DNA of 64,000 nucleotides, taken from positions 32,357-96,356 of the forward strand of contig CAZWFX010000003.1 of assembly GCA_964633425.1 (NCBI GenBank), written 5' to 3'. Both the position numbers and the translations under genes were made by a program. The notes under the pieces are model-generated. The model ran no database searches. It saw only the letters and a list, made by a program, of their open reading frames with translations, and had not been told where the DNA came from. Source of the DNA: an uncultured Candidatus Saccharibacteria bacterium. GTDB lineage: Bacteria > Patescibacteriota > Minisyncoccia > Phycocordibacterales > UBA2100. This document shows, piece by piece, positions 1-64,000 of this stretch. Numbering within the stretch: position 1 is the first letter of the stretch; every line of letters begins with the position of its first letter.

Positions 1-2
1 AT

Positions 3-188
3 GCCGACGGTATCGAAAAGGCGATTCGTGTCGGAGGTGATTCGGAAACCTATGCAGCGGTTGCGGGGGCACTTTTGGGTGCTCGGTTCGGCATTCACGA
101 CATCCCTGGTGCATGGCGCAAAGACATGATGGGTGTCGACGTGATGCTCGGCATTGCCGACGACCTGTACGAGATCGCTCACCGCTGA
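3..188 (+). CDS. ADP-ribosylglycohydrolase family protein, C-terminal part (5' end outside window)
   Basis: Frame 3 reads ADGIEKAIRVGGDSETYAAVAGALLGARFGIHDIPGAWRKD... The GGD(S/T)xT..A..GAL.GA.(F/Y)G..IP..W block is the C-terminal signature of the ARH/DraG family. Stop TGA at 186-188. There is no start codon inside the window. Confidence 0.7.
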   Translation, partial: ADGIEKAIRVGGDSETYAAVAGALLGARFGIHDIPGAWRKDMMGVDVMLGIADDLYEIAHR

Positions 189-196
189 GGTGGGTA

Positions 197-235
197 CTAA
201 AAAACGGCCGCCTTTCGAGGCGGCCGTGCTTTTAT
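197..235. terminator. bidirectional rho-independent terminator between the convergent ARH and NrtR-like genes
   Basis: Perfect 8-bp GC stem CGGCCGCC(205-212)-TTTCGA-GGCGGCCG(219-226), with an A-run on the 5' side and a T-rich tract on the 3' side. Confidence 0.7.
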
Positions 236-930
236 ATAATTTCAATCTCTTTGACCTTGTCGCTCGCAAACCGATACAGCTGCGCGGGCCGGAAGCGTCC
301 GCCGGTTCGCTTGCGCGGCAGTTCTTTGAGAATATCGAGCTTCAGGATTTTTTTACGGAAATTGCGCTTATCAAGTTCGTGACCGAGCGTAGCCTCGTAC
401 ATTTGTTCGAGCTCCGTCAGCGTGAACTCTTTCGGCATGAGCTTACCGATCAGTGTTGTGTAGGTCATGCGCGAATGTAGGCGAGTGAGTGCTACAGACA
501 GCATGTCGGTGTGATCGTATGCAAGCGTGACTTTCTTGCCGGCGGGGGCCCACCAGCAATCATCTGTGTCGGACTGTTCCGTGTGCGAGAGCGAGCTCCA
601 CGGAACATACGCGATGTAGCCCACGGCGACCACGCGCCCGCGCGGATCGCGATCGACTTGGCTGAATGTATAGAGCTGTTCCATGTACACCTTGTCGGGA
701 TCGACACATGCTTTTGCAGAGAGGTGACGGCGCGCGGCGTCTTCTGCGGTTTCTTTCGGATCAATAAGGCCGCCGGGGAATCCCTGTGAGTTTGCGAAGT
801 AGGGTGGTCGATTCACGGCAACGAGTCGCATATGAAGCTGACCGTCCTTGACGGTAAACAGCGTGACGTCGGTTGCGAGCACCGCAAAGCGCAGATGCTC
901 CGGAGAGGGAACGAATGTTCCGTTGGACAT
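232..930 (-). CDS. NrtR-like regulator: Nudix-fold domain with degenerate Nudix box plus C-terminal winged helix
   Basis: 232-aa ORF. The Nudix box region GLIDPKETAEDAARRHLSAKACV keeps G-x5-E-x7-R, but the REUxEE glutamates are replaced. The C-terminus (FTLTELEQMYEATLGHELDKRNFRKKILKL...) looks like the wHTH of NrtR-type ADP-ribose-responsive repressors. Confidence 0.7.
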   Translation of the reverse strand: MSNGTFVPSPEHLRFAVLATDVTLFTVKDGQLHMRLVAVNRPPYFANSQGFPGGLIDPKETAEDAARRHLSAKACVDPDKVYMEQLYTFSQVDRDPRGRVVAVGYIAYVPWSSLSHTEQSDTDDCWWAPAGKKVTLAYDHTDMLSVALTRLHSRMTYTTLIGKLMPKEFTLTELEQMYEATLGHELDKRNFRKKILKLDILKELPRKRTGGRFRPAQLYRFASDKVKEIEII

Positions 931-936
931 AGATAC

Positions 937-964
937 ACTGTACAGAACAAATAGTTATTGTCAA
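937..964 (-). promoter_or_regulatory. sigma70-type promoter positioned for a leaderless NrtR-like mRNA
   Basis: On the minus strand: TTGACA (964-959), a 16-nt spacer, TACAGT (942-937), 6 nt, then ATG (930-928). No Shine-Dalgarno sequence lies upstream of the ATG. Confidence 0.5.
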
Positions 965-999
965 ATATACACTTATCAACAGGTTATTTAGTGTAGTAT

Positions 1000-1149
1000 T
1001 GACACTATGTTAAACCGGGAATACTGTGCGAAGTAGGAGTAGGACATGTGTTCTCTGACATAGTGCGTACATATATTGACAGTGTCAGTTCAAAATGTGA
1101 CAGTTTCGCCGGTTTGCTACTTCGTTAGCACAAGGTCTTTGACAGTGTG
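1000..1149. promoter_or_regulatory. array of five TGACA-type repeats (candidate operators) in the divergent control region
   Basis: Copies are TGACACTATG(1000), TGACATAGTG(1056), TGACAGTGTC(1077), TGACAGTTTC(1098) and TGACAGTGTG(1140). The last four are spaced 21/21/42 bp. The 1077 copy is the perfect palindrome TGACA-G-TGTCA. Confidence 0.55.
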
Positions 1150-1165
1150 CTAGTGAATCTAAAGT
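1139..1165 (+). promoter_or_regulatory. candidate promoter of the three-gene operon
   Basis: TTGACA (1139-1144), 15 nt, TAAAGT (1160-1165), about 35 nt upstream of the ATG at 1203. The spacer is short, so this is tentative. Confidence 0.3.
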
Positions 1166-1202
1166 ACCTGAGACTGAGTTCAACCCAGAGGAGAACTACC
1201 AG

Positions 1203-2396
1203 ATGACGACCGAATCCAATGCCGCACCCGCGGTTGTGCCGCAGGCGTGGATCGACTACATCGGCCCGTTCGTTTCCGTGATCGGTAAGCCGATCGAGGA
1301 GGTGAATACGGCGCTCAGCGCAATCGTCGGGGACCCCGGCGAACAGGCGATCGCGCTCCTCAAGGACGCGAACCTGACTCCGGACGCCGCGATCAAGAGT
1401 GCGTTCCAGGGTATGCCGCTCGGCATTCTGAATCTCGCGATCACCAAGCTCCGTGCGGCACCTGTTGCCGCCACGCCGGTTTCGTTCGGCGGGCTCGATA
1501 TTCTGCCCGACGTGCCGACCGAGCAATCGTGGCTCTCGGCGCTCCGCGCAGGCGGGGCACTGAAGGTCAGTCAGGCGACGGTCACCTCTGCGATTCGTGC
1601 GACGCTCGCTCACCGCGCCGGTCTCTACGACCTGCCGGCGATCCTGGTCGAACGCATCGAGAAGTTCGCCGATGACAACGCCGAGCAAGTCGGCACCGAC
1701 TTCTTCGCGCTGCGCAAGCAGTTGCGCAAGAAGGAGTACGCCGAAGTGTTCGAGGCGATCGGCATCGACGGTCTCGACGGCAACTACGTCACCGACAAGC
1801 GCAAGAATGATCTGTTCGTCCGCATCGACGGCGACCTGTGGCCTGCCATCGTGTCCTTCCAGGGCACGCTGAAGGGCTGGGTCGACTCGTGGCAGACGCA
1901 GTCCAACAATCCCGGACTGATGATGCAGAACATGATGGCGATCATGTCGGGCGGCGTCGGCGCCGTTCCGCAGGCATTCATGATGCAGGCGCCGGATACC
2001 GGCGTGCTGCACGATGCGGCCGACGGCTTCAACGACGTGATCAACAAGGTCTTCGCCGGCACCCGCATGCCGATCGCCAGTGCGCTCGCGCACGAAGCGA
2101 CGCAGATCGTGAAGACGCTCGAGAATCCGGCACTGCCCGGATATATCGGTGCGGCCAATCGCGATCAGATGCTGCGTATGCTCGGCGTCGAAGTTGCGGC
2201 AACGTATCCGCGCATGGAGGTCAATCTGATCAAGTACGTGATGAGCGTGCTCAAGATCAAGGACCTCTCGGCCGGACCGGAAGAGCAGCAGTTCTTCGTC
2301 GCGCTCTCGATGCTGGGCAATTCGATCCCGTGGGATCAGCTCGGCCTCGGCAAGCGCAATCGTCCCGACACTGAGCGGCGCCCTCGCGCGCTGTAA
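1203..2396 (+). CDS. hypothetical protein (397 aa, helix-rich, Met/Gln-rich segment), no recognisable family
   Basis: Long ORF in a high-GC region. SD GAGGAG (1188-1193) lies 9 nt before the ATG. The opposite-strand 484-aa ORF is R-rich shadow noise. I recognise no catalytic or binding motif. Confidence 0.8.
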   Translation: MTTESNAAPAVVPQAWIDYIGPFVSVIGKPIEEVNTALSAIVGDPGEQAIALLKDANLTPDAAIKSAFQGMPLGILNLAITKLRAAPVAATPVSFGGLDILPDVPTEQSWLSALRAGGALKVSQATVTSAIRATLAHRAGLYDLPAILVERIEKFADDNAEQVGTDFFALRKQLRKKEYAEVFEAIGIDGLDGNYVTDKRKNDLFVRIDGDLWPAIVSFQGTLKGWVDSWQTQSNNPGLMMQNMMAIMSGGVGAVPQAFMMQAPDTGVLHDAADGFNDVINKVFAGTRMPIASALAHEATQIVKTLENPALPGYIGAANRDQMLRMLGVEVAATYPRMEVNLIKYVMSVLKIKDLSAGPEEQQFFVALSMLGNSIPWDQLGLGKRNRPDTERRPRAL

Positions 2397-2414
2397 CAGA
2401 ACGGACATCAATGG

Positions 2415-2440
2415 GAGGCGGCACCGTTCGGTGCCGCCTC
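2415..2440 (+). promoter_or_regulatory. strong intercistronic GC hairpin (possible attenuator or mRNA-stability element)
   Basis: Perfect 11-bp stem GAGGCGGCACC-GTTC-GGTGCCGCCTC, followed by GAATTCTTTG, which is only a weak U-tract. It lies between gene A and the pseudokinase gene. Confidence 0.6.
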
Positions 2441-2465
2441 GAATTCTTTGAAAAGGATTGCACCG

Positions 2466-3578
2466 ATGATGGATGCAGATCTTCTGCCCGTCTACGAACG
2501 CATCATGCAGGCCGCACGGCCTGAGGATGTGTTCGAAGAATTGTCGGTCGTGCTTCCGCCGCGTCTCATGGAAAAGCATCTGCAGCCCGAAATGGATGCA
2601 ATGCGCTCCGTGCTTGATGCGGACCGCTACTCGTCACTCGATGACAAGGAGGCGGCACGACTCGCCAAGCCGAAGCTCGAAGAGTTCTATCGGATGGCGC
2701 TCGAGCGCGCGGCCAAAGGCCTCTACGCGCCCGAGGACTACACGCCCTACGTTCCGACCGGCAACGGTCGGACGATCATCGTCGACGGCACGACATATAC
2801 GGTCGGTGAAAAGTTCCACGTGGGAGAGCATTCCGCTCTCTACAAGGGACGCATGGCGATCGATCAGGGAAGTGCGGGTGTCATTATTCGGATCGCGAAT
2901 GATCCGGGTACCAACCCCTACGTTCTCAACGAGATCGGCATGCTCGATCAACTGCATCGTGTCGACGTGGGATACTGGCGTCACATTCCGTTCATGCTCG
3001 GCCGCTTTTCGGCGGGCGATCGTATCGGTCTTGTGACGCGCTACTTCTCAGGTCACACACTCACCGAGGTGCGCGCAAACAAACTGCATCGCGATGGTCT
3101 CGACCAGCGCCATGTGGTGTGGGTGCTCGACAGAATGCTCGGGCTCATGTGGTACTACCACGAGCTCGGCATCGTGCACGGTCGGATCGAACCGGAGAGA
3201 ATCCGTGTTCGGCCGTACAACCACAATGCGCTCCTTACCGGCTGGGGACACGCGGTCTTCAAGCCGGCGATCACCGGACAGAAGCTTGCTTCTGTCGGCG
3301 GAATATTCGAAGCCCCGGAAATCGGGGATTCGGGTGCCGTCGGTCCGTGGACCGACATCTACAGTCTCGGCAAAACGCTCATCTGGCTCATCGGCGGCGA
3401 TCCCGCCACCAATGAAATGCCCGATCGCGTCGAACCGAAACTGCGACAGTTTCTGGCGAACATGGTGTGGAAGAGCCCCAAGGCTCGACCGCACAATGCC
3501 CGTCAGCTCTACGACGCTCAAAACAGGTTGAAAGACACCCTGTGGGAGCGGCGATTCGTCCACATGCCCATGGCATAA
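2466..3578 (+). CDS. protein-kinase-fold protein, predicted pseudokinase, with helical J-domain-like N-terminus
   Basis: Kinase C-lobe signatures are kept: FEAPE (APE) and TDIYSLGKTLIWLIGG. The catalytic positions read GVIIRIA (Lys->Arg), HGRIEPERI (HRDxKxxN lost) and GWG (DFG lost). ATG at 2466 follows AAGGA; the ORF track offers a TTG at 2448. Confidence 0.75.
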   Translation: MMDADLLPVYERIMQAARPEDVFEELSVVLPPRLMEKHLQPEMDAMRSVLDADRYSSLDDKEAARLAKPKLEEFYRMALERAAKGLYAPEDYTPYVPTGNGRTIIVDGTTYTVGEKFHVGEHSALYKGRMAIDQGSAGVIIRIANDPGTNPYVLNEIGMLDQLHRVDVGYWRHIPFMLGRFSAGDRIGLVTRYFSGHTLTEVRANKLHRDGLDQRHVVWVLDRMLGLMWYYHELGIVHGRIEPERIRVRPYNHNALLTGWGHAVFKPAITGQKLASVGGIFEAPEIGDSGAVGPWTDIYSLGKTLIWLIGGDPATNEMPDRVEPKLRQFLANMVWKSPKARPHNARQLYDAQNRLKDTLWERRFVHMPMA

Positions 3579-3593
3579 CAAGGGAGACTACAC

Positions 3594-5033
3594 GTGAAGA
3601 CATCAAGGATCAGTTCTCGCGCCGACGCTGAAGTCGCACTCACCAATGTGCGCTCCAGCGCGACCGCGTTCTCGCATAGCGAAGCGATGACGCGCTCCGG
3701 CGTCGGACGGTGTCACCCGAATCTCAACCCGAAGGGTGTGGTTCGCGAGTGCCTCGATACGAGGCAGATGCCGTTCGTCACGCCGATCGCAATCGGCATG
3801 GATATCACGAAGTCGCGCGGCAACGATGCACGAATCGTGTACGAACAGACGATGCCGTTTTTGGGCTCGCTGTTCATGTCGGGCGCCGTCACCGATCCGC
3901 AGATTCTGTTTGCGGGTATCGGCGACGCGACCGTCGACACGGCGCCGCTCCAGGTGGGGCAGTTCGAGTCCGATGACCGCATGGACAAGGATCTCGAGCG
4001 TATGTGGCTCGAGGGCGGCGGCGGCGGAACAGGCCAGGAGTCGTACGAGCTGTTTGCGTATCTGCTCGCTCGCAAGACCAAGATCGACGCGATCGACAAG
4101 CGCGGCAAGAAGGGCTACTGCTTCTTCACTGCCGACGAAGCGCCGTATCCGTTCGTGAAGAAGACCGAAGTCGAGACCGTTTTCGGCGACAAGCTGAAGA
4201 AGGACATCCCGACGCCGGCGATCTTCGCGGAGCTGCAGAAGAAGTTCCGCACGTTCCTGGTCTATCCGGGCAAGCCGATGGCCGAGCGGCAGACCGACAT
4301 CGACGCCGAGATCCGTCAGCGCTTGCTGAAGGCCGGCGGCCGATTCGAGAACTGCTCGATCCGGGCGACGCTGATCTGGAACAGCTTCACCGACCTCGAT
4401 CTGCACGTCGTCACGCCGGACCGCGACCACATCTACTACGGCGATCGCACCTCCAGGTGCGGCGGCACGCTCGATGTGGATCGCAATGCGACCGGTCGCG
4501 AGACCCGCGAGCCGGTGGAAAATATCCGCTGGCCCAAGGGCACCGCGAAGCCGGGCAAGTATCGCGTCTACGTCCAGAACTTCGCCGAGCACGAACGCGA
4601 CGGCAAGAATACGCCGTTCAAGGTCGAGCTCGACCTCGACGGAAAGATCCAGACCTTCGAGGGTGTCATGAAGGCCGGCACCACCAAGGGGTCGAGTGAC
4701 AAAACTGCGTTCGAGTTCGACTACGTGCCGGAAGGCATGCAGCAGGCGAACGCGCAGGGTCGCGAGGCCTACGCCGACGAGACCATCCTCGGCGAGTGGC
4801 GCACGTGCATTCCGGACGGCCACATCATCCGGCTGACGGATGCAAAGTGGACGACCGAAGCCATGATCGGCGTCATGGGTATCCAGAGCGGAAAGAAGAC
4901 ACTCAGGCAGGTCCTTGCGGACATGCACGAACGTGCCGTCGATCCGAAGGGTATCAAGGACGTCGAGCTCGCGCTCAAGCCGTTCGCCGCGCAGGCGGTG
5001 ATCGACGAAGTCGGCGAAGAAGCATTCACTTGA
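3594..5033 (+). CDS. vWA domain protein fused to YfaP/DUF2135-like domain plus extra C-terminal domain
   Basis: GTG start after GGGAG. MIDAS-like residues: GMDITKS ... GGGGGTGQESYE ... FFTADE. The later segment LIWNSFTDLDLHVVTPDRDHIYYGDRTSRCGGTLDVDRNA...EPVENIRW...GKYRVYVQNF matches the DUF2135 pattern (LDLHV..P.G..I.Y....GG.L..D). Confidence 0.75.
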   Translation: MKTSRISSRADAEVALTNVRSSATAFSHSEAMTRSGVGRCHPNLNPKGVVRECLDTRQMPFVTPIAIGMDITKSRGNDARIVYEQTMPFLGSLFMSGAVTDPQILFAGIGDATVDTAPLQVGQFESDDRMDKDLERMWLEGGGGGTGQESYELFAYLLARKTKIDAIDKRGKKGYCFFTADEAPYPFVKKTEVETVFGDKLKKDIPTPAIFAELQKKFRTFLVYPGKPMAERQTDIDAEIRQRLLKAGGRFENCSIRATLIWNSFTDLDLHVVTPDRDHIYYGDRTSRCGGTLDVDRNATGRETREPVENIRWPKGTAKPGKYRVYVQNFAEHERDGKNTPFKVELDLDGKIQTFEGVMKAGTTKGSSDKTAFEFDYVPEGMQQANAQGREAYADETILGEWRTCIPDGHIIRLTDAKWTTEAMIGVMGIQSGKKTLRQVLADMHERAVDPKGIKDVELALKPFAAQAVIDEVGEEAFT

Positions 5034-5060
5034 CACGCAGTCAATACAGTCGCACATTAC

Positions 5061-5098
5061 GGGGAGCGCCTTTCGGGGCGCTCCTTTGCTTTTGATCC
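5061..5098 (+). terminator. rho-independent terminator after the three-gene operon
   Basis: GGAGCGCC(5063-5070)-TTTCGG-GGCGCTCC(5077-5084), followed by TTTGCTTTTG. Confidence 0.75.
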
Positions 5099-5117
5099 TT
5101 TACAGGAGGGAATAGAA

Positions 5118-6461
5118 ATGAAAAAGCACGCAACGATCGTCGTGGATCTCGGATTCGGCGATGCGGGCAAAGGCACCATCGTCGATCACGTCGCGCGACG
5201 CGGCGGATACGCATCCGTCGTTCGATTCAATGGGGGCGGTCAGGCTGCACACAATGTGGTCCTGCCCGACGGCCGACACCATACGTTCCGTCAGTTCGGC
5301 AGTGCCACGTTCGTGCCGGGGATCCGGACGCATCTCTCGCGCTTCATGCTCGTCGATCCGTTCGAACTCATTCACGAAGCGAATCTCCTGGTGGACGCCG
5401 GCGTTCGTGATCCGCTTGCGCGGCACTCGATCGACGAGCATGCGCTCGTCGTTGCTCCTCATAGCAAGAATGCCAATCGCGTGCGCGAAGCCCGTCGTGG
5501 AAACGGCAGGCACGGCACGTGTGCAATGGGTATCGGCGAGACGATGGACATGTCGATCAAACATCCGGAGATGGCCATCCGTGCGCGCGACCTGCTCGAT
5601 CTGAGCGTAGTCACTCGCAAGTTGAACCGCATCGCGGAGTATGTTGCGGTCGAATTCAAGGACGATCCGCTCTACAAGGAGCTGGAAAATACTCCGGCCG
5701 CGAGTCGCACTGGTGCGTGGTTCGCAGATGCGCCGCCGAGCGAGTGGGCAGGAATGCTCCACGAAATCGGAAAACGCATCACGATCGTCGATGACAAACA
5801 TCTGTGGCGCATCGCGCGCAGCGGAAACTTGCTGTTCGAAGGTTCGCAGGGAGTTTTGCTCGACGAATGGCGCGGATTTCATCCGTATACCACGTGGTCG
5901 ACAACGACTGCAGAGAATGCTCGAACCTTGCTTCAGGAAGCAGGCTACGAGTATTCAACGGAGACGATCGGCGTCCTGCGCGCGTTTCATACGCGTCATG
6001 GCGAAGGTCCGTTCCCGACGGAAAATGCGACGCTCACGAAACTGCTACCCGATAGTCACAACGACAACATCGGTCCGCAGGGAGTGTTTCGTGTCGGCTG
6101 GTTTGATGCGGTGCTCGCACAGTACGCGCTTGATGTATGCGGCGGCGTTGATTCGCTTGCGATCACACATCTCGATCGCTTCGACGCACTGGCTGATCCG
6201 CAGATCTGCCTCGGATACAAATCTGCAAACGGTGCGTTTGCGCGAATTCCGGTGAATCCGGTCAAGGAAGATCTTGTTGCGCAGGCAGAGATCACGAAGT
6301 TGGTCGCGCGTGCGCAACCGCTGTACCAACCCGCGCGCCTGGTGGGCGATCCCTATGCCAGGATGATCGCAGACATGGTTTCGACACCGGTCTCGATAAC
6401 GTCGTACGGGCCGACCTCGGCGGACAAGCGAGTCCTCGGGAGGCGCGTTCGCGCAGCGTAA
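5118..6461 (+). CDS. adenylosuccinate synthetase (PurA) family ligase, divergent paralog
   Basis: Family motifs are present: P-loop GDAGKGTIVD (cf. GDEGKGK), GGGQAAHNV (cf. GGxNAGHT), GTCAMGIGET, HGEGPFPTE, THLD and SYGPTSADK. The Asp-binding loop reads NIGPQGVFRVGW instead of GxTTGRxRRxGW. A strong SD, AGGAGGG, precedes the start. Confidence 0.8.
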   Translation: MKKHATIVVDLGFGDAGKGTIVDHVARRGGYASVVRFNGGGQAAHNVVLPDGRHHTFRQFGSATFVPGIRTHLSRFMLVDPFELIHEANLLVDAGVRDPLARHSIDEHALVVAPHSKNANRVREARRGNGRHGTCAMGIGETMDMSIKHPEMAIRARDLLDLSVVTRKLNRIAEYVAVEFKDDPLYKELENTPAASRTGAWFADAPPSEWAGMLHEIGKRITIVDDKHLWRIARSGNLLFEGSQGVLLDEWRGFHPYTTWSTTTAENARTLLQEAGYEYSTETIGVLRAFHTRHGEGPFPTENATLTKLLPDSHNDNIGPQGVFRVGWFDAVLAQYALDVCGGVDSLAITHLDRFDALADPQICLGYKSANGAFARIPVNPVKEDLVAQAEITKLVARAQPLYQPARLVGDPYARMIADMVSTPVSITSYGPTSADKRVLGRRVRAA

Positions 6462-6474
6462 GTTCTTTGAGACT

Positions 6475-6510
6475 CAGCCTTCGGCTCACGCCGAAGGCTG
6501 TTCTTTTTTA
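6475..6510 (+). terminator. rho-independent terminator
   Basis: CAGCCTTCGG-CTCACG-CCGAAGGCTG, followed by TTCTTTTTTA. Confidence 0.8.
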
Positions 6511-6512
6511 TG

Positions 6513-6518
6513 TAAGAT
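6513..6518 (+). promoter_or_regulatory. -10-like hexamer placed for a leaderless TfoX-like mRNA
   Basis: TAAGAT, then 6 nt, then ATG (6525). No SD is present. Confidence 0.4.
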
Positions 6519-6524
6519 GTACCG

Positions 6525-6875
6525 ATGGCAACGCAGCCCGAAACAATGGAATTTATTTTGGAAAAACTTGGCGACAACAAAGTCTTTACGTCGCGACGTA
6601 TGTTCGGTGAATATGCACTGTACGCGAATACGAAGCCGGTCGCATTTGTCTGCGACGATCTGCTGTACGTAAAGATTCTGCCGGAAAGCGCCGCACTAGA
6701 GGATGTGTGCGAAAAGGGCCACGCATACCCGGGCTCAAAGCTCTATTACATTGTGGAGGAATCGCAGCTCTCCTCGCTTGAGGACTTGCCGCAGCTCTTG
6801 ATCGACATGGCAAAATCTATCCCGGCAAAGAAAAAGAAAGCCAAAAAGACTGCGCATACACGTTCGACTAAATAA
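6525..6875 (+). CDS. TfoX N-terminal domain protein with Lys-rich tail
   Basis: RRMFGEYALYANTKPVAFVCDDLLYVKI matches the TfoX_N pattern (MFG.Y.LY..g..fa.i.dd.LYlK). Confidence 0.65.
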   Translation: MATQPETMEFILEKLGDNKVFTSRRMFGEYALYANTKPVAFVCDDLLYVKILPESAALEDVCEKGHAYPGSKLYYIVEESQLSSLEDLPQLLIDMAKSIPAKKKKAKKTAHTRSTK

Positions 6876-6898
6876 GCGCGTCCGTGTACAATCGCGAC

Positions 6899-7012
6899 AT
6901 GGGACGAATTTCACCGATCGCGCCGCGAAAGTCGAAGTCTCGCAAGACCGCTAAGCGTCTTGCGAAAAAGGCTGACATGCTCAAGGCCCGCGCAACAAAA
7001 AAGCGCGCATAG
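6899..7012 (+). CDS. possible small basic protein (37 aa)
   Basis: MGRISPIAPRKSKSRKTAKRLAKKADMLKARATKKRA, followed by a hairpin and T-run (about 7021-7046). It is below the ORF-track size cut-off and no homology is recognised. Confidence 0.3.
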   Translation: MGRISPIAPRKSKSRKTAKRLAKKADMLKARATKKRA

Positions 7013-7077
7013 ATCACAAAAGCTCCGGTAACCCCGGGGCTTTTGACTTATAAGCACGGAAGTTCATACTTTTGGGC

Positions 7078-7809
7078 ATGAGGCATACCTTCGTCGTGGC
7101 AGCCGGGATCCTTGCTGTCTGTGTCGGCGTAGTTCTCTTTACGCACTACGATAAAGCGGGCATGGACCGGATCAGCGAGGATTCCGGAATGTATTCGTAT
7201 ACCTGCTCAAATGGCGCCGAGCTCAGCATGACTCCGTCGGAGGGTATGTCATCCGTACATGTGGTGCCGGGTGCCGGTGCGTCGTTTCCGGAAACGTCAT
7301 TAGCACAGAAAGATGTGCAGACGTACGGAACGGGCGACATGACGCTTGTGGGGTCCGGTGAACACATTCGTGTAATCAGCGCCGGCACGACGTACGAATG
7401 CGATCCTGTGCCGAGTCAGACTGATGCGCCGTTCAATTGGGGCGATCCGTCCGAGGGTGCGGCTGTCTCGCACGAAAGTGCCGAGACTGTACGTGCGAAC
7501 ATCGTGGGGACGTGGCGCAGCGTCGAAGACCCCTTGTCGGTCAGAGAGTTTTTAAGTAGTGGTTCAGTCATCGATACATATGATGACGGGGAGCCATATC
7601 GGCAGGGGTGGTCCGTCTTTACGAAGGACGATGCGCCTGCGGCAGTGCTCGGGTTTACTCCGGAGGCGGGACGGGTGTATATCAGCATGCGTGAAGGCGG
7701 CGACGCAGTTCCCGGAATGTTTTTTAGCGTCGACAATCTTACTGCGGATACGCTCGAGATGACGTACATGGACCGCGGCAGCGCGCTTACATACAAACGC
7801 GTTCAGTAA
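7078..7809 (+). CDS. membrane-anchored protein with MliC-like N-domain and C-terminal beta-rich domain
   Basis: N-terminal TM segment. YTCSNGAELSMTP...SVHVVPG...Y..GDMTLVGSGEHIRV..AG..YEC resembles the MliC/C-type lysozyme inhibitor fold pattern and is paralogous to 11163-11540. Confidence 0.5.
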   Translation: MRHTFVVAAGILAVCVGVVLFTHYDKAGMDRISEDSGMYSYTCSNGAELSMTPSEGMSSVHVVPGAGASFPETSLAQKDVQTYGTGDMTLVGSGEHIRVISAGTTYECDPVPSQTDAPFNWGDPSEGAAVSHESAETVRANIVGTWRSVEDPLSVREFLSSGSVIDTYDDGEPYRQGWSVFTKDDAPAAVLGFTPEAGRVYISMREGGDAVPGMFFSVDNLTADTLEMTYMDRGSALTYKRVQ

Positions 7810-7839
7810 AACTTAACAATTACGCGCTACAATCGCTTC

Positions 7840-8766
7840 ATGCAAAAAATAACACCCGCGCTGTGGTTCGATAAAAACTGCGAAGAGGCGGTCAATTTTT
7901 ATACGAGCGCATTTCCGAATTCATCGATCAAATCGATCAAACGGTACCCCGAAGGCATGAGCGAAGAGCCGATGCAGGGGATGGGCGGGAAAGTCCTCAC
8001 CGCTGTCTTTGAACTCGACGGGCTTACGTTTCAGGCGCTCGACGGCGGACCGTATTTCAAGCTGAACCCGGCGGTTTCTTTTATGGTGAACTTCGATCCG
8101 TCTCAAAATCCCAATGCATCCGCGGATCTGGATGCGCTCTGGTCCAAGCTCTCCGAAGGCGCGACGGTTCGAATGCCAAAGCAGGAATACCCGTTCAGTA
8201 AGATGTACGGCTGGGTAGAGGACCGATTCGGTGTGAATTGGCAGCTCATTCTTACGAATCCCGACGGCGAGCCGCGCCCGCACATTATTCCGTCGCTCAT
8301 GTTCACCAAGGATGTCAGCGGGAAGGCAGAGGAGGCCGCTGCGTTTTACATATCACTCTTCACCAACTCGCGCATGGGCATGGTTTCCGCGTACCCCGAA
8401 GGCGTGCCGGGTGGCGTGCCGGGAGGCGTAATGTTCGAGGACTTTATGCTCGACGGGCAATGGTTTGCCGCAATGGATGCGGGACAGGAGCATGATTTTC
8501 GGTTCAATGAAGCGGTATCGTTTTCTGTTGAAACTGCAGACCAGGAAGAAACAGATTTCTTTTTCAAGAGTTTGAGTGCCGTGCCCGAAAGCGAACAGTG
8601 CGGTTGGTTAAAGGATAAGTACGGCGTCTCGTGGCAGATCGTGCCGAAGCGAATGGCGGAACTGCTCTCATCGCCCGATCAGGAAAAGTCGAACAAGGCG
8701 CTCAGTGCGATGCTGAAGATGAAAAAGATCGATATTGCGGGTCTTGAAGTCGCCTACAATTCCTAA
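7840..8766 (+). CDS. VOC-superfamily protein, two 3-demethylubiquinone-9 3-methyltransferase-like (PhnB-like) domains
   Basis: KITPALWFDKNCEEAVNFYTSAFPNS... and CGWLKDKYGVSWQIVPKRMAELL...MLKMKKIDIAGLEVAY are typical of this domain family. Confidence 0.8.
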   Translation: MQKITPALWFDKNCEEAVNFYTSAFPNSSIKSIKRYPEGMSEEPMQGMGGKVLTAVFELDGLTFQALDGGPYFKLNPAVSFMVNFDPSQNPNASADLDALWSKLSEGATVRMPKQEYPFSKMYGWVEDRFGVNWQLILTNPDGEPRPHIIPSLMFTKDVSGKAEEAAAFYISLFTNSRMGMVSAYPEGVPGGVPGGVMFEDFMLDGQWFAAMDAGQEHDFRFNEAVSFSVETADQEETDFFFKSLSAVPESEQCGWLKDKYGVSWQIVPKRMAELLSSPDQEKSNKALSAMLKMKKIDIAGLEVAYNS

Positions 8767-8771
8767 GCGCC

Positions 8772-9656
8772 TCAGTCGTTGAACGAAATGAGGTACGTAT
8801 CGATCAGGCGCTGATCGAGGTCATAGAACGTCTTGCCTTCCGCGTGCAGTCGGGTTGCAAGTTCGACGCCTACATACCGCCAATGCCACGGTTCGAAAAT
8901 AAAGTGACCGTTTCCTTTCGGATACGAGAGTATGAATCCGTATTCGTGCGCGTGTTCCTTGAGCCATGTGAATCCTTGCGTCTTATCGAATCCCGTGAGT
9001 CCGGCTTTCAGCTCCGGCATTGTAAAGTCGAGCGTGGTGCCGAGCTGGTGTTCGGAATATCCTTGGTCTGCGGAGAATGAATTCGCAGTGCCTGCACCGT
9101 AGGTAACTTTATAGACTTCCTTGAGTGCCGCCTGTGTATCAAAGGATCTGTAGGCAGAAAGGGCAAGCAGGTGTACGCCGCTCGAGCTTGCCGCATTGAA
9201 GAGATCGTTAAGGTGTTTCGATGCCGAGGTAAGGAAATACTCCTGCTTATCCGGCCGTGCAAGATGCTGCGGGGGTATGGGCGCAACCTGCGCCGGTACG
9301 TAATTTTCATTCAAAAAGTACACCGACGAATATTTTGCGAGCAGCTGCTTGTCGGTTTTGCTGAGCTTATCCAGGATGCCGACAGTTCCCGCGATCGATT
9401 CAACCTGGGCTCCGAGCGCCGCTTTTTCCGCTTCGCGCTGCTCGAGTAAATGCTTCAGATCGTCGGCGAGTGTGTCGGAATTGATCAGGTCCTTGGTCAG
9501 CTGATCCGACTGCTCGGTGAGTCGGGCAGATAATTCTCTCTCTGATGTATATGCGGTCTGCAGCTTGTTGTATTCATTGACCCCAAAGACCAATGCACAT
9601 GCAAGCACGAGGGATAGGACCGAAGCGACCGTGGTGGGTGACAGAAGGGTCTTCAT
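8772..9656 (-). CDS. D-alanyl-D-alanine carboxypeptidase, peptidase M15B (VanY-like), membrane-anchored
   Basis: LSAYRSFDTQ, SEHQLGTTLDF and EPWHWRYVG motifs, plus an N-terminal TM segment. Confidence 0.8.
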   Translation of the reverse strand: MKTLLSPTTVASVLSLVLACALVFGVNEYNKLQTAYTSERELSARLTEQSDQLTKDLINSDTLADDLKHLLEQREAEKAALGAQVESIAGTVGILDKLSKTDKQLLAKYSSVYFLNENYVPAQVAPIPPQHLARPDKQEYFLTSASKHLNDLFNAASSSGVHLLALSAYRSFDTQAALKEVYKVTYGAGTANSFSADQGYSEHQLGTTLDFTMPELKAGLTGFDKTQGFTWLKEHAHEYGFILSYPKGNGHFIFEPWHWRYVGVELATRLHAEGKTFYDLDQRLIDTYLISFND

Positions 9657-9712
9657 CGACGCGATTGTAGCATGCGTCGATATACGGGCACTTTTGCTAT
9701 ATAGTGACCCGG

Positions 9713-10597
9713 ATGACGACGCACATCACTGATTGGCAGGTACTCCTGTTCTATAAGTACGTACCGGTAGCAAATCCGCAGGAATTTGCCGATGCTTTTC
9801 GTGTTGGCGCGGCCGAGCTCGCGCTCACCGGGCGCGCGATTGTGGCAGAGGAAGGATTGAATGCAACCGTAGAGGGCAGTATCGAGGCAACGGAATCATT
9901 TGCTGCATGGATACTGTCCGATCCGCGGTTCGCCGACATGCAAATCAAACGCTCCAAGGGAACGGGTGAGAGCTTCCCGCGCTTGTCGGTAAAGGTTCGC
10001 GCAGAAATCGTCGGTACCGGCTTTAGTCGTGAAGAAGCGGATCCGTACGTTAAAACCGCACCTCGTCTGACTCCGGAAGAACTGAAAGCGTGGTACGAAG
10101 AGGCTCGCGATTTCACCGTGATCGACATGCGTAACAACTACGAGTTCGCTTCCGGTCATTTTAAGAATGCCGTCCAGCCCGATATCTCCGCGTCGCGTCA
10201 TTTACCGCTCGCAATGGAGAAACTGAATCCGCTCAAAGACAAACCTGTCGTTACTGTTTGCACGGGCGGGGTCCGCTGCGAAAAAATGGCCGCATATCTT
10301 TTGAGTCGTGGCTTTACCGATGTGCATCAGCTCGACGGCGGTATTCATTCGTATATGGAACAGTTCCCGGGCGAAGACTTTGAAGGAACGCTGTACACCT
10401 TTGATAAGCGCCTCACGATGGATTTCGGCGGGGATCGCTCCGTGATCGGTCGTTGCCGTCTCTGCAACGAATCGACCGAGCGGTATGTTGATTGTGCCGA
10501 AGACACGTGCCACTACCATTTTCTGGCGTGCGCGAATTGTACCGACGAGCGCGGTCGGGCGTTTTGCAGTGATGAGTGCCGTATGGCCCGCGTATGA
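9713..10597 (+). CDS. trhO: rhodanese-domain tRNA uridine(34) hydroxylase (UPF0176/YceA family)
   Basis: LLFYKYVPV..., VCTGGVRCEKMAAYL and a C-terminal Cys cluster. A GTG at 9704 is an alternative start. Confidence 0.8.
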   Translation: MTTHITDWQVLLFYKYVPVANPQEFADAFRVGAAELALTGRAIVAEEGLNATVEGSIEATESFAAWILSDPRFADMQIKRSKGTGESFPRLSVKVRAEIVGTGFSREEADPYVKTAPRLTPEELKAWYEEARDFTVIDMRNNYEFASGHFKNAVQPDISASRHLPLAMEKLNPLKDKPVVTVCTGGVRCEKMAAYLLSRGFTDVHQLDGGIHSYMEQFPGEDFEGTLYTFDKRLTMDFGGDRSVIGRCRLCNESTERYVDCAEDTCHYHFLACANCTDERGRAFCSDECRMARV

Positions 10598-11166
10598 ACA
10601 TAAAGCAGGCAGAATTCATGCGCGGTATCCGCGGTACCGACGAGCTGTTGCAGGACGGAACACCGCAGTTCGCTTTCATCGGACGATCCAATGTGGGTAA
10701 GTCCAGTCTCTTGAACGCGCTTTCGGAACGGAAGCAGCTTGCGCGCGTCGGCAAGAAGCCGGGGAAGACGACGGAGATCAATATCTACCGCATAAATAAC
10801 GACCGGTACTTTATGGACTTGCCGGGGTACGGTTACGCGGAAGCAACGCCTGCCGAGCGCGAAAAGCTTCGCAAGCTCATCATTTGGTATTTCACATCCG
10901 ACGAAGCGCGCCCGGTCTTGACCGTACTCATACTCGAAGCAAAAGCGGGACTGACGCGCTTCGACGAGGAGATGTTGCGTGTACTCCGTGAGCGCAAACT
11001 GTCGTATGTGATTGTGCTCAACAAAGTCGATAAGCTTTCTCAGAAAGAGCTCACGGAGAAAGTGCGCGATATCAAAGAACGATCTCTCGAAGCCGAGATC
11101 ATACAGACATCTACCGAGACAGGTAAGGGTGTAAGCGCGCTTCGCGACCGCATACTTTCACTATGA
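10594..11166 (+). CDS. engB: ribosome biogenesis GTPase YihA/YsxC
   Basis: FIGRSNVGKSSLLNAL, DLPGYGYA and NKVDK motifs. ATGA start/stop overlap with trhO. Confidence 0.85.
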   Translation: MNIKQAEFMRGIRGTDELLQDGTPQFAFIGRSNVGKSSLLNALSERKQLARVGKKPGKTTEINIYRINNDRYFMDLPGYGYAEATPAEREKLRKLIIWYFTSDEARPVLTVLILEAKAGLTRFDEEMLRVLRERKLSYVIVLNKVDKLSQKELTEKVRDIKERSLEAEIIQTSTETGKGVSALRDRILSL

Positions 11167-11540
11167 ACAAGCGCGTGCTGCTGAGCACGATTGCGGTAGC
11201 GCTCGTGCTCGGCGTTTCACTCGGATACTACCGTGGCGTACCGAACGACTTTGTGGAAGCTCCCGATACGTCGGTCGACTACGGATACCGATGCGGCGAC
11301 GGGTCGGAGTTCACCATTGTTCCCGGGGACGATATGGCATCGCTGATGATCGTGCCGGCCACGAGTGCGGATTACGTACCGCAGACAGTGCTGAATCGTA
11401 TAGCGACCGACGTGTTCCAGGGTGACGGTGTTACATTTACTGCACATGATGTTTCTGCGGAGCTCGGTACGGCCGAGCACGGAACAACAACTTGTGTATC
11501 GATGAATCCGCCGGAGTCCACACTCTTTCATCATCAATAA
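11163..11540 (+). CDS. MliC-like domain protein, membrane-anchored
   Basis: YGYRCGDGSEFTIVPGDDMASLMIVP....FQGDGVTFTAHD......TTC. ATGA overlap with engB. Paralog of the N-domain of 7078-7809. Confidence 0.5.
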   Translation: MNKRVLLSTIAVALVLGVSLGYYRGVPNDFVEAPDTSVDYGYRCGDGSEFTIVPGDDMASLMIVPATSADYVPQTVLNRIATDVFQGDGVTFTAHDVSAELGTAEHGTTTCVSMNPPESTLFHHQ

Positions 11541-11559
11541 GCGCCGCTATGAACTCGCT

Positions 11560-12018
11560 ATGAACTATTGGCTCATAAAATCAGAACCCGGCTCATACTC
11601 CATCGATGATCTGAAACGCGATAAAAAAACCGCGTGGGAAGGCGTGCGAAATTATCAGGCGCGGAATCATATGCGTGCCATGAAGAAGGGAGATTTGGTG
11701 CTGTTTTATCACTCATCAACGGATCCCGCCGGTGTCGCAGGTATCGCAACGGTCGCTCACGAAGTGCACGCGGACATGAGTCAGTTCGTGCCCGGCGATT
11801 ATTTCGAGCCGAAGGCAACGAAAGAACGGCCGGTATGGGAGTGCGTTGACGTCGCCTTTGTCGCAAAAGCGAAGCGATTTGTAGCGCTTGACGAGCTTCG
11901 CAGCGAATCAAAGCTCCGGGGTATGGTGCTGTTACAACGCGGGTCTCGCCTTTCGGTACAGCCGGCCACTCCGGGTGAGTTTGCCCACATACGGTCTCTG
12001 TTAGAGAACGCGAAGTGA
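11560..12018 (+). CDS. EVE (PUA-like) domain protein
   Basis: MNYWLIKSEPGSYSIDDL...WEGVRNYQARNHMRAMKKGDLVLFYHS is the canonical EVE/DUF55 N-terminus. Confidence 0.85.
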   Translation: MNYWLIKSEPGSYSIDDLKRDKKTAWEGVRNYQARNHMRAMKKGDLVLFYHSSTDPAGVAGIATVAHEVHADMSQFVPGDYFEPKATKERPVWECVDVAFVAKAKRFVALDELRSESKLRGMVLLQRGSRLSVQPATPGEFAHIRSLLENAK

Positions 12019-12040
12019 ATTTGAGCGATATACTGTTCGC

Positions 12041-13321
12041 ATGAAGCTCCACACGCCGGTTTTGGTCGTGTTCGCACTTGTCGTATCAGTGTGGTTCGTT
12101 TCCGGGCCGCTCACATTCGTTACCCGACCGGATACGATGACTGCAAATAACGCCGCGGTGGTCGCCACATCGGTGACGGTAACGATTCCGAAAGGTGGCG
12201 CAAAACAGGTGACACTTTCAAAAGACAGATTGCTCGCACTTGCCGACACGCTGTATCAGGACGGTCAGGTGCCGCTTGGCGACTACCGCTATTCGACGAC
12301 TGTTGCAAAGCGGGGATCGGTGTATTTGTGCAACGCCCGCAAGGACAATCCCGGCTCATCGGTGAATGGGCCGTGGATCAAGGGTGATACATGGAATTTC
12401 CTCGACAAGGTGAGTGTCTCCGGCAGTGTCTCGTGGAAGAACGCAAAGTTCACGAATGTTGTTTCCGGTAATACACGAACGCTCGCGGGTAACGCGTTGC
12501 CGATAAGTCATACGACCGGGACGTTCCCGGTATCGCGCTCCGACGCCGCTGCGGCGTATGATCCGAATCCGAATACGGTCGCGGCACAGACGATTTTGCA
12601 GAAACTGCCTGCAAATCCCATATATTCCGAAACGCCGTACTGCATGGGCGGAGAGGTTGGCATCATGCTTACCGGTGTGCCGCTCTTTAATGCATTTGAT
12701 GCCGGGCTACGTGATGCGCCTGCCCACGAATTGCAGGATAGTTGCGATGGGCATCCGCAAGGAAGCGGCGAGTATCACTATCACAGCATGTCGTCGTGCT
12801 TCAAGGATGACGGTGTTGAAACGGTGCTCGGCTACGCATACGACGGCTTTCCGATCACGGGATCAAAGGTGGCGGATGGCAAGTTCCTTACGACGGACGA
12901 TTTGGATGAATGTCACGGGATTACGAGCGACGTGATTGTCGATGGAAAAAAGAAAACGACGTACCACTACGTCATGACGGTAGATTTCCCGTACTCCGCG
13001 AGTTGTTTCCGTGCGAAGCCCGTGACGACCGGTCCGAGCGCCGGGATGCCTCCGCAGGGCGGCGCACAGCAGAATGCACGGACGCAGGGTGTTCAGCAGG
13101 CGGGCGAAGCCGGAACAGTTACGTCGCAGTCGAGCCCGGCTTCCGATAGCGGTCTTCCTACACAGGGTGGTACACCCCCGCAGGAGGCGACCACCGCGTG
13201 TGCAAGTTCGTCGTTCAATGATGTGTGTTCATTCACGTCGCCGCGTGGCGACACTGTTTCGGGGGTCTGCGGAGCGCCCCCGGGGGCCACGAAGCTCGCG
13301 TGTGTTCCGGCTCGACGGTAA
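12041..13321 (+). CDS. secreted YHYH-domain protein with low-complexity C-terminus
   Basis: N-terminal TM/signal segment, GSGEYHYHSM motif and a C-terminal Gly/Pro/Gln/Thr-rich tail. Confidence 0.7.
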   Translation: MKLHTPVLVVFALVVSVWFVSGPLTFVTRPDTMTANNAAVVATSVTVTIPKGGAKQVTLSKDRLLALADTLYQDGQVPLGDYRYSTTVAKRGSVYLCNARKDNPGSSVNGPWIKGDTWNFLDKVSVSGSVSWKNAKFTNVVSGNTRTLAGNALPISHTTGTFPVSRSDAAAAYDPNPNTVAAQTILQKLPANPIYSETPYCMGGEVGIMLTGVPLFNAFDAGLRDAPAHELQDSCDGHPQGSGEYHYHSMSSCFKDDGVETVLGYAYDGFPITGSKVADGKFLTTDDLDECHGITSDVIVDGKKKTTYHYVMTVDFPYSASCFRAKPVTTGPSAGMPPQGGAQQNARTQGVQQAGEAGTVTSQSSPASDSGLPTQGGTPPQEATTACASSSFNDVCSFTSPRGDTVSGVCGAPPGATKLACVPARR

Positions 13322-13374
13322 ACGTACTGTATTGACGCAGACATCTTTCTGTGGCAGAATTGGTCCCTGTCACT

Positions 13375-13527
13375 ATGACGAAGAATTTCCTTCAGGACGG
13401 TAAGTGGATTGAGAAGCCGACAGCGGTGGCCGTCGTCATGTGTAAATGTGGCGGTAAATACATCAAAACACGACCCAAACAGACGGCATGCCTCCAGTGC
13501 ATGAAGTCATTCGCACTCAACGCATAG
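13375..13527 (+). CDS. small zinc-ribbon-like protein (50 aa)
   Basis: MTKNFLQDGKWIEKPTAVAVVMCKCGGKYIKTRPKQTACLQCMKSFALNA carries a CxC...CxxC pattern and is followed directly by a hairpin. It is below the ORF-track cut-off. Confidence 0.45.
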   Translation: MTKNFLQDGKWIEKPTAVAVVMCKCGGKYIKTRPKQTACLQCMKSFALNA

Positions 13528-13531
13528 ATTA

Positions 13532-13553
13532 AACCGCCCTCTACAGGGCGGTT
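13532..13553 (+). terminator. hairpin / weak terminator
   Basis: AACCGCCCT-CTAC-AGGGCGGTT is a perfect 9-bp stem, but the U-tract is weak. Confidence 0.45.
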
Positions 13554-13582
13554 CTCCGTTTACGCGTGGTACCGTACGATGC

Positions 13583-13852
13583 ATGTACTTTGTCTACGTA
13601 CTCCGGTGCAAAGACGATTCGCTGTATACCGGGATCACGAACGACCTTGAGCGGCGGCTCCGCGCGCATAAAGCAGGAACTGCGAGCAGTTATACGCGCT
13701 CGCGTCGGGCGGATCGCTTTGTATATGTCGAACAAAAGCGAACCAAAGGCACCGCGCTCAAGCGGGAAGCGGCGATCAAAAAACTCACCAGGGTACAAAA
13801 GCTCACACTCATCCAAAACGCAAAAGTTGGTAAATCGCCAACTGTGCGGTAG
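13583..13852 (+). CDS. GIY-YIG nuclease superfamily protein (UPF0213/YhbQ-like)
   Basis: MYFVYVLRCKDDSLYTGITNDLERRLRAHKAG. Confidence 0.85.
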   Translation: MYFVYVLRCKDDSLYTGITNDLERRLRAHKAGTASSYTRSRRADRFVYVEQKRTKGTALKREAAIKKLTRVQKLTLIQNAKVGKSPTVR

Positions 13853-13861
13853 GTTCTGTGG

Positions 13862-15310
13862 ATGTCCGGTATCGAAACGGTCGTACGGTTCAATAGTGTT
13901 TCGTACGAATATAACGCCAAGAAGCGCATCCTCGACGAGGCCTCTTTTTCAATTAAGCGCGGGGCCAAGCTCACACTCATGGGTCAAAACGGAGCGGGTA
14001 AGAGCACGATTTTCGGTTTGATTACGAAGGCGATCATGCCCGAAGACGGCGATATCAATATTCCGCACGGACTTTCGATTGCGATTGCGCGTCAGGTGAT
14101 ACCACGAAAGGAACTCGACCTTTCGGTGCGTGATTTTTTTCAGGCCGTGTTTCCGAACAAAGTGTATGACATTGATCCCAAGATTGACGAAGTCCTCGAG
14201 ATCGTGAATCTCCACGCGCCGCATGATCGAATCGTTCGTTCGTTTTCCGGCGGTCAGCAGGCCCGACTCCTGCTTGCCTCTGCGCTCATTCAGAACCCCG
14301 ACGTGCTGCTGCTCGACGAACCCACAAACAATCTCGATAAAGAGGGTATAGCGCACCTGACCGTTTTTCTCCAAAAGTATCCGAAAACGTGCGTCGTCAT
14401 TTCCCACGATGCGGACTTTTTGAATTCATTCACGCAGGGCGTTCTGTACCTCGACGTTCGCACACAAAAGGTGGAGCAGTATGTGGGTGACTACAATGAC
14501 GTGCTTGATCAGATAAAGGCACGCATCGAGAAGGAGAACATGAAAAACGCGCAGCTCGCGAAGAAGATCCAGGCAAATAAGGATCAGGCCAACGTGTTTG
14601 CGCACAAGGGCGGCGGTATGCGCTTGGTCGCAAAGCGAATGCGTCAGGCAGCGGAAGATGCGGAGGAAGAGATGGTTGATGTCCGCCGGGAAGATAAAAC
14701 TATCAAGGCATTCACGATACCGTGCCCGGAGAACATGACGGGCGAGCTGGTGCGTATCGAGTCATTCAAGGCGATTCTTGACCACAAACCGAAGGTTAAA
14801 AAGAAGCTGATCACGCTGAAGAAAAATCAGCACCTGCTTTTGACGGGGCCCAATGGTATCGGCAAATCGACACTGCTCGAATCCATCGTTAATAAAGAGG
14901 ACGGCACGATCCTTGCCGAGGGTGCGCGGGTCGGCTATTACCGGCAAGACTTTTCAAACTTGGATTTTGATAAAACGGTCCACGAGGAACTGATGGCCGT
15001 GATGGAAAAGAAGTACGAAGAGACGCTACGCTCGGTCGCGGCTGGCTTTCTGCTGACAGGAGACATCATTTATACAAAAATCGGACATTTGTCCGAAGGC
15101 CAGAAAGGGCTTGTCGCGTTTGCGCGCCTTGTGTTGATGAAGCCGGCGATCCTTATCCTTGATGAACCGACAAATCATATTAACTTCCGCCACATTCCCG
15201 TGATCGGAAAGGCGCTCGACGAATACAAAGGGGCAATGATACTCGTCAGTCACGTTCCTGAATTTGTCTCAGGGGTCCGGATAGACGAAACACTCGACCT
15301 ATCAAAGTAG
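13862..15310 (+). CDS. ABC-F family ATPase (two ABC domains, no TM domain)
   Basis: GQNGAGKST / LSGGQQARLLLA and GPNGIGKST / LSEGQKGLVAFA motifs, with a charged linker between the domains. Confidence 0.85.
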   Translation: MSGIETVVRFNSVSYEYNAKKRILDEASFSIKRGAKLTLMGQNGAGKSTIFGLITKAIMPEDGDINIPHGLSIAIARQVIPRKELDLSVRDFFQAVFPNKVYDIDPKIDEVLEIVNLHAPHDRIVRSFSGGQQARLLLASALIQNPDVLLLDEPTNNLDKEGIAHLTVFLQKYPKTCVVISHDADFLNSFTQGVLYLDVRTQKVEQYVGDYNDVLDQIKARIEKENMKNAQLAKKIQANKDQANVFAHKGGGMRLVAKRMRQAAEDAEEEMVDVRREDKTIKAFTIPCPENMTGELVRIESFKAILDHKPKVKKKLITLKKNQHLLLTGPNGIGKSTLLESIVNKEDGTILAEGARVGYYRQDFSNLDFDKTVHEELMAVMEKKYEETLRSVAAGFLLTGDIIYTKIGHLSEGQKGLVAFARLVLMKPAILILDEPTNHINFRHIPVIGKALDEYKGAMILVSHVPEFVSGVRIDETLDLSK

Positions 15311-15328
15311 CGTGCTACGCTTTACGGT

Positions 15329-15898
15329 ATGAATACCAGCCTGAAGCTTTCGTTCTTCGGGGTGATGATGCTCGCGCTTGCGGCGGCGATATTTGCTGCC
15401 GGACACCAGACAAAAGGGGTTGAGCGCGCCGCAGGATCTGCTGCGCAGCGAGACATGTCGACATCGAGCGGCTACATACAGGAGCGTTCGCAGGCGAGAC
15501 TGACACCGCTGCAATACGAAGTCACTCAAAAAGACGGCACTGAACCGCCGTTCCGCAATCAATATTGGGATAATCACGAAGACGGCATTTATGTAGATAT
15601 TGTTTCAGGCGAAGTTTTGTTTTCGTCGACCGATAAATACGATTCGGGCACCGGCTGGCCGTCGTTCACGAAACCGCTTGTAGCCGATAATATCGTGACA
15701 AAAACGGACAATGCGCTCGGGGTCGAGCGTACCGAAGTACGCTCAAAACATGCCGATTCACACCTTGGACACGTATTCAATGACGGTCCTGCACCGCTCG
15801 GCCTGCGTTATTGCATGAACTCAGCAGCGCTCCGGTTCGTTCCAGCTTCCGATCTGGAACGAGAAGGATACGGCGAGTACGCGTACCTGTTCCGGTAA
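15329..15898 (+). CDS. msrB: peptide-methionine (R)-S-oxide reductase with N-terminal signal/TM
   Basis: [43 protein letters not shown]....[10 protein letters not shown]...RYCMNS. Confidence 0.9.
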
Positions 15899-15911
15899 TA
15901 CGATCGGCAAT

Positions 15912-16619
15912 TTAGAGTCCAAGTGTGCCGAGAAATTCTTTGAGTTCCGGGCCGGTTATCTTTCGATACTGACCGATCTTCAGTGCGCCGAGTCGTACAT
16001 TGAGAATGCGTGTGCGTTTGAGATCGCCGACACTCTGTCCGAGCGCTCCGCACATGCGACGGATCTGATGCTTCTTACCCTCGGTGATCGTAAAGGTGAA
16101 TTTTTTATCGCCTCGCTTCACGACCGAGCATTTTTTCGTAACATAGCCGCCAATGTCGATGCCCGCTTCAAGCTTTTTGGCGAAGTAGCTCGGCGGTTTC
16201 TCGCGAGTGAGGACTTCGTACTCCTTTTCGTGCTCGTGTTCGGGGTTCAGGAGTGCATCGGTCAGTCGGCCGTCGTCGGTCAGAATGATGAGTCCGTATG
16301 AATCCTTGTCGAGTCGGCCGACCGGGAATACGCCCTGAACCGGCAAGATCTCTTTGATCTCCTGTTCATCGGGGTCGATATCTTTCTGCGCTGAATGGGT
16401 GATGACGCCCCGCGGCTTGTAGTAGGCGAGGTAGCGGAAATCGTTTTTGGGGAGATCAACCTTCACTGTATCGGTCTCGTTCACTTTATCGCCAAGTTGC
16501 GCCTTTTTGCCGTTAATGAGCACGCGTCCGCGCTCAATGTGTTCGTCGGCCTCGCGCCTTGTGCAGTATTTCTTATGCGCCAGGTACTTATTGATGCGCA
16601 TCGGGTAGAGGCTATCCAT
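15912..16619 (-). CDS. pseudouridine synthase, RsuA/RluB family (S4 domain + catalytic domain)
   Basis: MRINKYLA..CTRREADEHIERGRVLINGKKA and GRLDKDSYGLIILTDDG motifs. The start may be the internal Met at 16601. Confidence 0.85.
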   Translation of the reverse strand: MDSLYPMRINKYLAHKKYCTRREADEHIERGRVLINGKKAQLGDKVNETDTVKVDLPKNDFRYLAYYKPRGVITHSAQKDIDPDEQEIKEILPVQGVFPVGRLDKDSYGLIILTDDGRLTDALLNPEHEHEKEYEVLTREKPPSYFAKKLEAGIDIGGYVTKKCSVVKRGDKKFTFTITEGKKHQIRRMCGALGQSVGDLKRTRILNVRLGALKIGQYRKITGPELKEFLGTLGL

Positions 16620-16776
16620 AGACGGGAATTATGCAATGAACTGGAAAAAAAGCAAGCGTCGGCGCGACGAATGAAGCGCTTCATAATCCCTACACTCGCG
16701 CTTGGGTACCATGCCCGTACACCCGCAGCTCTGCGGGCATTAATTACCCATTATTAAAATAAACTTATATACACGT

Positions 16777-17028
16777 ATGGAACTTATTGCTTTTCTCGTT
16801 CTCGGCGGAATCGCCGGGTGGATCGCATCTCTCATCATGGGTACCGATGCATCGCAGGGTATCTTCCTTAATATAGTCGTCGGCGTCGTCGGCGCATTCA
16901 TCGGCGGCATGCTCTTCAATGCGTTCGGCAATGCAGGAGTCAGCGGATTCAACATCTACAGCCTTGTCGTTGCGGTGCTGGGCGCGGTCGTTCTTTTGTT
17001 CATTGTTCGTCTTTTCCGCAGTGTGTAA
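16777..17028 (+). CDS. GlsB/YeaQ/YmgE family stress-response membrane protein
   Basis: LGGIAGWIASLIMG....GIFLNIVVGVVGAFIGGMLF. Confidence 0.8.
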   Translation: MELIAFLVLGGIAGWIASLIMGTDASQGIFLNIVVGVVGAFIGGMLFNAFGNAGVSGFNIYSLVVAVLGAVVLLFIVRLFRSV

Positions 17029-17043
17029 TACACGCTTCGGAAC

Positions 17044-17072
17044 AAAAAGCGCGCCCACGAGGCGCGTTTTTT
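17044..17072 (+). terminator. rho-independent terminator
   Basis: AAAAAGCGCGCC-CACGA-GGCGCGTTTTTT. Confidence 0.8.
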
Positions 17073-17190
17073 GTACGTGAGCGATCGAAACTGTTGCGCG
17101 AGATATCAACAGACCTAGCACAACGTTACTATGTGTGGTCAAAACGGGTGATACTCTGTTGTCATACATTAATAGTACTCTTTTTATTAC

Positions 17191-17574
17191 ATGGAGATCT
17201 TTCTCGCTAAGTTGTTCGGTCTGTATTTTCTTACCATCGGCGTCATTATTTTGATCCGTCGCAAGGCGGTTATGCCGGCAGTAACGGAGCTCGCGGGTAA
17301 TCGCCCGGTCTTGCTCACGATCTCGGTCATCGAGATCGGCGCGGGCCTTGCGCTTGCGCTCGCGTACCCGGTGATCACGTGGTCTGTGGAAGGCATCTTT
17401 TCGGTCATCGGCTACATGCTCTTGGTCGAAGGTTTGATCTACCTCGCATCACCGTATCGCACTACCCAGAAGTTCATTCGATCGTTCAATCGCTCTGAAT
17501 GGTTCATGGCCGGTGCGGTCGCCTCGGTACTTGTGGGCGGCTATCTGGTAGCCTACGGTTTCAACCTCCTCTAG
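17191..17574 (+). CDS. hypothetical membrane protein (about 4 TM)
   Basis: Hydrophobic 127-aa ORF. No family recognised. Confidence 0.55.
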   Translation: MEIFLAKLFGLYFLTIGVIILIRRKAVMPAVTELAGNRPVLLTISVIEIGAGLALALAYPVITWSVEGIFSVIGYMLLVEGLIYLASPYRTTQKFIRSFNRSEWFMAGAVASVLVGGYLVAYGFNLL

Positions 17575-17575
17575 A

Positions 17576-19234
17576 TCAACCGTTCGTCTCCGTGTCTGAA
17601 ACGCCGGCCTCAGTGCCGGCGTTTTGAACGTCACTCGCATCGTCGTAAAGAACACGTATCGACTTGGCATCGGTTCGAATTGTTGAATGTACTGCAGAAA
17701 CTTCGGCATGATCAATCCGCATCGTGTCTGCCTCTATCGAAGCATCGCGGACACTAAATGATGCGGTCGTTACCGATCCATCGAGTACGAGCCGACTGTT
17801 TTTGAGATTGGCGCTCAGCGAGGTTCCTGTGACAGTGATGCCGCTCCACGATGAGCGCAAGAGAATCGTGGTACTCGCGCTATTCAGAGTGCCGTTTATA
17901 TTGGCGTTCTGAGCATCGATCACGAGTGATGGGAGCGACAGTTTGTCTAGTTCGATCGATGCGTTATTCGCCGAGAGTGCGCTCATGGAGGGAACGGTGA
18001 CAATAACCGACGGAGTCCGATAGCTGCAGAATAGGCACGGTCCATTACGCGGTACCGATTCGATCGTGAGTACTCCATCTTTCTCCGTATAGGTGACTCC
18101 CGGCAAGTCGACGACCCTCCCGGCAAACTGAAGGTTGTACGCGGATCCGGAGCGGATCGTGACATGCACGTTACGTACCGACAGTGAGTCAAAAGCGGTT
18201 ATGGTTTTGTTCTGGATCGTCTGCGCGTATTCGGGGCTCGACTGAGTAAAGCTGACGTAATCACCGACGAGCTTGGTGCCGAGCACACCGCATCCGACGA
18301 GTGAAAGTGCCCACACGCCCATGAGGCCAAATCCCACGGTACTTGAAATCAGTGCGCGGTTTTTGAGCCATCGCTGGCCGAGAGCAAATATGAAGAGAAG
18401 CGGAATCACGATTGCGGTATATCCGACTGCAAGGAGCGACTTCAGTACGACAGGGGATATAAACTCTTTGTGCGGAATATCATTCCATGACGCGTTCCAA
18501 TTGAACAGCACGATGCCGAGTACGATCGATACACCGATGAACGAAAAGAACGCACCGAGCGATAGAAAGAATCCGAGTACTTTTGAAATTAGCGGGAATA
18601 TGGTCGAAGAAAACGCGCTCACGACTTCCGCGGGGAAGCGCAGGATACGCTGAAATACGCCTCGCTCTCGGGTTTCGTCGACACGGTCCTTGACTACTCG
18701 CGCTATGGATTCCAGTGTGACCGCCGCACCTTTCATTTCGAGTTTCTGGCTTGCGGTGCGCGCAGCTGGCATGATGATCCACAAAATAATATAGATTGCG
18801 ACACTCGCTCCGCTAAAGAGTGTCGTGAACAGGAATGCGAGCCTCACCGCGACGACACTAACGCCGAAGTACGCGGCAATACCTGACGCGACACCGGCGA
18901 TCACCGCATCATCAATGTTGCGATAGAGCTTTTTGCCGACCGGAGTCGTCGTGTCTGCACGCGAAGTGTCGGTATCGCCGGATTCACCGAATGCTTCAGC
19001 GTCGCCCATGTCACTGATAACAGTTGCAATGTCGTCGGTCGTAATGAGTGTGTGCTTCGTCTCAAGCAGCTTTTCGGCAATACGTGACTCGATGTCGCCG
19101 ATGATCTCGGGACCGTCGTCGTTTGCGTCGAACTGCGCCTTCAGTCGCTCAAGGTATGCGGAGAGACTGCTGTACGCCGAGTCGGTAAGCTGGAATTGAG
19201 TGCCGCCTATCGATATTTGAATCGTTTTTTCCAT
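17576..19234 (-). CDS. PspC-domain membrane protein with extended beta-rich C-terminal domain
   Basis: KLYRNIDDAVIAGVASGIAAYFGVSVVAVRLAFL (PspC domain), multiple TM segments and a Ser/Thr/Val-rich C-terminal region. Confidence 0.8.
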   Translation of the reverse strand: MEKTIQISIGGTQFQLTDSAYSSLSAYLERLKAQFDANDDGPEIIGDIESRIAEKLLETKHTLITTDDIATVISDMGDAEAFGESGDTDTSRADTTTPVGKKLYRNIDDAVIAGVASGIAAYFGVSVVAVRLAFLFTTLFSGASVAIYIILWIIMPAARTASQKLEMKGAAVTLESIARVVKDRVDETRERGVFQRILRFPAEVVSAFSSTIFPLISKVLGFFLSLGAFFSFIGVSIVLGIVLFNWNASWNDIPHKEFISPVVLKSLLAVGYTAIVIPLLFIFALGQRWLKNRALISSTVGFGLMGVWALSLVGCGVLGTKLVGDYVSFTQSSPEYAQTIQNKTITAFDSLSVRNVHVTIRSGSAYNLQFAGRVVDLPGVTYTEKDGVLTIESVPRNGPCLFCSYRTPSVIVTVPSMSALSANNASIELDKLSLPSLVIDAQNANINGTLNSASTTILLRSSWSGITVTGTSLSANLKNSRLVLDGSVTTASFSVRDASIEADTMRIDHAEVSAVHSTIRTDAKSIRVLYDDASDVQNAGTEAGVSDTETNG

Positions 19235-19235
19235 A

Positions 19236-19568
19236 TTATTTTGTTAAAGCGTTAATAGATGTGTGTAGTTCTTTCCAGGTCTTTGTTAGTTCGCGCAGTG
19301 TTTCTTTGCCGCTGTTCGTGAGCTCGTAATATTTGCGGGGCGGGCCGGATTTCGACTCCTCCCAATCGTAGGTAAGAAGCCCCTGTGTCTTCAGGCGGGA
19401 GAGGAGGGGGTAGAGCGTTCCTTCAACGACGAGTAAGTCCGCGTCTTTGAGCGAGCGAAGGATGTCTGATGAATACATGCGGTCACTCGAGATCACGGTG
19501 AGGATGCAAAATTCAAGCAACCCTTTGCGCATCGACTGCTTTTTAATGTCGACAGATTCTTCGTGCAT
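19236..19568 (-). CDS. PadR family transcriptional regulator
   Basis: LEFCILTVIS...MYSSDILRSL......VEGTLYPLLSRLKTQGLLTYDWEES..GPPRKYYELT. I chose the internal Met (19568), giving about 110 aa. The ORF-track start at 19874 would add non-homologous sequence. Confidence 0.8.
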   Translation of the reverse strand: MHEESVDIKKQSMRKGLLEFCILTVISSDRMYSSDILRSLKDADLLVVEGTLYPLLSRLKTQGLLTYDWEESKSGPPRKYYELTNSGKETLRELTKTWKELHTSINALTK

Positions 19569-19587
19569 GCGAGAATCATACAACCCA

Positions 19588-19608
19588 GTACCTTGCAACA
19601 CAAGGTAC
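19588..19608. promoter_or_regulatory. perfect inverted repeat in the padR / SPFH divergent region (candidate PadR operator)
   Basis: GTACCTTG-CAACA-CAAGGTAC, 20 nt upstream of the padR ATG. Confidence 0.45.
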
Positions 19609-19661
19609 CATGTGGATAAGCCAGATTCCGCAATCCGCATGCGTCTGTTTGGTATACTTTT

Positions 19662-20426
19662 TTGCATATGCCACTTCTCATTCCGCTGTTGGTGATCGTC
19701 GCGGCGATCTTGCTTGTAAGTATCAAACAAATCAATCAATACGAACGCGGTGTAAAGTTCATGCTCGGAAAATTCAATACGATTATGGAGCCCGGCTGGC
19801 GCCTGGTTATTCCCGTGTTCCAAAGCTACGAAAAAGTCGACATGCGCGTTAAGGCGGTCGATGTACCGGACCAAAAGGCAATCACGCGCGACAACGTGTC
19901 GGTTACGGTGAATGCCGTCCTGTACTACAAGGTCGACAACGCCGAAAAGGCCATCATCGAAGTAGAGGACTTCCGCTACGCCATTTCGCAGTATGCACAG
20001 ACGACCATGCGTAATGTGGTGGGTGAAGTAACGCTCGATGAATTGCTCGCTCAGCGCGAGAAGCTTGCTACGCGCATCGCCGAGATTGTCGATAAGGAAT
20101 CAGACGCCTGGGGTCTCAACGTGAACAGTGTGGAGTTGCGCGATGTGTCGCTCCCGAGCGACATGGAGCGCACTATTGCCAAGCAGGCGGAAGCGGAACG
20201 CGAAAAGCGTGCCGTTATCATCAATTCCGAAGGCGAGCTTGCCGCCGCACACAATATGGCGGAAGCGGCACGCATACTTGCAGAAGTGCCGGGGGCACTC
20301 CACCTACGAACGCTCCAATCGATCAACGACATTTCTTCGGATCAGTCCAACACAGTAGTGTTCGGGGTCCCGCTCGAGATTTTGAAATCATTTGAAGGTT
20401 TCCACATCACGAAGAAGGGGCAGTAG
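19662..20426 (+). CDS. SPFH/band 7 (stomatin-like) membrane protein
   Basis: N-terminal TM segment, then QYERGVKFMLGKF...ITRDNVSVTVNAVLYYKV...MRNVVGEVTLDELL. Confidence 0.85.
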   Translation: MHMPLLIPLLVIVAAILLVSIKQINQYERGVKFMLGKFNTIMEPGWRLVIPVFQSYEKVDMRVKAVDVPDQKAITRDNVSVTVNAVLYYKVDNAEKAIIEVEDFRYAISQYAQTTMRNVVGEVTLDELLAQREKLATRIAEIVDKESDAWGLNVNSVELRDVSLPSDMERTIAKQAEAEREKRAVIINSEGELAAAHNMAEAARILAEVPGALHLRTLQSINDISSDQSNTVVFGVPLEILKSFEGFHITKKGQ

Positions 20427-20443
20427 CATGTTATATAAGAGAG

Positions 20444-21718
20444 ATGGATAGGATTGCCCATTTTGGGGCGACCGCTTTTGCGTCGCTCTCTATACGGAGT
20501 TACCGTCGCCTGTTCGTTTCGCAGGCGATCGCTCTTTCGGGCACGTGGATGCAGATTGTCGCGCTCGGCTGGCTTGCGCTGCAACTCACCGGCTCCGGCG
20601 GGCAATTGGGATTGATCGTTGCCGCGCAATTTTTGCCGCTGCTTTTGTTTGCGCCGTGGGGTGGACTGCTTGCCGATCGTTCCGACAAGAAGATGATATT
20701 GCAGTACACACAGTACGCGTATGTCGTCACGTCGATTGTACTGGGGTTACTTGTCGTAAGCGGACACATCGAGATATGGATGCTTTATATATTTGCGCTT
20801 GTGCTCGGGTTTGTGCGCGTGTTTGAAATGCCCGCGCGTCAGACGATCATTTCGGAGCTCGTGACGCCTGATCACCTCAAAAATGCCATCAGTCTCAATG
20901 CGTCCGTGAACAATCTTGCGCGCGCGATCGGTCCGTCAATCGGCGGTATCGTTATCGCAGGTGCAGGTATCGGGTTCTGCTTTTTCTTTAATGCATTCAC
21001 GTACCTTGTCGCTGCGTACATTCTTACCCGTATCAAGGAGAACGAGATAACACGCTCCGCACCCGCGTCGCGCGCACCCGGTCAGCTGCGGGCCGGATGG
21101 GTGTACGTGTGGCAGACGCCTCTCATTCGCGACCTTTTGATCATGATCACGATTATCGGCACGTTCACGTTTGAGTTTCAGATCTCCCTCGCGCTTTTGG
21201 CGAAAGTAACGTTCGAAAGTGACGCAACTGCATACGCGGCTCTCATGTCGGCGTTTGGGGCGGGTGCTGCTATCGGCGGCATCATTGCCGCAAGCCGCAG
21301 TGAGACAGGACCGGCACCGTTCCTGGGATTCGGCGCGCTTGCAGGGTTTAGTATTTTGCTCGCGTCTGTCGCGCCTTCGCTCGGACTCGCCATTGCAGGC
21401 ATGGTGCTCGTGGGGTTCTTTACGGTAAATATGGTGTCGACCGCAAATTCCATGATCCAAATGGAGTCGCATCCGGAAATGCGCGGACGCGTCATGGCGA
21501 TCTGGAGCATGGCGATGATGGGATCAACGCCGATTGGCGGCCCGATCATCGGATGGATCGGTGAATACACCGACGCTCGTGTGGCGCTCGCAACGGGCGG
21601 AGCTGCGATGCTGATCGCGGTTGTGTACGGGTACATCGCGCTCGTGCGCAAAAAACCCGCTGATCACATCGTCCCTGATACCTCGCTCATCAAACTCGCC
21701 GAAACCCACCACGCGTAA
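20444..21718 (+). CDS. MFS transporter (EntS/MFS_3-like)
   Basis: About 12 TM segments and an LADRSDKKMIL motif after TM2. Confidence 0.8.
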   Translation: MDRIAHFGATAFASLSIRSYRRLFVSQAIALSGTWMQIVALGWLALQLTGSGGQLGLIVAAQFLPLLLFAPWGGLLADRSDKKMILQYTQYAYVVTSIVLGLLVVSGHIEIWMLYIFALVLGFVRVFEMPARQTIISELVTPDHLKNAISLNASVNNLARAIGPSIGGIVIAGAGIGFCFFFNAFTYLVAAYILTRIKENEITRSAPASRAPGQLRAGWVYVWQTPLIRDLLIMITIIGTFTFEFQISLALLAKVTFESDATAYAALMSAFGAGAAIGGIIAASRSETGPAPFLGFGALAGFSILLASVAPSLGLAIAGMVLVGFFTVNMVSTANSMIQMESHPEMRGRVMAIWSMAMMGSTPIGGPIIGWIGEYTDARVALATGGAAMLIAVVYGYIALVRKKPADHIVPDTSLIKLAETHHA

Positions 21719-21811
21719 AGATGAGCAAAGGTTCATAGCGCAACCATAAAAGTACTGATAGCGTGAGTGTGGGCACCACAAGGTGCACCTGTATATAGAG
21801 GAGGAAACAGT

Positions 21812-22078
21812 ATGAAGAGAGTTGTCCTAGCTGCTGCGACACTGATTGTCGCTGGATTGCTTGCAGCGCCTGCGGTTGCGCAGGGTGTCGGGATTTATGT
21901 CGGCCCCGGTGGCGCCGGCGTCACGGTCGGCCCACAGGGACCGCCGTACGGCGGTCAGCGATACTACGATGATCGACCGCGCGGCTACTATCGCGAGGGT
22001 CCGCCTGTGCAGCGCTGCCGCACCATCTGGGTCGACCGCGGAGGGTGGACCGAGCGGGTTCGTACCTGCGACTACTGA
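21812..22078 (+). CDS. small secreted Gly/Pro/Tyr/Arg-rich protein with two Cys
   Basis: GGAGG SD lies 7 nt upstream. Signal peptide MKRVVLAAATLIVAGLLAAPAVAQG. A strong terminator follows. Confidence 0.6.
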   Translation: MKRVVLAAATLIVAGLLAAPAVAQGVGIYVGPGGAGVTVGPQGPPYGGQRYYDDRPRGYYREGPPVQRCRTIWVDRGGWTERVRTCDY

Positions 22079-22103
22079 TCACGCGTTTCTACACGACATG
22101 CAA

Positions 22104-22132
22104 GGCGGGCCCCGTGCCCGCCTTTTTGTTTT
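22104..22132 (+). terminator. rho-independent terminator
   Basis: GGCGGGC-CCCGT-GCCCGCC followed by TTTTTGTTTT. Confidence 0.8.
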
Positions 22133-22146
22133 GGGCGCGGGCACGA

Positions 22147-22152
22147 TACGAT
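22147..22152 (+). promoter_or_regulatory. -10-like hexamer placed for a leaderless mRNA
   Basis: TACGAT, then 6 nt, then ATG (22159). No SD is present. Confidence 0.4.
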
Positions 22153-22158
22153 GTGTGA

Positions 22159-23493
22159 ATGCGTTCCCGAATAGCATTCATTGCGCTGCTGTTGCTTGCG
22201 CCATCATTTGTTTCCGCCGCGATTACCTCAGACCTACGGTACGGTTCAAAAGGTCCTCAGGTAAGTGAGCTTCAGCAATTTCTTATAGCGCAGAATATTC
22301 TCGTGGGAACTCCGACGGGAAATTTTTATACGATCACACAAAACGGAGTAAAAACATTCCAGCGACTTGTCGGTTTACCACAAACCGGCTTTGTAGGGCC
22401 GATGACGCGTGCAGAAATAAACGTACGCCTCCTCGGTGCGGCAAAAGCGTCGTCTACGCCCGCTGTGTCGACGCCGACCATTCCGGCCGTCACCGCATCG
22501 ACATCGCCGGAGGTGGCGGCGTTAATTGCGCAGGTGCAAAAGATGCTTGGCGGTCTGCCGGGCGGTAATCAGTCGGCGGCTATCACGCAGACCGTTGCGA
22601 CATCCACGACGCCGTTCGAGTTCGATCAAAAATGGCGCAATGCTGTCGTGAATTTGTTCTGCACCGATCGCTACGGCGGCGGGCTCTCGAGCGGTAGCGG
22701 TGTGATCATCGACCCGCGCGGCATCATCCTTACGAACGCGCACGTGGCACTCGATTTCTTGTTCCAGGATTGGCCGAACCCGAGCATCACTGAATGCGTT
22801 GTGCGCACGGGTATGCCTGCCTATCCTACATACAAGGCGATGCTTATCTATTTCCCGCAGGGATATGTGCAGGACACGGTATCTGCTCAGCCGGGCGCGA
22901 GCGACGACACCTTCCAATACGGCAAAGACGACTACGCGCTTTTGGTTATTACGGGGCCAAGTAACGCACAGGTATCAATGCCGGCATCATTCCCGTATAT
23001 GCCGCTGAACTTCGCTCCGCCTGCGGTAAAGACACCGGTGTATTTGCTGGGCTACGCATCCGAATACGCGAGCTACGAAAGTCTCCAGCGCAGCCTGTAC
23101 CAACTTGCGTCACCGGCCACAGTCGACGCTCAACGTGGCCTCCAGGGAAGTCGCTCGATCGACGCGCTGGCGTTCAACGGAAATGTGGTGGGACAACACG
23201 GCTCGTCCGGCGGCGCAGTCATATTAAACGGCGGTCAGATCGCGGGGCTCATGACCTTCTTCGATCGCAATCCGGGTCAAACGACGTCGGAAAAGGTGTT
23301 GAACGCTATTACGGCGGGATACGTCGCCCGCGATTTTGAAACAGATACAACTGTGCCGTTTGCCACATTTATGGCAAATGAGCCATTATCGCTTGCCGCA
23401 CGGTTTGCGAGCACGACCGCTCCCGTGTACCAAAAGGCCTTTGCACAAATGTGGAAGTCCCGCGGCATTACGATCCCGGGTTACTACCAATAA
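22159..23493 (+). CDS. secreted peptidoglycan-binding domain + trypsin-like (S1) serine protease
   Basis: PG_binding_1-like LRYGSKGPQVSELQQFL...FQRLVGLPQTGFVGPMT, plus protease motifs GSGVIIDPRGIILTNAHV and HGSSGGAV. Confidence 0.75.
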   Translation: MRSRIAFIALLLLAPSFVSAAITSDLRYGSKGPQVSELQQFLIAQNILVGTPTGNFYTITQNGVKTFQRLVGLPQTGFVGPMTRAEINVRLLGAAKASSTPAVSTPTIPAVTASTSPEVAALIAQVQKMLGGLPGGNQSAAITQTVATSTTPFEFDQKWRNAVVNLFCTDRYGGGLSSGSGVIIDPRGIILTNAHVALDFLFQDWPNPSITECVVRTGMPAYPTYKAMLIYFPQGYVQDTVSAQPGASDDTFQYGKDDYALLVITGPSNAQVSMPASFPYMPLNFAPPAVKTPVYLLGYASEYASYESLQRSLYQLASPATVDAQRGLQGSRSIDALAFNGNVVGQHGSSGGAVILNGGQIAGLMTFFDRNPGQTTSEKVLNAITAGYVARDFETDTTVPFATFMANEPLSLAARFASTTAPVYQKAFAQMWKSRGITIPGYYQ

Positions 23494-23494
23494 C

Positions 23495-23524
23495 AAAAGC
23501 CGACCGCAATGCGGCCGGCTTTTG
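23495..23524. terminator. bidirectional terminator between convergent genes
   Basis: AAAAGCCGACCGC-AAT-GCGGCCGGCTTTT (one mismatch in the stem). Confidence 0.7.
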
Positions 23525-23555
23525 AAACGCTTCGGTTGCTTCGAGAATGTTCCGA

Positions 23556-24740
23556 CTAGTGTCGGAACATGCCGCCGAATGCCTGATCCAAGGCGTTGAA
23601 CACGGTCGTGGTGATTGTCTTACCTGATACCGGCGTTGATGTGCCGTTCATGTCGATCGGGAAAAGCCGATCGAACAAACGGAAGATGTCGTGCGTGCCC
23701 ATCGGAGGAGTCGATGTGCCGCCGTTTCCGCCATTGCCTCCGTTGCCGTTCCCGTTGCAGGAATGCCAATTTCCGCCGTTGTCGTACCAGCCAAGGCTTG
23801 TGCTTGCAGAACCAACACAGTTATTGCCTCCGTTACCGCCGTTGCCGGCGCACGAATGCCACGTGCCGGTATTGTCATACCAGCCGGTCCATCCGTTCGA
23901 GTTGGTGGAGGTTGCCATGTTGTTGCAGCTGTTGCCGCCATTGCCGCCCGTTTGATTACAGGAGTGCCAGAGTCCGTTCGAGTCATACCAGCCGTGCATG
24001 CTGCCGGTAGACGTTGCATGACCTGCGCAGGAATTGCCTGCAGAACCGCACGAATGCCAGACGCCGGTACCGTCATACCAGCCTGTCTCGGAATTCATGC
24101 AGTGACCCACATTCCCCGGTGTCGATGTTGAGGTGCTGTTCGAGCTTGAACTCGTCAGCATCATTTGTCCTCGTGCCACGCCGCTCGGATACTGAGCCGA
24201 GTGGACATTGGCGTAGATGATGCCAGCCTTCATCGCACGACCGAGATCGGTGAGGTTTGTGATCGGCATGGAGCAGCCTGTAGTTGTTGAGTGGAGATCG
24301 CCGGCATCGACCGACGAGGTCGCAACCAGTACACCGTTCACATCGGTACTGCTTGCGATGTGAATGAGATCAAGTACCACCGGCCCGCTCTGGCCCGGCA
24401 GGCCGCAGTGCAGGTGCGCCGCGGTAATGTCGTCGCCGTTCCACAGGAGCACAGACTTCCACATTGAGGTGGATGTCGTTGCTGAACCCGTCGCATCGGA
24501 CATGTCGACCCATATGCGTGCATGTCCTGTTGTGGTGCCCATGGTGGTTGTAGCGCTCACCGGCGGGACCTGGTGTGCGCCGGAGAGATCGGCGTCGAAC
24601 ACGTACGACGTGGTCGTCGTACCCGTTGTCGATGTGGCCGTATCCGCGTACGCAAGTGTGGTAAACCCGATCGAGAGTGCAAGCGCGAGTGCCGCACCAA
24701 GAGCGAGATACCCGAGCTGTTTCGTAATTGTTTGATACAT
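23556..24740 (-). CDS. secreted CHRD-domain protein with four C-terminal GWYDxxGxWHSC repeats
   Basis: Signal peptide from MYQTITKQLGYLALGAALALALS. The CHRD pattern is LSGAHQVPPV...AAHLHCGLPGQSGPVV...ANVHSAQYPSGVARGQ. Four Trp/Cys/His repeats follow, separated by Gly/Asn linkers. Confidence 0.7.
   Translation of the reverse strand: MYQTITKQLGYLALGAALALALSIGFTTLAYADTATSTTGTTTTSYVFDADLSGAHQVPPVSATTTMGTTTGHARIWVDMSDATGSATTSTSMWKSVLLWNGDDITAAHLHCGLPGQSGPVVLDLIHIASSTDVNGVLVATSSVDAGDLHSTTTGCSMPITNLTDLGRAMKAGIIYANVHSAQYPSGVARGQMMLTSSSSNSTSTSTPGNVGHCMNSETGWYDGTGVWHSCGSAGNSCAGHATSTGSMHGWYDSNGLWHSCNQTGGNGGNSCNNMATSTNSNGWTGWYDNTGTWHSCAGNGGNGGNNCVGSASTSLGWYDNGGNWHSCNGNGNGGNGGNGGTSTPPMGTHDIFRLFDRLFPIDMNGTSTPVSGKTITTTVFNALDQAFGGMFRH
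23718..24104 (-). repeat. in-frame tandem repeat (4 units) encoding GWYDxxGxWHSC + G/N-rich linkers
   Basis: The repeat units are GWYDGTGVWHSC, GWYDSNGLWHSC, GWYDNTGTWHSC and GWYDNGGNWHSC, each followed by (G/N)n-C. Confidence 0.8.
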
Positions 24741-24941
24741 ATATGTTTTCCTTATTGCTAAATTGAAGTATCTTTTTCGACCTGTCATGCATTGTTGAAT
24801 ATCGAAAGAGAAGGAGGCATGAAAGCTCCACAGTACGGAGTGCTTTTCTGCGGTGAAATAAGTCCCTGCTCGGTGGTGTACTACATGCGAGGAGAAGCAA
24901 TTCGCCTCACCATGGTTTTAGAAGTTCTAAGCATTACACGT

Positions 24942-25646
24942 ATGACAAAAACACAATCACTCATCGCTATTCCGGCCATTGCAGCAACATTGCTTGCGGG
25001 TGGCGCGCTCGCAGGCTATGCGACACTCGCTTCGGCAGAGGAATCATCCACCTCTATCGCCGGAGTCGGACAGACAATGATGCAGAGCATGGGTAAACGC
25101 GGACCGCACGTCCACGGCACGGTAACGGCGGTCAACGGCACAACCATCACCATCACAGATGAACGGCAAAACACGATCTACACGATCGATGCGAGCGGGG
25201 CAACGTTCAAGAAGGCGACTGCCGGTTCTGCACCGACAACTGTCACGATCTCCGAGATCGCCGTGGGCGACACGATCGGTGCACGAGGAACTGTTTCCGG
25301 CACCACAGTCACAGCGACGGAGGTGATGGAAGGAGCGATGGGTCGCGGCGGACCGGGCGGCATGGGCGGACACGGTCGCGGACAGGGCGTCATGGGCACG
25401 GTCACAGCGGTCAACGGCTCGACCATCACGGTCACCGATCAGCGCAGCGGAACGAGCTACACAGTGAACGCAGGCGCGGCAACTGTTCAGAAGATGACAG
25501 CCGGCGCGCTCAGCGACATCGTCGTGGGTGACACAATAGGTGTACAGGGCGACGTATCGGGCACAGCGGTAACGGCAAAGAACATCATGGATGATCTGCC
25601 TGTTCCTTCGAACGGACCGTCTGCCGCTTCGACGAAAACCCAGTAA
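24942..25646 (+). CDS. secreted protein with two DUF5666-like beta-rich repeats
   Basis: Signal peptide, then HGTVTAVNGTTITITDERQNTIYTIDASGATF..ISEIAVGDTIGARGTVSGTTVTATEV and a second near-copy. I chose the internal Met at 24942. Confidence 0.6.
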   Translation: MTKTQSLIAIPAIAATLLAGGALAGYATLASAEESSTSIAGVGQTMMQSMGKRGPHVHGTVTAVNGTTITITDERQNTIYTIDASGATFKKATAGSAPTTVTISEIAVGDTIGARGTVSGTTVTATEVMEGAMGRGGPGGMGGHGRGQGVMGTVTAVNGSTITVTDQRSGTSYTVNAGAATVQKMTAGALSDIVVGDTIGVQGDVSGTAVTAKNIMDDLPVPSNGPSAASTKTQ

Positions 25647-25750
25647 TCGATCAGAGACACGACACCACAAAGAGCGCATAGACCCCCGACGCACAGAGCA
25701 CAGGGGGTCTATGGCATAGGTGATGGAACATTTGAACATTCACACGTAGT

Positions 25751-26332
25751 ATGAGGGCGATGTTGGAAGCGCAAAAAACAGATGAAAACGACGAAACGAT
25801 TGCAAAACGTGTGCAGGCGGGAGAGACCGATGCATACGGCGAGCTGGTCGTCCGCTACGAAGCGAAGCTCCTGCGCTACGGCCGCAAATTTCTTGCACGC
25901 GACGAAGATCGACAGGACATCGTGCAGGATGTGTTCATTAGCGCGTATCAGAACATCCAGAGTTTCGACACCACGCAGCGGTTCTCGCCGTGGATCTACC
26001 GCATCGCGCACAACGCGTTCGTCAACGAAATTCGGAAGAACGAGCGCAGACCGATTCTGCCGTTTGATTTCGATACTGTGATTCCGCATGTTGCCTACGA
26101 AGATCCGGCCGAAAGCGAGCGCGAACAAAAAGACATGCGCACGTACCTCGAGCGGGGACTCGGCAACATTTCCAGCAAGTACCGCGAAGTGCTCGTGCTT
26201 CATTATTTCGAGGATATGGCCTATAAAGACATCGCCGATATTTTGCAGGTGCCACAAGGCACCGTCGGTATCCGACTGAAACGTGCAAAAGAAGCGCTCC
26301 GTGCACAATACAAAGAATCAGCATATGAATAA
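25751..26332 (+). CDS. ECF-type RNA polymerase sigma factor (sigma-70 family, regions 2 and 4)
   Basis: DIVQDVFISAYQNIQSF.....FSPWIYRIAHNAFVNEIRK (region 2) and YREVLVLHYFEDMAYKDIADILQVPQGTVGIRLKRAKEAL (region 4). Confidence 0.9.
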   Translation: MRAMLEAQKTDENDETIAKRVQAGETDAYGELVVRYEAKLLRYGRKFLARDEDRQDIVQDVFISAYQNIQSFDTTQRFSPWIYRIAHNAFVNEIRKNERRPILPFDFDTVIPHVAYEDPAESEREQKDMRTYLERGLGNISSKYREVLVLHYFEDMAYKDIADILQVPQGTVGIRLKRAKEALRAQYKESAYE

Positions 26333-27113
26333 CACTCATCACCACAACGAAAAGGACTCGCTGAAAGATTCGATCCTCTCCAAAATAAAAACAGAGCAGA
26401 TCAGCATGCGCCCGCGGCTGTATTTCACATTGCAGGTGGCCGCGGTTGCGGTCGTGGCTGTGATCGTACTCTTGCTTTCCATTTTTATCTTTAATTTCAT
26501 TCTGTTTTCCATACGCATTAACAGTCACGAGGCATTCCTTTCATTCGGTCCGCGCGGCATCCAGGGATTTCTGATCTTTTTCCCGTGGGTAGCGCTCATG
26601 CTTGATGTGGCAATGATCGTCATGCTGGAATGGCTCATCAGAAAATTCCGATTCGGCTACCGCGTCCCGATGCTGTATCTCGTTGGTATCATCGTAGTGC
26701 TCACAATAGCCGCCGGTTTCGGACTGGACCGCGGAACGTATCTCAATGACCGCCTCCTGGATCGCGCGGAACACGAAGGCTTGCCGCCGCCGCTTGCGGG
26801 CCTGTATCACGGCGCGAGACGTGCTCCTCACGACGGCATCTGTCGCTGCACGGTAACCGCCATCAACGGATCAGTGCTCACGGTCGCCGATTTCCGCGGC
26901 GGTGCGACAAGCACGTATACAGTGATGCTTCCCGATGATGATCTGCGAGCGACCTCGTCAGGACTCAAGATCGGAGACGTCGTATTCGTCGCAGGGGATA
27001 AAGACGATGCCGACGTCATCCGCGCATTCGGAGTTCGCAAGGAATCCGAGCGGGGCTTCCGAGGCCGTCCGCCTCAACCGGTGCCGGGTGCGAATCCGGA
27101 TGAAATGAAATAA
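26325..27113 (+). CDS. multi-TM protein, putative anti-sigma factor, with C-terminal DUF5666-like domain
   Basis: It overlaps the sigma gene by 8 nt. It has 3-4 TM segments, and its C-terminus is CRCTVTAINGSVLTVADFRGGATSTYTVMLPDD...LKIGDVVFVAGDKDD. The anti-sigma role is inferred from position only. Confidence 0.55.
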   Translation: MNNTHHHNEKDSLKDSILSKIKTEQISMRPRLYFTLQVAAVAVVAVIVLLLSIFIFNFILFSIRINSHEAFLSFGPRGIQGFLIFFPWVALMLDVAMIVMLEWLIRKFRFGYRVPMLYLVGIIVVLTIAAGFGLDRGTYLNDRLLDRAEHEGLPPPLAGLYHGARRAPHDGICRCTVTAINGSVLTVADFRGGATSTYTVMLPDDDLRATSSGLKIGDVVFVAGDKDDADVIRAFGVRKESERGFRGRPPQPVPGANPDEMK

Positions 27114-27191
27114 ATTCTTCATGTACGGTGTATTAGGGTTGTTCGGGAGAGTTTATTCCCATAGAGGACCCACTTTGCGATACTTTTCAAT

Positions 27192-28991
27192 ATGATCCGC
27201 TCTACAGTTTCCACCTTTAACGCCGCCGTGGCGTGGGCAAAGGCGCATATCTATATATCAGCCCTCATTGCAGCTGTTGTACTCGGTGGCGGGTACTACA
27301 TGTACTCCAAGGCGACATCGACGGCCGGTGAGACGCAGTACACGCTCGGTACCGTAACAAAAAAGACCATCGTTGAATCTATTTCGGCATCGGGGCAAGT
27401 ATCCGCATCCAATGAACTTTCTGTAACTGCGGATGTCTCGGGCGATCTTACGTCGGTGAATGTAAAGGCGGGACAGAAGGTGGGAGCGGGCGCGGTACTC
27501 GCGCGAGTGGATTCGTCGGATGCATATCGCACACTTCGCGATGCGCAGGCGAATCTCGAGAGTGCCAAGCTTTCATTACAGAAGATCAGCGCGCCCGCAT
27601 CAGGGCTTACACTCACGCAGGCACAAAATGCGCTTGCCTCCGCTGAAGACACAAAAAAGAAGGCGGACGAAGACCTCGCAAAAGCGTATCTGAACGCAAA
27701 CGCCGACATCGTCGGTGTGTACCTGGAAGTGCCCGATATGGTTACATCGCTCGAGAACATTCTCACCGGTACCGATGCAAATCGTTCGCAGTGGAACATG
27801 GACTACTATGCCAACGCGATGCAGCAGTTCGCACCAAACGCAGGGTCGTACCGCAATGACGCCTATGAAAAATTCACCAAAGCAAAGGCCGAATACACCA
27901 GCTCGTACGCGCAATATCAGCTGCTGAATACCGACGCGACTCCTGCACAAACCGAAGCGATGCTCGAAAGTACCACGACCATGCTCGATAATCTTGCGGC
28001 AGCGATCAAAAGCGCCGACGCATTCATTCGGTTATATAAAACAACAATGGAAGGACAGCAACGTCCGGTCGGAAGCTCTGCGTCCAGCGCTATCAACACG
28101 CTCGCGGATCTCAATACCAAAGCAGCCACGCATGGTACGAGCATATCGGGCGATTCTTCTGCGGTCACTTCGGGTAAGCAAAGCGTCGTAAGTTCAGCTC
28201 GTGCAATAACAGAAAAGCAGCAGTCGCTTGCCGATGTGCAGGATGGCGCAGATACGCTCGACATCAGAAGTGCGGAGCTAACCGTCCAGCAGCGTGAAAA
28301 CGCGGTTGCCGACGCGCAAGCGAGTCTTGCCGACTACACCATTCGAGCGCCTTTTGCCGGAACGGTCGCAAGTGTTGCGGCCAAGCGCGGGCAGAAAATC
28401 GGAAACGGCGGCGCTGTCGCTACGATAGTTACCGAGCGAAAAATAGCGACGCTGAGCTTGAACGAAGTCGATGCTACCAAAGTACAGCTCGGCGATAAGG
28501 CTACGCTTTCGTTTGATGCGGTTGAAGACCTGTCGCTGACGGGCAGTGTCGATGAAATCGATACCGTCGGCACCGTCACGCAGGGGGTTGTGAGCTACTC
28601 GGTCAAAATCTCGTTCGATTCTCAGGATGAGCGAATAAAGCCGGGTATGACGGTGAACGCGGCCATCATCACTGATTCAAAGACCGACGTTCTTTCTGTG
28701 CCGTCGTCGGCCGTCAAAACCCAGAACGGCGAGTCGTACGTGCTCGTATTCAATCCCGAAATTCAAAACGCCGGGACTGCGCCGGTCACGTCGAAAACAG
28801 AACCCGCTCGCATACGCGTGACAACCGGTATTTCCGACGAGTCGAACGTGGAGATTTTGACGGGCCTTTCGGAAGGTCAACAGATCGTAACGCGCACGAC
28901 GAGTGCTGCGGCTGCCGCAAGCGCGGCGTCGCGCGGTGGAGCCGGTGCGGCGGGTGCGGGCGGCCCGCCGAGCGGCGGAATGCGCTTCTAG
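27192..28991 (+). CDS. HlyD/MacA-type periplasmic adaptor with very long coiled coil
   Basis: N-terminal TM segment, lipoyl-like half-motifs (VSGDLTSVNVKAGQKVGAGAVLARVD ... IRAPFAGTVASV), a long Ala/Gln-rich helical hairpin and C-terminal beta-barrel domains. Confidence 0.8.
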   Translation: MIRSTVSTFNAAVAWAKAHIYISALIAAVVLGGGYYMYSKATSTAGETQYTLGTVTKKTIVESISASGQVSASNELSVTADVSGDLTSVNVKAGQKVGAGAVLARVDSSDAYRTLRDAQANLESAKLSLQKISAPASGLTLTQAQNALASAEDTKKKADEDLAKAYLNANADIVGVYLEVPDMVTSLENILTGTDANRSQWNMDYYANAMQQFAPNAGSYRNDAYEKFTKAKAEYTSSYAQYQLLNTDATPAQTEAMLESTTTMLDNLAAAIKSADAFIRLYKTTMEGQQRPVGSSASSAINTLADLNTKAATHGTSISGDSSAVTSGKQSVVSSARAITEKQQSLADVQDGADTLDIRSAELTVQQRENAVADAQASLADYTIRAPFAGTVASVAAKRGQKIGNGGAVATIVTERKIATLSLNEVDATKVQLGDKATLSFDAVEDLSLTGSVDEIDTVGTVTQGVVSYSVKISFDSQDERIKPGMTVNAAIITDSKTDVLSVPSSAVKTQNGESYVLVFNPEIQNAGTAPVTSKTEPARIRVTTGISDESNVEILTGLSEGQQIVTRTTSAAAAASAASRGGAGAAGAGGPPSGGMRF

Positions 28992-29002
28992 CCAATTCGG
29001 AT

Positions 29003-29710
29003 ATGCTCGAAGCACGGGATATAAGAAAAACGTACGGCTCGGACGATACTGCGTTCGAAGCACTCAAGGGCGTGAGCTTTACGATTAACGACGGGGAATT
29101 TGTCGCAATCATGGGCCCTTCCGGCTCGGGCAAGTCAACGCTCATGCATATTTTGGGTTGTCTTGATACGCCGTCGTCAGGAACGTATCTGCTCGACGGG
29201 AAAGATGTCTCAAAACTCGAAGACGACGAACTCGCCGATATACGCAAAGACAATATCGGATTCGTCTTTCAGTCATTCAACCTGCTGCCACGCACAACGG
29301 TGCTGCGTAACGTTATGCTGCCGCTCGTATATGCCGGCATGGATGAAGCCGAGCGCACGAAGCGCGCGTCTGAGGCGCTCTATGCCGCGGGACTGACCGA
29401 CACACATTTCAATCATAAAAGTAACCAGATTTCCGGCGGCCAGATTCAGCGCGTGGCGATTGCGCGCGCCCTGGTAAATAATCCGACGCTCATTCTCGCC
29501 GACGAACCGACGGGCAACCTTGATACAAAAACGGGCAACATAGTACTCGGCACATTCCAGCACCTGAACAAGGAGTTCGGGCGTACCATTGTGCTTATTA
29601 CGCACGAGCCCGACGTGGCAGAGCATGCGGACCGCATTATTATGATCCGCGACGGCGTGATCGTGTCCGACAAGAAAACCCACCCGCGCCGACACGCGCA
29701 CCGGGAATAG
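29003..29710 (+). CDS. ABC transporter ATP-binding protein, MacB/LolD type
   Basis: GPSGSGKSTLMHILGCLD, LSGGQIQRVAIARAL and ILADEPTGNLD motifs. Confidence 0.9.
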   Translation: MLEARDIRKTYGSDDTAFEALKGVSFTINDGEFVAIMGPSGSGKSTLMHILGCLDTPSSGTYLLDGKDVSKLEDDELADIRKDNIGFVFQSFNLLPRTTVLRNVMLPLVYAGMDEAERTKRASEALYAAGLTDTHFNHKSNQISGGQIQRVAIARALVNNPTLILADEPTGNLDTKTGNIVLGTFQHLNKEFGRTIVLITHEPDVAEHADRIIMIRDGVIVSDKKTHPRRHAHRE

Positions 29711-29711
29711 T

Positions 29712-30935
29712 ATGAAAGCGAACGATCTTGTACACGAAACATACAGTGCGCTTTCCGCGAACAAAGTACGCTCCGGCCTTACGATTCTCGGGATCGTAAT
29801 CGGCATTTCATCTGTTATCGCCATGGTGTCAATCGGCACAGGTGCATCGAAGAGTATTTCGTCGAGTATCGAATCGCTCGGTTCAAACCTGATTCAAGTC
29901 ACACCGGGAGCATCGCGAGGAGGACAGGGCTTCGGTGCCTCAGGCGGACGAGGTAACGCGAAGACGCTTACCGTGGAAGATGCCCGGGCACTACAGGGTA
30001 TACACGATGTGGTGGCCGTTGACCCGGAGGTTTCGGGACGCTATCAGATAACCGCAAAGGGAACCAACACCAATACGACCGTCAACGGCGTATCAAGTGC
30101 GTATCCCGATATCCGTAATCTCGAGCTCGCAGAAGGTACGTTTATATCGGATTCACAAAACCTTTCAGCGGCAAAAGTCGCTGTGCTCGGTCCCACAACG
30201 CGTGATGACCTGTTTGGTGAAGGATCTGACGCCGTCGGTCAATCGGTGCGTATCAAAGGTATCGAGTTCAAAGTGATCGGTGTTACGGTGAGCAAAGGCG
30301 GGAGCGGATTCACGAATCAGGACGACGTCGTTTTTATACCGGTGGCCAGCGCGCAGCGCTACTTTTCGGGTGACAAATATCTCACAACAATCGCCGTGCA
30401 GGCACGGACGTCTGAGAGTATGACGCAGGTGCAGGCCGACATCACAGCGCTCCTGTTGGATCGTCACAAAATCACCGATGCCGCGAGCGCGGATTTCAGT
30501 ATTTTCAATCAAAATGACATTCTTTCATCCGCATCGTCAATAACTGCAACGCTCACGTATTTGCTTGCAGCAATCGGCGGCATTTCACTGCTTGTCGGAG
30601 GTATCGGCATCATGAACATGATGCTCACTACGGTTACCGAGCGGACCCGCGAGATCGGGTTGCGCAAGGCCATCGGCGCGCGTAAGGCGGATATCAGTGC
30701 GCAGTTTCTGGCGGAAGCAGTGGCACTCACGGTTGTCGGCGGAGTCATCGGAATCGCGCTCGGATGGGGGATTTCATTTCTCGTGAATCTCACAGGTCTC
30801 GTATCGACGAGCGTATCCTTCTCTTCGATTGCACTCGCATTCGGTGTGTCTGCCGTGATCGGGATTGTTTTTGGCTACTACCCTGCACGCCGCGCGGCGG
30901 GGCTCAACCCGATCGAAGCGTTGCGGTATGAGTAA
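29712..30935 (+). CDS. ABC transporter permease, MacB-like (MacB_PCD + FtsX domain)
   Basis: N-terminal TM segment, a large extracytoplasmic domain, and a C-terminal FtsX-type 3-TM bundle (GGIGIMNMMLTTVTERTREIGLRKAIGA). Confidence 0.85.
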   Translation: MKANDLVHETYSALSANKVRSGLTILGIVIGISSVIAMVSIGTGASKSISSSIESLGSNLIQVTPGASRGGQGFGASGGRGNAKTLTVEDARALQGIHDVVAVDPEVSGRYQITAKGTNTNTTVNGVSSAYPDIRNLELAEGTFISDSQNLSAAKVAVLGPTTRDDLFGEGSDAVGQSVRIKGIEFKVIGVTVSKGGSGFTNQDDVVFIPVASAQRYFSGDKYLTTIAVQARTSESMTQVQADITALLLDRHKITDAASADFSIFNQNDILSSASSITATLTYLLAAIGGISLLVGGIGIMNMMLTTVTERTREIGLRKAIGARKADISAQFLAEAVALTVVGGVIGIALGWGISFLVNLTGLVSTSVSFSSIALAFGVSAVIGIVFGYYPARRAAGLNPIEALRYE

Positions 30936-31173
30936 TGAGGAGTTCACCGCTATTCGTGTGGATCTTAAAAGTCTGGCTACCGGAGCTGTTCGCGAAGTTT
31001 CGCTCTCGGTGTAGTCCGTACTGATTCGCTGGTCCGGACGGGCGAGTTTTTCTCCCCGTCCGACACAATAGATCCGATCGGCGGTCAAGTTTTCCACGGT
31101 AATTGATGTGCTTCAGGTTCGTCTCATGAGGGTACGGCAGCGATGCTGTGCGCTTACAAGATAGAACTCAAAC

Positions 31174-31917
31174 ATGAATACAATTACCTCTAAGATCGTT
31201 GCCTCCGGCGTCATAGCTGCAACGCTGCTTACGGCAGCACCGGCGTTCGCGGATTCCGGCAACGGCAACAATGGCCTTCATCTCGGCGTGTTCGCGAAGA
31301 TCCTCAAGGAAGACCGACAGGATCGGCGCGAAGACCGGCGTGAAGACCGAAAGGATGATCGGCACGAAAAGAAGCATGCCAGTTCGACTTCAGCAACGAC
31401 CACAAAGTCATTCGTCGTCGAAGGTACGCTTACTGCCATCAACGGCACGACGCTTACTGTCCAGGGCCCGCGCGGTGCCGTCTATACAGTGAACGGATCG
31501 GGCGCAGCGTTCGTCGGTCACGAGAACGTAGCGATCGGATTGAATGCCTTCAAGGTGAACGACAAGGTCGCCGTGACCGGCACCCTGTCGGGTTCGACCA
31601 TCATCGCAACCAAAGTGAAAGATAAGTCCGACACGACAGGCAAGGTGTCCCAAGCCTTCAAGGCAGGTATCGTGACCGGCATCAGTGGTAACACCGTTAC
31701 GATCGGTAACTTCGGCTCAACCGGAACCACGACCTTCGTCACAAACTCGTCGACGAAGTACAAGGTGAACGGTACCGCCGCAAGCTCAAGCGCACTTTCG
31801 CTCGGATCGCATGTGCTCGTTCTTGGGACCACGAGCGCAGGCTCGGCTTCGGTCAACGCATCAGTCATTGTGATCCTCACGGAAGGACTCAACTGGGTAC
31901 GCCACTTCTGGCGATAA
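31174..31917 (+). CDS. secreted DUF5666-like repeat protein with charged EDR-repeat linker
   Basis: Signal peptide, EDRQDRREDRREDRKDDRHEKK, then VVEGTLTAINGTTLTVQGPRGAVYTVNGSG...VNDKVAVTGTLSGSTIIATKV and a second repeat. Confidence 0.6.
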   Translation: MNTITSKIVASGVIAATLLTAAPAFADSGNGNNGLHLGVFAKILKEDRQDRREDRREDRKDDRHEKKHASSTSATTTKSFVVEGTLTAINGTTLTVQGPRGAVYTVNGSGAAFVGHENVAIGLNAFKVNDKVAVTGTLSGSTIIATKVKDKSDTTGKVSQAFKAGIVTGISGNTVTIGNFGSTGTTTFVTNSSTKYKVNGTAASSSALSLGSHVLVLGTTSAGSASVNASVIVILTEGLNWVRHFWR

Positions 31918-31935
31918 TCGTCGCCACTATCTGAT

Positions 31936-31968
31936 ACAAAGCGACCCCGCTCGGGGTCGCTTTGTATT
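31936..31968 (+). terminator. rho-independent terminator
   Basis: ACAAAGCGACCCC-GCTC-GGGGTCGCTTTGT is a perfect 13-bp stem followed by ATT. Confidence 0.75.
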
Positions 31969-31986
31969 GGTATACTTGCTGCACGT

Positions 31987-32688
31987 ATGAAATGGCTGAT
32001 CGCGATCGTTGTTGTCGTTCTTGTTGTGGTCGGCTACTCGGTATTTTCGTTTACACGTAAGGTTGGTGTTTCGACCGAGCTTATCCGAAACACGATCCCG
32101 TACACACTCAAAGGCTCCGGAGCTGTATCAGTACTCGTTCTTGGAGACAGCACGGCGGTCGGAGTCGGTGCGCGTGTCAAAGAGGAGTCGCTCGCGGCGC
32201 TTTTCGCGGATGCCGTTCATGCGACGAATGTGGAGAACCGCGCTATTTCAGGTGCTCGTATCGCGGACATACCCTCGGAAATCGAGACGGCGACCGGACG
32301 CGCGTACACATATATTCTGCTTGGTGTCGGTGCAAACGATATTGTTCGTTTCAAAAATGCGGACACGGCGGGCGAGGAGCTCGCACAAGCACTCCAGAAG
32401 CTTCCGGATCATCAACATCTTATTGTTTATATGGCAGGCAATGTCGGCGGCACCGAATTGTTTCCGTTCATACTCAATGGTGCGTATTTGAATCTGACGG
32501 TGAAGTACCACGGTATCTTTAAGGCAAAGGTTGAGGAGGCGGGCGGGACCTACGTGGACCTGTACGAAGACCCGGATACGGATCCGTTTATTCGGGATCC
32601 CGAGCGCTACTTTGCTGCCGACGGATTTCATCCGTCATCGGCCGGGTATCGATTATGGTTCGAAAAGATCGTCCCTGTGCTAGAGTGA
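31987..32688 (+). CDS. SGNH/GDSL hydrolase family protein, membrane-anchored
   Basis: VLVLGDSTAVGVGA (block I), GVGANDIV (block III) and DGFHPS (block V). Confidence 0.8.
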   Translation: MKWLIAIVVVVLVVVGYSVFSFTRKVGVSTELIRNTIPYTLKGSGAVSVLVLGDSTAVGVGARVKEESLAALFADAVHATNVENRAISGARIADIPSEIETATGRAYTYILLGVGANDIVRFKNADTAGEELAQALQKLPDHQHLIVYMAGNVGGTELFPFILNGAYLNLTVKYHGIFKAKVEEAGGTYVDLYEDPDTDPFIRDPERYFAADGFHPSSAGYRLWFEKIVPVLE

Positions 32689-32695
32689 CCCCCTT

Positions 32696-33751
32696 ATGCT
32701 TATAGATGATGTAACAATCCGACTCATAGCGGGCAGCGGGGGTAACGGCGCTGTCGCGTTCAATAAGACCCGATTGAACCTCGGCCCGGTGGGTGGAGAC
32801 GGTGGTCGGGGCGGCAACATCTATTTGGAGGGTGTTTCCAATATCGACGCACTGCAATTCTTCGCGGCAAAAAAGGAGATCAAGGCGAAATCAGGGGAGA
32901 ACGGTCGCGGTCAGTTCGTAGACGGCACTGCCGGTTCTGATCTCGTTCTGTATGTTCCTGCCGGCACCATCGTACGTAATGTTGATTCGGGATTTGAAAA
33001 GCACATAACAAAAGTAGGCGAACGGATACTGGCGGCGGGCGGCGGCCGAGGCGGCCGCGGTAACTATAAGTTTCGTTCATCAACCAACACGACTCCTAAG
33101 GAGGCGGAAGAAGGAACACCCGGCGATATTGTCGACTACCAACTGGAACTCCGGCTCATTGCCGACGTCGGGTTTGTCGGACTCCCGAATGTCGGTAAAT
33201 CGTCGCTACTCAATGAGCTGACGAACGCAAAGAGTAAAGTCGCGAACTACCAGTTCACGACCTTGGAGCCGCATCTCGGAGCCTACTACGGCCTGGTGCT
33301 CGCGGATATTCCGGGATTGATCGAGGGCGCGAGCGACGGCAAGGGTCTCGGAATGAAATTTTTGCGTCACATAGCGCGTACGAAGACACTGTTTCATTTT
33401 CTTGCAGCCGACAGCGAAGATGTGTTCGCGGACTATACGACGGTTCGCGCGGAACTTGCCGCCTACAGCGAGGAGCTCGCAGAAAAACCCGAGCACGTGT
33501 TTCTCTCGAAGTCCGACGCAGTCTCCGAAGAAGATCTCAAGAAGAAACTCGCAGCCCTTAAAAAGAAAAAGATCATTGCAACTCCGTTATCATTGCTTGA
33601 TCCGGAGTCGATCGATCATGTGAAAAAGGTTCTCAATGCCATCCAGGCGGAAAAAACTCATGACGAGGAGGCTGAGGCCGCTAAGCTGGCTGCCGAAGAG
33701 GCCGCACGGCGTGCCGCTGAAGAAGAGGAGGAATCAAAGCGCGACTGGTAG
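32696..33751 (+). CDS. obg: GTPase Obg/CgtA
   Basis: Gly-rich Obg fold (GSGGNGAVAF...GGDGGRGGNIYLE, GGGRGGRGN), G domain (GLPNVGKSSLLN, DIPGLIEGA) and an acidic C-terminal tail. Confidence 0.9.
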   Translation: MLIDDVTIRLIAGSGGNGAVAFNKTRLNLGPVGGDGGRGGNIYLEGVSNIDALQFFAAKKEIKAKSGENGRGQFVDGTAGSDLVLYVPAGTIVRNVDSGFEKHITKVGERILAAGGGRGGRGNYKFRSSTNTTPKEAEEGTPGDIVDYQLELRLIADVGFVGLPNVGKSSLLNELTNAKSKVANYQFTTLEPHLGAYYGLVLADIPGLIEGASDGKGLGMKFLRHIARTKTLFHFLAADSEDVFADYTTVRAELAAYSEELAEKPEHVFLSKSDAVSEEDLKKKLAALKKKKIIATPLSLLDPESIDHVKKVLNAIQAEKTHDEEAEAAKLAAEEAARRAAEEEEESKRDW

Positions 33752-33769
33752 CGTTTGTTTGCAGGCGGC

Positions 33770-34549
33770 TTACGCAACACGGGTTGTGTACACGACCAGT
33801 CGATGCGTGTAGGTGCTTCCGTCTGAGGTCGGCTCACCGGCGCACGTGATGAGATTGAGTCGACGGCTGTCTTTTTTGCCGAATAGCATTCCGGGTGTCA
33901 GTTCTCCGAGTTGATATACGCGGCTGTCGTTCACAACGAACGTAAGTCGCTCTCCTGCGGAATTTTCTACATAGACCTCGCTGCCAACTTTGAGGTACCG
34001 CAGCTTTTCGAATGCCGCAAAGACGTGCGCATCAATCACTGCGCTTCCGACATTACCGGGGATTGTGCCGCCCTTGTACCACCCGACATCTGCGGAGTTA
34101 CCATCGGGAACATCCATCTCGCCCTTATCGTTCAAACCGACCGCATTGATCGGCGCGTTCAGTCCGATCGAAGGAATGATGAGTCTCACCGGGTGAGCTG
34201 CGACTTTACCAAGTGATCGTTGTGCCGTGATTTTGGCAGGGGTGGCCTTGCGAGCCGTTTCTTCCGCTTCGATCACCGGAGAGGACGACGTGCTCGATGT
34301 TGCAAACGCACGGTCATTCGGTACCTCGATCAAAGTGATGATACTGATGTTCGTGAAAGGAATACCGGGCGGTGATTGCGCTTCGCTGTTTGGGATTGTA
34401 TCAGCGGCTGCTTTGACCGTTTGCACGCGGATTGTAAACGGAGACGACAGGTAGGCGGCAACAGAAAAAGCGAAAACGAACGAGAGCGCAAGTGAAATAA
34501 GAAATGATCTTTCTGATTTCTGCATGAATCCGATCGTAAGCGACTTCAT
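33770..34549 (-). CDS. sortase family transpeptidase (membrane-anchored)
   Basis: LIIPSIGLNAPI..VG........VP.....VGWY..G..PG..GSAVIDAHV and LNLITCAG (catalytic Cys). Confidence 0.8.
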   Translation of the reverse strand: MKSLTIGFMQKSERSFLISLALSFVFAFSVAAYLSSPFTIRVQTVKAAADTIPNSEAQSPPGIPFTNISIITLIEVPNDRAFATSSTSSSPVIEAEETARKATPAKITAQRSLGKVAAHPVRLIIPSIGLNAPINAVGLNDKGEMDVPDGNSADVGWYKGGTIPGNVGSAVIDAHVFAAFEKLRYLKVGSEVYVENSAGERLTFVVNDSRVYQLGELTPGMLFGKKDSRRLNLITCAGEPTSDGSTYTHRLVVYTTRVA

Positions 34550-34583
34550 CTGCTTCGCCTAATGTTCATGAATTGTGCATAAC

Positions 34584-34615
34584 AAAAAATCGCACGACGA
34601 ACGTGCGAATTTTTT
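34584..34615 (-). terminator. rho-independent terminator (symmetric A/T runs)
   Basis: AAAAAATCGCACG-ACGAA-CGTGCGAATTTTTT, located downstream of the minus-strand gene 34633-35106. Confidence 0.8.
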
Positions 34616-34632
34616 GCAGCACAACAGCTTTG

Positions 34633-35106
34633 TTACTGTTCGGTACCGGCGTTTTGCGAGTCTGTGATGCTCTCAGCCCCCTTGCACGCCTTTGCGGCTT
34701 CCCGGTACGTCTTCCAGGAGCTTTCCTTGTTCTTCTGCCACGTTAACTTTGCGCCCTTTGTTGCAGCAGCGAAATCACTCCATGCTTTTTTGACGGCAGT
34801 TTTAACCGCGGCAGCGTCTGTGCCCGTGTATGCCGCGGTGAGGGCAGTCGCACGTGCGGCGTATGCGGCAGCGACTGCTTGTGTCTGGAGCGCCGCTCCT
34901 GCTGAAAGCGAGGTCTCGCGTGCAGAGACGGCTGCTGCAACACACGCGATGTCTACCGGTCTATCTCCGCCGCCATCCTTCATTGCGCGCGACGTCGATG
35001 CCGGCCGTTCATTCATCGGCGCCCTTCCTCGTTCCTGCATTGCGGCGCCGGATGATGAGCCCATGATAAAGAGAGAACCGAGTGCTGCTGCAAGCCACGC
35101 TTTCAT
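34633..35106 (-). CDS. secreted Ala-rich hypothetical protein
   Basis: Signal peptide MKAWLAAALGSLFIMGSSSGAA. No family recognised. Confidence 0.55.
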   Translation of the reverse strand: MKAWLAAALGSLFIMGSSSGAAMQERGRAPMNERPASTSRAMKDGGGDRPVDIACVAAAVSARETSLSAGAALQTQAVAAAYAARATALTAAYTGTDAAAVKTAVKKAWSDFAAATKGAKLTWQKNKESSWKTYREAAKACKGAESITDSQNAGTEQ

Positions 35107-35236
35107 AAAGAAATATTTGATGATCTACCCCTGCTATATCGAAAGTGTATCCCGATATACAGCGCCGTTTCATGCGCGTGTGCATAAGTGCGCGATATAC
35201 TTACGTTGAGCTACCGCGCTTCGCGGCCTTTCGCGC

Positions 35237-37861
35237 ATGACCTTTTATCGCCCGCTACACACCGAGACAGACTTGCCCGACACATTTCCGTGGGCACACA
35301 CCCAAAGTGAGGTCTTGGCGATACTCAAGTCAGGAGAAAACGGTCTCAGCGAGGAGGAAGCACTGAAGCGTCTCACAGTTTTCGGCGAGAACGAGATACG
35401 TGCCCGCAAACACACGCAGGCGATCATCATATTGGGCAGACAGTTCATGAGCCCCCTCATTTTTATTCTGGTGGCCGCCGCTGCAATCACTATCGTACTC
35501 AACGAGCTCGTAGAGACGTTTGTGATCGTGCTTGCAGTCGTTGTAAACGCAGGACTCGGGTTCTATCAGGAATATCGTGCCGAGAACACGCTCGAGCGTC
35601 TGGAAGTCTACATGCGCGAGCGTGCGCGCGTGATACGCGCCGGGCATGAGCACGAGATCGAATCCTCGTACCTCGTGCCGGGAGATCTCGTTCGTCTTTC
35701 GCTTGGTAATCGTGTCCCGGCCGACGTCCGGATCGTCAACGAAACGGGATTCTACGTGGATGAATCATTCTTGACCGGGGAGTCGCTGCCCGTTCAAAAG
35801 CACACCGACATGGTCTCGGAGGGTGCACAGGTAACCGAGCGCACAAATATGGCGTTTGCCGGAGCGCTTGTGGTGGAGGGCTCGGCGACCGCAGTTGTTG
35901 TCGGGACAGGTAAGCACACGGAGATCGGGCGTATTGCGGAACTTGTCAGTATTTCGCATGACGAGGCCACGCCGCTGCAGCGATCGCTTTCGAATCTGGC
36001 GTGGGTGATATTCGGCGGCGTATTTGCGATCGATACGGGACTTTTCTTTCTTGGTATTTCTCGCGGTGAACCGATATTGGAGATGCTCTTGCTTGCGGTT
36101 GCGACAGCAATCGGTGCTGTGCCCGAGGCGTTACCGATTGCACTGACCGTCATCCTTGCCGTTGGTGTCGAGCGTATTGCAGAAAAGCGCGGCATCATGC
36201 GATCGCTCGCTGCGGCTGAAACACTGGGGTCGACGACGATCGTTATGACGGATAAAACCGGAACGCTTACTCAGGCAAAGATGCAGGTCACCGCGATACT
36301 CTCAAGGCGTCAGCTCGTGCAGGGGGTGCTAGAGCCGGAACACGGTACCGATGAAAAGCAGCTGCTTTCCGATGCGCTGCTTGCGACTGAAGCGACACTT
36401 GAGAACTCTTCCGTTGACAGGAGCGCCTGGCAATTCATAGGTAGGCCGTTGGAGAAGAATATCGCCTTGGCTGCGACCGCCGCCGGGATCGATGTGCTCG
36501 CGCTCACGACCACGCGGCGCGAAACCGTGCTGCCGTTCAATTCGACCAATAAATTTTCCGCAGCGCGGGACTCAAAGACCGGCCACGTAGTTGCCCTCGG
36601 TGCACCGGACGTACTTTTGCAACACGCAGATGTCTCGAAAGATGAATATATCGCAATCGAGTCAATGATCAGGACGCTCAGCGAAGAAGGAAAGCGACTG
36701 GTGGGCGTTGCGCGAATCGAAGCACCGGGCAGAAAGAAAATCGACTTCGACAAGGTGCGCACCATGACATTCATGGGGATTATTGTTCTCTATGATCCGA
36801 TCCGGCCGGATGCTAAGGATGCGGTTTCTAGGATCGAGAGCAAGGGTGCCCGGGTCGTCATGCTAACGGGTGACCTGAAGGGCACGGCAATGGCGATGGG
36901 GCGGGAGCTCGGATGGGATGTCACGGAGGCGAATGTTATGACCGGGGCGGAGATCCGTCAGCTTTCTGATCTCGAGCTCGAGGCGCGTCTGCCGCTCATC
37001 CGGATCTGTGCGCGTGTCACTCCCGAGGATAAGCTGCGTATCGGAAAGTTGTTCCAGGAGCGCGGAGAAGTGGTTGCGATGACCGGAGACGGCGTTAATG
37101 ACGCGCCGTCGTTGAAAGCAGTGAACATCGGCATTGCCCTCGGTTCAGGCACGGATGTGGCAAAAAGCGCGGCTGATCTTGTGCTGTTAGACGACAGTTT
37201 TGAGACAATCGTTCTTGCGATAGAAGAGGGAAGACGAATCATATCGAGCATACGAAAAACATTCGTCTACCTGATGTCGAACTGTCTCGATGAGGTGTTT
37301 TTGATCGGAGGCGCGCTTATTCTCTCGCTCCCGCTCCCGCTTTCGGCGATACAGATCATCTGGGTTAATTTCTTCACGGGTTCGCTCCCTGCGCTGGCAT
37401 TCGCGTTCGAGGAGAACCGTGATGTTGGGATCGAGCGATCGCATCGTGCGATCTTCAGCCGTGAAGTGCAGTACATCACGTTCGGTGTCGGTATCCTCAC
37501 GTCGTATTTACTGTTCGTTCTCTATGCGGGGCTGTTGCACTTCGGGGTGCCACTTGATGTGACGCGCACCGTGCTCTTTTTGAGCTTTGCGGGATACATT
37601 CTCATTATTTCGTACTCAATAAAGAGCCTCCATTCCGGATTGTTCAGTTATCCGCTTTTCGATAATCGGGCGCTTAACTGGGGAGTCGGGTCTGCGGTCG
37701 TACTGCTCATACTTTCCATGGCGGTGCCGTTTTTAAGAAACCTACTCGACCTTGTGTTGATCCCCCCGGTGTGGCTCGCGTTCGTGGCAGCATGGCTTAT
37801 ATTCAATGTATGCCTTGTTGAGGGGGCGAAGTGGATGTTCAGGCATCTCCACACCGAATAG
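35237..37861 (+). CDS. P-type cation-transporting ATPase (type II, Ca2+/Mg2+-like)
   Basis: TGES, DKTGTLT, VPEALPIALT, MLTGD and TGDGVNDAPSLK motifs, with about 10 TM segments. Confidence 0.9.
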   Translation: MTFYRPLHTETDLPDTFPWAHTQSEVLAILKSGENGLSEEEALKRLTVFGENEIRARKHTQAIIILGRQFMSPLIFILVAAAAITIVLNELVETFVIVLAVVVNAGLGFYQEYRAENTLERLEVYMRERARVIRAGHEHEIESSYLVPGDLVRLSLGNRVPADVRIVNETGFYVDESFLTGESLPVQKHTDMVSEGAQVTERTNMAFAGALVVEGSATAVVVGTGKHTEIGRIAELVSISHDEATPLQRSLSNLAWVIFGGVFAIDTGLFFLGISRGEPILEMLLLAVATAIGAVPEALPIALTVILAVGVERIAEKRGIMRSLAAAETLGSTTIVMTDKTGTLTQAKMQVTAILSRRQLVQGVLEPEHGTDEKQLLSDALLATEATLENSSVDRSAWQFIGRPLEKNIALAATAAGIDVLALTTTRRETVLPFNSTNKFSAARDSKTGHVVALGAPDVLLQHADVSKDEYIAIESMIRTLSEEGKRLVGVARIEAPGRKKIDFDKVRTMTFMGIIVLYDPIRPDAKDAVSRIESKGARVVMLTGDLKGTAMAMGRELGWDVTEANVMTGAEIRQLSDLELEARLPLIRICARVTPEDKLRIGKLFQERGEVVAMTGDGVNDAPSLKAVNIGIALGSGTDVAKSAADLVLLDDSFETIVLAIEEGRRIISSIRKTFVYLMSNCLDEVFLIGGALILSLPLPLSAIQIIWVNFFTGSLPALAFAFEENRDVGIERSHRAIFSREVQYITFGVGILTSYLLFVLYAGLLHFGVPLDVTRTVLFLSFAGYILIISYSIKSLHSGLFSYPLFDNRALNWGVGSAVVLLILSMAVPFLRNLLDLVLIPPVWLAFVAAWLIFNVCLVEGAKWMFRHLHTE

Positions 37862-37885
37862 GGACACAATTGCTATACTGAACAT

Positions 37886-38962
37886 ATGAAGGGAACTCAG
37901 GCGCAGTATTATTTCTTGCTTGCCCTGCTTACGGGCGCCGTATGGGTCGCTTTTTTGGTCGTGAAGCCGTTTTTCTCCGCCCTCGCACTCGGCGCCGTGT
38001 TCGCTGTGGTACTGCAGCCCGTATACCGCCGGATTCTCCGTTCAGTCGGCGGCAAGCCGTCTCTCGCTGCGCTCTCGACTGTTGCGGTCAGCGTCGTCAT
38101 TGTGTTGATACCGGTCATATTTGTTTCATTACAGCTTCTGAAGGAGGCGCAGACTCTGTATACATCGCTCAACGATACTGACACGCAGCGCGTATTCTCT
38201 CAGTGGGTCGCCGTGAACGGTCCGAAGGCAGACCACTACATACCAAACGCGTCGCAGTCGCTGCGCGAGCTCTCCGCCAGCTTTGACGACTATGCACGAA
38301 CCGCTGCCTCGTGGATCGTGTTGAATATCGGCGCCGCATTCTCGTCGATTGCATCGCTTTTCCTTGATCTGTTCATCTTTTTTGTAACACTCTATTACTT
38401 GCTGCGTGACGGTGGTCGGCTGAAACAGTACCTGATTGAATTGTCCCCGTTGAATGACAGCGACGATGAACACATTGTCAATAAACTTGAGGTTGCGGTA
38501 AATTCCGTCGTGAAGGGCAAACTGGCCATTGCGGTCATTCAGGGCGTTCTTGCCGGGATCGGACTTGCGATCTTCGGTGTGCCGAATCCTGTCGTATGGG
38601 GACTCGTGGCGGTTGTAGTGTCGCTCATACCGCCGGTCGGTACCGCGCTCGTGTTGGTGCCGTCCATTGCGTATCTCATGATTGCAGGAGCTCTGCCGTC
38701 TGCAATCGGCCTTACCGTGTGGGCAGTCGGAGTGAGCGTTATAGATAATGTGATCGGTCCGCGCCTTATCGGTGGGGGAATGCAGATCCATCCGCTTTTG
38801 GTACTGCTCTCGGTACTCGGTGGTCTTGCGTTGTTCGGTCCGGTCGGGCTCTTTTTGGGACCGCTTTCGATCGCGCTTTTGCTCGCACTGCTCTCTCTGC
38901 ATGCATTTATTGCACCCGAGAGCAGTAAGAAGACGCTTCCGCCCGAGTCACTATCTCTATGA
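37886..38962 (+). CDS. AI-2E family transporter (PerM/UPF0118)
   Basis: 8-TM profile with typical conserved segments (GKLAIAVIQGVLAGIGLAIFGVPNPVVWG, SLIPPVG). Confidence 0.8.
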   Translation: MKGTQAQYYFLLALLTGAVWVAFLVVKPFFSALALGAVFAVVLQPVYRRILRSVGGKPSLAALSTVAVSVVIVLIPVIFVSLQLLKEAQTLYTSLNDTDTQRVFSQWVAVNGPKADHYIPNASQSLRELSASFDDYARTAASWIVLNIGAAFSSIASLFLDLFIFFVTLYYLLRDGGRLKQYLIELSPLNDSDDEHIVNKLEVAVNSVVKGKLAIAVIQGVLAGIGLAIFGVPNPVVWGLVAVVVSLIPPVGTALVLVPSIAYLMIAGALPSAIGLTVWAVGVSVIDNVIGPRLIGGGMQIHPLLVLLSVLGGLALFGPVGLFLGPLSIALLLALLSLHAFIAPESSKKTLPPESLSL

Positions 38963-39570
38963 TGAAAGAACAAAGCGGTTTACGGGTTGTTGCAATAATT
39001 GTGGTGCTTGCTGTCATTGGTGCTGCCGCGTATATCATGGCGCGACCGGTTTCAGAGAAGCCCTCCATCGGGGAAGATCAGGATCCGCGCGAACGAATGA
39101 TGTCGTATATCGGTGCATCAGAATACGATGTGGATTTTTTGTATCCGGACAGCTACACGCTCGTAGAGCACGATGTGGGTAATCAGGCAGAGCGAGCCCA
39201 CCATACAGTTTCACTTGTACTGAATGACGACTATGCTCGCATGGGAACCGACAGCGAAGGCCCTACGGCGATTACGATCGATATATTCGGGAACGCCCAA
39301 GATTCACGTGGGCTCGAGCAGTGGATACGGAATACGTCGATATCCAACTTTAAACTCTCCAAAGACCAGGTACTCTCAACGTCCACCGTTGCGGGCCTTG
39401 ATGCGTTGTCGTACACATGGGACGGCTTGTACAGCGGAGATAGTACCGTAGTCCGCAGCGGCTCCCGTATCTATATGTTCTCGGTCACCTATATGGATAC
39501 TGCTGCGCCGATACGAGATCACTACGCCAAGTTGGTCAAAAGTGTTCGATTTCGTTCGCCCTCGCGATAG
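38959..39570 (+). CDS. hypothetical membrane-anchored protein
   Basis: ATGA overlap with the upstream gene. One N-terminal TM segment. No family recognised. Confidence 0.55.
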   Translation: MMKEQSGLRVVAIIVVLAVIGAAAYIMARPVSEKPSIGEDQDPRERMMSYIGASEYDVDFLYPDSYTLVEHDVGNQAERAHHTVSLVLNDDYARMGTDSEGPTAITIDIFGNAQDSRGLEQWIRNTSISNFKLSKDQVLSTSTVAGLDALSYTWDGLYSGDSTVVRSGSRIYMFSVTYMDTAAPIRDHYAKLVKSVRFRSPSR

Positions 39571-39628
39571 GCATTCCGTCGCTGTGCGGGGCGCTCCTTG
39601 CGCTTGCCTGAGCGGCACAGTACACTTA

Positions 39629-39649
39629 TTACTTAGGACTCCTAAGTAA
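39629..39649. promoter_or_regulatory. perfect 21-bp palindrome overlapping the marR start codon (candidate MarR operator)
   Basis: TTACTTAGGA-C-TCCTAAGTAA; its last base is the A of the ATG at 39649. Confidence 0.55.
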
Positions 39650-40104
39650 TGAAGATGAGCGACTTATCGCGTTCAGCAGCTGCATACGGCGAACTCTCGG
39701 GATTGTTTTTCGAGACCCGCCAGATCATCCGGCAGAATTTGCCGGGGGCAAAGCGTTCGGATCCGAACGCGTGGTTGCGTTTGCAGACCATTCAGTTCAT
39801 CGAGCGCACTGATGCGCCCACGATGCACGACGTAGCCGCGTACTTACGTGTAAAAGCTCCGTCAGCAACGTCACTGATAGCTCACCTGGTCTCGCAGGGA
39901 CTCATTACCCGGCGTCCGGGAAGCGATCGGCGGGAGGTCATTCTTTCGGTCACTCCGGCGGGCAGACGCGCCCTCATGGAATTCGGAGAACAGTCCGAAA
40001 AAATGATGCGAACGACTTTTTCTACTCTCGATGAGGCGGAAGTCGGTTCTCTGTGTACCATCTTAAAAAAACTTATCCGCGGCAACGCGAAATCAACTCA
40101 TTAA
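39649..40104 (+). CDS. MarR family transcriptional regulator
   Basis: wHTH pattern TMHDVAAYLRVKAPSATSLIAHLVSQGLITRRPGSDRREVILSVTPAG. Confidence 0.85.
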   Translation: MKMSDLSRSAAAYGELSGLFFETRQIIRQNLPGAKRSDPNAWLRLQTIQFIERTDAPTMHDVAAYLRVKAPSATSLIAHLVSQGLITRRPGSDRREVILSVTPAGRRALMEFGEQSEKMMRTTFSTLDEAEVGSLCTILKKLIRGNAKSTH

Positions 40105-40116
40105 TCAATTTGTAGT

Positions 40117-41763
40117 ATGAACTCTATGCTTGATCGGATCCGTACCCTCTACCGTGCTCTTGCGCGTCGTTTCAAAAAGAACGGCTGGAAAGTGAACACC
40201 GCTATCGCGGTGGTTCTGTTTGCGGTCGTCTTCGGCCTCGGGAAGTTCCTTGGCTCGTCCCCGGCCGAGACAGAAGCGGCGGCGCAGGCGCGACAGGTTG
40301 AAGTGAAGAGCGTCGCAGAGCTTTCGTCAGATCAGCCTACACTTTCCATCGTCGGTCTTGTCTCCTCGAAGTCCGAGGCAACTGTTCGTGCGGAAAAGTC
40401 CGGTCAGGTAACTGGAGTCAATCGCGCTCTGGGCGACAGTGTATCGGCGGGAACGATTGTTGCATCAATAGAGAACGCATCCGAAAATGCGGCGGTGCTT
40501 TCTGCGCAGGGGGCTGTTGATGCGGCTCAGGCTGCGCTTGCAAAGATCTCCGGCGGTTCACGCGATGAACAGAAAGCAATTTTGCAGTCATCGGTAGAAA
40601 TCTCACAGAGCGGCTACATTTCGGCACAGTCAACAGCGGTGAACGCACTGCTTTCTTCGTTTGCCACCGTTGACTCATCGGTACGCGGTACAGCAGATCC
40701 CATGTTCTCTAATCCCGACTCGTTCAACCCGCAGTTCAACGTGCTCAGCTCAGATTCGCAGCTCACGATCAATATCAATAATGCCCGGGTGAACATGGGT
40801 CCGATTCTTGAGCGGGAGGCCGCGCTCTCGAAATCGATCAGCACCGCGTCAGACCTCGTAGCGGAGCTTGATAAGGAAGAGGCCGAACTCCGCGTGGTAC
40901 GATCGTTCTTCGATCAGATCATTCGCGCCTTGAATTCCGGCGTCCCTTCGCAGAATGTTTCAGCATCGACCATTGCCACATATCAGGCAAGTGCGATAGC
41001 GGCTCGCGCTTCGGTCAACGGCGCGCTGGCTTCGATCTCCGCCGCAAAGGAAAACCTCGCTGCAAAAAAGCAGGGGATCACTGTGGCGCAAAAGAATCTT
41101 GAACAAGGCGTGACCGGAGGTCAGAAGGAGGATGTGGCCGGTGCGCAGGCGGGGCTCAAACAGGCGCAGGGATCGCTCGCTGCGGCGCGAGCCAATCTTG
41201 AAAAGACCTACATTCGTGCCCCTATTTCCGGCACCATCAATTCGTTTTCGTTAAAGCGAGGTGATTACGTAGCGATGCAGTCGCCGGTACTCACCGTTGC
41301 AAACAACGGTGCGCTGGAAATCGTTGCGTATGTCACCGAGAATGACGCAAAAGACATTGCGGTCGGCAGCAAAGTGGCAATCGAGAACGGTGGAACGGGT
41401 ATCGTTACCCGTGTCGCACCGGCGCTTGATCCCGTCACAAAGAAAATCGAAGTCCGTATCGGAGTGTCGGGTGCTGCGGATCTTATAAACGGTCAGTCGG
41501 TTATTGTGGAGATCAATCGCGCCAATGCACGCATCTCATCAAAGATCGATAAGGTTACCGTGCCGATCTCCGCAATTAAGATCGGTGCCGACGAAACAGT
41601 CGTATTTACGGTAGGCGAGAACAATGCACTTGTCGCGCATGTTGTTACCGTCGGCGAGCTGCTCGGCGATCGTGTTGTGATCACTGATGGTGTAACCGCG
41701 GATATGAAGATCGTGACCGATGCGCGCGGTCTGCGGGACGGTCAATCCGTCACGACCCAATAA
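40117..41763 (+). CDS. efflux RND/MFP periplasmic adaptor subunit with long coiled coil
   Basis: N-terminal TM segment, GQVTGVNRALGDSVSAGTIVASIE ... IRAPISGTINSFSLKRGDYV, and a long helical hairpin. Confidence 0.8.
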   Translation: MNSMLDRIRTLYRALARRFKKNGWKVNTAIAVVLFAVVFGLGKFLGSSPAETEAAAQARQVEVKSVAELSSDQPTLSIVGLVSSKSEATVRAEKSGQVTGVNRALGDSVSAGTIVASIENASENAAVLSAQGAVDAAQAALAKISGGSRDEQKAILQSSVEISQSGYISAQSTAVNALLSSFATVDSSVRGTADPMFSNPDSFNPQFNVLSSDSQLTININNARVNMGPILEREAALSKSISTASDLVAELDKEEAELRVVRSFFDQIIRALNSGVPSQNVSASTIATYQASAIAARASVNGALASISAAKENLAAKKQGITVAQKNLEQGVTGGQKEDVAGAQAGLKQAQGSLAAARANLEKTYIRAPISGTINSFSLKRGDYVAMQSPVLTVANNGALEIVAYVTENDAKDIAVGSKVAIENGGTGIVTRVAPALDPVTKKIEVRIGVSGAADLINGQSVIVEINRANARISSKIDKVTVPISAIKIGADETVVFTVGENNALVAHVVTVGELLGDRVVITDGVTADMKIVTDARGLRDGQSVTTQ

Positions 41764-41770
41764 CAACACC

Positions 41771-44700
41771 ATGCTTCCTCTCTGGCAGTTTTTTATTGAA
41801 CGCAGGCAGTTCACGATACTTGTGATCGCAGCTTTGTCGCTGTGGGGTATCGTTGCTGCGTTCCAGATAACCAAGGAATCGACACCTGATGTGTCGATTC
41901 CCGTAGGTGTTGTCTCGATTGCGATGCCGGGCGCGTCACCTGAGGACGTTGAGCGACTCATCACCGATAAGGTTGAAGAGCGCCTCGCCAACTTGCCTGA
42001 CATGAGCAAGATCACGTCGAACTCGCGTGAAAGTCTCTCTATGGTGGTCGTCGAGTTTAATGCCGACGCCGATCTTGATAAGTCGATTCAGAAACTCAAG
42101 GACGAAGTCGATAAGGTTGTTCCGGATCTTCCGGAGGACGCGACAACGCCTGTGGTTAGCGATGTGAATCTTACAGATCAGCCGATCCAGTTCATATCCG
42201 TCTCTGCTGATTTGCCGCCACAGCAGTTCGCCGAGCTCGGCGATGCGCTGAAGTGCGATCTTCAAGCAGTCAAAGGAGTGAACCGAATTGACGTTGCGGG
42301 TGTGCGTGATCGCGAGATACAGGTGGTCGTACGAAAAGAGGAGATATCCCGACTCGGGATTTCTTTACAGCAGGTGATTGGCGCGATCGCGGCCTCGAAC
42401 GCATCGCTCCCTATCGGGTCAATCACAGTCAATGATATTTCATACGCGATCGACTTCCGGGGCAGTATTGATTCGACGGCGGATATCGGCAGCATCGCCA
42501 TATTGAATGTAGCGGGACAAGTCGTGTATTTGCGTGATATTGCCGACGTAACCGACGGTGTAGAAGACGCGCGGTCGTATTCACGCATCGCCATCGAGGG
42601 TAAGCCGTCGCAGCAGGCAATGACGCTCTATGTGTTTAAAGTCCGTGGCAATGACATTACGGACGTGACGGCCGCAGTAAAGGCTCGTTTGGAACAGCTA
42701 CGCGAGCCGGGGCAATTACTCGACGGGTCAGATGTGGTGATTTCGTATGATTCATCGGAAGAAATCAGTAAAAGCCTCAAGGAATTGACCCGCACCGGCC
42801 TCGAAACCGTCGCACTGATCATGCTTGTCCTGTTTGCGACCATCGGTTGGCGCGAAGCAGTCGTCGCCGGCCTTTCAATCCCGTTGTCGTTCTTTATTGC
42901 GTTCATCGGTCTCCTGTACACGGGAAACTCCTTCAACGTGGTGTCACTCTTCGCTCTCATTTTGGCCATCGGCATCCTCATCGATGCGGGTATCGTGATC
43001 GTGGAAGCAATCCATACGCGCACGCGGCTCTACCACGACAAGAAGCGCGCCGCGATTGAATCCCTGCACGAATACGCGTGGCCGCTTATCGGAGGAACCA
43101 TGACGACGGTCGCAGTGTTTTTCCCGCTGTTCTTCATCTCAGGTATTGTCGGCGAGTTCATCGCGTCGATTCCGTTCACTATTATTTTCGTCCTTATTGC
43201 ATCGATCTTCGTGGCGCTCGGTCTCGTACCGACGCTTGCAAATATGTTTGAAGGCAAGCATGAGTCGGAGATCGCAAAACGTCAGGACGAGTACGCCGAG
43301 CGTGCCCGTGTGTGGTATGCGAAACACCTTCGTGTCTTTTTGCATAACCGCAAACTGCAAAATTGGTTCTTGGTCGCCATGGGTACAGGCTTGGTTGTTG
43401 CGATCATGTTGCCGATTTTTGGGATCATGAAAGTCAGCTTCTTCCCCGGAGAAAATGGAGACATTGTGTATGTTGATATCGAGAAGCCGTCCGGCACGGC
43501 ACTGAATTCCACCGACCTGACAGCACGCGCCGCTGAAGAGCTTTTGTACGGAGATCCGAACATCGAATCGCTCGTGACCACTGTCGGCTCACAAAGCTCA
43601 TTCTCCGACACGACCGGCATGGGGCCACAGTCGGACCCGCGTTTTGCAAACATAACGGTGAACCTCGTCGAAGACCACGATAAAACGTCTGCGGAAATGG
43701 TCGAGGATATAAAGAAGAAGATGGCATCAATTAAGTCCGCCGAAATACGCGTCGGAGAGCTCTCGGGCGGACCGCCGGTTGGCGCGGCCGTGCTGGTGAA
43801 GTATCTGGGTAAAGACCAGGCGACGCTTAATTCCGTTATCGCGCAGGCCCGTGACACGCTTGAGCGAACAGAGGGCGCGACCACGGTCGACTCTTCGAAT
43901 AAATTCGACGGTACGCAGTATGAGTTATCCATAGATCGAGCGAAGCTTGCAGCTCTCGGTCTGTCACCGGCGACTGTTGCGGCGACACTTCGAACCGCGG
44001 TCTCGGGCGCTACGGCAACCAAGCTTACCGGAGGGGAGAAGGATGTAGAAATCGTCGTTTCGCTCAATCTCAACCCGAATGCGACCGATCCTCACGACGC
44101 GAATAACACCACTATCGATAGCCTGCGCCAGATCCCGCTCGTTACACCGAACGGCAATTCCGTGCTGCTTGGATCAGTGATCACCGAAGGCGTATCACAA
44201 TCGAATGCTGCTATCGCTCACGAAGGGCGTCAGCGGGTCATGACCCTCTCGAGCTCGGTCTTGCCCGGGTACACGCCGGCGGAAGTACTCGCGTCGTTCC
44301 ACAAGGAATTTCCGACCGAAAACCTTCCGGCAGGCATCACCGAATCAATCGGCGGTGAGAACGAGGAAACGAACAAGTCGTTCGCAGAAATGGGTCTCGC
44401 GCTCGTGGCGGGGCTCGGACTCATGTTCGTAATCCTTGTGCTTGCGTTCGATTCGTTCCGCTTTACGGCGTTTCTGCTTTCGATTGTTCCGCTTTCGCTC
44501 ATCGGTGTGTTCTTCGGTCTGACAATCACATTTCAGCCGCTGTCGTTCCCGTCTATGATGGGCTTGATCGCGCTCGCCGGCGTCATCATTAACCACGCCA
44601 TCATTCTGATGGACGCAATCATTAAGCGGCTCGCTGAAGGCAGCGGCAAATCATTTGCGGACATCGTGACGGAGGCCGCGACGACTCGCTTGCGACCTAT

Positions 44701-44887
44701 CGTCCTCACCACACTGACGACTGTGATCGGCATGGTTCCGCTAACGTATGCCTCTGCGCTCTTCGGTCCGCTGGCGCTTTCGATCCTGTTCGGTCTGACG
44801 TTCGCGATGATCCTCACGCTCGTACTTATTCCGGTGCTCGTATTCCGCTGGCCGGGCAAATTGCCTGAAGGAATTGTTAGGGAGTAA
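41771..44887 (+). CDS. RND superfamily efflux transporter permease (AcrB-like)
   Basis: About 1038 aa in a 12-TM AcrB-like layout with two large loops. I chose the Met at 41771 (MLPLWQFFIERRQFT). Confidence 0.85.
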   Translation: MLPLWQFFIERRQFTILVIAALSLWGIVAAFQITKESTPDVSIPVGVVSIAMPGASPEDVERLITDKVEERLANLPDMSKITSNSRESLSMVVVEFNADADLDKSIQKLKDEVDKVVPDLPEDATTPVVSDVNLTDQPIQFISVSADLPPQQFAELGDALKCDLQAVKGVNRIDVAGVRDREIQVVVRKEEISRLGISLQQVIGAIAASNASLPIGSITVNDISYAIDFRGSIDSTADIGSIAILNVAGQVVYLRDIADVTDGVEDARSYSRIAIEGKPSQQAMTLYVFKVRGNDITDVTAAVKARLEQLREPGQLLDGSDVVISYDSSEEISKSLKELTRTGLETVALIMLVLFATIGWREAVVAGLSIPLSFFIAFIGLLYTGNSFNVVSLFALILAIGILIDAGIVIVEAIHTRTRLYHDKKRAAIESLHEYAWPLIGGTMTTVAVFFPLFFISGIVGEFIASIPFTIIFVLIASIFVALGLVPTLANMFEGKHESEIAKRQDEYAERARVWYAKHLRVFLHNRKLQNWFLVAMGTGLVVAIMLPIFGIMKVSFFPGENGDIVYVDIEKPSGTALNSTDLTARAAEELLYGDPNIESLVTTVGSQSSFSDTTGMGPQSDPRFANITVNLVEDHDKTSAEMVEDIKKKMASIKSAEIRVGELSGGPPVGAAVLVKYLGKDQATLNSVIAQARDTLERTEGATTVDSSNKFDGTQYELSIDRAKLAALGLSPATVAATLRTAVSGATATKLTGGEKDVEIVVSLNLNPNATDPHDANNTTIDSLRQIPLVTPNGNSVLLGSVITEGVSQSNAAIAHEGRQRVMTLSSSVLPGYTPAEVLASFHKEFPTENLPAGITESIGGENEETNKSFAEMGLALVAGLGLMFVILVLAFDSFRFTAFLLSIVPLSLIGVFFGLTITFQPLSFPSMMGLIALAGVIINHAIILMDAIIKRLAEGSGKSFADIVTEAATTRLRPIVLTTLTTVIGMVPLTYASALFGPLALSILFGLTFAMILTLVLIPVLVFRWPGKLPEGIVRE

Positions 44888-45023
44888 TGGCTTCCTTCTC
44901 GGCAACTCCGGTCCGGAGTCTCGCCGCCGACAGAACGTGCCGCACTTCGCATGAGCGGGGCCTACTTCCTGCCTCATCGAGTATCTTCATTAAAAATTTC
45001 GAAAGAGATGAAATACTCACCCC

Positions 45024-45305
45024 ATGAGAAAAGTGGTGGTGTTCATCGGCTCTCGGGATGCGGATATAGTCCGGGATGCGATAGCCGGCAGGAGTGCCGG
45101 ATTGCTCGCTAATTACTCGGAATCGGTCTCGCGGGCAATGGTAGGCGAGTACGGCTCGTTGCGCGCCCTCGATGAGCGGAGAATCGAGTTTGTCTGCGAT
45201 GACGATACGTACCACTCGATTGTTGAAGCGATCAAAACTGCTGTACCGCCATACGCCGCTTCTATCGACTCGTGGTCGATGGAAACCTACGCTCACGCAC
45301 GCTGA
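45024..45305 (+). CDS. small YqfO/NIF3-insert-like (PII-like fold) protein
   Basis: KVVVFIGSRDADIVRDAIAGRSAGLLANYSES..........ERRIEFVC......IVEAIKTAVPPY resembles the stand-alone YqfO C-terminal domain family. The competing minus-strand 203-aa ORF looks like noise. Confidence 0.45.
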   Translation: MRKVVVFIGSRDADIVRDAIAGRSAGLLANYSESVSRAMVGEYGSLRALDERRIEFVCDDDTYHSIVEAIKTAVPPYAASIDSWSMETYAHAR

Positions 45306-45478
45306 AAGAGGCACTGCATTCGTGCGTCTCATGTATAGCCTCGATTTCGATCCTGCGACGCTCGTCTGCCGGGCGAGTGTCGTGGGATCGACTCCAGGCG
45401 ACACGACGTTTCCACGACCCGTCATGTGGGAAATTGAACCCTCGTGGGCCGAGAACTCACGGGGTATACTTGCGTTGT

Positions 45479-46174
45479 ATGAAATCACGATCCGTCATTT
45501 TTGCTATAGCGATCACAGTCCTACCGTTCAGCGCGGGGGTTGTTTCTGCACAGACTGACGTGCAAGCCGGAGCGACCGCGGAAATGCATTTAAATGACGG
45601 TGGGCTGGGTCGGGGACTCAGTAACATGGTCAGGGGCATACTGGGCGAGACGGAGGCGCCGCAGGCACGATATGCCGCGCCGGCAGAACCCTCTGTAATG
45701 ATGCAGATGACTGCGCTCGATTCAAACGCGAGTGCCACGGTTGCTCCGCAGGCTGCGACTATGTCGCTCAAAGCTGCGAACGCCGAAACGACCATAGTTC
45801 CGATGAGTGATTCGGAGCTTTCCGCGTACGTTCATGATCTTTTGATCGCGGACAGCAATATTCAGTCGATCGATACCTCCGACACACACGTACGGGTCAC
45901 CTATGCGGTGCCCTCGACCGTCCTCCGGTTCGTAAAAGTGGTCCTGCGCGTGACCGTGAGCGCGAATGCATCCGGCTCAGCGGATGTTACGTATCCGTGG
46001 TACTCATTCGCTGCTTCGCATGCGGCGACGGATCTCAGGACTGATGTTTCCGAGCGGGTTGCACCACTGATACCTGACCACGCGTTCTCGCCGGACGAGC
46101 AGCGAATGCTTATAGATGAGATTCACCTCACGCTTGCCGCCCGACTCGGGTCCTCGACCGGCGGGGACCGCTAG
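45479..46174 (+). CDS. secreted hypothetical protein
   Basis: I chose the internal Met with signal peptide MKSRSVIFAIAITVLPFSAGVVSAQ. No family recognised. Confidence 0.5.
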   Translation: MKSRSVIFAIAITVLPFSAGVVSAQTDVQAGATAEMHLNDGGLGRGLSNMVRGILGETEAPQARYAAPAEPSVMMQMTALDSNASATVAPQAATMSLKAANAETTIVPMSDSELSAYVHDLLIADSNIQSIDTSDTHVRVTYAVPSTVLRFVKVVLRVTVSANASGSADVTYPWYSFAASHAATDLRTDVSERVAPLIPDHAFSPDEQRMLIDEIHLTLAARLGSSTGGDR

Positions 46175-46195
46175 TAATTTCTAGACAAATTCATC

Positions 46196-47455
46196 TTGAG
46201 CGAGTACGCTCAATTGATGTCATACACACCTTCGAAACAAATATTGGATAAGTACGCCGACGTCATGGTGAACTTCGCGCTCGGCGGCGGGAAAGGAATC
46301 AAGAAAGGAGAGGTCGTTCGCGTATCAGCGACCGAAAGCGGTAAGCCGCTCTTTACGGCCATCTGCAACGCCATCGTAAAAGCGGGCGGTCACGTGATCT
46401 CCAACTATGCTCCGGACGACGAACAGGGCGACAAGCGCCGAGCGGAAAGCTTTACTCGGTTTTTTTATGACAACGCGAAGGATCATCAGCTTGATTTCTT
46501 TCCGGAAAAGTATCTGAAGGGTATCGCTGAACAGATCGATCATTCGCTCTATATCGCCTCTGACGCTGATCCGCATGCGCTCAAAGGAGTAGATCCCAAA
46601 AAAATCATGCGTCGCGGCGTTGCGATGAAGCCGTATAAAGATTGGCTCAACGAAAAAGAGTGGAACAATAAGTTCACGTGGACGATCTGTCTGTATGGAA
46701 CTCCTGCGATGGCAAAAGAGGCGGGACTCTCTGAAAAGGAGTATTGGAATCAGATAATCAAGGCATGTTTCCTCGACGAGAAGGATCCGATCAAGAAATG
46801 GAAAGATGTCTACAAACAGATCGATTCATTCCGCTCGAAGCTCAACAAGCTATCGCCGCAGATCGACAAGCTGCATGCGGTGGGAGAAGACATGGATCTG
46901 TGGATCACGCTCGGAGAAAAACGAAATTGGTTGGCAGGATCAGGGCGAAACATTCCGTCGTTTGAGATATTTACGTCGCCCGACTGGCGTGGTACCAACG
47001 GCTGGATCCGATTCAATCAGCCTTTGTACCGCTACGGCTCAAAGGTGGAAGGTATTCAGCTGTGGTTCAAAGACGGCCTTTGTGTAAAGGCGACTGCAAC
47101 AAAGAACGAAAAGCTGCTTCAGGAAATGATCAACACGAAAGATGCGAACAAGGTGGGAGAGTATTCGCTGACCGACAGCCGTCACTCCCGCATTACCAAG
47201 TTCATGGCGGAGACGCTCTTCGATGAAAATATGGGCGGCAAGTTCGGCAATACCCACATTGCCGTCGGTATGTCGTATCGGGACACGTACGCCGGGGACG
47301 TAAGCAAACTCTCAAAAGAAGAAGCGGAGAATCTTGGTTTCAACGATTCATCGGTTCATACCGACATGATCTCAACGACCGATCGCACAGTGACCGCGCA
47401 TCTCAAGAACGGAAAGCAGGTTGTGATCTACAAAAAGGGTCAGTTCGCCCTCTAA
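46196..47455 (+). CDS. aminopeptidase, peptidase M29 (AmpS/PepS-like)
   Basis: The N-terminal KYADVMVNFALGGGKGIKKGEVV and the overall length fit M29. TTG start at 46196, or ATG at 46217. Confidence 0.75.
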   Translation: MSEYAQLMSYTPSKQILDKYADVMVNFALGGGKGIKKGEVVRVSATESGKPLFTAICNAIVKAGGHVISNYAPDDEQGDKRRAESFTRFFYDNAKDHQLDFFPEKYLKGIAEQIDHSLYIASDADPHALKGVDPKKIMRRGVAMKPYKDWLNEKEWNNKFTWTICLYGTPAMAKEAGLSEKEYWNQIIKACFLDEKDPIKKWKDVYKQIDSFRSKLNKLSPQIDKLHAVGEDMDLWITLGEKRNWLAGSGRNIPSFEIFTSPDWRGTNGWIRFNQPLYRYGSKVEGIQLWFKDGLCVKATATKNEKLLQEMINTKDANKVGEYSLTDSRHSRITKFMAETLFDENMGGKFGNTHIAVGMSYRDTYAGDVSKLSKEEAENLGFNDSSVHTDMISTTDRTVTAHLKNGKQVVIYKKGQFAL

Positions 47456-47456
47456 T

Positions 47457-47807
47457 ATGGATACCGTCTTTCTCTACGGACTTTCCGTGCAGGGAAAGCA
47501 CGGTGTTATGGAGCGAGAACGCCACGTCGAGCAGGAATTCGTGCTCGATATGGTGGCCGACGTTGATACCCGGGTGGCTGCGTCGTCAGACAAGCTTGAG
47601 GACACCGTCGACTATGTGCGGTTTCGGGATATCGCAGAGGATGTGATCCGTAACGAGTCGCATTACCTTATCGAGCGCGTCGCGGAGCGTATCGCCGTGC
47701 GCATTCTCGAAGACGCCAAAGTGCATACGATATCGATTACTATCAGGAAGCCGGCTGTACTTCCGAACGGAATACCCGGTATAACGATTGTGCGTAGTCG
47801 AGCATGA
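47457..47807 (+). CDS. folB: dihydroneopterin aldolase
   Basis: GLSVQGKHGVMERERHVEQEFVLDMV...DKLEDTVDYVRF. Confidence 0.8.
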   Translation: MDTVFLYGLSVQGKHGVMERERHVEQEFVLDMVADVDTRVAASSDKLEDTVDYVRFRDIAEDVIRNESHYLIERVAERIAVRILEDAKVHTISITIRKPAVLPNGIPGITIVRSRA

Positions 47808-48442
47808 AGACGGTATATTTTGTCCGACACGGTCAAAGCGAGGCCAATGTTGCGCCTATATTTCAGGGACCGGATTCGCCGCTCAATCAAATGGGGATTC
47901 GACAGGCCGAAGCCGTCGCGGCGCGTGCCGTAAAGATCCCATTTGACGCGCTTATTTCGAGTCCGTATGCGCGCGCAAAGCAAACTGCGGAGATTATCGC
48001 TGCCGCGACCGGAAAAACTCCCGAATACTCGGATCTGTTCGTTGAGAGAATCAAGCCGAAAAGCATTGACGGAATGCCGTATACAGACGACACCGCCAGC
48101 AAAACGTGGCGTGCGTGGGAGGGATCGCTGCATACACCCGCCCTCCGAATTGAGGACGGCGAAAATTATGATGATCTTGTGTTGCGGGCTGACAACGCAC
48201 TTGATTTTCTCTCTACTCGCACGGAAGACCGTGCGCTCGTCGTTACTCACGGATATTTTTTGCGGTCGATTATCGCGCGCGTGCTACTGAGAGACGCGCT
48301 CACGCCGCAGTCGTTCAAAAATATTCAGCGATCTGCGAACATGCAGAACACGGGCATTACCGTACTCAGACACGAAGGCGGATTCGAGTCGCCTTCAACA
48401 TGGAAGCTGTGGATCTTCAACGACCATTCTCATCTCGGTTGA
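47804..48442 (+). CDS. histidine phosphatase family protein (phosphoglycerate mutase-like)
   Basis: VYFVRHGQSEANV and VVTHGYFLR motifs. ATGA overlap with folB. Confidence 0.8.
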   Translation: MKTVYFVRHGQSEANVAPIFQGPDSPLNQMGIRQAEAVAARAVKIPFDALISSPYARAKQTAEIIAAATGKTPEYSDLFVERIKPKSIDGMPYTDDTASKTWRAWEGSLHTPALRIEDGENYDDLVLRADNALDFLSTRTEDRALVVTHGYFLRSIIARVLLRDALTPQSFKNIQRSANMQNTGITVLRHEGGFESPSTWKLWIFNDHSHLG

Positions 48443-48559
48443 TTGTGGATGTGCGCTGAATGAAATTCTTCATCTTCATTTCAGAACAAGCGGCGCATTA
48501 TGCACTGAAGGAACGCGACAGGAGCTAGTTCCGGCCTCTGCACGTTCCGCTCAAGCCGT

Positions 48560-49288
48560 ATGCATATCGTTCGCTCACATACATTTAAACGCGCTCTCGC
48601 GATCGGTATCGGCGCTGCGGTAGGAATTCTCTATGCGTTCTCGGCGATTGCGGCCAATGCTGAATCGATGCCGAACGTGATGATTGCACATAACGGACAG
48701 GTTGCCGTTCGCGGCGCGACTGTTACGTCTGTGCACGGCGACGAGATTATTGCGATATCAAACTGGGGTACCTCGAAGATTGTATGGAAGATCGAGGTCA
48801 CCAGTGCGACGAGACTGGTCCCGGAGCGCACGGAGGAGCGTCTGTCGTCGATCATTCAACCTCACGAGATCATCGGGTTCTCCGGTCTGATCGACCAACG
48901 CGGAGGCGCATTCGTAGTGTATGCGTCAACGGTCCGCAACGAGAGCGTCATGCACGATGCGACTGTTCTGGACGGCAGCGTCATCGACTCGGGATCTGAT
49001 CATTTCGTAATGCAGACGGAAAACGGGACATCAACGATCGTCGTCGGTACCGGCACTATTATGACCAAGGACGGTAACAAAGCGCTTCTCGCAGACCTTG
49101 TCCCTGGAGCCGCCATCAAAGCCTTCGGCACGCTCAATGTCCGTGAGCGCGTGCTCACCGCAAGTCGCGTCGTGTCGGTAACCGAGCAGCTGCCAAAGAT
49201 GCCGAACACGGGAAACGTCGAGCAGAGCGGCTGGTTCCATAGGGTCATGGCCTGGATCGGGCAGGGAGGGCCGTTGTCCGCAAAATAG
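48560..49288 (+). CDS. secreted beta-rich protein, distant DUF5666-like
   Basis: Signal/TM segment, then VAVRGATVTSVHGDEIIAIS... and DGSVIDSGSDHFVMQTENGTSTIVVG...LVPGAAIKAFGTL. Confidence 0.5.
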   Translation: MHIVRSHTFKRALAIGIGAAVGILYAFSAIAANAESMPNVMIAHNGQVAVRGATVTSVHGDEIIAISNWGTSKIVWKIEVTSATRLVPERTEERLSSIIQPHEIIGFSGLIDQRGGAFVVYASTVRNESVMHDATVLDGSVIDSGSDHFVMQTENGTSTIVVGTGTIMTKDGNKALLADLVPGAAIKAFGTLNVRERVLTASRVVSVTEQLPKMPNTGNVEQSGWFHRVMAWIGQGGPLSAK

Positions 49289-49314
49289 CGTGACACATCT
49301 GCCCTGAATGGGTA

Positions 49315-49320
49315 TATAAT
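49315..49320 (+). promoter_or_regulatory. consensus -10 (TATAAT) placed for a leaderless pyrB mRNA
   Basis: TATAAT, then 6 nt, then GTG (49327). GTGACA lies about 19 nt upstream. No SD is present. Confidence 0.5.
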
Positions 49321-49326
49321 CTGCGC

Positions 49327-50232
49327 GTGCAACACGTACTTGAAACGCAACAGTTCGACCGGGAGGCTCTCAAGGAGCTGTTCGCGCTCGCTACGAAAAT
49401 GGAGAATCACCGCGATGACTCTCTTCACGGTAAAATACTCGCAACACTTTTTTATGAACCGAGTACGCGTACGAGATTCTCGTTCGAGTCGGCAATGTTC
49501 CGGCTCGGAGGTCACGTCATTACCGCGGAGAACGCAAACGAGATGTCGAGCGCGATCAAAGGAGAAACGCTCGAAGATACTATCCGCGTAGTCAATAACT
49601 ATGCCGACGCGATCGTGATCAGGCATCCGGAGATCGGAACAGCGGAGCGCGCCGCTGCGGTCTCGAGCGTACCTGTAATCAACGCCGGCGATGGTGCCGG
49701 TCAGCATCCGACACAGGCGCTTCTTGATCTCTATACCGTCGAACGCGAGCTCGGTCGGATCGACGGGGCTCATGTGGCGATCGTCGGGGATCTGCGCTAC
49801 TACCGGTCTGCCCGGTCGCTTTCGTACCTGTTGAGTAAATTCAAGGACATTACGATCACCGGTGTCTCTATGCCGGAACTCACGATGTCTGATGAGTTAA
49901 AGCAGCATCTTGCCGCGAATAATGTGATCTACCGTGAGACCGACTCGTTGAAAGATGCGATGCGCGATGCTGATGTTATATATCAGACGAGGATCCAAAA
50001 AGAGCGCCTCACTCCCGAGGCGTATGAACGGACCAAGGGTCACTACGTGATCGATAAGCCGCTCGCCGACTCCATGAAGGAGGGGGCGATCATCATTCAT
50101 CCGCTGCCGCGTGTCGGCGAGATCACGCCGGAGGTGGATGCATCACCGCATGCGGTGTACTTTAAACAGGTAGGCTACGGCGTGCTTATACGCATGGCAA
50201 TCCTTTCGATTTTGTTCGGCACCAAAAAATAG
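49327..50232 (+). CDS. pyrB: aspartate carbamoyltransferase catalytic subunit
   Basis: FYEPSTRTRFSFE, HPTQALLD and HPLPR motifs. Confidence 0.9.
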   Translation: MQHVLETQQFDREALKELFALATKMENHRDDSLHGKILATLFYEPSTRTRFSFESAMFRLGGHVITAENANEMSSAIKGETLEDTIRVVNNYADAIVIRHPEIGTAERAAAVSSVPVINAGDGAGQHPTQALLDLYTVERELGRIDGAHVAIVGDLRYYRSARSLSYLLSKFKDITITGVSMPELTMSDELKQHLAANNVIYRETDSLKDAMRDADVIYQTRIQKERLTPEAYERTKGHYVIDKPLADSMKEGAIIIHPLPRVGEITPEVDASPHAVYFKQVGYGVLIRMAILSILFGTKK

Positions 50233-50270
50233 TTTGTGTAAACCCGGGGGACCGGGTGTATATTCTGAAT

Positions 50271-50852
50271 ATGGACTGGTTTGTTCGTATCTGGATCCCG
50301 ATTGCGATAGCCGTCACCGGCATGTGTGCTGTGTCTTTCTTTTCTGATCAACGGATCTATCGTCAGTCGCTCAATGATCCACAGGTCCAGATCGCGGAGG
50401 ATCTCGCATTTCAGATCGACCGCGGAATGAAGCCTAGTGCATTAGTCTCAACTTCGACCATCGTCGATATTTCATCGAGTCTGCGCACTTATACTGCGAT
50501 TTACGATAAAGACCTCAACCCCATCGTATGGAACGGTGAGTACCGGGCGCAGGCCCCGATGCCTCCGCGAGGCGTGTTCGATGACGCGAAAGGTGCCGCA
50601 GGGACCGGACCCGGAGAAAATCGCGTGACATGGCAGCCCGATGAGGATACTCGATCTGCGATCGTTGTGGTGCACATATTAAAGACAGACGGATACGTCC
50701 TCGTGGGCCGTAACATGCGCGAGATCGAAGACCGGATTTGGAGCACACAGGCGCTCGTGGGAATCGCGTGGATATTCACACTCCTTGCGACCCTTATTGC
50801 AACGTGGGTGGGCGGCCGTGTTGCGGCAGGTAAAACAGGTGTCGTCTGGTAG
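50271..50852 (+). CDS. hypothetical protein with N- and C-terminal TM segments
   Basis: ORF with hydrophobic ends. No family recognised. Confidence 0.5.
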   Translation: MDWFVRIWIPIAIAVTGMCAVSFFSDQRIYRQSLNDPQVQIAEDLAFQIDRGMKPSALVSTSTIVDISSSLRTYTAIYDKDLNPIVWNGEYRAQAPMPPRGVFDDAKGAAGTGPGENRVTWQPDEDTRSAIVVVHILKTDGYVLVGRNMREIEDRIWSTQALVGIAWIFTLLATLIATWVGGRVAAGKTGVVW

Positions 50853-50855
50853 TAC

Positions 50856-51605
50856 CTAGTGAGGGATAAGGATGTTCACTGCGATCATGATTGCGGCGCC
50901 GAACAGGAGCGTCACCGTATGATGCAGTCTCGTACCGGATTTGTGTGCGGCGTGTGCTGCATGTGGAATGAGGTCGCGCACAATGACTGAAAGGAATCCG
51001 CCGGCTGCAACCGCACTCAACAGTGATATCAATACACCTGAAGAGGTGAATACGAACGCTATACCTACACCGATCAAAATTGTGGCCGAAGCCGCCAGGT
51101 TCGAAAGCAGTGCGCGCCTGTCCGAATATCCCGCATGTTTGAGTACAAAGAATTGTGATATCTCCTGTACGCACTCGTGCAGGAATATGGCGACTGTAGC
51201 GGCGACACCGATCTCCCATCCGGCAAGGAACGCTGAAACGACGAGAAATCCGTCCGTAATATTGTGTATTCCGTCTGAAATGAGCACCCGCCGCCCGTCT
51301 ACTTCCGAGTGCGAGTGTTCGGTCGCTTCGTGATGATGGTGGGCATCCGGGATCATTCGGTGAACGATTTCGAGTGCGATCATGCCCGCGCCTACGGCAA
51401 GCACGACCATCGGTATCGATGAGCCCTCGAATGCCTCGGTTATCAGGTGGTAGGAAAGAACCGAGAGTACGCCTGCCGAAAAGGTGGCCAGGTATCCGAT
51501 ACGCGCCTTCAGCCATGACCCGAGGGCGTTCGACGTAAAAAGAACGCCGGCGAGCGAGCCGGACATTATGAATAGCGAGGCGAGCACGGAGTAAAGAATG
51601 GTCAT
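50856..51605 (-). CDS. ZIP family metal cation transporter
   Basis: Multi-TM protein with a His-rich loop (HHHHEATEHSHSE) and a HNITDGF / HE..QE pattern. I chose the internal Met at 51605. Confidence 0.75.
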   Translation of the reverse strand: MTILYSVLASLFIMSGSLAGVLFTSNALGSWLKARIGYLATFSAGVLSVLSYHLITEAFEGSSIPMVVLAVGAGMIALEIVHRMIPDAHHHHEATEHSHSEVDGRRVLISDGIHNITDGFLVVSAFLAGWEIGVAATVAIFLHECVQEISQFFVLKHAGYSDRRALLSNLAASATILIGVGIAFVFTSSGVLISLLSAVAAGGFLSVIVRDLIPHAAHAAHKSGTRLHHTVTLLFGAAIMIAVNILIPH

Positions 51606-51681
51606 GCAGCGACTATAGACACACTCTATACAGAGCGAGCCGTTTTTCAAAGCGAGCCCGATTCGTCAAATGGGCGCCCGT

Positions 51682-51689
51682 GGTATGAT
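51682..51689 (+). promoter_or_regulatory. extended -10 (TGgTATGAT) placed for a leaderless lysS mRNA
   Basis: TGGTATGAT, then 7 nt, then ATG (51697). No SD is present. Confidence 0.45.
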
Positions 51690-51696
51690 GCCGCTC

Positions 51697-53154
51697 ATGT
51701 CAGAGGCTGAAATACGGGCCGAACGGCTCAAAAAGATAGACCGCCTTCGTGAGGCGGGTATGGAGCCGTACCCGATCAAGGCCGAACCGACTGCCACGAT
51801 CGCCGAGTTTTTAGGGACCTTTGCAGAGCGCGAATCACATGCGAAACCGTCGACATTGGTGGGACGTGTTATGGCTTCGCGCGGTCAGGGTGGCATTATG
51901 TTCGCCGATATCTTCGACGGAACGGGTCGCATTCAGGCCGTGCTGCAAAAGGACGACATGGATGCATCGGTCTTTGCGCTCTACGAAGAAACAGTCGATA
52001 CGGGCGATTTTGTGGAATTCACGGGTACCGCATACACGACAAAGCGCGGAGCCCAGTCCATAAAGGTTCAGACGTGGCGCATGATTGCAAAGTCCGTTCT
52101 GCCGATACCCGACGGCTGGTATGGATTGAAGGACGAAGAGTTGATTCTGCGACAGCGGTATCTGGACGTGTTGCTGAACGAGGAGGTCCGAACGATGTTC
52201 GTCAGGCGCTCAAAGTTTTGGCAAACGATCCGAAATTTTTATATAGAACGTGGTTTCTTGGAGGTGGAGACACCTGTATTGGAATCGACCCCGGGAGGCG
52301 CAGATGCGCGACCGTTCGAAACACATCACAATGCACTCGACATTGATGTCAGTCTGCGAATTTCGCTCGAACTCTGGCTCAAGCGGCTGCTCGTAGCAGG
52401 GTATCCGAAAGTGTTCGAGATCGGCCGGATCTTCCGTAACGAAGGGCAATCGCGCGAGCATCTGCAAGACTACACGCAGCTCGAATCGTACGAGGCATAC
52501 AAAGATATGCGAGACGGTATGGAGTTCATTCAGGAGTTGTATCGAACAATCGCCATCAACGTGTACGGCAAATATACGTTCGAGATCAACGGACACATTG
52601 TAGACCTGGCTGATAATTGGGGAATCATAGATCTGGTCGCGGTCATCCAGAAAGAGTACGGAATCAATGCCATTTCGTGTACGGAAGAAGAGGCGGTGCA
52701 GGCGGCACAGAACGCGGGTGTCGTGTTCGGAGACGCACCAAATAAAACGAGAGCGATCGACGGCCTGTGGAAGCTTATCCGTAAGACGGTCGCAGGGCCG
52801 GCGTTTCTTGTCGGAGTTCCCGTATACCTAGAGCCGCTCGCAAAGCGTGTGAGCGGTGATCCTGAGCGGGTGGAACGGTTTCAGGTGATCCTTGCCGGTT
52901 CCGAAATGGGCAAAGGCTTCTCCGAGCTCAATGATCCGATCGATCAGCGCGCCCGATTCGAAGAGCAGCAAAAGTTGCGCGACGCAGGCGACGATGAGGC
53001 GCAGCGTTTGGACGAGGATTATGTTCGCGCGATGGAGTACGGCATGCCGCCGAGTTTTGGTTTCGGGCTTTCTGAGCGCCTGTTTTCCTTCCTCGAGAAC
53101 CGACCTGCGCACGAGGCGCAGATATTTCCGCTTCTTCGACCTCGATTAGACTAA
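51697..53154 (+). CDS. lysS: lysine--tRNA ligase, class II
   Basis: N-terminal OB-fold domain. Class II motifs: FLEVETPVL, RISLELWLKRLLVAGYPKVFEIGRIFRNEG and MPPSFGFGLSERL. Confidence 0.9.
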   Translation: MSEAEIRAERLKKIDRLREAGMEPYPIKAEPTATIAEFLGTFAERESHAKPSTLVGRVMASRGQGGIMFADIFDGTGRIQAVLQKDDMDASVFALYEETVDTGDFVEFTGTAYTTKRGAQSIKVQTWRMIAKSVLPIPDGWYGLKDEELILRQRYLDVLLNEEVRTMFVRRSKFWQTIRNFYIERGFLEVETPVLESTPGGADARPFETHHNALDIDVSLRISLELWLKRLLVAGYPKVFEIGRIFRNEGQSREHLQDYTQLESYEAYKDMRDGMEFIQELYRTIAINVYGKYTFEINGHIVDLADNWGIIDLVAVIQKEYGINAISCTEEEAVQAAQNAGVVFGDAPNKTRAIDGLWKLIRKTVAGPAFLVGVPVYLEPLAKRVSGDPERVERFQVILAGSEMGKGFSELNDPIDQRARFEEQQKLRDAGDDEAQRLDEDYVRAMEYGMPPSFGFGLSERLFSFLENRPAHEAQIFPLLRPRLD

Positions 53155-53156
53155 GT

Positions 53157-53579
53157 ATGGGTGACGAAGAGTTTCAGCTGCTCGTCGCCGAAGCGTACGA
53201 GAAGTTGCCTGAGTGGGCGCGGAAGAAAGTCGACAATGTTGCGCTGCTGGTCGAGGATGAACCGAGTGCAGAAGTTCGCGAGCAGCACGGTCTTGCATAC
53301 AACGAAACCCTCCTTGGTCACTACCAGGGTATTCCCGTCACGGCGCGCGGAGAGGAATATGGGAGCATGGTGATGCCGGACACAATCACGATATTCAAGG
53401 AACCGTGTCTCGATGCGGCGGAAGAAACGTGTCCGCCGGATGCCCCCGACGAGGTCTTCCTTGATCATGTTCGCAAGGTGGTGGATGAGACAGTGTGGCA
53501 TGAATACGCTCATTATCTCGGTATGGATGAGGTGGAGGTCAGGCGCCGTGAACATATTCGCGACAATCGCCCTCTGTGA
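53157..53579 (+). CDS. zincin-like metallopeptidase family protein (DUF1025 type)
   Basis: FQLLVAEAYEKLPEW...VDNVALLVEDEPS...LLGHYQG and WHEYAHYLG (HExxH) motifs. Confidence 0.75.
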   Translation: MGDEEFQLLVAEAYEKLPEWARKKVDNVALLVEDEPSAEVREQHGLAYNETLLGHYQGIPVTARGEEYGSMVMPDTITIFKEPCLDAAEETCPPDAPDEVFLDHVRKVVDETVWHEYAHYLGMDEVEVRRREHIRDNRPL

Positions 53580-53688
53580 TATAACGGAAGACCCTGATCC
53601 GCTCAGATCTTCGCCAGATAGCTCGCCAAGGGCACGTGCGTCGATGAGATCAGGGTTTCGCGCAAGCCGACGCGGTCGGCATGACTCG

Positions 53689-53717
53689 GGACGGCCCTTC
53701 GGACCGTCCTTTTTTTT
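53689..53717 (+). terminator. strong rho-independent terminator
   Basis: GGACGGCC-CTTC-GGACCGTCC followed by T8. Confidence 0.85.
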
Positions 53718-53719
53718 GC

Positions 53720-53725
53720 TATAGT
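53720..53725 (+). promoter_or_regulatory. -10-like hexamer placed for a leaderless tyrS mRNA
   Basis: TATAGT, then 7 nt, then ATG (53733). No SD is present. Confidence 0.45.
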
Positions 53726-53732
53726 TTCCCGC

Positions 53733-54971
53733 ATGGCAAACCTTTCAGATGTGCTCCGCGAGCGCGGATATGTGCATCAATTTTCATCGGAGACCCTTGA
53801 AGAGATCACCGACGGTGCAATGCGCACGGTGTACCTTGGGGTCGATCCCACGGCAGACTCGATACACCTCGGTAACTTTGTTCAGTACATGTTTCTCCGC
53901 AGGTTTGCCGAAGCGGGGCATAAAGTGATCCTCATTATCGGAGGTGGTACGGCGCTCGCCGGTGATCCGAAGCCCGATGTGGAGCGTTCACTGACGGATG
54001 CCTCGATTGTTGCTGAGCGCGCGGCAAAACTAAAGGCCCAGGCTGAAAAGATTATGGGTGGCGTAGAGCTCACGCTCGTAAACAACGCAGACTGGCTGAC
54101 CACACTCAACCTGATGGAATTTTTGCGTGACACAGGCAAGCACTTCACTGTGAATAATCTGATCAAGAAAGACGCGATAAGTGCCCGTCTGGAAAGTGCC
54201 GACGGCATATCATTTACCGAATTTTCGTACCCGCTGTTACAGGCGTACGATTTTTGGCATTTGCACAAAACATACGCCTGCGATGTTCAGATCGGCGGAT
54301 CCGATCAGTGGGGCAATATCGTTGCCGGCGTTGATCTGATCCGGCGCAAGGAAGGCTCGAAAGCGTACGCGCTTTCCTCGCCGCTCATCATTGAGAAGTC
54401 TACCGGCAAGAAATTCGGTAAGAGTGAGGGGAATGCCGTATGGCTCGATCCGCTTAAGACGTCTCCGTTCGAGTTCTACCAGTTCTTCGTCAATACCGAG
54501 GACAATATGTTGGAAGAGCTTATGTTGAAATTCACCCTGCTCCCGAAGCAGGAGATCGACGCTGCCCTCGCCGACCACATGAATAACCCCGGAGCGCGCA
54601 TCGCACAGCGAACGCTCGCGCAGGCGGTTACGGCGCTCGTGCATGGTGAGGACGGGGCTGCTCGCGCTGCGCGTGTCTCTCAGCTGCTTTTCGGAGGGGA
54701 ATCTCCCACCGAGACCGACTGGGACATAATTGCCTCCAGTGCTCCTTCACAGGCTATCCACGAGGGTGCCGGTATGCTTGATGTGCTCGTAGAGACTCGT
54801 CTCGCGAGCTCCAAGCGAGAGGCGCGTGAATACATTGCAGGAAACGCTATTACCCTCAACGGAAACGCGGTCACAGAAGATCGACCGCTCAATGCAAGCG
54901 ATTTCCAAAACGGTCACGCGCTTCTTAAGCGCGGAAAACGCAGTGTCGCCGTGATACGATTACAGTTATAA
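53733..54971 (+). CDS. tyrS: tyrosine--tRNA ligase
   Basis: GVDPTADSIHLGN (HIGH), KFGKS (KMSKS) and a C-terminal S4 domain. Confidence 0.9.
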   Translation: MANLSDVLRERGYVHQFSSETLEEITDGAMRTVYLGVDPTADSIHLGNFVQYMFLRRFAEAGHKVILIIGGGTALAGDPKPDVERSLTDASIVAERAAKLKAQAEKIMGGVELTLVNNADWLTTLNLMEFLRDTGKHFTVNNLIKKDAISARLESADGISFTEFSYPLLQAYDFWHLHKTYACDVQIGGSDQWGNIVAGVDLIRRKEGSKAYALSSPLIIEKSTGKKFGKSEGNAVWLDPLKTSPFEFYQFFVNTEDNMLEELMLKFTLLPKQEIDAALADHMNNPGARIAQRTLAQAVTALVHGEDGAARAARVSQLLFGGESPTETDWDIIASSAPSQAIHEGAGMLDVLVETRLASSKREAREYIAGNAITLNGNAVTEDRPLNASDFQNGHALLKRGKRSVAVIRLQL

Positions 54972-54981
54972 TTCTCATACC

Positions 54982-55116
54982 ATGGCAAAAAACCCCATCG
55001 AAGGATCGCAGCGAATGAAGAAGAATCTTGGTTCGAAGACTCCCGCGCGCGTAGCGCCGCGAATGCAGAATAATCGCGGCCAGGGTGGAAAGGGTGGCAA
55101 GAAGGGCGGCCGCTAA
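54982..55116 (+). CDS. possible small basic Gly/Lys-rich protein (44 aa)
   Basis: MAKNPIEGSQRMKKNLGSKTPARVAPRMQNNRGQGGKGGKKGGR. It lies 10 nt after the tyrS stop and is below the ORF-track cut-off. No homology recognised. Confidence 0.3.
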   Translation: MAKNPIEGSQRMKKNLGSKTPARVAPRMQNNRGQGGKGGKKGGR

Positions 55117-55137
55117 GGGATGTGCTAGTGTAGCTCC

Positions 55138-56370
55138 GTGAAGCGGCCAATATCATTGTCTATAGAGGCTACTGTGCCCGGCACACTCGCTCGTGCCGGC
55201 GTTTTGCATACGCCGCACGGGGATATCAAGACCCCTGCATTTATGGGTGTGGCTACGAAGGCGACCGCAAAAGGCCTGGCATCATTTGATTTTAAAGACA
55301 TGGGTCTGCAGGGTCTTATTACGAACGCGTACCATTTGTATCTCACGCCGGGCGAAAAGATCGTCGAGGCAGCAGGCGGGGTTGCGAAATTCATGGCGTG
55401 GGACGGGCCTACCATGACCGATTCAGGGGGATTTCAGGTATTTTCTTTGGGTGTCGGTTTCGGCAAACAGGTTTCAAAGATCACCGAAGAAGAGAAGCCT
55501 CGAGATGCCGGTGTATCAGTCTACGACGAGGATATAGCAAGTGAGCACGGCAAGCTCGCGATTGTTGATGACGAAGGAGTTTCGTTCACGTCGCACCATG
55601 ACGGCTCACTGCACCGATTCACGCCCGAGCGGTCTATTGAGATCCAGCACGCGCTCGGCGCGGATATCATTTTTGCGTTCGATGAGTTCATTGCTCCTAC
55701 CGAACCGCACGCGGATCAGAAAGAATCGATGGACCGTACACACCGCTGGGCGGCACGCTCGCTGAGGGCGCACCGCGGAAACATCGAAGCGAACGACCGA
55801 CAAGGCATCTACGGCATTGTTCAGGGAGGTCGGTACGAGGATCTGCGCATCGAAAGTGCGACGGAGCTCGGAAACATGGATTTTGACGGGTACGGTATCG
55901 GCGGCACATTCAGCAAAGCGGACATCATCGGGATACTGAAGAAAGTGAACGAGATCCTTCCCTCCGAAAAGCCGCGCCACTTGCTGGGGATCGGCGAGCC
56001 GGAGGACATGTTCATCGGTGTCGAGGCCGGTATCGACACGTTCGACTGCGTGGTACCGACCAGAAACGGCCGTAACGGGACCGTCTACACTGAGGACGGT
56101 AAATTTTCGATAGAAAAGGCGCAGTTTGCCACCGATCTTTCTCCGATTGATCCTGCGTGCTCGTGCCGCGTCTGCGCGACCTATACACGCAGCTATGTGC
56201 ATCATTTGTTCCGCTCAAAGGAGATGTTAGGGATGGTGCTTGCTTCTATGCACAATATGCATTTTCTCGCCGATCTGACCGCCCGCATACGCGCGTCAAT
56301 CGTGGAGGGTAGGTTTACTGAGTTTCGCGATACGTTCCTCGAGCGGTACAAGGCTCGGAAGGGGGTGTAG
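55138..56370 (+). CDS. tgt: tRNA-guanine transglycosylase (queuine tRNA-ribosyltransferase)
   Basis: TDSGGFQVFSLG, LGIGEPEDM and the zinc site CSCRVCATYTRSYVHHL. GTG start. Confidence 0.9.
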   Translation: MKRPISLSIEATVPGTLARAGVLHTPHGDIKTPAFMGVATKATAKGLASFDFKDMGLQGLITNAYHLYLTPGEKIVEAAGGVAKFMAWDGPTMTDSGGFQVFSLGVGFGKQVSKITEEEKPRDAGVSVYDEDIASEHGKLAIVDDEGVSFTSHHDGSLHRFTPERSIEIQHALGADIIFAFDEFIAPTEPHADQKESMDRTHRWAARSLRAHRGNIEANDRQGIYGIVQGGRYEDLRIESATELGNMDFDGYGIGGTFSKADIIGILKKVNEILPSEKPRHLLGIGEPEDMFIGVEAGIDTFDCVVPTRNGRNGTVYTEDGKFSIEKAQFATDLSPIDPACSCRVCATYTRSYVHHLFRSKEMLGMVLASMHNMHFLADLTARIRASIVEGRFTEFRDTFLERYKARKGV

Positions 56371-56415
56371 AACGAAAAGGATGCTTCGGCAATCCAATTT
56401 TGCTAAAGTGCTTGG

Positions 56416-56535
56416 ATGGCCTTGAAAATAGTAAGCGACTACAAGCCGTCGGGCGATCACCCGGGACGCTGCTGCGTCCCAAGTGCAAGGCGCATTTCAG
56501 ATCGCAGATCGCGTGGTCGATATTTTGTATGCTAA
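56416..56535 (+). other. 39-codon upstream ORF carrying a degenerate duplicate of the uvrB 5' end
   Basis: MALKIVSDYKPSGDHPG... repeats the true UvrB N-terminus MLKIHSEYKPSGDQPK. By my hand alignment, 33 of 42 nt are identical between 56422-56463 and 56532-56573. It then diverges through the hairpin GGGACGC-TGCT-GCGTCCC (56463-56480). Its stop TAA overlaps the uvrB start (ATGCTAA). Confidence 0.5.
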
Positions 56536-58616
56536 AAATCCACAGCGAATACAAGCCGTCGGGAGATCAGCCGAAGGCAATCGAAGGACTCGTCTCTGGT
56601 ATCAAAAAAGGCGAGAAGCACCAGACGCTGCTCGGCGTAACGGGATCAGGCAAGACCTACTCGATCGCCAATGTAATAGAACAGATCGGCAAGCCGACAT
56701 TGGTTATCGCGCACAATAAAACACTCGCAGCGCAGCTTGCGAGTGAATACCGCGACTTCTTTCCTGATGCAGCGGTGCACTATTTCGTGTCCTACTACGA
56801 CTACTACCAGCCGGAGGCGTATGTGCCGGTGTCCGATACGTACATCGAAAAAGAGGCGATGATCAACGAAGACATCGAGCGACTTCGTCATGCTGCGACG
56901 CAGGCGCTGCTTACTCGCAAAGACGTGATCATTGTCGCATCGGTATCGTGCATTTACGGACTCGGTTCTCCGATCGAGTACGAGAAGGTGAATTTGAAGC
57001 TCGTCAAAGGTGAGCCGATGACCCGCGCAACGCTCACGCGAAAACTGATCGGTATCTACTTTGATCGTGTGGCCGGAGATTTGTCTCCCGGAACGTTTCG
57101 GGCCCTCGGCTCCCGCGTCGAGATCATGCCGGCGTCTGAGCGCGTGATTTACAGGCTCGACCTCACCGGAGGCGTGATCGCAAAAATTGAAGAGATCAAT
57201 GCCGTGACGCGAGAGATTATGAGCGAACAACCCGCTGTTTTCATGTTCCCCGCGCGCCAGTACGTCACGCCGAAAGACGTGCAGGACGCGGCACTCAAGG
57301 ATATTCAGATTGAACTGGAGGACCGTTTAAAGGTCTTGGGTGAGCAGGGAAAAATCCTCGAGGCCGAACGCCTCAAGCGCCGCACACGACAGGACATCGG
57401 CATGATTAAGGAGTTCGGTTTTTGTAACGGCATCGAGAACTACTCGAGACACTTTGACCGTCGTGCCCCGGGCGAGCCCCCGTACACGCTTATGAGTTAT
57501 TTTCCGCACGCGGCAGACGGAACGCCCGAATTTCTTACCGTTATAGACGAATCCCACGTGACGATCCCGCAGATCGGAGGCATGTATGCGGGCGATCGCG
57601 CACGTAAAGACATGCTGATCGAGCATGGGTTTCGCTTGCCCTCGGCGGTTGATAACCGTCCGCTCAATTTCAAGGAATTCGAGGAACGCGTCGGTCAAAC
57701 CATTTACACCTCTGCAACGCCGGGTAAATACGAGATCGAGAAGAGCGGCGAGCCGATACAGATGGTTATTCGCCCGACCGGCCTCATCGATCCGGAGATC
57801 ATCGTGCGCCCGGTCGTAAGCGGCGGGTCTGACACGCTCACCGGGGCGGAATACCCCGGTCAAGTGCGTGACTTCATTCGTGAAGCGGAAGCGGTCACCG
57901 CGAAGGGTGCGCGCTCAATGGTAACGGTCCTCACGAAAAAAATGGCCGAAGACCTGACGACCTTCTTGATAGAAAAGCAGATCCGTGCGAAATACGTGCA
58001 CAGTGATGTAAAGACCATCGACCGTATCGAGATCCTGACCGATTTCCGTAAGGGGGAGTTCGACGTGCTTGTCGGAGTGAACCTGTTGCGTGAGGGTCTC
58101 GATCTACCGGAAGTAGAGCTCGTCGGTATCCTTGATGCCGACAAGGAAGGCTTTCTCCGCAGTGAGACGTCCCTCATCCAAACCATCGGGCGAGCAGCAC
58201 GAAACGTGAACGGCAGAGTGCTTCTGTATGCGGACTCTCACACCGGTTCCATGGACCGTGCGATCGGTGAGACCAATCGCCGTCGCACGATTCAGATGGC
58301 CTATAATGCGAAGCACGGCATAACGCCGGAGACGGTCAAGAAAAAGATCGCAGATATCATCGGAGACATTCAGCGCGCCCGCGGCCGTGCCGTAGACAAC
58401 CTGGTAGAGGCAGACCTCAATGCGTACGGCGGTGATGTGAAAAAGCTCATCGCAGAAAAAAGGCGCCAAATGCACGACGCCGCTGACGGTCTCGACTTTG
58501 AAACAGCGGCACTGCTCCGCGACGAGATCCAAAAGCTTGAAGCGGAGGTTCGCGAGGAAAAGAAAGATAAAAAAGACAAAACAAGTACGACCGCAAAGAA
58601 AAAGAAGACCTCATAA
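56529..58616 (+). CDS. uvrB: excinuclease ABC subunit B
   Basis: YKPSGDQPKAIEGL...HQTLLGVTGSGKTY, helicase motifs and a C-terminal UVR domain (FETAALLRDEIQKLE). I chose the Met at 56529 by homology of the N-terminus. Confidence 0.9.
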   Translation: MLKIHSEYKPSGDQPKAIEGLVSGIKKGEKHQTLLGVTGSGKTYSIANVIEQIGKPTLVIAHNKTLAAQLASEYRDFFPDAAVHYFVSYYDYYQPEAYVPVSDTYIEKEAMINEDIERLRHAATQALLTRKDVIIVASVSCIYGLGSPIEYEKVNLKLVKGEPMTRATLTRKLIGIYFDRVAGDLSPGTFRALGSRVEIMPASERVIYRLDLTGGVIAKIEEINAVTREIMSEQPAVFMFPARQYVTPKDVQDAALKDIQIELEDRLKVLGEQGKILEAERLKRRTRQDIGMIKEFGFCNGIENYSRHFDRRAPGEPPYTLMSYFPHAADGTPEFLTVIDESHVTIPQIGGMYAGDRARKDMLIEHGFRLPSAVDNRPLNFKEFEERVGQTIYTSATPGKYEIEKSGEPIQMVIRPTGLIDPEIIVRPVVSGGSDTLTGAEYPGQVRDFIREAEAVTAKGARSMVTVLTKKMAEDLTTFLIEKQIRAKYVHSDVKTIDRIEILTDFRKGEFDVLVGVNLLREGLDLPEVELVGILDADKEGFLRSETSLIQTIGRAARNVNGRVLLYADSHTGSMDRAIGETNRRRTIQMAYNAKHGITPETVKKKIADIIGDIQRARGRAVDNLVEADLNAYGGDVKKLIAEKRRQMHDAADGLDFETAALLRDEIQKLEAEVREEKKDKKDKTSTTAKKKKTS

Positions 58617-58618
58617 CC

Positions 58619-59542
58619 ATGCCTGACCACATCAAAAAAAATGTTCCGCTTGCGCCGCTGACCACGTTCGAAATCGGCGGTGAGGCAAAGCGCCTCGTCG
58701 ACGTGCGAAACGACGGCGAGCTCATGGATGCGCTACGCTGGGCAGACGCCAATAGCGTGTCTGTCGTCCTTATAGCAGGCGGCAGCAATGTGCTCATACC
58801 GGACACGGGTATCGACGCGCTCGTAATCCGTATGAACGGCACAGAGCGGAAATTCGAGGGAACATCAGTGACCGCCCACGCCGGCTGCAGCCTGCTTGAT
58901 CTGATCAACGAGGCGTCATCGCTCGGACTCGGCGGCTGGGAGAAGCTTGCGGGCATACCGGGTTCGATCGGAGGTGCCGTACGGGGCAACGCAGGCGCAT
59001 TCGGTCCCGAGATCAAGGATTTTGTGCGTGAAGTTCATACCATCAACAAAGAAACGCGCGAACAGCGCCTGTTCGGCAAGGAACACTGCGAATTCGGCTA
59101 CCGTAGCAGCTATTTTAAACATCATCCCGAGTGGATCATTACGCATGTAACACTTGATCTGCAGGAGGCGGACATAGAGCTGTCGCAGAAATTGATCGCA
59201 GACACTATTGCCGAGCGCGAGAAGCGTCATTTGCAGAATGTGAACGCGGCGGGCTCGTTCTTTATGAACCCGGTCGCGCCGCCCGAGATAGTGGCGCTGT
59301 TCGAGCATGAAAAGGGGGTCAAGGCCCGCGAAAACCGAGTACCTGCGGGGTGGCTTATTGAAAAAGCCGGTATGAAAGGGCATGTCGTGGGCGGCGCTAT
59401 TGCAAGCCTTCAGCACCCCAATTACATCGTCAATCAGGGCAACGCCACGTCGCAGGACGTACGCAATCTGGCTGCCGCTATCAAGCAAGAGGTCTTCAAT
59501 CGTTTCGGGATTGAGCTCCAGGAGGAGGCCGCATTGCTGTAA
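58619..59542 (+). CDS. murB: UDP-N-acetylenolpyruvoylglucosamine reductase
   Basis: PLAPLTTFEIGGEA, GGGSNVL, GIPGSIGGAVRGNAGAFG and GSFFMNP motifs. Confidence 0.9.
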   Translation: MPDHIKKNVPLAPLTTFEIGGEAKRLVDVRNDGELMDALRWADANSVSVVLIAGGSNVLIPDTGIDALVIRMNGTERKFEGTSVTAHAGCSLLDLINEASSLGLGGWEKLAGIPGSIGGAVRGNAGAFGPEIKDFVREVHTINKETREQRLFGKEHCEFGYRSSYFKHHPEWIITHVTLDLQEADIELSQKLIADTIAEREKRHLQNVNAAGSFFMNPVAPPEIVALFEHEKGVKARENRVPAGWLIEKAGMKGHVVGGAIASLQHPNYIVNQGNATSQDVRNLAAAIKQEVFNRFGIELQEEAALL

Positions 59543-59563
59543 TCGTGCGGCCTAGCGAAAAGC

Positions 59564-59589
59564 AAAAGGCGCGTCGTGCGCGCCTTTTC
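59564..59589. terminator. bidirectional rho-independent terminator
   Basis: AAAAGGCGCG-TCGTG-CGCGCCTTTT. Confidence 0.75.
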
Positions 59590-59604
59590 TCTCATGTGCA
59601 ATCC

Positions 59605-59988
59605 TTACGAGGTAAGCGGAATCTGCATGCATTGGTATAGACGGATCTTCTTCCATCCGCGCGCTCTCGCCGCCTGACGGGCGGCAGAGGCACTCTCTGC
59701 TGCAAAGACCGTGTCGCGACTGTGTGCACCGTCGGTACCTGTCTGAATGAAGAGTCCGCGGGTCGTGCGCCCTCGAACGGTAACAAGCGGTTCCGAACTC
59801 TTGTCGCCGAGTTCATCGATGAGGCATTCGACACGATAGAGCGAGGTGCTCGCCCTGCGCGAATCGAGTTTGTCACACCTCGCAACCTCGAGCCGAGCCT
59901 CTGCGTCCGTCGATGCATGGGGCAAAAATAGAATTCCGACGTCGCCAAGCCCCTGTACGGCGACGGCATACCTGTAGACCCACGTCAT
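59605..59988 (-). CDS. hypothetical protein (127 aa), no family recognised
   Basis: GGGAG SD lies 7 nt upstream of the ATG (59988). This frame is more protein-like than the overlapping R-rich 125-aa frame. Confidence 0.5.
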   Translation of the reverse strand: MTWVYRYAVAVQGLGDVGILFLPHASTDAEARLEVARCDKLDSRRASTSLYRVECLIDELGDKSSEPLVTVRGRTTRGLFIQTGTDGAHSRDTVFAAESASAARQAARARGWKKIRLYQCMQIPLTS

Positions 59989-60109
59989 TGCTCACTCCCT
60001 GTAGCCTTCTCTGTATTGAACGTACAGACAGATCGCGGAGATGTCAAAAACCGCCCTGTGGTATAGTTGCCCATACAAACCCCATGCGTCACGCGCGGGG
60101 AAGATTCGT

Positions 60110-62773
60110 ATGGCAAAAGAAGACAAAGGACAACCTGACAAAGACAAGATTGTGATTAAGGGTGCTCGCACGCACAACCTCAAGAATGTGAGTGTGGAGA
60201 TGCCTCGAAATAAGATGGTTGTGTTCACGGGTCTTTCGGGATCCGGCAAGTCATCGCTCGCATTCGACACTATTTTCGCAGAGGGTCAGCGTAAGTACGT
60301 TGAATCGCTCTCCGCGTATGCTCGTCAATTTCTGCGCCAAATGCAAAAACCGGATGTTGACGAGATATCGGGTCTTTCACCGGCAATTTCCATTGACCAA
60401 AAGTCGCGATCGAACAACCCGCGCTCAACGGTTGCAACCATAACCGAGATCTACGACTATCTCCGTGTCATGTATGCGCGCGTGGGACATCCGCACTGCC
60501 CGATTTGCGGCCGCGAAGTGCGCAAACTCTCGAGCGAAGAGATCCTCGAAACCATACTTGAAATCGTCGAGGCGTCTCCGCGATCCGCAAAAAAAGATGC
60601 GAAGCTCACGAAAGGAGTTTCTGATGCTAAAGTTCGCATAACGTCGCCGGTTGTTGTCGGCAGAAAAGGCGAGTACTACCAGTTGCTCTACGACCTGTTG
60701 AATAAGGGATTTGAAAAGGTGATTGTCGACGGGAAAGAGCTTTCTTTGCGCGAGCGTATCGTGCTTTCAAAGAACGACCGTCACGATATCGACGTGGTTA
60801 TAGACGAACTGTTTGTTTCCGAATTCAAGGATGATCCCAAGGGCACGCACGAGCGTGCGTCCGAAGCGATCGAGCGAGCGCTGCATGAATCTGACGGACT
60901 CGTGCGTATCCTGGATGCGAACGGCGAGAGTCGAATCGTCTCGGCAAAGTTCATGTGTCCGTACGACGGATTCTCGTTCCCCGAAGTAGAACCGCGACTG
61001 TTCTCGTTTAATTCGCCATACGGTGCATGTCCCGAATGCAAGGGTCTTGGAACCAAGTACCTGTTCTCGGACGAGAACTGCGAGGTCTGTAACGGCGCGC
61101 GTCTGCGACCGGAGGCGTTGAACGTATTTCTGGGTCCGGTAAAAGCACCTGCAGATCACAGCGGTCCGGCAACAGGCATGAACATCGTGCAGCTCGCATC
61201 ACTTTCCATCGAGGACGCACAGAAGTTTTTTGACGCATTGAAGCTGACCGCTAAGGAGCGTGAGATCTCCAAGGTTGTGATTAAGGAGATCACGAGTCGC
61301 CTACAATTCATGCTGAATGTAGGTATCGAATATCTGACGCTCGACCGAAAGGCGAATACGCTTTCCGGTGGAGAGGCACAGCGTATCCGTCTGGCCTCCC
61401 AGCTCGGCTCAGGACTCGTGGGAGCACTCTATGTGCTCGACGAGCCGACGATCGGCCTTCACCAGCGCGATAACGAGAAACTGATCGAAACACTGAAGCA
61501 TTTGCGGGACCTCGGTAACACGGTGCTCGTTGTCGAGCATGATGAAGATACGATCTATGCGTCTGACTACATCATCGATATCGGCCCCGGCGCAGGAACG
61601 CATGGCGGCAACATTGTCGTTTCCGGTTGGCTTGATGAGCTTTTGACTGCAAAAAAGAATACGTCCGGTTCCAGTACGCTCGCGTACCTTCGAGAGGAAA
61701 AAATGGTTGAAGTACCTGAGCGACGCCGCACATCGGACAAGGGCAAGATCAAGATCCGGGGTGCCAACAAATTCAGTCTGAAGAATGTGAACGTCGATAT
61801 TCCGCTGGGTAAGCTCGTTTGTATCACGGGTGTCTCGGGCTCGGGCAAGTCAACGTTCCTCTACGAGATTGTGCACCGCAACCTTCAGGCGCGTTTTGAT
61901 AAACGATTCCGTACAGCCAAGCTCTACAATGTTAAGGAATTCACCGGCACTGAGTATCTCGGGCGATCCATACTTATCGACCAGTCAGCAATCGGTCGGA
62001 CACCGCGATCCAATCCTGCCACGTACACGGGTGCATGGACGCATATCCGCGATATGTTCGCGATGAGTGAAGAGGCGCGCGCTCGCGGTTGGGGACCCGG
62101 ACGATTTTCGTTCAATGTGAAAGGCGGGCGCTGTGAAGCGTGTCAGGGTAACGGTCTTGTCGCGGTGGAAATGCATTTCTTGCCGACCGTCTACGTAACG
62201 TGTGATGTCTGTATGGGCAAGCGCTTTATGAAGGAGACGCTGGAGGTGAAATACAAGAAGAAGAGCATTCACGACGTGCTTTCGATGACCGTTGAAGAGG
62301 CGAAAGAATTCTTCGATGATATTCCTGCGATCGCGGACAGATTGCAGTCATTGCTTGATGTCGGATTGAGCTACCTGGAGCTGGGGCAGAGCGCAACAAC
62401 GCTTTCGGGTGGAGAAGCGCAGCGCGTCAAAATTGCTTCAGAACTATACCGTCCGCATATCACCAAGAGCATCTATCTGCTCGACGAACCGACGGTGGGT
62501 CTGCACTATGACGATGTCGCAAAGCTCATCGACATCCTTCAGAAACTCGTAGATCGGGGGAACACCGTCGTGGTAATTGAACACAATCTTGATGTGCTGA
62601 AGTCGGCCGACTACATCATTGATATGGGGCCAGAGGGCGGTGAGGGGGGAGGTAAGCTCGTTGCTCACGGCACACCCGAGGAGGTGTCTCGTACGGAAGG
62701 CTCTCATACAGGATACTACCTGAAAAAGTTGCTTAAGAAGCACAAAAAAGTTCTGGAGGATGACGAGGAATAA
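60110..62773 (+). CDS. uvrA: excinuclease ABC subunit A
   Basis: [12 protein letters not shown]...[17 protein letters not shown], zinc modules (CPICG, CPECKG, CEACQG..CDVC), LSGGEAQR twice and a second Walker [11 protein letters not shown] chose the Met at 60110. Confidence 0.9.
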
Positions 62774-62778
62774 AAGGA

Positions 62779-62808
62779 AAAAGGCCGCCTATGAAGGCGG
62801 TCTTTTTT
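62779..62808 (+). terminator. rho-independent terminator
   Basis: AAAAAGGCCGCC-TATGAA-GGCGGTCTTTTTT. Confidence 0.8.
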
Positions 62809-62820
62809 ACTCATCGCAGA

Positions 62821-63150
62821 TCAATGTCCGCGCAGACGATGGACCTGTCCTGTGAACGTGGCGTTCACGCCGCATTTCCAGTCGTGACCCCGTTTCGTGA
62901 GACGGTATTCCCGGTCAAGCGGCTGCGCACAGCAGGCAAGCGCTTTCGATCGTGCGCCGGGTAGTACCGCTTCCGCATACCCGTATGTGCAGAGCTCGGT
63001 CAGACCGGAAATGACGTCGCTTTTCACCGCCGTCTCGCAACGGCGCAGCTCTCGTGCAACGACGCCAATCAGTTCGTGGCCGCGAATGAGTCGCGTCTGT
63101 TCAAGCTGCACCGCGATCACGCGTGCAGATGCTCCAAGTTTCTCCGACAT
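62821..63150 (-). CDS. hypothetical Cys-containing protein (109 aa) downstream of carB
   Basis: ORF lies 19 nt after the carB stop on the same strand. No family recognised. Confidence 0.45.
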   Translation of the reverse strand: MSEKLGASARVIAVQLEQTRLIRGHELIGVVARELRRCETAVKSDVISGLTELCTYGYAEAVLPGARSKALACCAQPLDREYRLTKRGHDWKCGVNATFTGQVHRLRGH

Positions 63151-63169
63151 CGGTTCATTCCCCTTTACA

Positions 63170-64000
63170 CTACTGTGAACTGTACTCCTTCCAGTGCTTT
63201 ACGGTCAATTTCTTTCCGTGAATTTCAAAGAGAGCGGTCACGAATGCTTCTGCCAACTGACGGTTGGTAATGAGCGGAATATTCATGTCAACGGCATGGC
63301 GCCGGATGATAAAGCCGTCCTTGGGTTCACGTGCAAGCGCACGCGCAGGGATATTAATGATGAGATCAAGTGAATCCCAGAAGTCATCGACGTTCGGGTG
63401 TTTTTTGCTGTGCAACTTGAATACACGTTTACACTTTACGCCGTTCTCTTTCAGGAAGTCCGCCGTATGTTCGGTGGCGATGAGATTGTAGCCCAGTTCG
63501 GACAGTGTACGGATTGAAGGGAGCAGCTTCACCTTATTCTCCTCTTTCCCGAGGCTGAGGAGAATATTCTTTTTAGGCAGACGGAATCCTGCCGCCATCA
63601 TTGATTTGATGAGTGCTTCGTAATATGAGTCACCGAAGCACGCGACTTCGCCGGTCGAAGCCATTTCCACGTAGTGGATCGGATCGGCTCCCTTGATACG
63701 GTTGTAGGAGAATTGGGGTGACTTTACGGCAACGGTATCGAGTTCGACGGTTCGATAATCGCCCGCAACGTTCTGTCCGAGCATGGCTCGTATCGCAATA
63801 TCGATGAAGTTATATCCCGTAACCTTTGATACGAACGGGAAGCTGCGGGAGGCGCGTACGTTGCACTCGATTACCATCAGGTGATTATCTTTCGCGAGAA
63901 ACTGCATGTTGAACGGCCCTGTTATGTTGAGTGACCGTACGATGTCTTTCGTGATGTGTTTGGCCCGGCGAATGGTCTCGAGATAGGTGCGTTGCGGCGG
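63170..64000 (-). CDS. carB: carbamoyl-phosphate synthase large subunit, C-terminal part (5' end outside window)
   Basis: NITGPFNMQFLAKDNHLMVIECNVRASRSFPFVSKVTGYNFIDIA..., followed by the MGS-like allosteric domain. The reading frame stays open to the window edge. Confidence 0.85.
   Translation of the reverse strand, partial: PPQRTYLETIRRAKHITKDIVRSLNITGPFNMQFLAKDNHLMVIECNVRASRSFPFVSKVTGYNFIDIAIRAMLGQNVAGDYRTVELDTVAVKSPQFSYNRIKGADPIHYVEMASTGEVACFGDSYYEALIKSMMAAGFRLPKKNILLSLGKEENKVKLLPSIRTLSELGYNLIATEHTADFLKENGVKCKRVFKLHSKKHPNVDDFWDSLDLIINIPARALAREPKDGFIIRRHAVDMNIPLITNRQLAEAFVTALFEIHGKKLTVKHWKEYSSQ

Follow-up and report, generated by a model that had tools for sequence, protein, structure and literature searches.

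A probable NrtR-type divergent control region with tandem promoters ahead of a four-gene cassette in a Candidatus Saccharibacteria genome

The window analysed here, a 64 kb stretch of a Candidatus Saccharibacteria (Patescibacteria) genome, contains an nrtR-like gene and a cassette of four genes that are oriented divergently (Table 1). The spacer between them, running from the nrtR start codon (complement of 928-930) to the ATG at 1203, occupies positions 931-1202; its GC content is 0.38-0.44, compared with approximately 0.6 for the flanking genes. Both its length of 272 bp and the count of 19 G+C on the line 961-1020 are as given in an earlier, sequence-only reading of the locus, which had described it as AT-rich. 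The GGAG of the ribosome-binding site is kept among orthologues, and a near-identical strain (L001) differs from the window at six positions (1011, 1048, 1133, 1163, 1167 and 1172), none of which falls in a box, a promoter hexamer, a TGACA copy or a hairpin arm described below. To our knowledge, regulation in the Patescibacteria (candidate phyla radiation) is almost unstudied.

The leftward gene had been taken to be NrtR-like, in agreement with the matches of its product to the NrtR winged-helix family PF21906 (E = 1e-24), AraR_C (3e-13) and NUDIX (PF00293; 1.6e-8) in Pfam. Against the NCBIfam model 'ADPR responsive transcriptional repressor' (NF050029) the protein scores 141.7 bits, under the equivalog cut-off of 400, and by this measure it is a family-level relative of that protein and not an equivalog. 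Relatives in the PDB are AraR (5bs6; E = 1.6e-28) and the NrtR of Shewanella (3gz5/3gz6; E = 2.6e-27), 3GZ6 reportedly being the structure of the latter bound to DNA. The Nudix box, as read from the sequence, is G-x5-E-x7-R-H-L-S-A-K, and the catalytic REUxEE glutamates are therefore missing.

Among the cassette proteins, the first and third could not be assigned to a family by Pfam, NCBIfam or PADLOC, and the second matched no more than a generic kinase fold. The first protein has over 190 homologues. A structural model of it (pLDDT 72.9) had no fold match in the PDB (best E = 0.22), and a vWA-like N-terminal domain was found in the third through a structure model and fold search. The cassette adjoins nrtR or NAD-salvage genes in loci L090, L091, L093, L096 and L104.

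Table 1. Features of the nrtR-cassette locus, in window coordinates
Feature	Position	Strand	Description
nrtR-like gene	232..930	-	232 aa; degenerate Nudix domain and C-terminal NrtR winged helix
nrtR promoter	937..964	-	predicted; -35 TTGACA (964..959), 16-bp spacer, -10 TACAGT (942..937)
NrtR box A, TTATTGTCAAATATACACTTA	955..975	.	21-bp palindrome, GT-N7-AC core; overlaps nrtR -35; 26.4 bits
NrtR box B, TTAGTGTAGTATTGACACTAT	988..1008	.	21-bp palindrome, GT-N7-AC core; right half is copy 1; 26.4 bits
Predicted promoter P1	999..1027	+	-35 TTGACA (999-1004, inside box B), 17-bp spacer, -10 TACTGT (1022-1027)
Copy 1 decamer, TGACACTATG	1000	+	
TTCTCTGACA element (copy 2)	1051..1060	+	24 bp upstream of P2 -35
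Copy 2 decamer, TGACATAGTG	1056	+	
Predicted promoter P2	1076..1104	+	-35 TTGACA (1076-1081, copy 3), TGT (1096-1098), -10 GACAGT (1099-1104, copy 4)
Copy 3 decamer, TGACAGTGTC	1077	+	
Copy 4 decamer, TGACAGTTTC	1098	+	
Leader inverted repeat TGCTA/TAGCA	1115-1119 / 1126-1130	+	
Leader inverted repeat TAGCACA/TGTGCTA	1126-1132 / 1146-1152	+	
TCTTTGACA (copy 5), T-rich leader element	1136..1144	+	60 bp past start of P2 -35
Copy 5 decamer, TGACAGTGTG	1140	+	
Ribosome-binding site, AGAGGAGA	1187..1194	+	8 nt ahead of ATG 1203; read from sequence
Cassette, whole	1203..6461	+	four genes; predicted target of the spacer
Cassette gene 1	1203-2396	+	all-alpha protein
Cassette gene 2	2448-3578	+	kinase-like protein
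Cassette gene 3	3594-5033	+	vWA plus beta-sandwich protein
Cassette gene 4	5118-6461	+	diverged PurA-like protein

The spacer is rich in a repeated word. The sequence-only reading had listed five TGACA-led decamers on the forward strand (copies 1-5), the last four spaced by 21, 21 and 42 bp, with a perfect palindrome, TGACAGTGTCA, at 1077-1087 and three TTGACA hexamers at 999, 1076 and 1139; all of these strings, coordinates and spacings agree with the sequence, and a further TTGACA lies on the minus strand at 964..959. Such clustering of TGACA words exceeds chance, with at least five forward-strand TGACA arising in two of 5000 dinucleotide-preserving shuffles and at least four TTGACA, counting both strands, in none of 5000. 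Just 11 TTGACA are present in the whole 64 kb window, four of them inside the 272 bp spacer, and the perfect hexamer is absent from the window's other intergenic regions. For four of five random positions to share the same residue modulo 21 has a probability of 2.4e-4, or 0.007 when periods of 10, 11 and 21 are all allowed. That the repeats are a random product of an AT-rich spacer gains something from the marginal result obtained once post-hoc choice of word is allowed for, as some 5-mer occurs at least five times in 378 of 5000 shuffles (7.6%), but it is rendered extremely improbable by the four TTGACA, by the phasing modulo 21, by the recurrence of the promoter geometries described below across distant loci and by the invariance of the TGACA of copies 1-3 across four orthologues (the window, L001, L002 and L096).

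Two sites of the kind bound by NrtR, boxes A and B, are present in the spacer, each with symmetry at six of ten pairs when counted from the box sequences. In a scan of the 64 kb with a weight matrix made from 38 sites in the nrtR upstream regions of other metagenomic loci, which is partly circular in that the training sites were picked by GT-N7-AC and palindromy, the training loci themselves being independent of the excluded window, the boxes score 26.4 bits each and the next best site 8.8 bits. Box B matches TAGTGT-N7-ACACTA without mismatch, and the clade consensus, TTAGTGTATAATATACACTAA, is fully palindromic, corresponding to TwAGTGT-N7-ACACTwA. The form TTAGTGT-N7-ACACTAA recurs upstream of nrtR homologues in independent metagenome loci; in a control for upstream enrichment that used the fixed, strict word GTGT-N7-ACAC, of 77 loci, 36 carried it in the 200 bp upstream, a density of 2.68 per kb versus 0.19 per kb elsewhere and a 14-fold excess. 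TwAGTGT-N7-ACACTwA offers a testable operator consensus for a large NrtR clade, whose members run to thousands (6371 homologues at E <= 1e-20).

The two boxes differ in their distribution. In every close relative, with or without the cassette, box A is unchanged or almost unchanged. Of the 11 other cassette loci, 10 have an equivalent of box B (13-28 bits) ahead of the cassette, among them L002, L017, L028, L091, L093, L095, L096, L098 and L101; L095, L098 and L101 have no adjoining nrtR gene. A point against an NrtR-type control region is that box B is missing from the closest cassette-less relatives (L005-L008). Measured between centres, the boxes are separated by 33 bp in four loci (the window, L002, L017 and L096) and by 34 bp in L091; candidate GT-N7-AC palindromes in L014 and L016 are likewise separated by 33 bp. 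Boxes A and B are the likely binding sites of the regulator. Further boxes occur in related loci upstream of nadM-Nudix and ADP-ribosylglycohydrolase genes, and the boxes across these loci form a coherent predicted NAD/ADP-ribose regulon. A link between nrtR and draG is known in Streptomyces. Copy 5 was also considered as a third NrtR box (1142-1162), and was rejected on account of its score of 0.6 bits, its broken AC core and its lack of conservation in L002 and L096.

Much of this arrangement has precedent. NrtR operators are 21 bp palindromes with a GT-N7-AC core that overlap promoter elements and from which ADP-ribose releases the protein (Rodionov et al. 2008, NAR 36:2047; PMC2330246), and boxes A and B share their length, palindromy, core, position beside nrtR and overlap with promoter elements. 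In Shewanella, operators are found in tandem (PMC2330246), the two nearby sites at prs-nadV resembling boxes A and B. The order nrtR<#>target operon is that of other NrtR divergons, and the partners in related loci, namely nadV, nadM-Nudix, prs and ADP-ribosylglycohydrolase, are those of the NrtR NAD regulon. Similarly, in Mycobacterium smegmatis an auto-repressing NrtR acts on a palindrome between nrtR and the divergent nadABC operon (Gao et al. 2019, eLife 8:e51603; PMC6800001), the same placement as seen here, although that site is a single 23 bp palindrome, GTTTTCGA-N7-TCGAAAAC, whereas the Saccharibacteria spacer has two 21 bp boxes of other sequence 33 bp apart. Relative to the operators of the NAD regulon, the present case differs in its host, a member of the Patescibacteria (Saccharibacteria), in the clade consensus and the TTGACA -35 built into each box, and in its predicted main target, the four-gene cassette, where the known operators serve recognised NAD genes. 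In the literature library searched, nothing relevant connected NrtR with the Patescibacteria or with vWA/PurA-type proteins. The boxes suggest that the cassette shares a regulon with nadV, nadM-Nudix, prs and ADP-ribosylglycohydrolase, which would be a lead for linking it to NAD or ADP-ribose metabolism or signalling.

The TTGACA of each box is perfect and occupies box positions 12-17. That of box A is the -35 of the predicted nrtR promoter, the sole promoter in the spacer to pass a consensus scan (10 of 12 matches), which is kept in L002, L005, L006, L008, L009 and L096. An inverted core, ACACTGT (935-941), within the palindrome CTGTACAG (938-945) had been described as overlapping the nrtR -10 and as part of the operator; the overlap is real, the sequence lying in the conserved minus-strand TACAGT, but the role of operator half-site does not hold. 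The hexamer of box B belongs to P1, which fails a strict consensus scan because its -10 matches the consensus at just three of six positions. Of 12 non-redundant regions upstream of the cassette, 11 have the arrangement TTGACA-17-TAnnnT, with the TTGACA inside an NrtR box in nine, one of the two matches in L017 doing so and L104 being without a box.

From the presence, scores, conservation and geometry of these motifs, we infer how the region may operate. P1 would drive the rightward cassette, and an NrtR dimer on each box would block access of the sigma factor to both -35 elements; box-bound NrtR would for this reason keep both the cassette and nrtR itself repressed. Release of the protein would follow when its degenerate Nudix domain binds ADP-ribose or a related product of NAD breakdown. 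The comparative evidence favours the earlier suggestion that the adjacent NrtR-like protein controls both transcription units from the spacer.

A second predicted promoter, P2, accounts for copies 3 and 4. It conforms to the extended -10 form of sigma-70 promoters (TTGACA, 17 +/- 1 bp, TG at -15/-14, A2 and T6), and fails the strict sigma-70 consensus scan. The P2 geometry, consisting of TTGACA, a 17/18-bp spacer ending in TGn, and nAnnnT, is present in eight of 12 loci, compared with none or one of 12 in 1000 shuffles; what the -10 hexamers (GACAGT, GAAAGT, AAATGT, CAGTAT and others) have in common is A2 and T6 alone, and they depend on the TG extension. With P2 as the anchor for comparing the leaders, at least seven of eight loci have the same base throughout the TTGACA, at the TG, at A2 and at T6, and also share two T at +63/+64 and a G at about +36, the P2 elements supplying most of the best-conserved columns. 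The palindrome at 1077-1087 within the P2 region is not conserved, being changed to TGACACCCTCT in L002 and TGACAATACCG in L096. P2 has the likeness of known extended -10 (TGn) and tandem promoters, with its perfect -35, 17-bp spacer ending in TG-N, weak -10 retaining A2 and T6, and location downstream of P1, which is predicted to be repressor-controlled. As no NrtR box covers it, P2 could give NrtR-independent basal transcription.

We know of essentially no characterisation of promoter rules in the Patescibacteria, and because the window's other intergenic regions lack TTGACA, describing the extra hexamers as ordinary -35 elements has no backing from this genome's other promoters. Two further candidates were rejected: a third promoter (P3) starting from the TTGACA at 1139, which has only a 15-bp spacer to TAAAGT and no consistent -10 in orthologues, and the use of copy 2 as a -35 with a -10 overlapping copy 3, for which the -10 of L002 would be GACACC, without T6.

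These elements bear directly on the proposal that the TGACA(G)TGT units at 1056, 1077, 1098 and 1140, together with those at 1000 and 935, are cooperative operators for NrtR dimers. Helically phased arrays and looping systems are well known from lambda CI, LacI, GalR and AraC, and the repeated words of the spacer resemble them in falling at whole helical turns (21, 42 and 84 bp). Their clustering and phasing modulo 21 are not random, AGTGT, the five-base core of the NrtR half-site, is present in copies 3 and 5, and the step from copy 2 to copy 3 keeps its 21 bp in L002, where the full spacing is 21/21/41, and measures 20 bp in L096. The NrtR matrix, however, gives scores under 0 bits for copies 2-4 and 0.6 bits for copy 5, against 26.4 for each box, and the GT-N7-AC core found in both boxes is missing from the 21-mers centred on copies 2-5 (assessed partly by eye), as is a partner half-site at the N7 distance. 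The units have only TGACA in common. Unlike those of known arrays, they do not form a single motif, have not been conserved together and mismatch the recognition sequence of the candidate regulator. In L002 and L096 neither the decamers nor the palindrome at 1077 are kept, the TGACA of copy 4 becoming TGAAA or TAAAT in orthologues and that of copy 5 TTACA. The step from copy 3 to copy 4 is explained by the -35/-10 geometry of P2 that recurs in eight of 12 related loci, and known NrtR sites are 21-bp palindromes rather than direct repeats 21 bp apart. TGACAGTGT, allowing one mismatch, has 13 matches in the 64 kb window (four in the spacer) against 10 expected, a chance rate outside the spacer. 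An array of NrtR operators is very improbable, and only copy 1, as the right half of the palindrome at 988-1008, coincides with a site of NrtR type.

The apparent array is instead a composite of half of box B, the P2 -35, the P2 extended -10 and two flanking elements. The excess of TGACA has two causes: several strong -35 hexamers follow one another in the spacer, and the -35 consensus TTGACA shares its 'ACA' with the NrtR half-site ACACT. Judged on the comparative evidence, the spacer is probably a standard NrtR-type divergent control region, in which operators at boxes A and B overlie back-to-back promoters and P2 lies downstream. What had appeared an unusual phased operator would consequently be a standard NrtR divergon with tandem promoters, a result useful mainly as a correction.

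The two flanking elements, copies 2 and 5, are T-rich and hold a fairly constant position relative to P2 in the sequences compared, at -24 and +60 from the start of the -35. The TGACA of copy 2 is invariant in the window, L001, L002 and L096, and TCTTTGMCA-like words are found 20-27 bp upstream of the P2 -35 in seven of eight loci. Near the offset of copy 5, within a few bp, a CTTTT/CTTTG word is present in all eight P2-anchored loci; its distance from P2 is broadly kept in these, the conserved feature being the T-run. Likewise, CTTTGACA with at most one mismatch is found in eight of nine distant leaders, compared with a maximum of six over 200 shuffles. Such positional conservation in eight divergent Patescibacteria loci hints at a second cis-regulatory module, made up of the T-rich TGACA-type elements on either side of the P2 -35, some 24 bp before it and 60 bp after it, albeit one whose existence is doubtful.

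One form that such a module might take is a pair of sites (TCTYTGACA; 1052-1060 and 1136-1144) through which a second DNA-binding protein activates or loops P2. The sites flank P2 at a distance of 84 bp, equal to eight helical turns, and the recurrence of the upstream words, of CTTTT/CTTTG at about +60 and of CTTTGACA at a level above all 200 shuffles would fit this arrangement. It is nonetheless quite improbable, since the neighbouring genes include no candidate regulator, the first of the cassette proteins being all-alpha and without a structural match, the downstream element of distant loci is a T-run only and not TGACA, and the spacing of the two elements differs between loci, within a range of 80 to 96 bp. 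Moreover, TCTTTGACA is at chance frequency in the 64 kb window (15 matches versus 13 expected), and neither this search nor that with TGACAGTGT indicates a regulon within the window.

Alternatively, the downstream copies might be conserved as an RNA element of the leader, either a hairpin presenting CUUUGACAG or an attenuator, and not as DNA sites. The 5' leader is long, at about 170 nt from the predicted start of P1 and 90 nt from that of P2, and the inverted repeat 1126-1132/1146-1152 encloses copy 5 and is kept in four orthologues, while other loci have hairpins before the T-run at a similar distance from P2. RNAalifold finds a consensus hairpin in the window, L001, L002 and L096, but one with no compensatory pair changes. 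Folding is modestly better than in shuffles for the leaders of L093 and L096 (z = -2.4 and -1.9), but single-sequence folding of the window is unexceptional (z = -0.5 and -0.9), L098 and L090 fold worse than shuffles, and the z-scores of the P1 and P2 leaders and five orthologous leaders are inconsistent overall, ranging from +1.2 to -2.4. An Rfam search of 800-1400 with E up to 1 found no match, and a scan of the spacer found no terminator. Folding thus points neither towards nor away from a leader RNA element, and on balance this explanation appears unlikely. Were a second module to exist in either form, paired operator or leader RNA, in these reduced-genome bacteria it would control a widely conserved four-gene cassette of the ADP-ribose/NAD regulon.

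The window matches a metagenome-assembled genome of Candidatus Saccharibacteria. In it, the spacer between nrtR and the divergent four-gene cassette is AT-rich (GC content 0.38-0.44, against ~0.6 in the flanking genes) and is read here as an NrtR divergon with predicted operators and promoters, an arrangement for which no description in this phylum was found in the literature searched. NrtR sites are 21-bp palindromes with a GT-N7-AC core that overlap promoter elements, are found in tandem in Shewanella, and are vacated by NrtR in the presence of ADP-ribose (Rodionov et al. 2008, PMC2330246). Among 80 metagenome loci encoding NrtR relatives, TTAGTGT-N7-ACACTAA was recurrent upstream of the corresponding genes. 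In 36 of 77 loci the fixed word GTGT-N7-ACAC was present in the 200 bp preceding nrtR, where its density was 14 times that in the remainder of those loci. A matrix trained on 38 sites, all from other loci, was scanned over the 64-kb window and identified two boxes in the spacer, A and B, the next-best match reaching 8.8 bits. Box A is kept in all close relatives, and the cassette is preceded by box B or its equivalent in the compared loci L002, L017, L028, L091, L093, L095, L096, L098 and L101, including some where nrtR is not adjacent. Box A and box B lie 33 bp apart, centre to centre, in the window and in L002, L017 and L096, and L091 has a spacing of 34 bp; the candidate palindromes of L014 and L016 show the 33-bp distance as well.

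Features of the nrtR-cassette region and of NrtR boxes at related loci (window positions unless a locus is named)
Feature	Position	Strand	Details
ADP-ribosylglycohydrolase gene	1-187		convergent with nrtR
Hairpin	204-227		10-bp GC-rich stem, ACGGCCGCC-TTCG-AGGCGGCCGT; T-runs on both strands
nrtR	232-930	-	Nudix and NrtR winged-helix domains
Spacer	931-1202		272 bp
ACACTGT/CTGTACAG	935-945		sequence check
Box A	955-975		TTATTGTCAAATATACACTTA; 26.4 bits
Box B	988-1008		TTAGTGTAGTATTGACACTAT; 26.4 bits
TTGACA	964..959	-	sequence check
TTGACA	999, 1076, 1139	+	sequence check
TGACA-led decamers, copies 1-5	1000, 1056, 1077, 1098, 1140 (starts)	+	sequence check
Perfect palindrome	1077-1087		TGACAGTGTCA; sequence check
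Predicted nrtR promoter			-35 TTGACA inside box A, 16 bp, TACAGT
Predicted promoter P1		rightward	-35 TTGACA inside box B, 17 bp, TACTGT
Inverted repeat	1126-1132 with 1146-1152		encloses copy 5
Cassette	1203-6461		four genes
Cassette protein 1			397 aa, all-alpha; no match in family and fold searches (no Pfam, NCBIfam or PADLOC family)
Cassette protein 2			protein-kinase-like, weak
Cassette protein 3			479 aa; vWA-like N-terminal domain and beta-sandwich; no Pfam, NCBIfam or PADLOC family
Cassette protein 4			diverged adenylosuccinate-synthetase-like (PurA-like); 182 bits against an equivalog cut-off of 402
Hairpin	6462-6510		AGCCTTCGGC...GCCGAAGGCT, then TTCTTTTTT; directly 3' of the PurA-like gene, 5' of tfoX_N
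tfoX_N	6525-6875		
NrtR boxes upstream of ADP-ribosylglycohydrolase gene	L096 763-783, 828-848		22-30 bits
NrtR boxes upstream of nadM-like Nudix gene	L091 2802-2822, 2867-2887; L093 2943-2963		22-30 bits

Both boxes carry an outward-pointing TTGACA at box positions 12-17. The predicted nrtR promoter is the sole promoter in the spacer to pass a strict scan, and of 12 non-redundant regions upstream of the cassette, 11 contain the TTGACA-17-TAnnnT pattern of P1. NrtR dimers at boxes A and B would cover both outward-facing -35 hexamers, potentially repressing both nrtR and P1, with ADP-ribose or a related NAD product expected to lift this repression; a second predicted rightward promoter, P2, lies outside any box and may provide basal transcription. 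The sequence comparison shows directly what the motifs are, how they score, how far they are conserved, how they are arranged and in which regulon context they lie.

The sequence-only reading had instead proposed a helically phased array of TGACA(G)TGT operators bound by the NrtR-like protein. The strings and coordinates it reported are all correct, and the clustering of TGACA and TTGACA in the spacer is not random: at least five TGACA on the + strand arose in 2 of 5000 dinucleotide-preserving shuffles and four TTGACA in none of 5000, while four of the 11 TTGACA in the whole window fall within the spacer. A residue modulo 21 common to four of five random positions has p ~2.4e-4. The TGACA count is weakened as a statistic because the word was freely chosen, some 5-mer reaching five copies in 7.6% of shuffles. 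As NrtR operators, however, copies 2-4 score below 0 bits and copy 5 only 0.6 bits, against 26.4 for each of boxes A and B. The choice of the NrtR-like protein as regulator was right, and this protein probably controls both transcription units; the operator assigned to it was wrong.

The 21-bp step between copies 3 and 4 appears instead to be promoter geometry. Copy 3 provides a TTGACA; 14 nt further on comes TGT and then a hexamer whose second base is A and whose sixth is T (window, GACAGT; L002, GAAAGT; L096, AAATGT). This extended -10 arrangement was found in eight of 12 non-redundant loci, compared with 0-1 of 12 in 1000 shuffles. When the eight leaders were stacked without gaps on this TTGACA, the columns with the same base in at least seven were the TTGACA itself, the TG, A2, T6, a G at ~+36 and two T at +63/+64. 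This recurrence and conservation argue that copies 3 and 4 represent the -35 and -10 of P2.

The window was aligned with L001, a near-identical strain, and with its orthologues L002 and L096. In this alignment TGACA is unchanged in copies 1-3 but replaced by TGAAA or TAAAT in copy 4 and by TTACA in copy 5, and the 1077 palindrome is lost. Copies 2 and 5 appear to belong to other conserved elements: for copy 2 (TTCTCTGACA), seven of eight loci have a TCTTTGMCA-like word 20-27 bp ahead of the P2 -35, and copy 5 (TCTTTGACA), at P2 +60, has a CTTTT or CTTTG word near that offset in all eight. With at most one mismatch, CTTTGACA occurs in eight of nine distant leaders, more than in any of 200 shuffles. 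All six differences between the window and L001 fall outside the assigned boxes, promoter hexamers and other elements, which fits with constraint on these. At the RNA level, an Rfam search returned no match for the leader/spacer region, no terminator was found in the spacer, and folding energies were unremarkable in the window leader and inconsistent among loci. The inverted repeat around copy 5 is kept in four orthologues without compensatory changes.

The putative regulator is homologous to solved NrtR/AraR structures. Read from its sequence, the protein's Nudix box is R-H-L-S-A-K, where the standard Nudix signature of catalytic enzymes has R-E-U-x-E-E, which suggests a sensory rather than an enzymatic role. 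The hairpin between nrtR and the ADP-ribosylglycohydrolase gene resembles a bidirectional terminator.

The cassette is found across Patescibacteria (the window, L002, L090, L091, L093, L095, L096, L098-L101 and L104), repeatedly adjoining nrtR, nadM-Nudix, nadV (NAMPT), prs or ADP-ribosylglycohydrolase genes, with NrtR boxes upstream. Further boxes precede ADP-ribosylglycohydrolase and nadM-like genes at other loci, and none beyond A and B was found in 8.7 kb of L001. This matches the expected NAD/ADP-ribose regulon, of which the cassette would be an added member. Genes of unknown role termed nrtX-nrtY are listed as NrtR-regulated, with a divergent nrtR, for Proteus, Hahella, Streptomyces, Kineococcus and Frankia (Rodionov et al., PMC2330246 Table 1). 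Relatives of cassette protein 3 also occur outside the phylum, in Kofleriaceae, Deltaproteobacteria and Schekmanbacteria.

The three loci with the closest nrtR relatives, at 84-90% identity (L005 599-702, L006 413-477, L007 744-808), lack both the cassette and box B when compared with window 931-6524, and in them nrtR is directly divergent from the tfoX_N orthologue with only 60-100 bp between. As nrtR directly faces tfoX_N in these strains, the cassette is an indel between the two genes, and was probably lost there, since the nrtR-cassette layout is widespread. The hairpin following the PurA-like gene is probably the cassette terminator. At the more distant locus L017 (1136-2284, minus strand), the kinase-like gene is itself divergent from nrtR, with no protein-1 gene between, and its product has, by eye, an N-terminal J-domain-like 'KIVHPDV' segment that the kinase-like protein of the window lacks.

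Follow-up and report, generated by a model that had tools for sequence, protein, structure and literature searches.

The described enzymes closest to the protein analysed here are adenylosuccinate synthetase, PurA (EC 6.3.4.4; PDB 1ade/1kjx), which uses IMP, aspartate and GTP, and PurZ/PurZ0, the phage N6-succino-2-amino-2′-deoxyadenylate synthases, PurA paralogues with a re-specified pocket that make a precursor of 2-aminoadenine (Z) DNA. The gene company at our locus recalls other known systems. In the TerY-P triad, a vWA protein is combined with a phosphatase and a kinase. Pairing of vWA proteins with NTPases is likewise documented for the ternary MoxR–vWA systems (Kaur et al., 2020, PMC7159879). 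On the regulatory side, the published type of NrtR box is a 21-bp palindrome with a GT-N7-AC core, ADP-ribose is the effector of the characterised NrtRs, and unknown NrtR targets have been listed under the names nrtX-nrtY (Rodionov et al., 2008, PMC2330246).

The window, i.e., the whole 64-kb stretch of Patescibacteria DNA that was analysed, contains a gene that public records label 'adenylosuccinate synthetase'. This gene is part of a self-contained mobile module together with a vWA gene, usually a kinase-like gene, and, in Patescibacteria, a gene for an accessory protein that we call protein X (Table 1). Judged by its sequence, the encoded protein belongs to a distinct and widespread PurA-fold clade and is very probably not a canonical adenylosuccinate synthetase. 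The explanation that we favor as a whole, at a probability of about 0.55 and with its specific chemistry left out of the estimate, is that of a non-canonical GTP-dependent enzyme that works in a vWA module.

Table 1. Features of the module and its surroundings in the window.
Feature	Position	Strand	Description
NrtR-like regulator, divergent from the module	232..930	-	Nudix-like and winged-helix domains; Pfam NrtR_WHD 86.9 bits, NUDIX 35 bits
Candidate NrtR operator 1	956..974		Palindrome; pattern match with 0 mismatches; overlaps –35 of the nrtR promoter (minus strand)
Candidate NrtR operator 2	989..1007		TAGTGTAGTATTGACACTA; overlaps –35 of the module promoter
Protein X	1203..2396	+	All-helical accessory protein in Patescibacteria, Met/Gly-rich loop
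Hairpin between protein X and kinase-like genes	2415..2440	+	11-bp stem, 9 G-C pairs, weak T tail
Kinase-like protein, probably pseudokinase	2448..3578	+	Pkinase 29.4 bits (below cut-off); phrog_3043 'kinase' 61 bits
vWA (MIDAS) protein	3594..5033	+	C-terminal YfaP/DUF2135-like beta-sandwich and helical tail; phrog_2971 169 bits, phrog_1735 107 bits
Candidate internal promoter	5030..5058	+	TTGACA (5030-5035), 17-nt spacer, CACATT (5053-5058); from sequence reading and conservation
Terminator-like hairpin between vWA and PurA-like genes	5061..5096	+	Stem 5061-5086, 11 bp, 7 G-C; T-rich tail
Shine-Dalgarno sequence	5104..5109	+	AGGAGG, 8 nt before ATG (5118)
PurA-like enzyme, Q38/C129/H273/Q301 clade	5118..6461	+	ATG start, 447 aa
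Terminator-like hairpin and T run closing the module	6475..6509	+	11-bp stem, then TTCTTTTTT

The open reading frame and every motif that the initial annotation had quoted from it were recovered in the translation (GDAGKGTIVD, GGGQAAHNV, GTCAMGIGET, HGEGPFPTE, THLD, NIGPQGVFRVGW, and SYGPTSADK). Pfam PF00709 extends over residues 7–434 with 217 bits, i.e., over a full-length PurA fold, and the best PDB matches are canonical PurA of E. coli (1kjx/1cg4; E ~1e-31, ~27% identity), whereas the protein stays far below the cut-offs of the curated PurA equivalogs, with 181.8 vs 402 bits for NF002223 and 155.5 vs 395.6 bits for TIGR00184. Relatives from Paceibacterota share 76% identity with it. In the alignment with E. 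coli PurA, the window protein shows the exchanges N38→Q, T42→N, T129→C, R131→M, and K331→H, and in the aspartate loop T300→P, T301→Q, a deletion of R303, and R305→F, which bears out the substitutions of Asn38, of the KLD motif (to HLD), and of the aspartate loop that had been noticed initially. D13, K16, H41, Q224, T239, D333, and S414 are retained.

These exchanges are not oddities of the window. Among 120 homologues, Q38, H273, and Q301 are each found in all 120, F305 in 117, and C129 in 104, and the P-loop, D13, K16, H41, Q224, D333, and S414 are kept in at least 118. The clade-wide changes relative to E. coli PurA are N38Q, T129C, R143D/E, V273H, T301Q, the deletion of R303, and R305F, with T300 replaced by W or P, R131 by M, S240 by Trp, and K331 by His or Asn as further states, and this pattern holds across phyla and phages; the window lineage departs from the clade consensus by having P, not W, at position 300. 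T300, T301, R303, R305, and R131, which we take from the structural literature on PurA to be the L-aspartate ligands, are replaced or deleted in every clade member, so that intact aspartate contacts, by which the initial annotation would have been refuted, did not emerge from the alignment. At the positions that presumably bind the IMP 5′-phosphate, namely N38, T129, T239, and R143 of the partner subunit, the clade has Q, C, T (kept), and E/D, respectively, with a 2-residue gap near R143 in the alignment. The substrate assignment depends on how the protein aligns to E. coli PurA and on residue roles taken from that structural literature. D13, K16, H41, and Q224, in our understanding, serve the first half-reaction of PurA, in which the GTP phosphoryl group is transferred to the 6-oxo group, and we assume that D333 and S414 form the guanine pocket of the GTP site. 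The conservation of these residues suggests that the PurA-like enzyme is probably catalytically active. Because the catalytic core is kept while the aspartate-binding residues are lost, and because the gene is a member of an uncharacterised module, the enzyme probably carries out an unknown nucleotide chemistry.

The current public label would be justified if the protein were a divergent but genuine adenylosuccinate synthetase on which a member of the Patescibacteria with a reduced genome relies to salvage purines, and this would agree with the PurA fold, with the intact catalytic residues (P-loop GD(A/E)GKG, D13/H41, Gln224, Thr239, Asp333/Ser414), and with the finding that there is no second PurA-family gene in the 64-kb window. 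We nevertheless regard this as highly improbable, as the aspartate ligands are exchanged throughout the clade, the scores are far too low for the curated models, and the clade is also found in Actinomadura, Streptomyces, Myxococcus, and Mycobacterium phages. Moreover, one genome (L057) encodes, 2.8 kb from a clade member, a canonical PurA that has all its motifs intact and shares 45% identity with the E. coli enzyme. Unlike canonical purA, the window gene does not stand in a purine context, and vWA and kinase-like genes are its constant company, with no recurrent PurB-like gene. The initial view of the protein as something other than an ordinary adenylosuccinate synthetase is supported, the replaced contacts being a property of the whole family.

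The initial annotation had also drawn an analogy to phage PurZ, and this analogy turned out to be only a loose one. The best PHROG of the window protein, phrog_1211, does include PurZ-annotated proteins, and the clade is frequent in phages, as would be expected for a PurZ/PurZ0-type enzyme making the precursor of Z-DNA, but on the NCBIfam PurZ model (NF038379) the protein reaches only 31.9 bits, with a cut-off of 300 bits. PurZ keeps aspartate use and much of the aspartate loop, and in the PurZ-like proteins that were sampled from phages (Klebsiella VLCpiS6a, Microbacterium Sucha) position 13 is Ser and R305/R306 are retained, whereas the clade has kept D13 and lost R303 and R305 along with the other aspartate ligands. 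In a neighbor-joining tree, the clade branches separately both from canonical PurA and from the PurZ-like proteins. Furthermore, over 80 bacterial loci and 46 viral contigs, no Z-genome genes (DNA polymerase, dATPase, dATP/dGTP-handling, or other Z-pathway genes) recur in the vicinity. We therefore give almost no credence to a role in Z-DNA synthesis.

The genomic neighborhood is highly consistent. Of 80 bacterial loci, 77 have a MIDAS-vWA gene directly upstream of the PurA-like gene, as do 44 of the 46 viral contigs; kinase-like genes are present in 71 of the 80 and 34 of the 46, respectively, and an NrtR-like gene adjoins the module in 53 of the bacterial loci. The vWA, kinase-like, and PurA-like genes are encoded on one strand, with a median gap of 12 nt between vWA and PurA-like genes, and the window has the defining arrangement of a vWA gene followed on the same strand by a PurA-like gene with the signature residues. 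Neither a PurB-like lyase nor any other conserved neighbor recurs beside the module in the 80 bacterial loci and 46 viral contigs. Genomes of at least 597 bacterial species, drawn from several phyla, carry the module, and its components are 45–55% identical across phyla. Its distribution is patchy, its GC content is higher than that of its flanks, and these flanks are housekeeping genes (RadA, Rho, polyprenyl synthase, sortase, MsrA) and not defence islands; in some Streptomyces loci, an extra Nudix hydrolase gene follows downstream. The functional tie to the upstream genes that had been suggested initially is borne out and much strengthened by this order, which is conserved across phyla and in phages, and the 'three-gene operon' of protein X, kinase-like, and vWA genes was indeed found to be conserved, but it has to be recast as part of a module under an NrtR-like repressor. 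Going by gene order, the PurA-like enzyme is likely to work with the vWA protein.

As to the partners, the AlphaFold2 model of the vWA protein (pLDDT 81.6) matched the vWA domains of integrin beta-I, SpaC, Sec23/24, Ku80, and Rpn10 in Foldseek searches with a probability of 1.0. The MIDAS motif DxTxS and a LEGGGGG..ESYEL stretch are conserved in this protein, and the N-terminal MGG of the family consensus is absent from the window protein. The kinase-like protein is probably a pseudokinase, as indicated by its sequence: the HRD Asp is replaced by Ala in 64 of 71 homologues (consensus HGAvLPxH), and this Asp is also lost in the window protein, which has HGRIEPER where the HRD motif would be expected, with the VAIK Lys changed to Arg and the DFG Asp to Gly, and which deviates from the family consensus in that even the Lys is absent. 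Many of the kinase-like partners bear a weak J-domain-like HPD motif. Protein X, whose homologues are 45–82% identical, had no match in Pfam, NCBIfam, PADLOC, or PHROG, and its model (pLDDT 80, all alpha) had no significant match in PDB or BFVD. In two loci (L141 and L143), its homologue is encoded immediately downstream of the PurA-like gene, and there is no significant similarity between protein X and the Met/Gly-rich protein that is encoded beside the pair in Rhizobium and Vibrio phages.

This set of partners resembles the MoxR–vWA (PMC7159879) and TerY-P systems in that the gene for a MIDAS-vWA protein is accompanied by genes for an NTP-using protein and for a kinase-like third component. 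A similar phyletic bias is seen as well, toward Actinomycetota, Myxococcota, Chloroflexota, and Planctomycetota. In contrast to these systems, the NTP-using partner has a PurA fold and is not an AAA+ protein, the kinase lacks its catalytic Asp, variable effector domains and a phosphatase are absent, and there is little sequence diversification. One could imagine that the PurA-like protein is a pseudoenzyme that yields no small-molecule product and that, like its counterparts in the MoxR–vWA pairs of NTPase and co-chaperone, serves a vWA/pseudokinase complex for signalling or chaperoning as a GTP-binding switch or as a scaffold. Two of the three PurA substrate sites are dismantled, the partner kinase is itself degenerate, weak HPD motifs are present in many kinase-like partners, and vWA–NTPase pairs have precedent, yet the catalytic base, the catalytic acid, and Q224 are invariant, and since the substituted positions Q38, H273, and Q301 are invariant polar residues, the pocket looks re-specified rather than decaying. 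We consider a pseudoenzyme improbable.

In the window, the regulator gene is adjacent to the module, with palindromic boxes in the promoter region between the two. Its product scores 141.7 bits with NCBIfam NtrR, which is below the equivalog cut-off, and its Nudix box, read from sequence, has no catalytic Glu residues. A minus-strand promoter-like site of nrtR is found at 964-937, and the module promoter consists of TTGACA (999-1004), a 17-nt spacer, and TACTGT (1022-1027), a TTGACA-17-TAnnnT arrangement that is kept in five loci (L003, L007, L009, L010, and L011). Both boxes are conserved in related loci, operator 1 in six Patescibacteria loci. Only two pattern sites occur in the entire 64 kb, both within 956-1007, and hence no NrtR box is present near the PurA-like gene itself. 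The locus thereby resembles described NrtR regulons (PMC2330246) in having a divergent or co-directional nrtR-like gene, boxes of ~21 bp with a GT-N7-AC core over promoters, and an inactive Nudix box, and it differs from them in that the module contains no known NAD-synthesis or pentose genes and in that the regulator remains below the equivalog cut-off. We infer that the module is controlled by an NrtR-like repressor through two candidate operators that overlap the divergent promoters; a response to ADP-ribose is suggested by analogy.

Further signals were found around the PurA-like gene. The strong Shine-Dalgarno sequence that had been reported initially is present. The gap in front of the gene had been described as free of promoter-like hexamers, and this is correct for 5087-5117, whereas a TTGACA/CACATT pair, its first hexamer a perfect one, is found just upstream of the hairpin. 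TTGACA, a 16–17 nt spacer, and a –10-like hexamer, 24–27 nt before the hairpin, are conserved in the window and in four related loci (L007, L008, L009, and L012). In the window, the TTGACA overlaps the vWA stop codon, which is not the case in L012, and the candidate scores below the threshold of the promoter scanner. This conserved pair could give the PurA-like gene an independent transcription start. Folding of 5030-5125 yielded –31.7 kcal/mol (z = –3.8), a hairpin is located at the same position in L007–L012, and Rfam searches over 1-7200 gave only sub-threshold, terminator-like matches. Since 17 of 20 loci with a vWA/PurA-like gap of at least 55 nt have a hairpin there, other lineages included, the recurrent hairpins fit an attenuating element inside the operon. 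The read-through proposed by the initial annotation is thus in line with the recurrence of the hairpin, while a dependence of expression on it is uncertain in view of the candidate promoter.

The kinase-like/vWA/PurA-like trio is also carried by ~200 genomes of Bxz1-type (Bixzunavirus, cluster C) mycobacteriophages, as exemplified by gp253–gp256 of LRRHood. The order is the same as in the window, with a Ser/Thr kinase (gp253), a vWA-like protein (gp254), and the PurA-like protein (gp256), these annotations resting on similarity, and gp256 belongs to the same clade, with 40% identity to the window protein and the same signature residues. In contrast to the window, these phages have a small extra gene (gp255) and neither NrtR nor protein X. 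The module is found as well in Rhizobium phage TM30, whose neighboring genes there include one of Nudix and one of PRTase-like type, in Vibrio phage TDDLMA, and in 46 IMG/VR contigs. Our literature search found no functional study of the module or of any Bxz1-type member, and the Kongming dITP paper and the comparative-genomics papers do not mention it.

With regard to the biological role, the trio might constitute a bacterial anti-phage defence, or a phage anti-defence or NAD/nucleotide-pool repair system, triggered by ADP-ribose from NAD cleavage. This proposal concerns the role and is compatible with the chemistry of the enzyme that we favor. It draws on the NrtR-type control with ADP-ribose as NrtR effector (PMC2330246), on the many large lytic phages that carry the module, on the Nudix and PRTase-like genes of TM30 and the additional Nudix hydrolase of the Streptomyces loci, and on the patchy distribution with elevated GC content. 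We nonetheless judge it unlikely. In PADLOC-DB v2, the PurA-like, vWA, and X proteins had no match and the kinase-like protein matched generic kinase models only; toxin and effector domains are absent from the module, its flanks are housekeeping genes, and all of its components are strongly conserved, unlike typical sensors.

Returning to a non-canonical GTP-dependent enzyme as the preferred explanation, the PurA-like protein would be an active GTP-dependent ligase or phosphotransferase. It would activate an oxo group, most likely that of a purine nucleoside or nucleotide bound without a 5′-phosphate clamp. A nucleophile that is not acidic, for instance ammonia or an amine, would then be joined to the activated group, and the vWA partner may present or carry this nucleophile. 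Such a pathway would require no PurB-type lyase. In bacteria, the NrtR ligand (ADP-ribose for those NrtRs that have been characterised) would induce the module, and this would tie it to NAD breakdown or nucleotide stress; a phage-borne module would serve infection. The specific chemistry, a 6-oxopurine coupled to a non-aspartate amine, is a tentative suggestion from the residue pattern. Of slightly lower probability is the wider idea that the trio is an unrecognised nucleotide-modifying or signalling system of large phages and bacteria, released in bacteria by NAD breakdown via ADP-ribose and NrtR, in which GTP is used to make a product novel among PurA relatives. This product could be a purine nucleotide or nucleoside that is substituted at N6 or aminated directly, or else a protein, presented by the vWA partner, to which a nucleotide has been added.

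In summary, after PurZ and the 2-aminoadenine phage genomes, the clade described here is a second group of PurA paralogues, and a much more widespread one, with dozens of large uncultured phages among its carriers. Through the label 'adenylosuccinate synthetase', Patescibacteria and other genomes are probably credited wrongly with a capacity for purine salvage. The link to NrtR suggests an undescribed connection between NAD breakdown and nucleotide chemistry, and with two tractable partners at hand, Bxz1-type phages and M. smegmatis, both the chemistry and the role of the module are open to direct tests.

The PurA-like protein of the window matches the Pfam family Adenylsucc_synt with 217 bits, spanning residues 7–434, and its closest solved structures are canonical PurA enzymes (E ~1e-31, ~27% identity). 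It scored below the cut-off in both curated PurA equivalog models (181.8 versus 402 bits and 155.5 versus 395.6 bits), and in the PurZ model (31.9 versus 300 bits), so that by these models it would be neither a PurA nor a PurZ, and its likeness to PurA would lie in the residues of the first half-reaction. The initial annotation had described a divergent PurA-family ligase with a rewritten aspartate loop, and all motifs that it quoted are found in the translated ORF. The substitutions are borne out by an HMMER alignment to E. coli PurA, which gives N38Q, T42N, GTTGRGIG to GTCAMGIG, TKLD to THLD, and, in the aspartate loop, GATTGRRRRTGW to NIGPQGV-FRVGW.

A database search showed that the protein belongs to a large family with 45–76% identity to it and with members from Patescibacteria and Actinomycetes; we aligned 120 clade members with E. 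coli PurA, whose residue numbering is used here. In PurA, D13, K16, H41, and Q224 carry out the O6-phosphorylation of IMP, the 5′-phosphate is gripped by N38, T129, T239, and R143′, and T300, T301, R303, and R305 are the ligands of L-aspartate. At least 118 of the 120 members keep G12, D13, G15, K16, G17, H41, Q224, T239, D333, and S414. The exchanges N38 to Q, V273 to H, and T301 to Q, as well as the deletion of R303, occur in every member, and nearly as constant are S240 to W (119/120) and R305 to F (117/120), followed by T300 to W (107/120; proline in the window lineage) and T129 to C (104/120, or V); R131 is replaced by M, R143 by D, E, or H, and K331 by H or N across the clade. Because of this conservation pattern and the residue roles in PurA, the clade appears to retain the machinery of the first half-reaction and the guanine pocket, with residue roles as in E. 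coli PurA, and other, equally conserved residues appear to have taken the place of the aspartate ligands and of most of the 5′-phosphate clamp. In a simple neighbor-joining tree without support values, read together with a residue table, this signature is common to bacteria of six phyla and gp256 of mycobacteriophage LRRHood, and proteins of Rhizobium phage TM30 and Vibrio phage TDDLMA are more distant relatives. Canonical PurA proteins branch apart, as do PurZ-like phage proteins, which have Ser13 and retain R305/R306. The clade is thus separate from both families, with the aspartate-contacting residues replaced rather than intact. At locus L057, from an Anaerolineae MAG, a clade member is followed 2.8 kb downstream by a canonical purA (6134–7399), whose product has all motifs intact and 45% identity to the E. 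coli enzyme but only 27% to the clade member; the two are therefore, as judged from sequence, probably paralogues with different jobs.

Features of the window discussed in the text
Feature	Position	Strand	Remark
NrtR-family gene	232–930	-	Nudix-like domain and NrtR winged helix
Palindrome 1, candidate NrtR box	956–974		overlaps perfect TTGACA -35 of divergent nrtR promoter
Palindrome 2, candidate NrtR box	989–1007		overlaps perfect TTGACA -35 of module promoter
Antisense ORF	1125–2579	-	484 aa
Protein X	1203–2396		all-helical
Kinase-like gene	2448–3578
vWA gene	3594–5033		C-terminal half 4290–5033
Antisense ORF	3603–5057	-	484 aa
TTGACA	5030–5035		17-nt spacer to CACATT
CACATT	5053–5058		directly upstream of hairpin
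Hairpin	5061–5086		T-rich tail
Antisense ORF	5100–5882	-	260 aa
AGGAGG	5104–5109
PurA-like ORF	5118–6461	+	ATG start, 447 aa
TfoX N-terminal-domain gene	6525–6875		116 aa, directly 3′ of module terminator

At least 597 genomes encode the clade in a scan with one genome per species. Among 80 loci from Patescibacteria, Actinomycetota, Myxococcota, Chloroflexota, Planctomycetota, Acidobacteriota, and one gammaproteobacterium, the vWA gene has a homologue in 77, the kinase-like gene in 71, and an NrtR-like gene is present in 53, nearly always in the order [NrtR]–kinase-like–vWA–PurA-like on a single strand. The vWA gene is separated from the PurA-like gene by a median of 12 nt, and by at most 20 nt in 48 of 77 loci, ORF starts in high-GC loci being approximated from HMM coordinates. 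No further recurring gene family, including a PurB-like lyase, was found beside the module in these 80 loci, and the flanks are ordinary housekeeping genes. Whichever reading of its transcription holds, the conserved gene order ties the PurA-like gene functionally to the genes around it, at the level of genome comparison. The block from X to the PurA-like gene (window 1200–6500) has a GC content of 0.57–0.64 versus ~0.50–0.56 in the flanks, with which the nrtR-like gene is counted; this difference could stem from horizontal acquisition or from a constraint on composition. The long antisense ORFs overlapping module genes have comparable counterparts in GC-rich homologous loci and look like by-products of sense-gene composition rather than genes. 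We found no evidence tying the TfoX N-terminal-domain gene to the module.

The vWA protein has no Pfam match, and its AF2 model (pLDDT 81.6) matches the vWA domains of integrin beta-I, SpaC, Sec23/24, Ku80, and Rpn10 with probability 1.0; its homologues conserve the MIDAS motif DxTxS and a striking LEGGGGG..ESYEL motif. Its C-terminal half is a YfaP/DUF2135-like beta-sandwich with a helical tail (phrog_1735; motif DLDLHV...LDVDRN), a fusion seen in many Patescibacteria and some Myxococcota and absent from actinobacterial and phage versions. An N-terminal MGG, mostly MGGG or MGGS, is present in 116 of 120 vWA partners (P0121–P0240), and this conserved Gly-Gly could have a role in the chemistry or processing of the system; the window lineage is the exception and starts with (V/M)KTSR (3594–3620). 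In the kinase-like protein, the HRD aspartate is replaced by alanine in 64 of 71 homologues (consensus HGAvLPxH), with the VAIK lysine and the alpha-C glutamate mostly retained, and in the window protein the VAIK lysine is moreover Arg and the DFG aspartate Gly, so that it is best called a putative pseudokinase or atypical kinase. An N-terminal HPD motif is seen in many of the homologues, along with weak DnaJ matches that stay below threshold. Protein X is highly conserved across Patescibacteria (45–82% identity) and has a Met/Gly/Pro-rich loop, and no fold relative was detected in PDB or BFVD; in some homologues, a SAM/HhH-like domain is present at the N terminus. In the window, X lies 5′ of the kinase-like gene, and elsewhere in Patescibacteria its homologue is directly 3′ of the PurA-like gene (L141, 7001–8218; L143, 7001–8197), and it is therefore a lineage-specific fourth member.

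The kinase-like/vWA/PurA-like trio is also carried by ~200 Bxz1-type (cluster C) mycobacteriophages, for example LRRHood, with gp253 ("serine/threonine kinase"), gp254, gp255, and gp256 ("PurA-like adenylosuccinate synthetase"), the latter phage annotation being based on similarity alone. Of 46 IMG/VR contigs, many of them 100–350 kb long, the vWA gene is found on 44 and the kinase-like gene on 34, and no additional recurrent gene was found beside the module. Rhizobium phage RHph_TM30 and Vibrio phage VB_VaC_TDDLMA have the vWA/PurA-like pair without the kinase. Just upstream of the pair, both encode a Met/Gly-rich protein of ~240–260 aa (L087, 2750–3541, TM30 gp016; L094, 6397–7116; 39% identical to each other), which may be an alternative third component. 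Near the pair, TM30 has a PRTase-like gene and a Nudix gene annotated as cytidyltransferase (L087, 1–1242; gp011, gp013), and TDDLMA has, 2.3 kb away, a Ro60/TROVE-like protein with a vWA motif (L094, 471–1979); links to NAD/ADP-ribose or RNA metabolism are possible. Taken as a whole, the module forms a self-contained, mobile unit.

There is good sequence support for NrtR-type repression of the module, namely the adjacent NrtR-family gene, whose Nudix box lacks the catalytic glutamates, the two conserved promoter-overlapping palindromes, and their fit to the published NrtR box: a palindrome of 21 bp, built around GT-N7-AC, from which ADP-ribose relieves binding (PMC2330246). The palindromes are the sole matches to the box pattern within the 64-kb window, and the 2-fold symmetric element TTGTCAA-N5-ACACTTA ... 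TAGTGT-N5-TTGACA (956–1027) recurs as a whole in six loci of Patescibacteria. Operons under NrtR control that had no known function ("nrtX-nrtY") were previously listed in Streptomyces, Frankia, Kineococcus, Proteus, and Hahella (Rodionov et al., 2008, Table 1; PMC2330246).

The hairpin, AGGAGG, and ATG agree with the description in the initial annotation. The PurA-like gene may depend on read-through, as proposed there from the lack of a promoter in the 19-nt gap after the terminator, or may have a promoter of its own, since a promoter-like element lies directly upstream of the hairpin. A candidate promoter of the gene's own would start transcription ~7 nt past the -10, within the 5′ arm of the hairpin, and its transcripts might escape the termination that stops those from upstream. 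In its favor, TTGACA-N16/17-(-10-like) is conserved 24–27 nt before a hairpin in L007, L008, L009, and L012 with diverged spacers, in L012 clear of the stop codon, and the main module promoter shares the form TTGACA-17-TAnnnT. Alternatively, the hairpin looks like a recurrent in-operon element tuning stability or stoichiometry, which would fit read-through: among the 20 loci whose gap measures 55 nt or more, 17 have an unbroken stem of 8 bp or longer, and the gap stems are unrelated in sequence and often without a T-run. This recurrence suggests that a structure, and not merely a terminator, is under selection. Strong gap hairpins were seen in L007–L012, L018, L019, L023, L026, L034, L044, L051, L057, and L069.

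We propose that the PurA-like enzyme is catalytically active, as a ligase or phosphotransferase that depends on GTP and acts on new substrates. These would be less anionic than those of PurA, as the missing arginines R131, R143, R303, and R305 indicate: no 5′-phosphate clamp would hold the acceptor, the nucleophile would be without carboxylates, and the new W/F/H/Q residues would line the pocket of the nucleophile. Since D13 and Q224 are retained, the signature suggests that the acceptor may still be a 6-oxopurine-like ring, and the absence of a lyase from the module suggests that its product needs no further step. For the MIDAS-vWA partner, docking on the enzyme and presentation of a substrate are both conceivable, and we speculate that the acidic residue at the R143 position is of the kind bound by MIDAS sites. 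The module is alike only in outline to vWA-NTPase ternary systems (PMC7159879). That the module is strongly conserved, has no effector domains, and is flanked by housekeeping genes argues against a classical defence system. The predicted control by NrtR and ADP-ribose, the Nudix genes near some loci, and the presence of the module in large lytic phages point to a role in nucleotide or NAD stress and phage–host conflict. No publication describing the module or clade was found in the literature searched, and we give a probability of about 0.3 to the module being a truly novel system for nucleotide modification or signaling.
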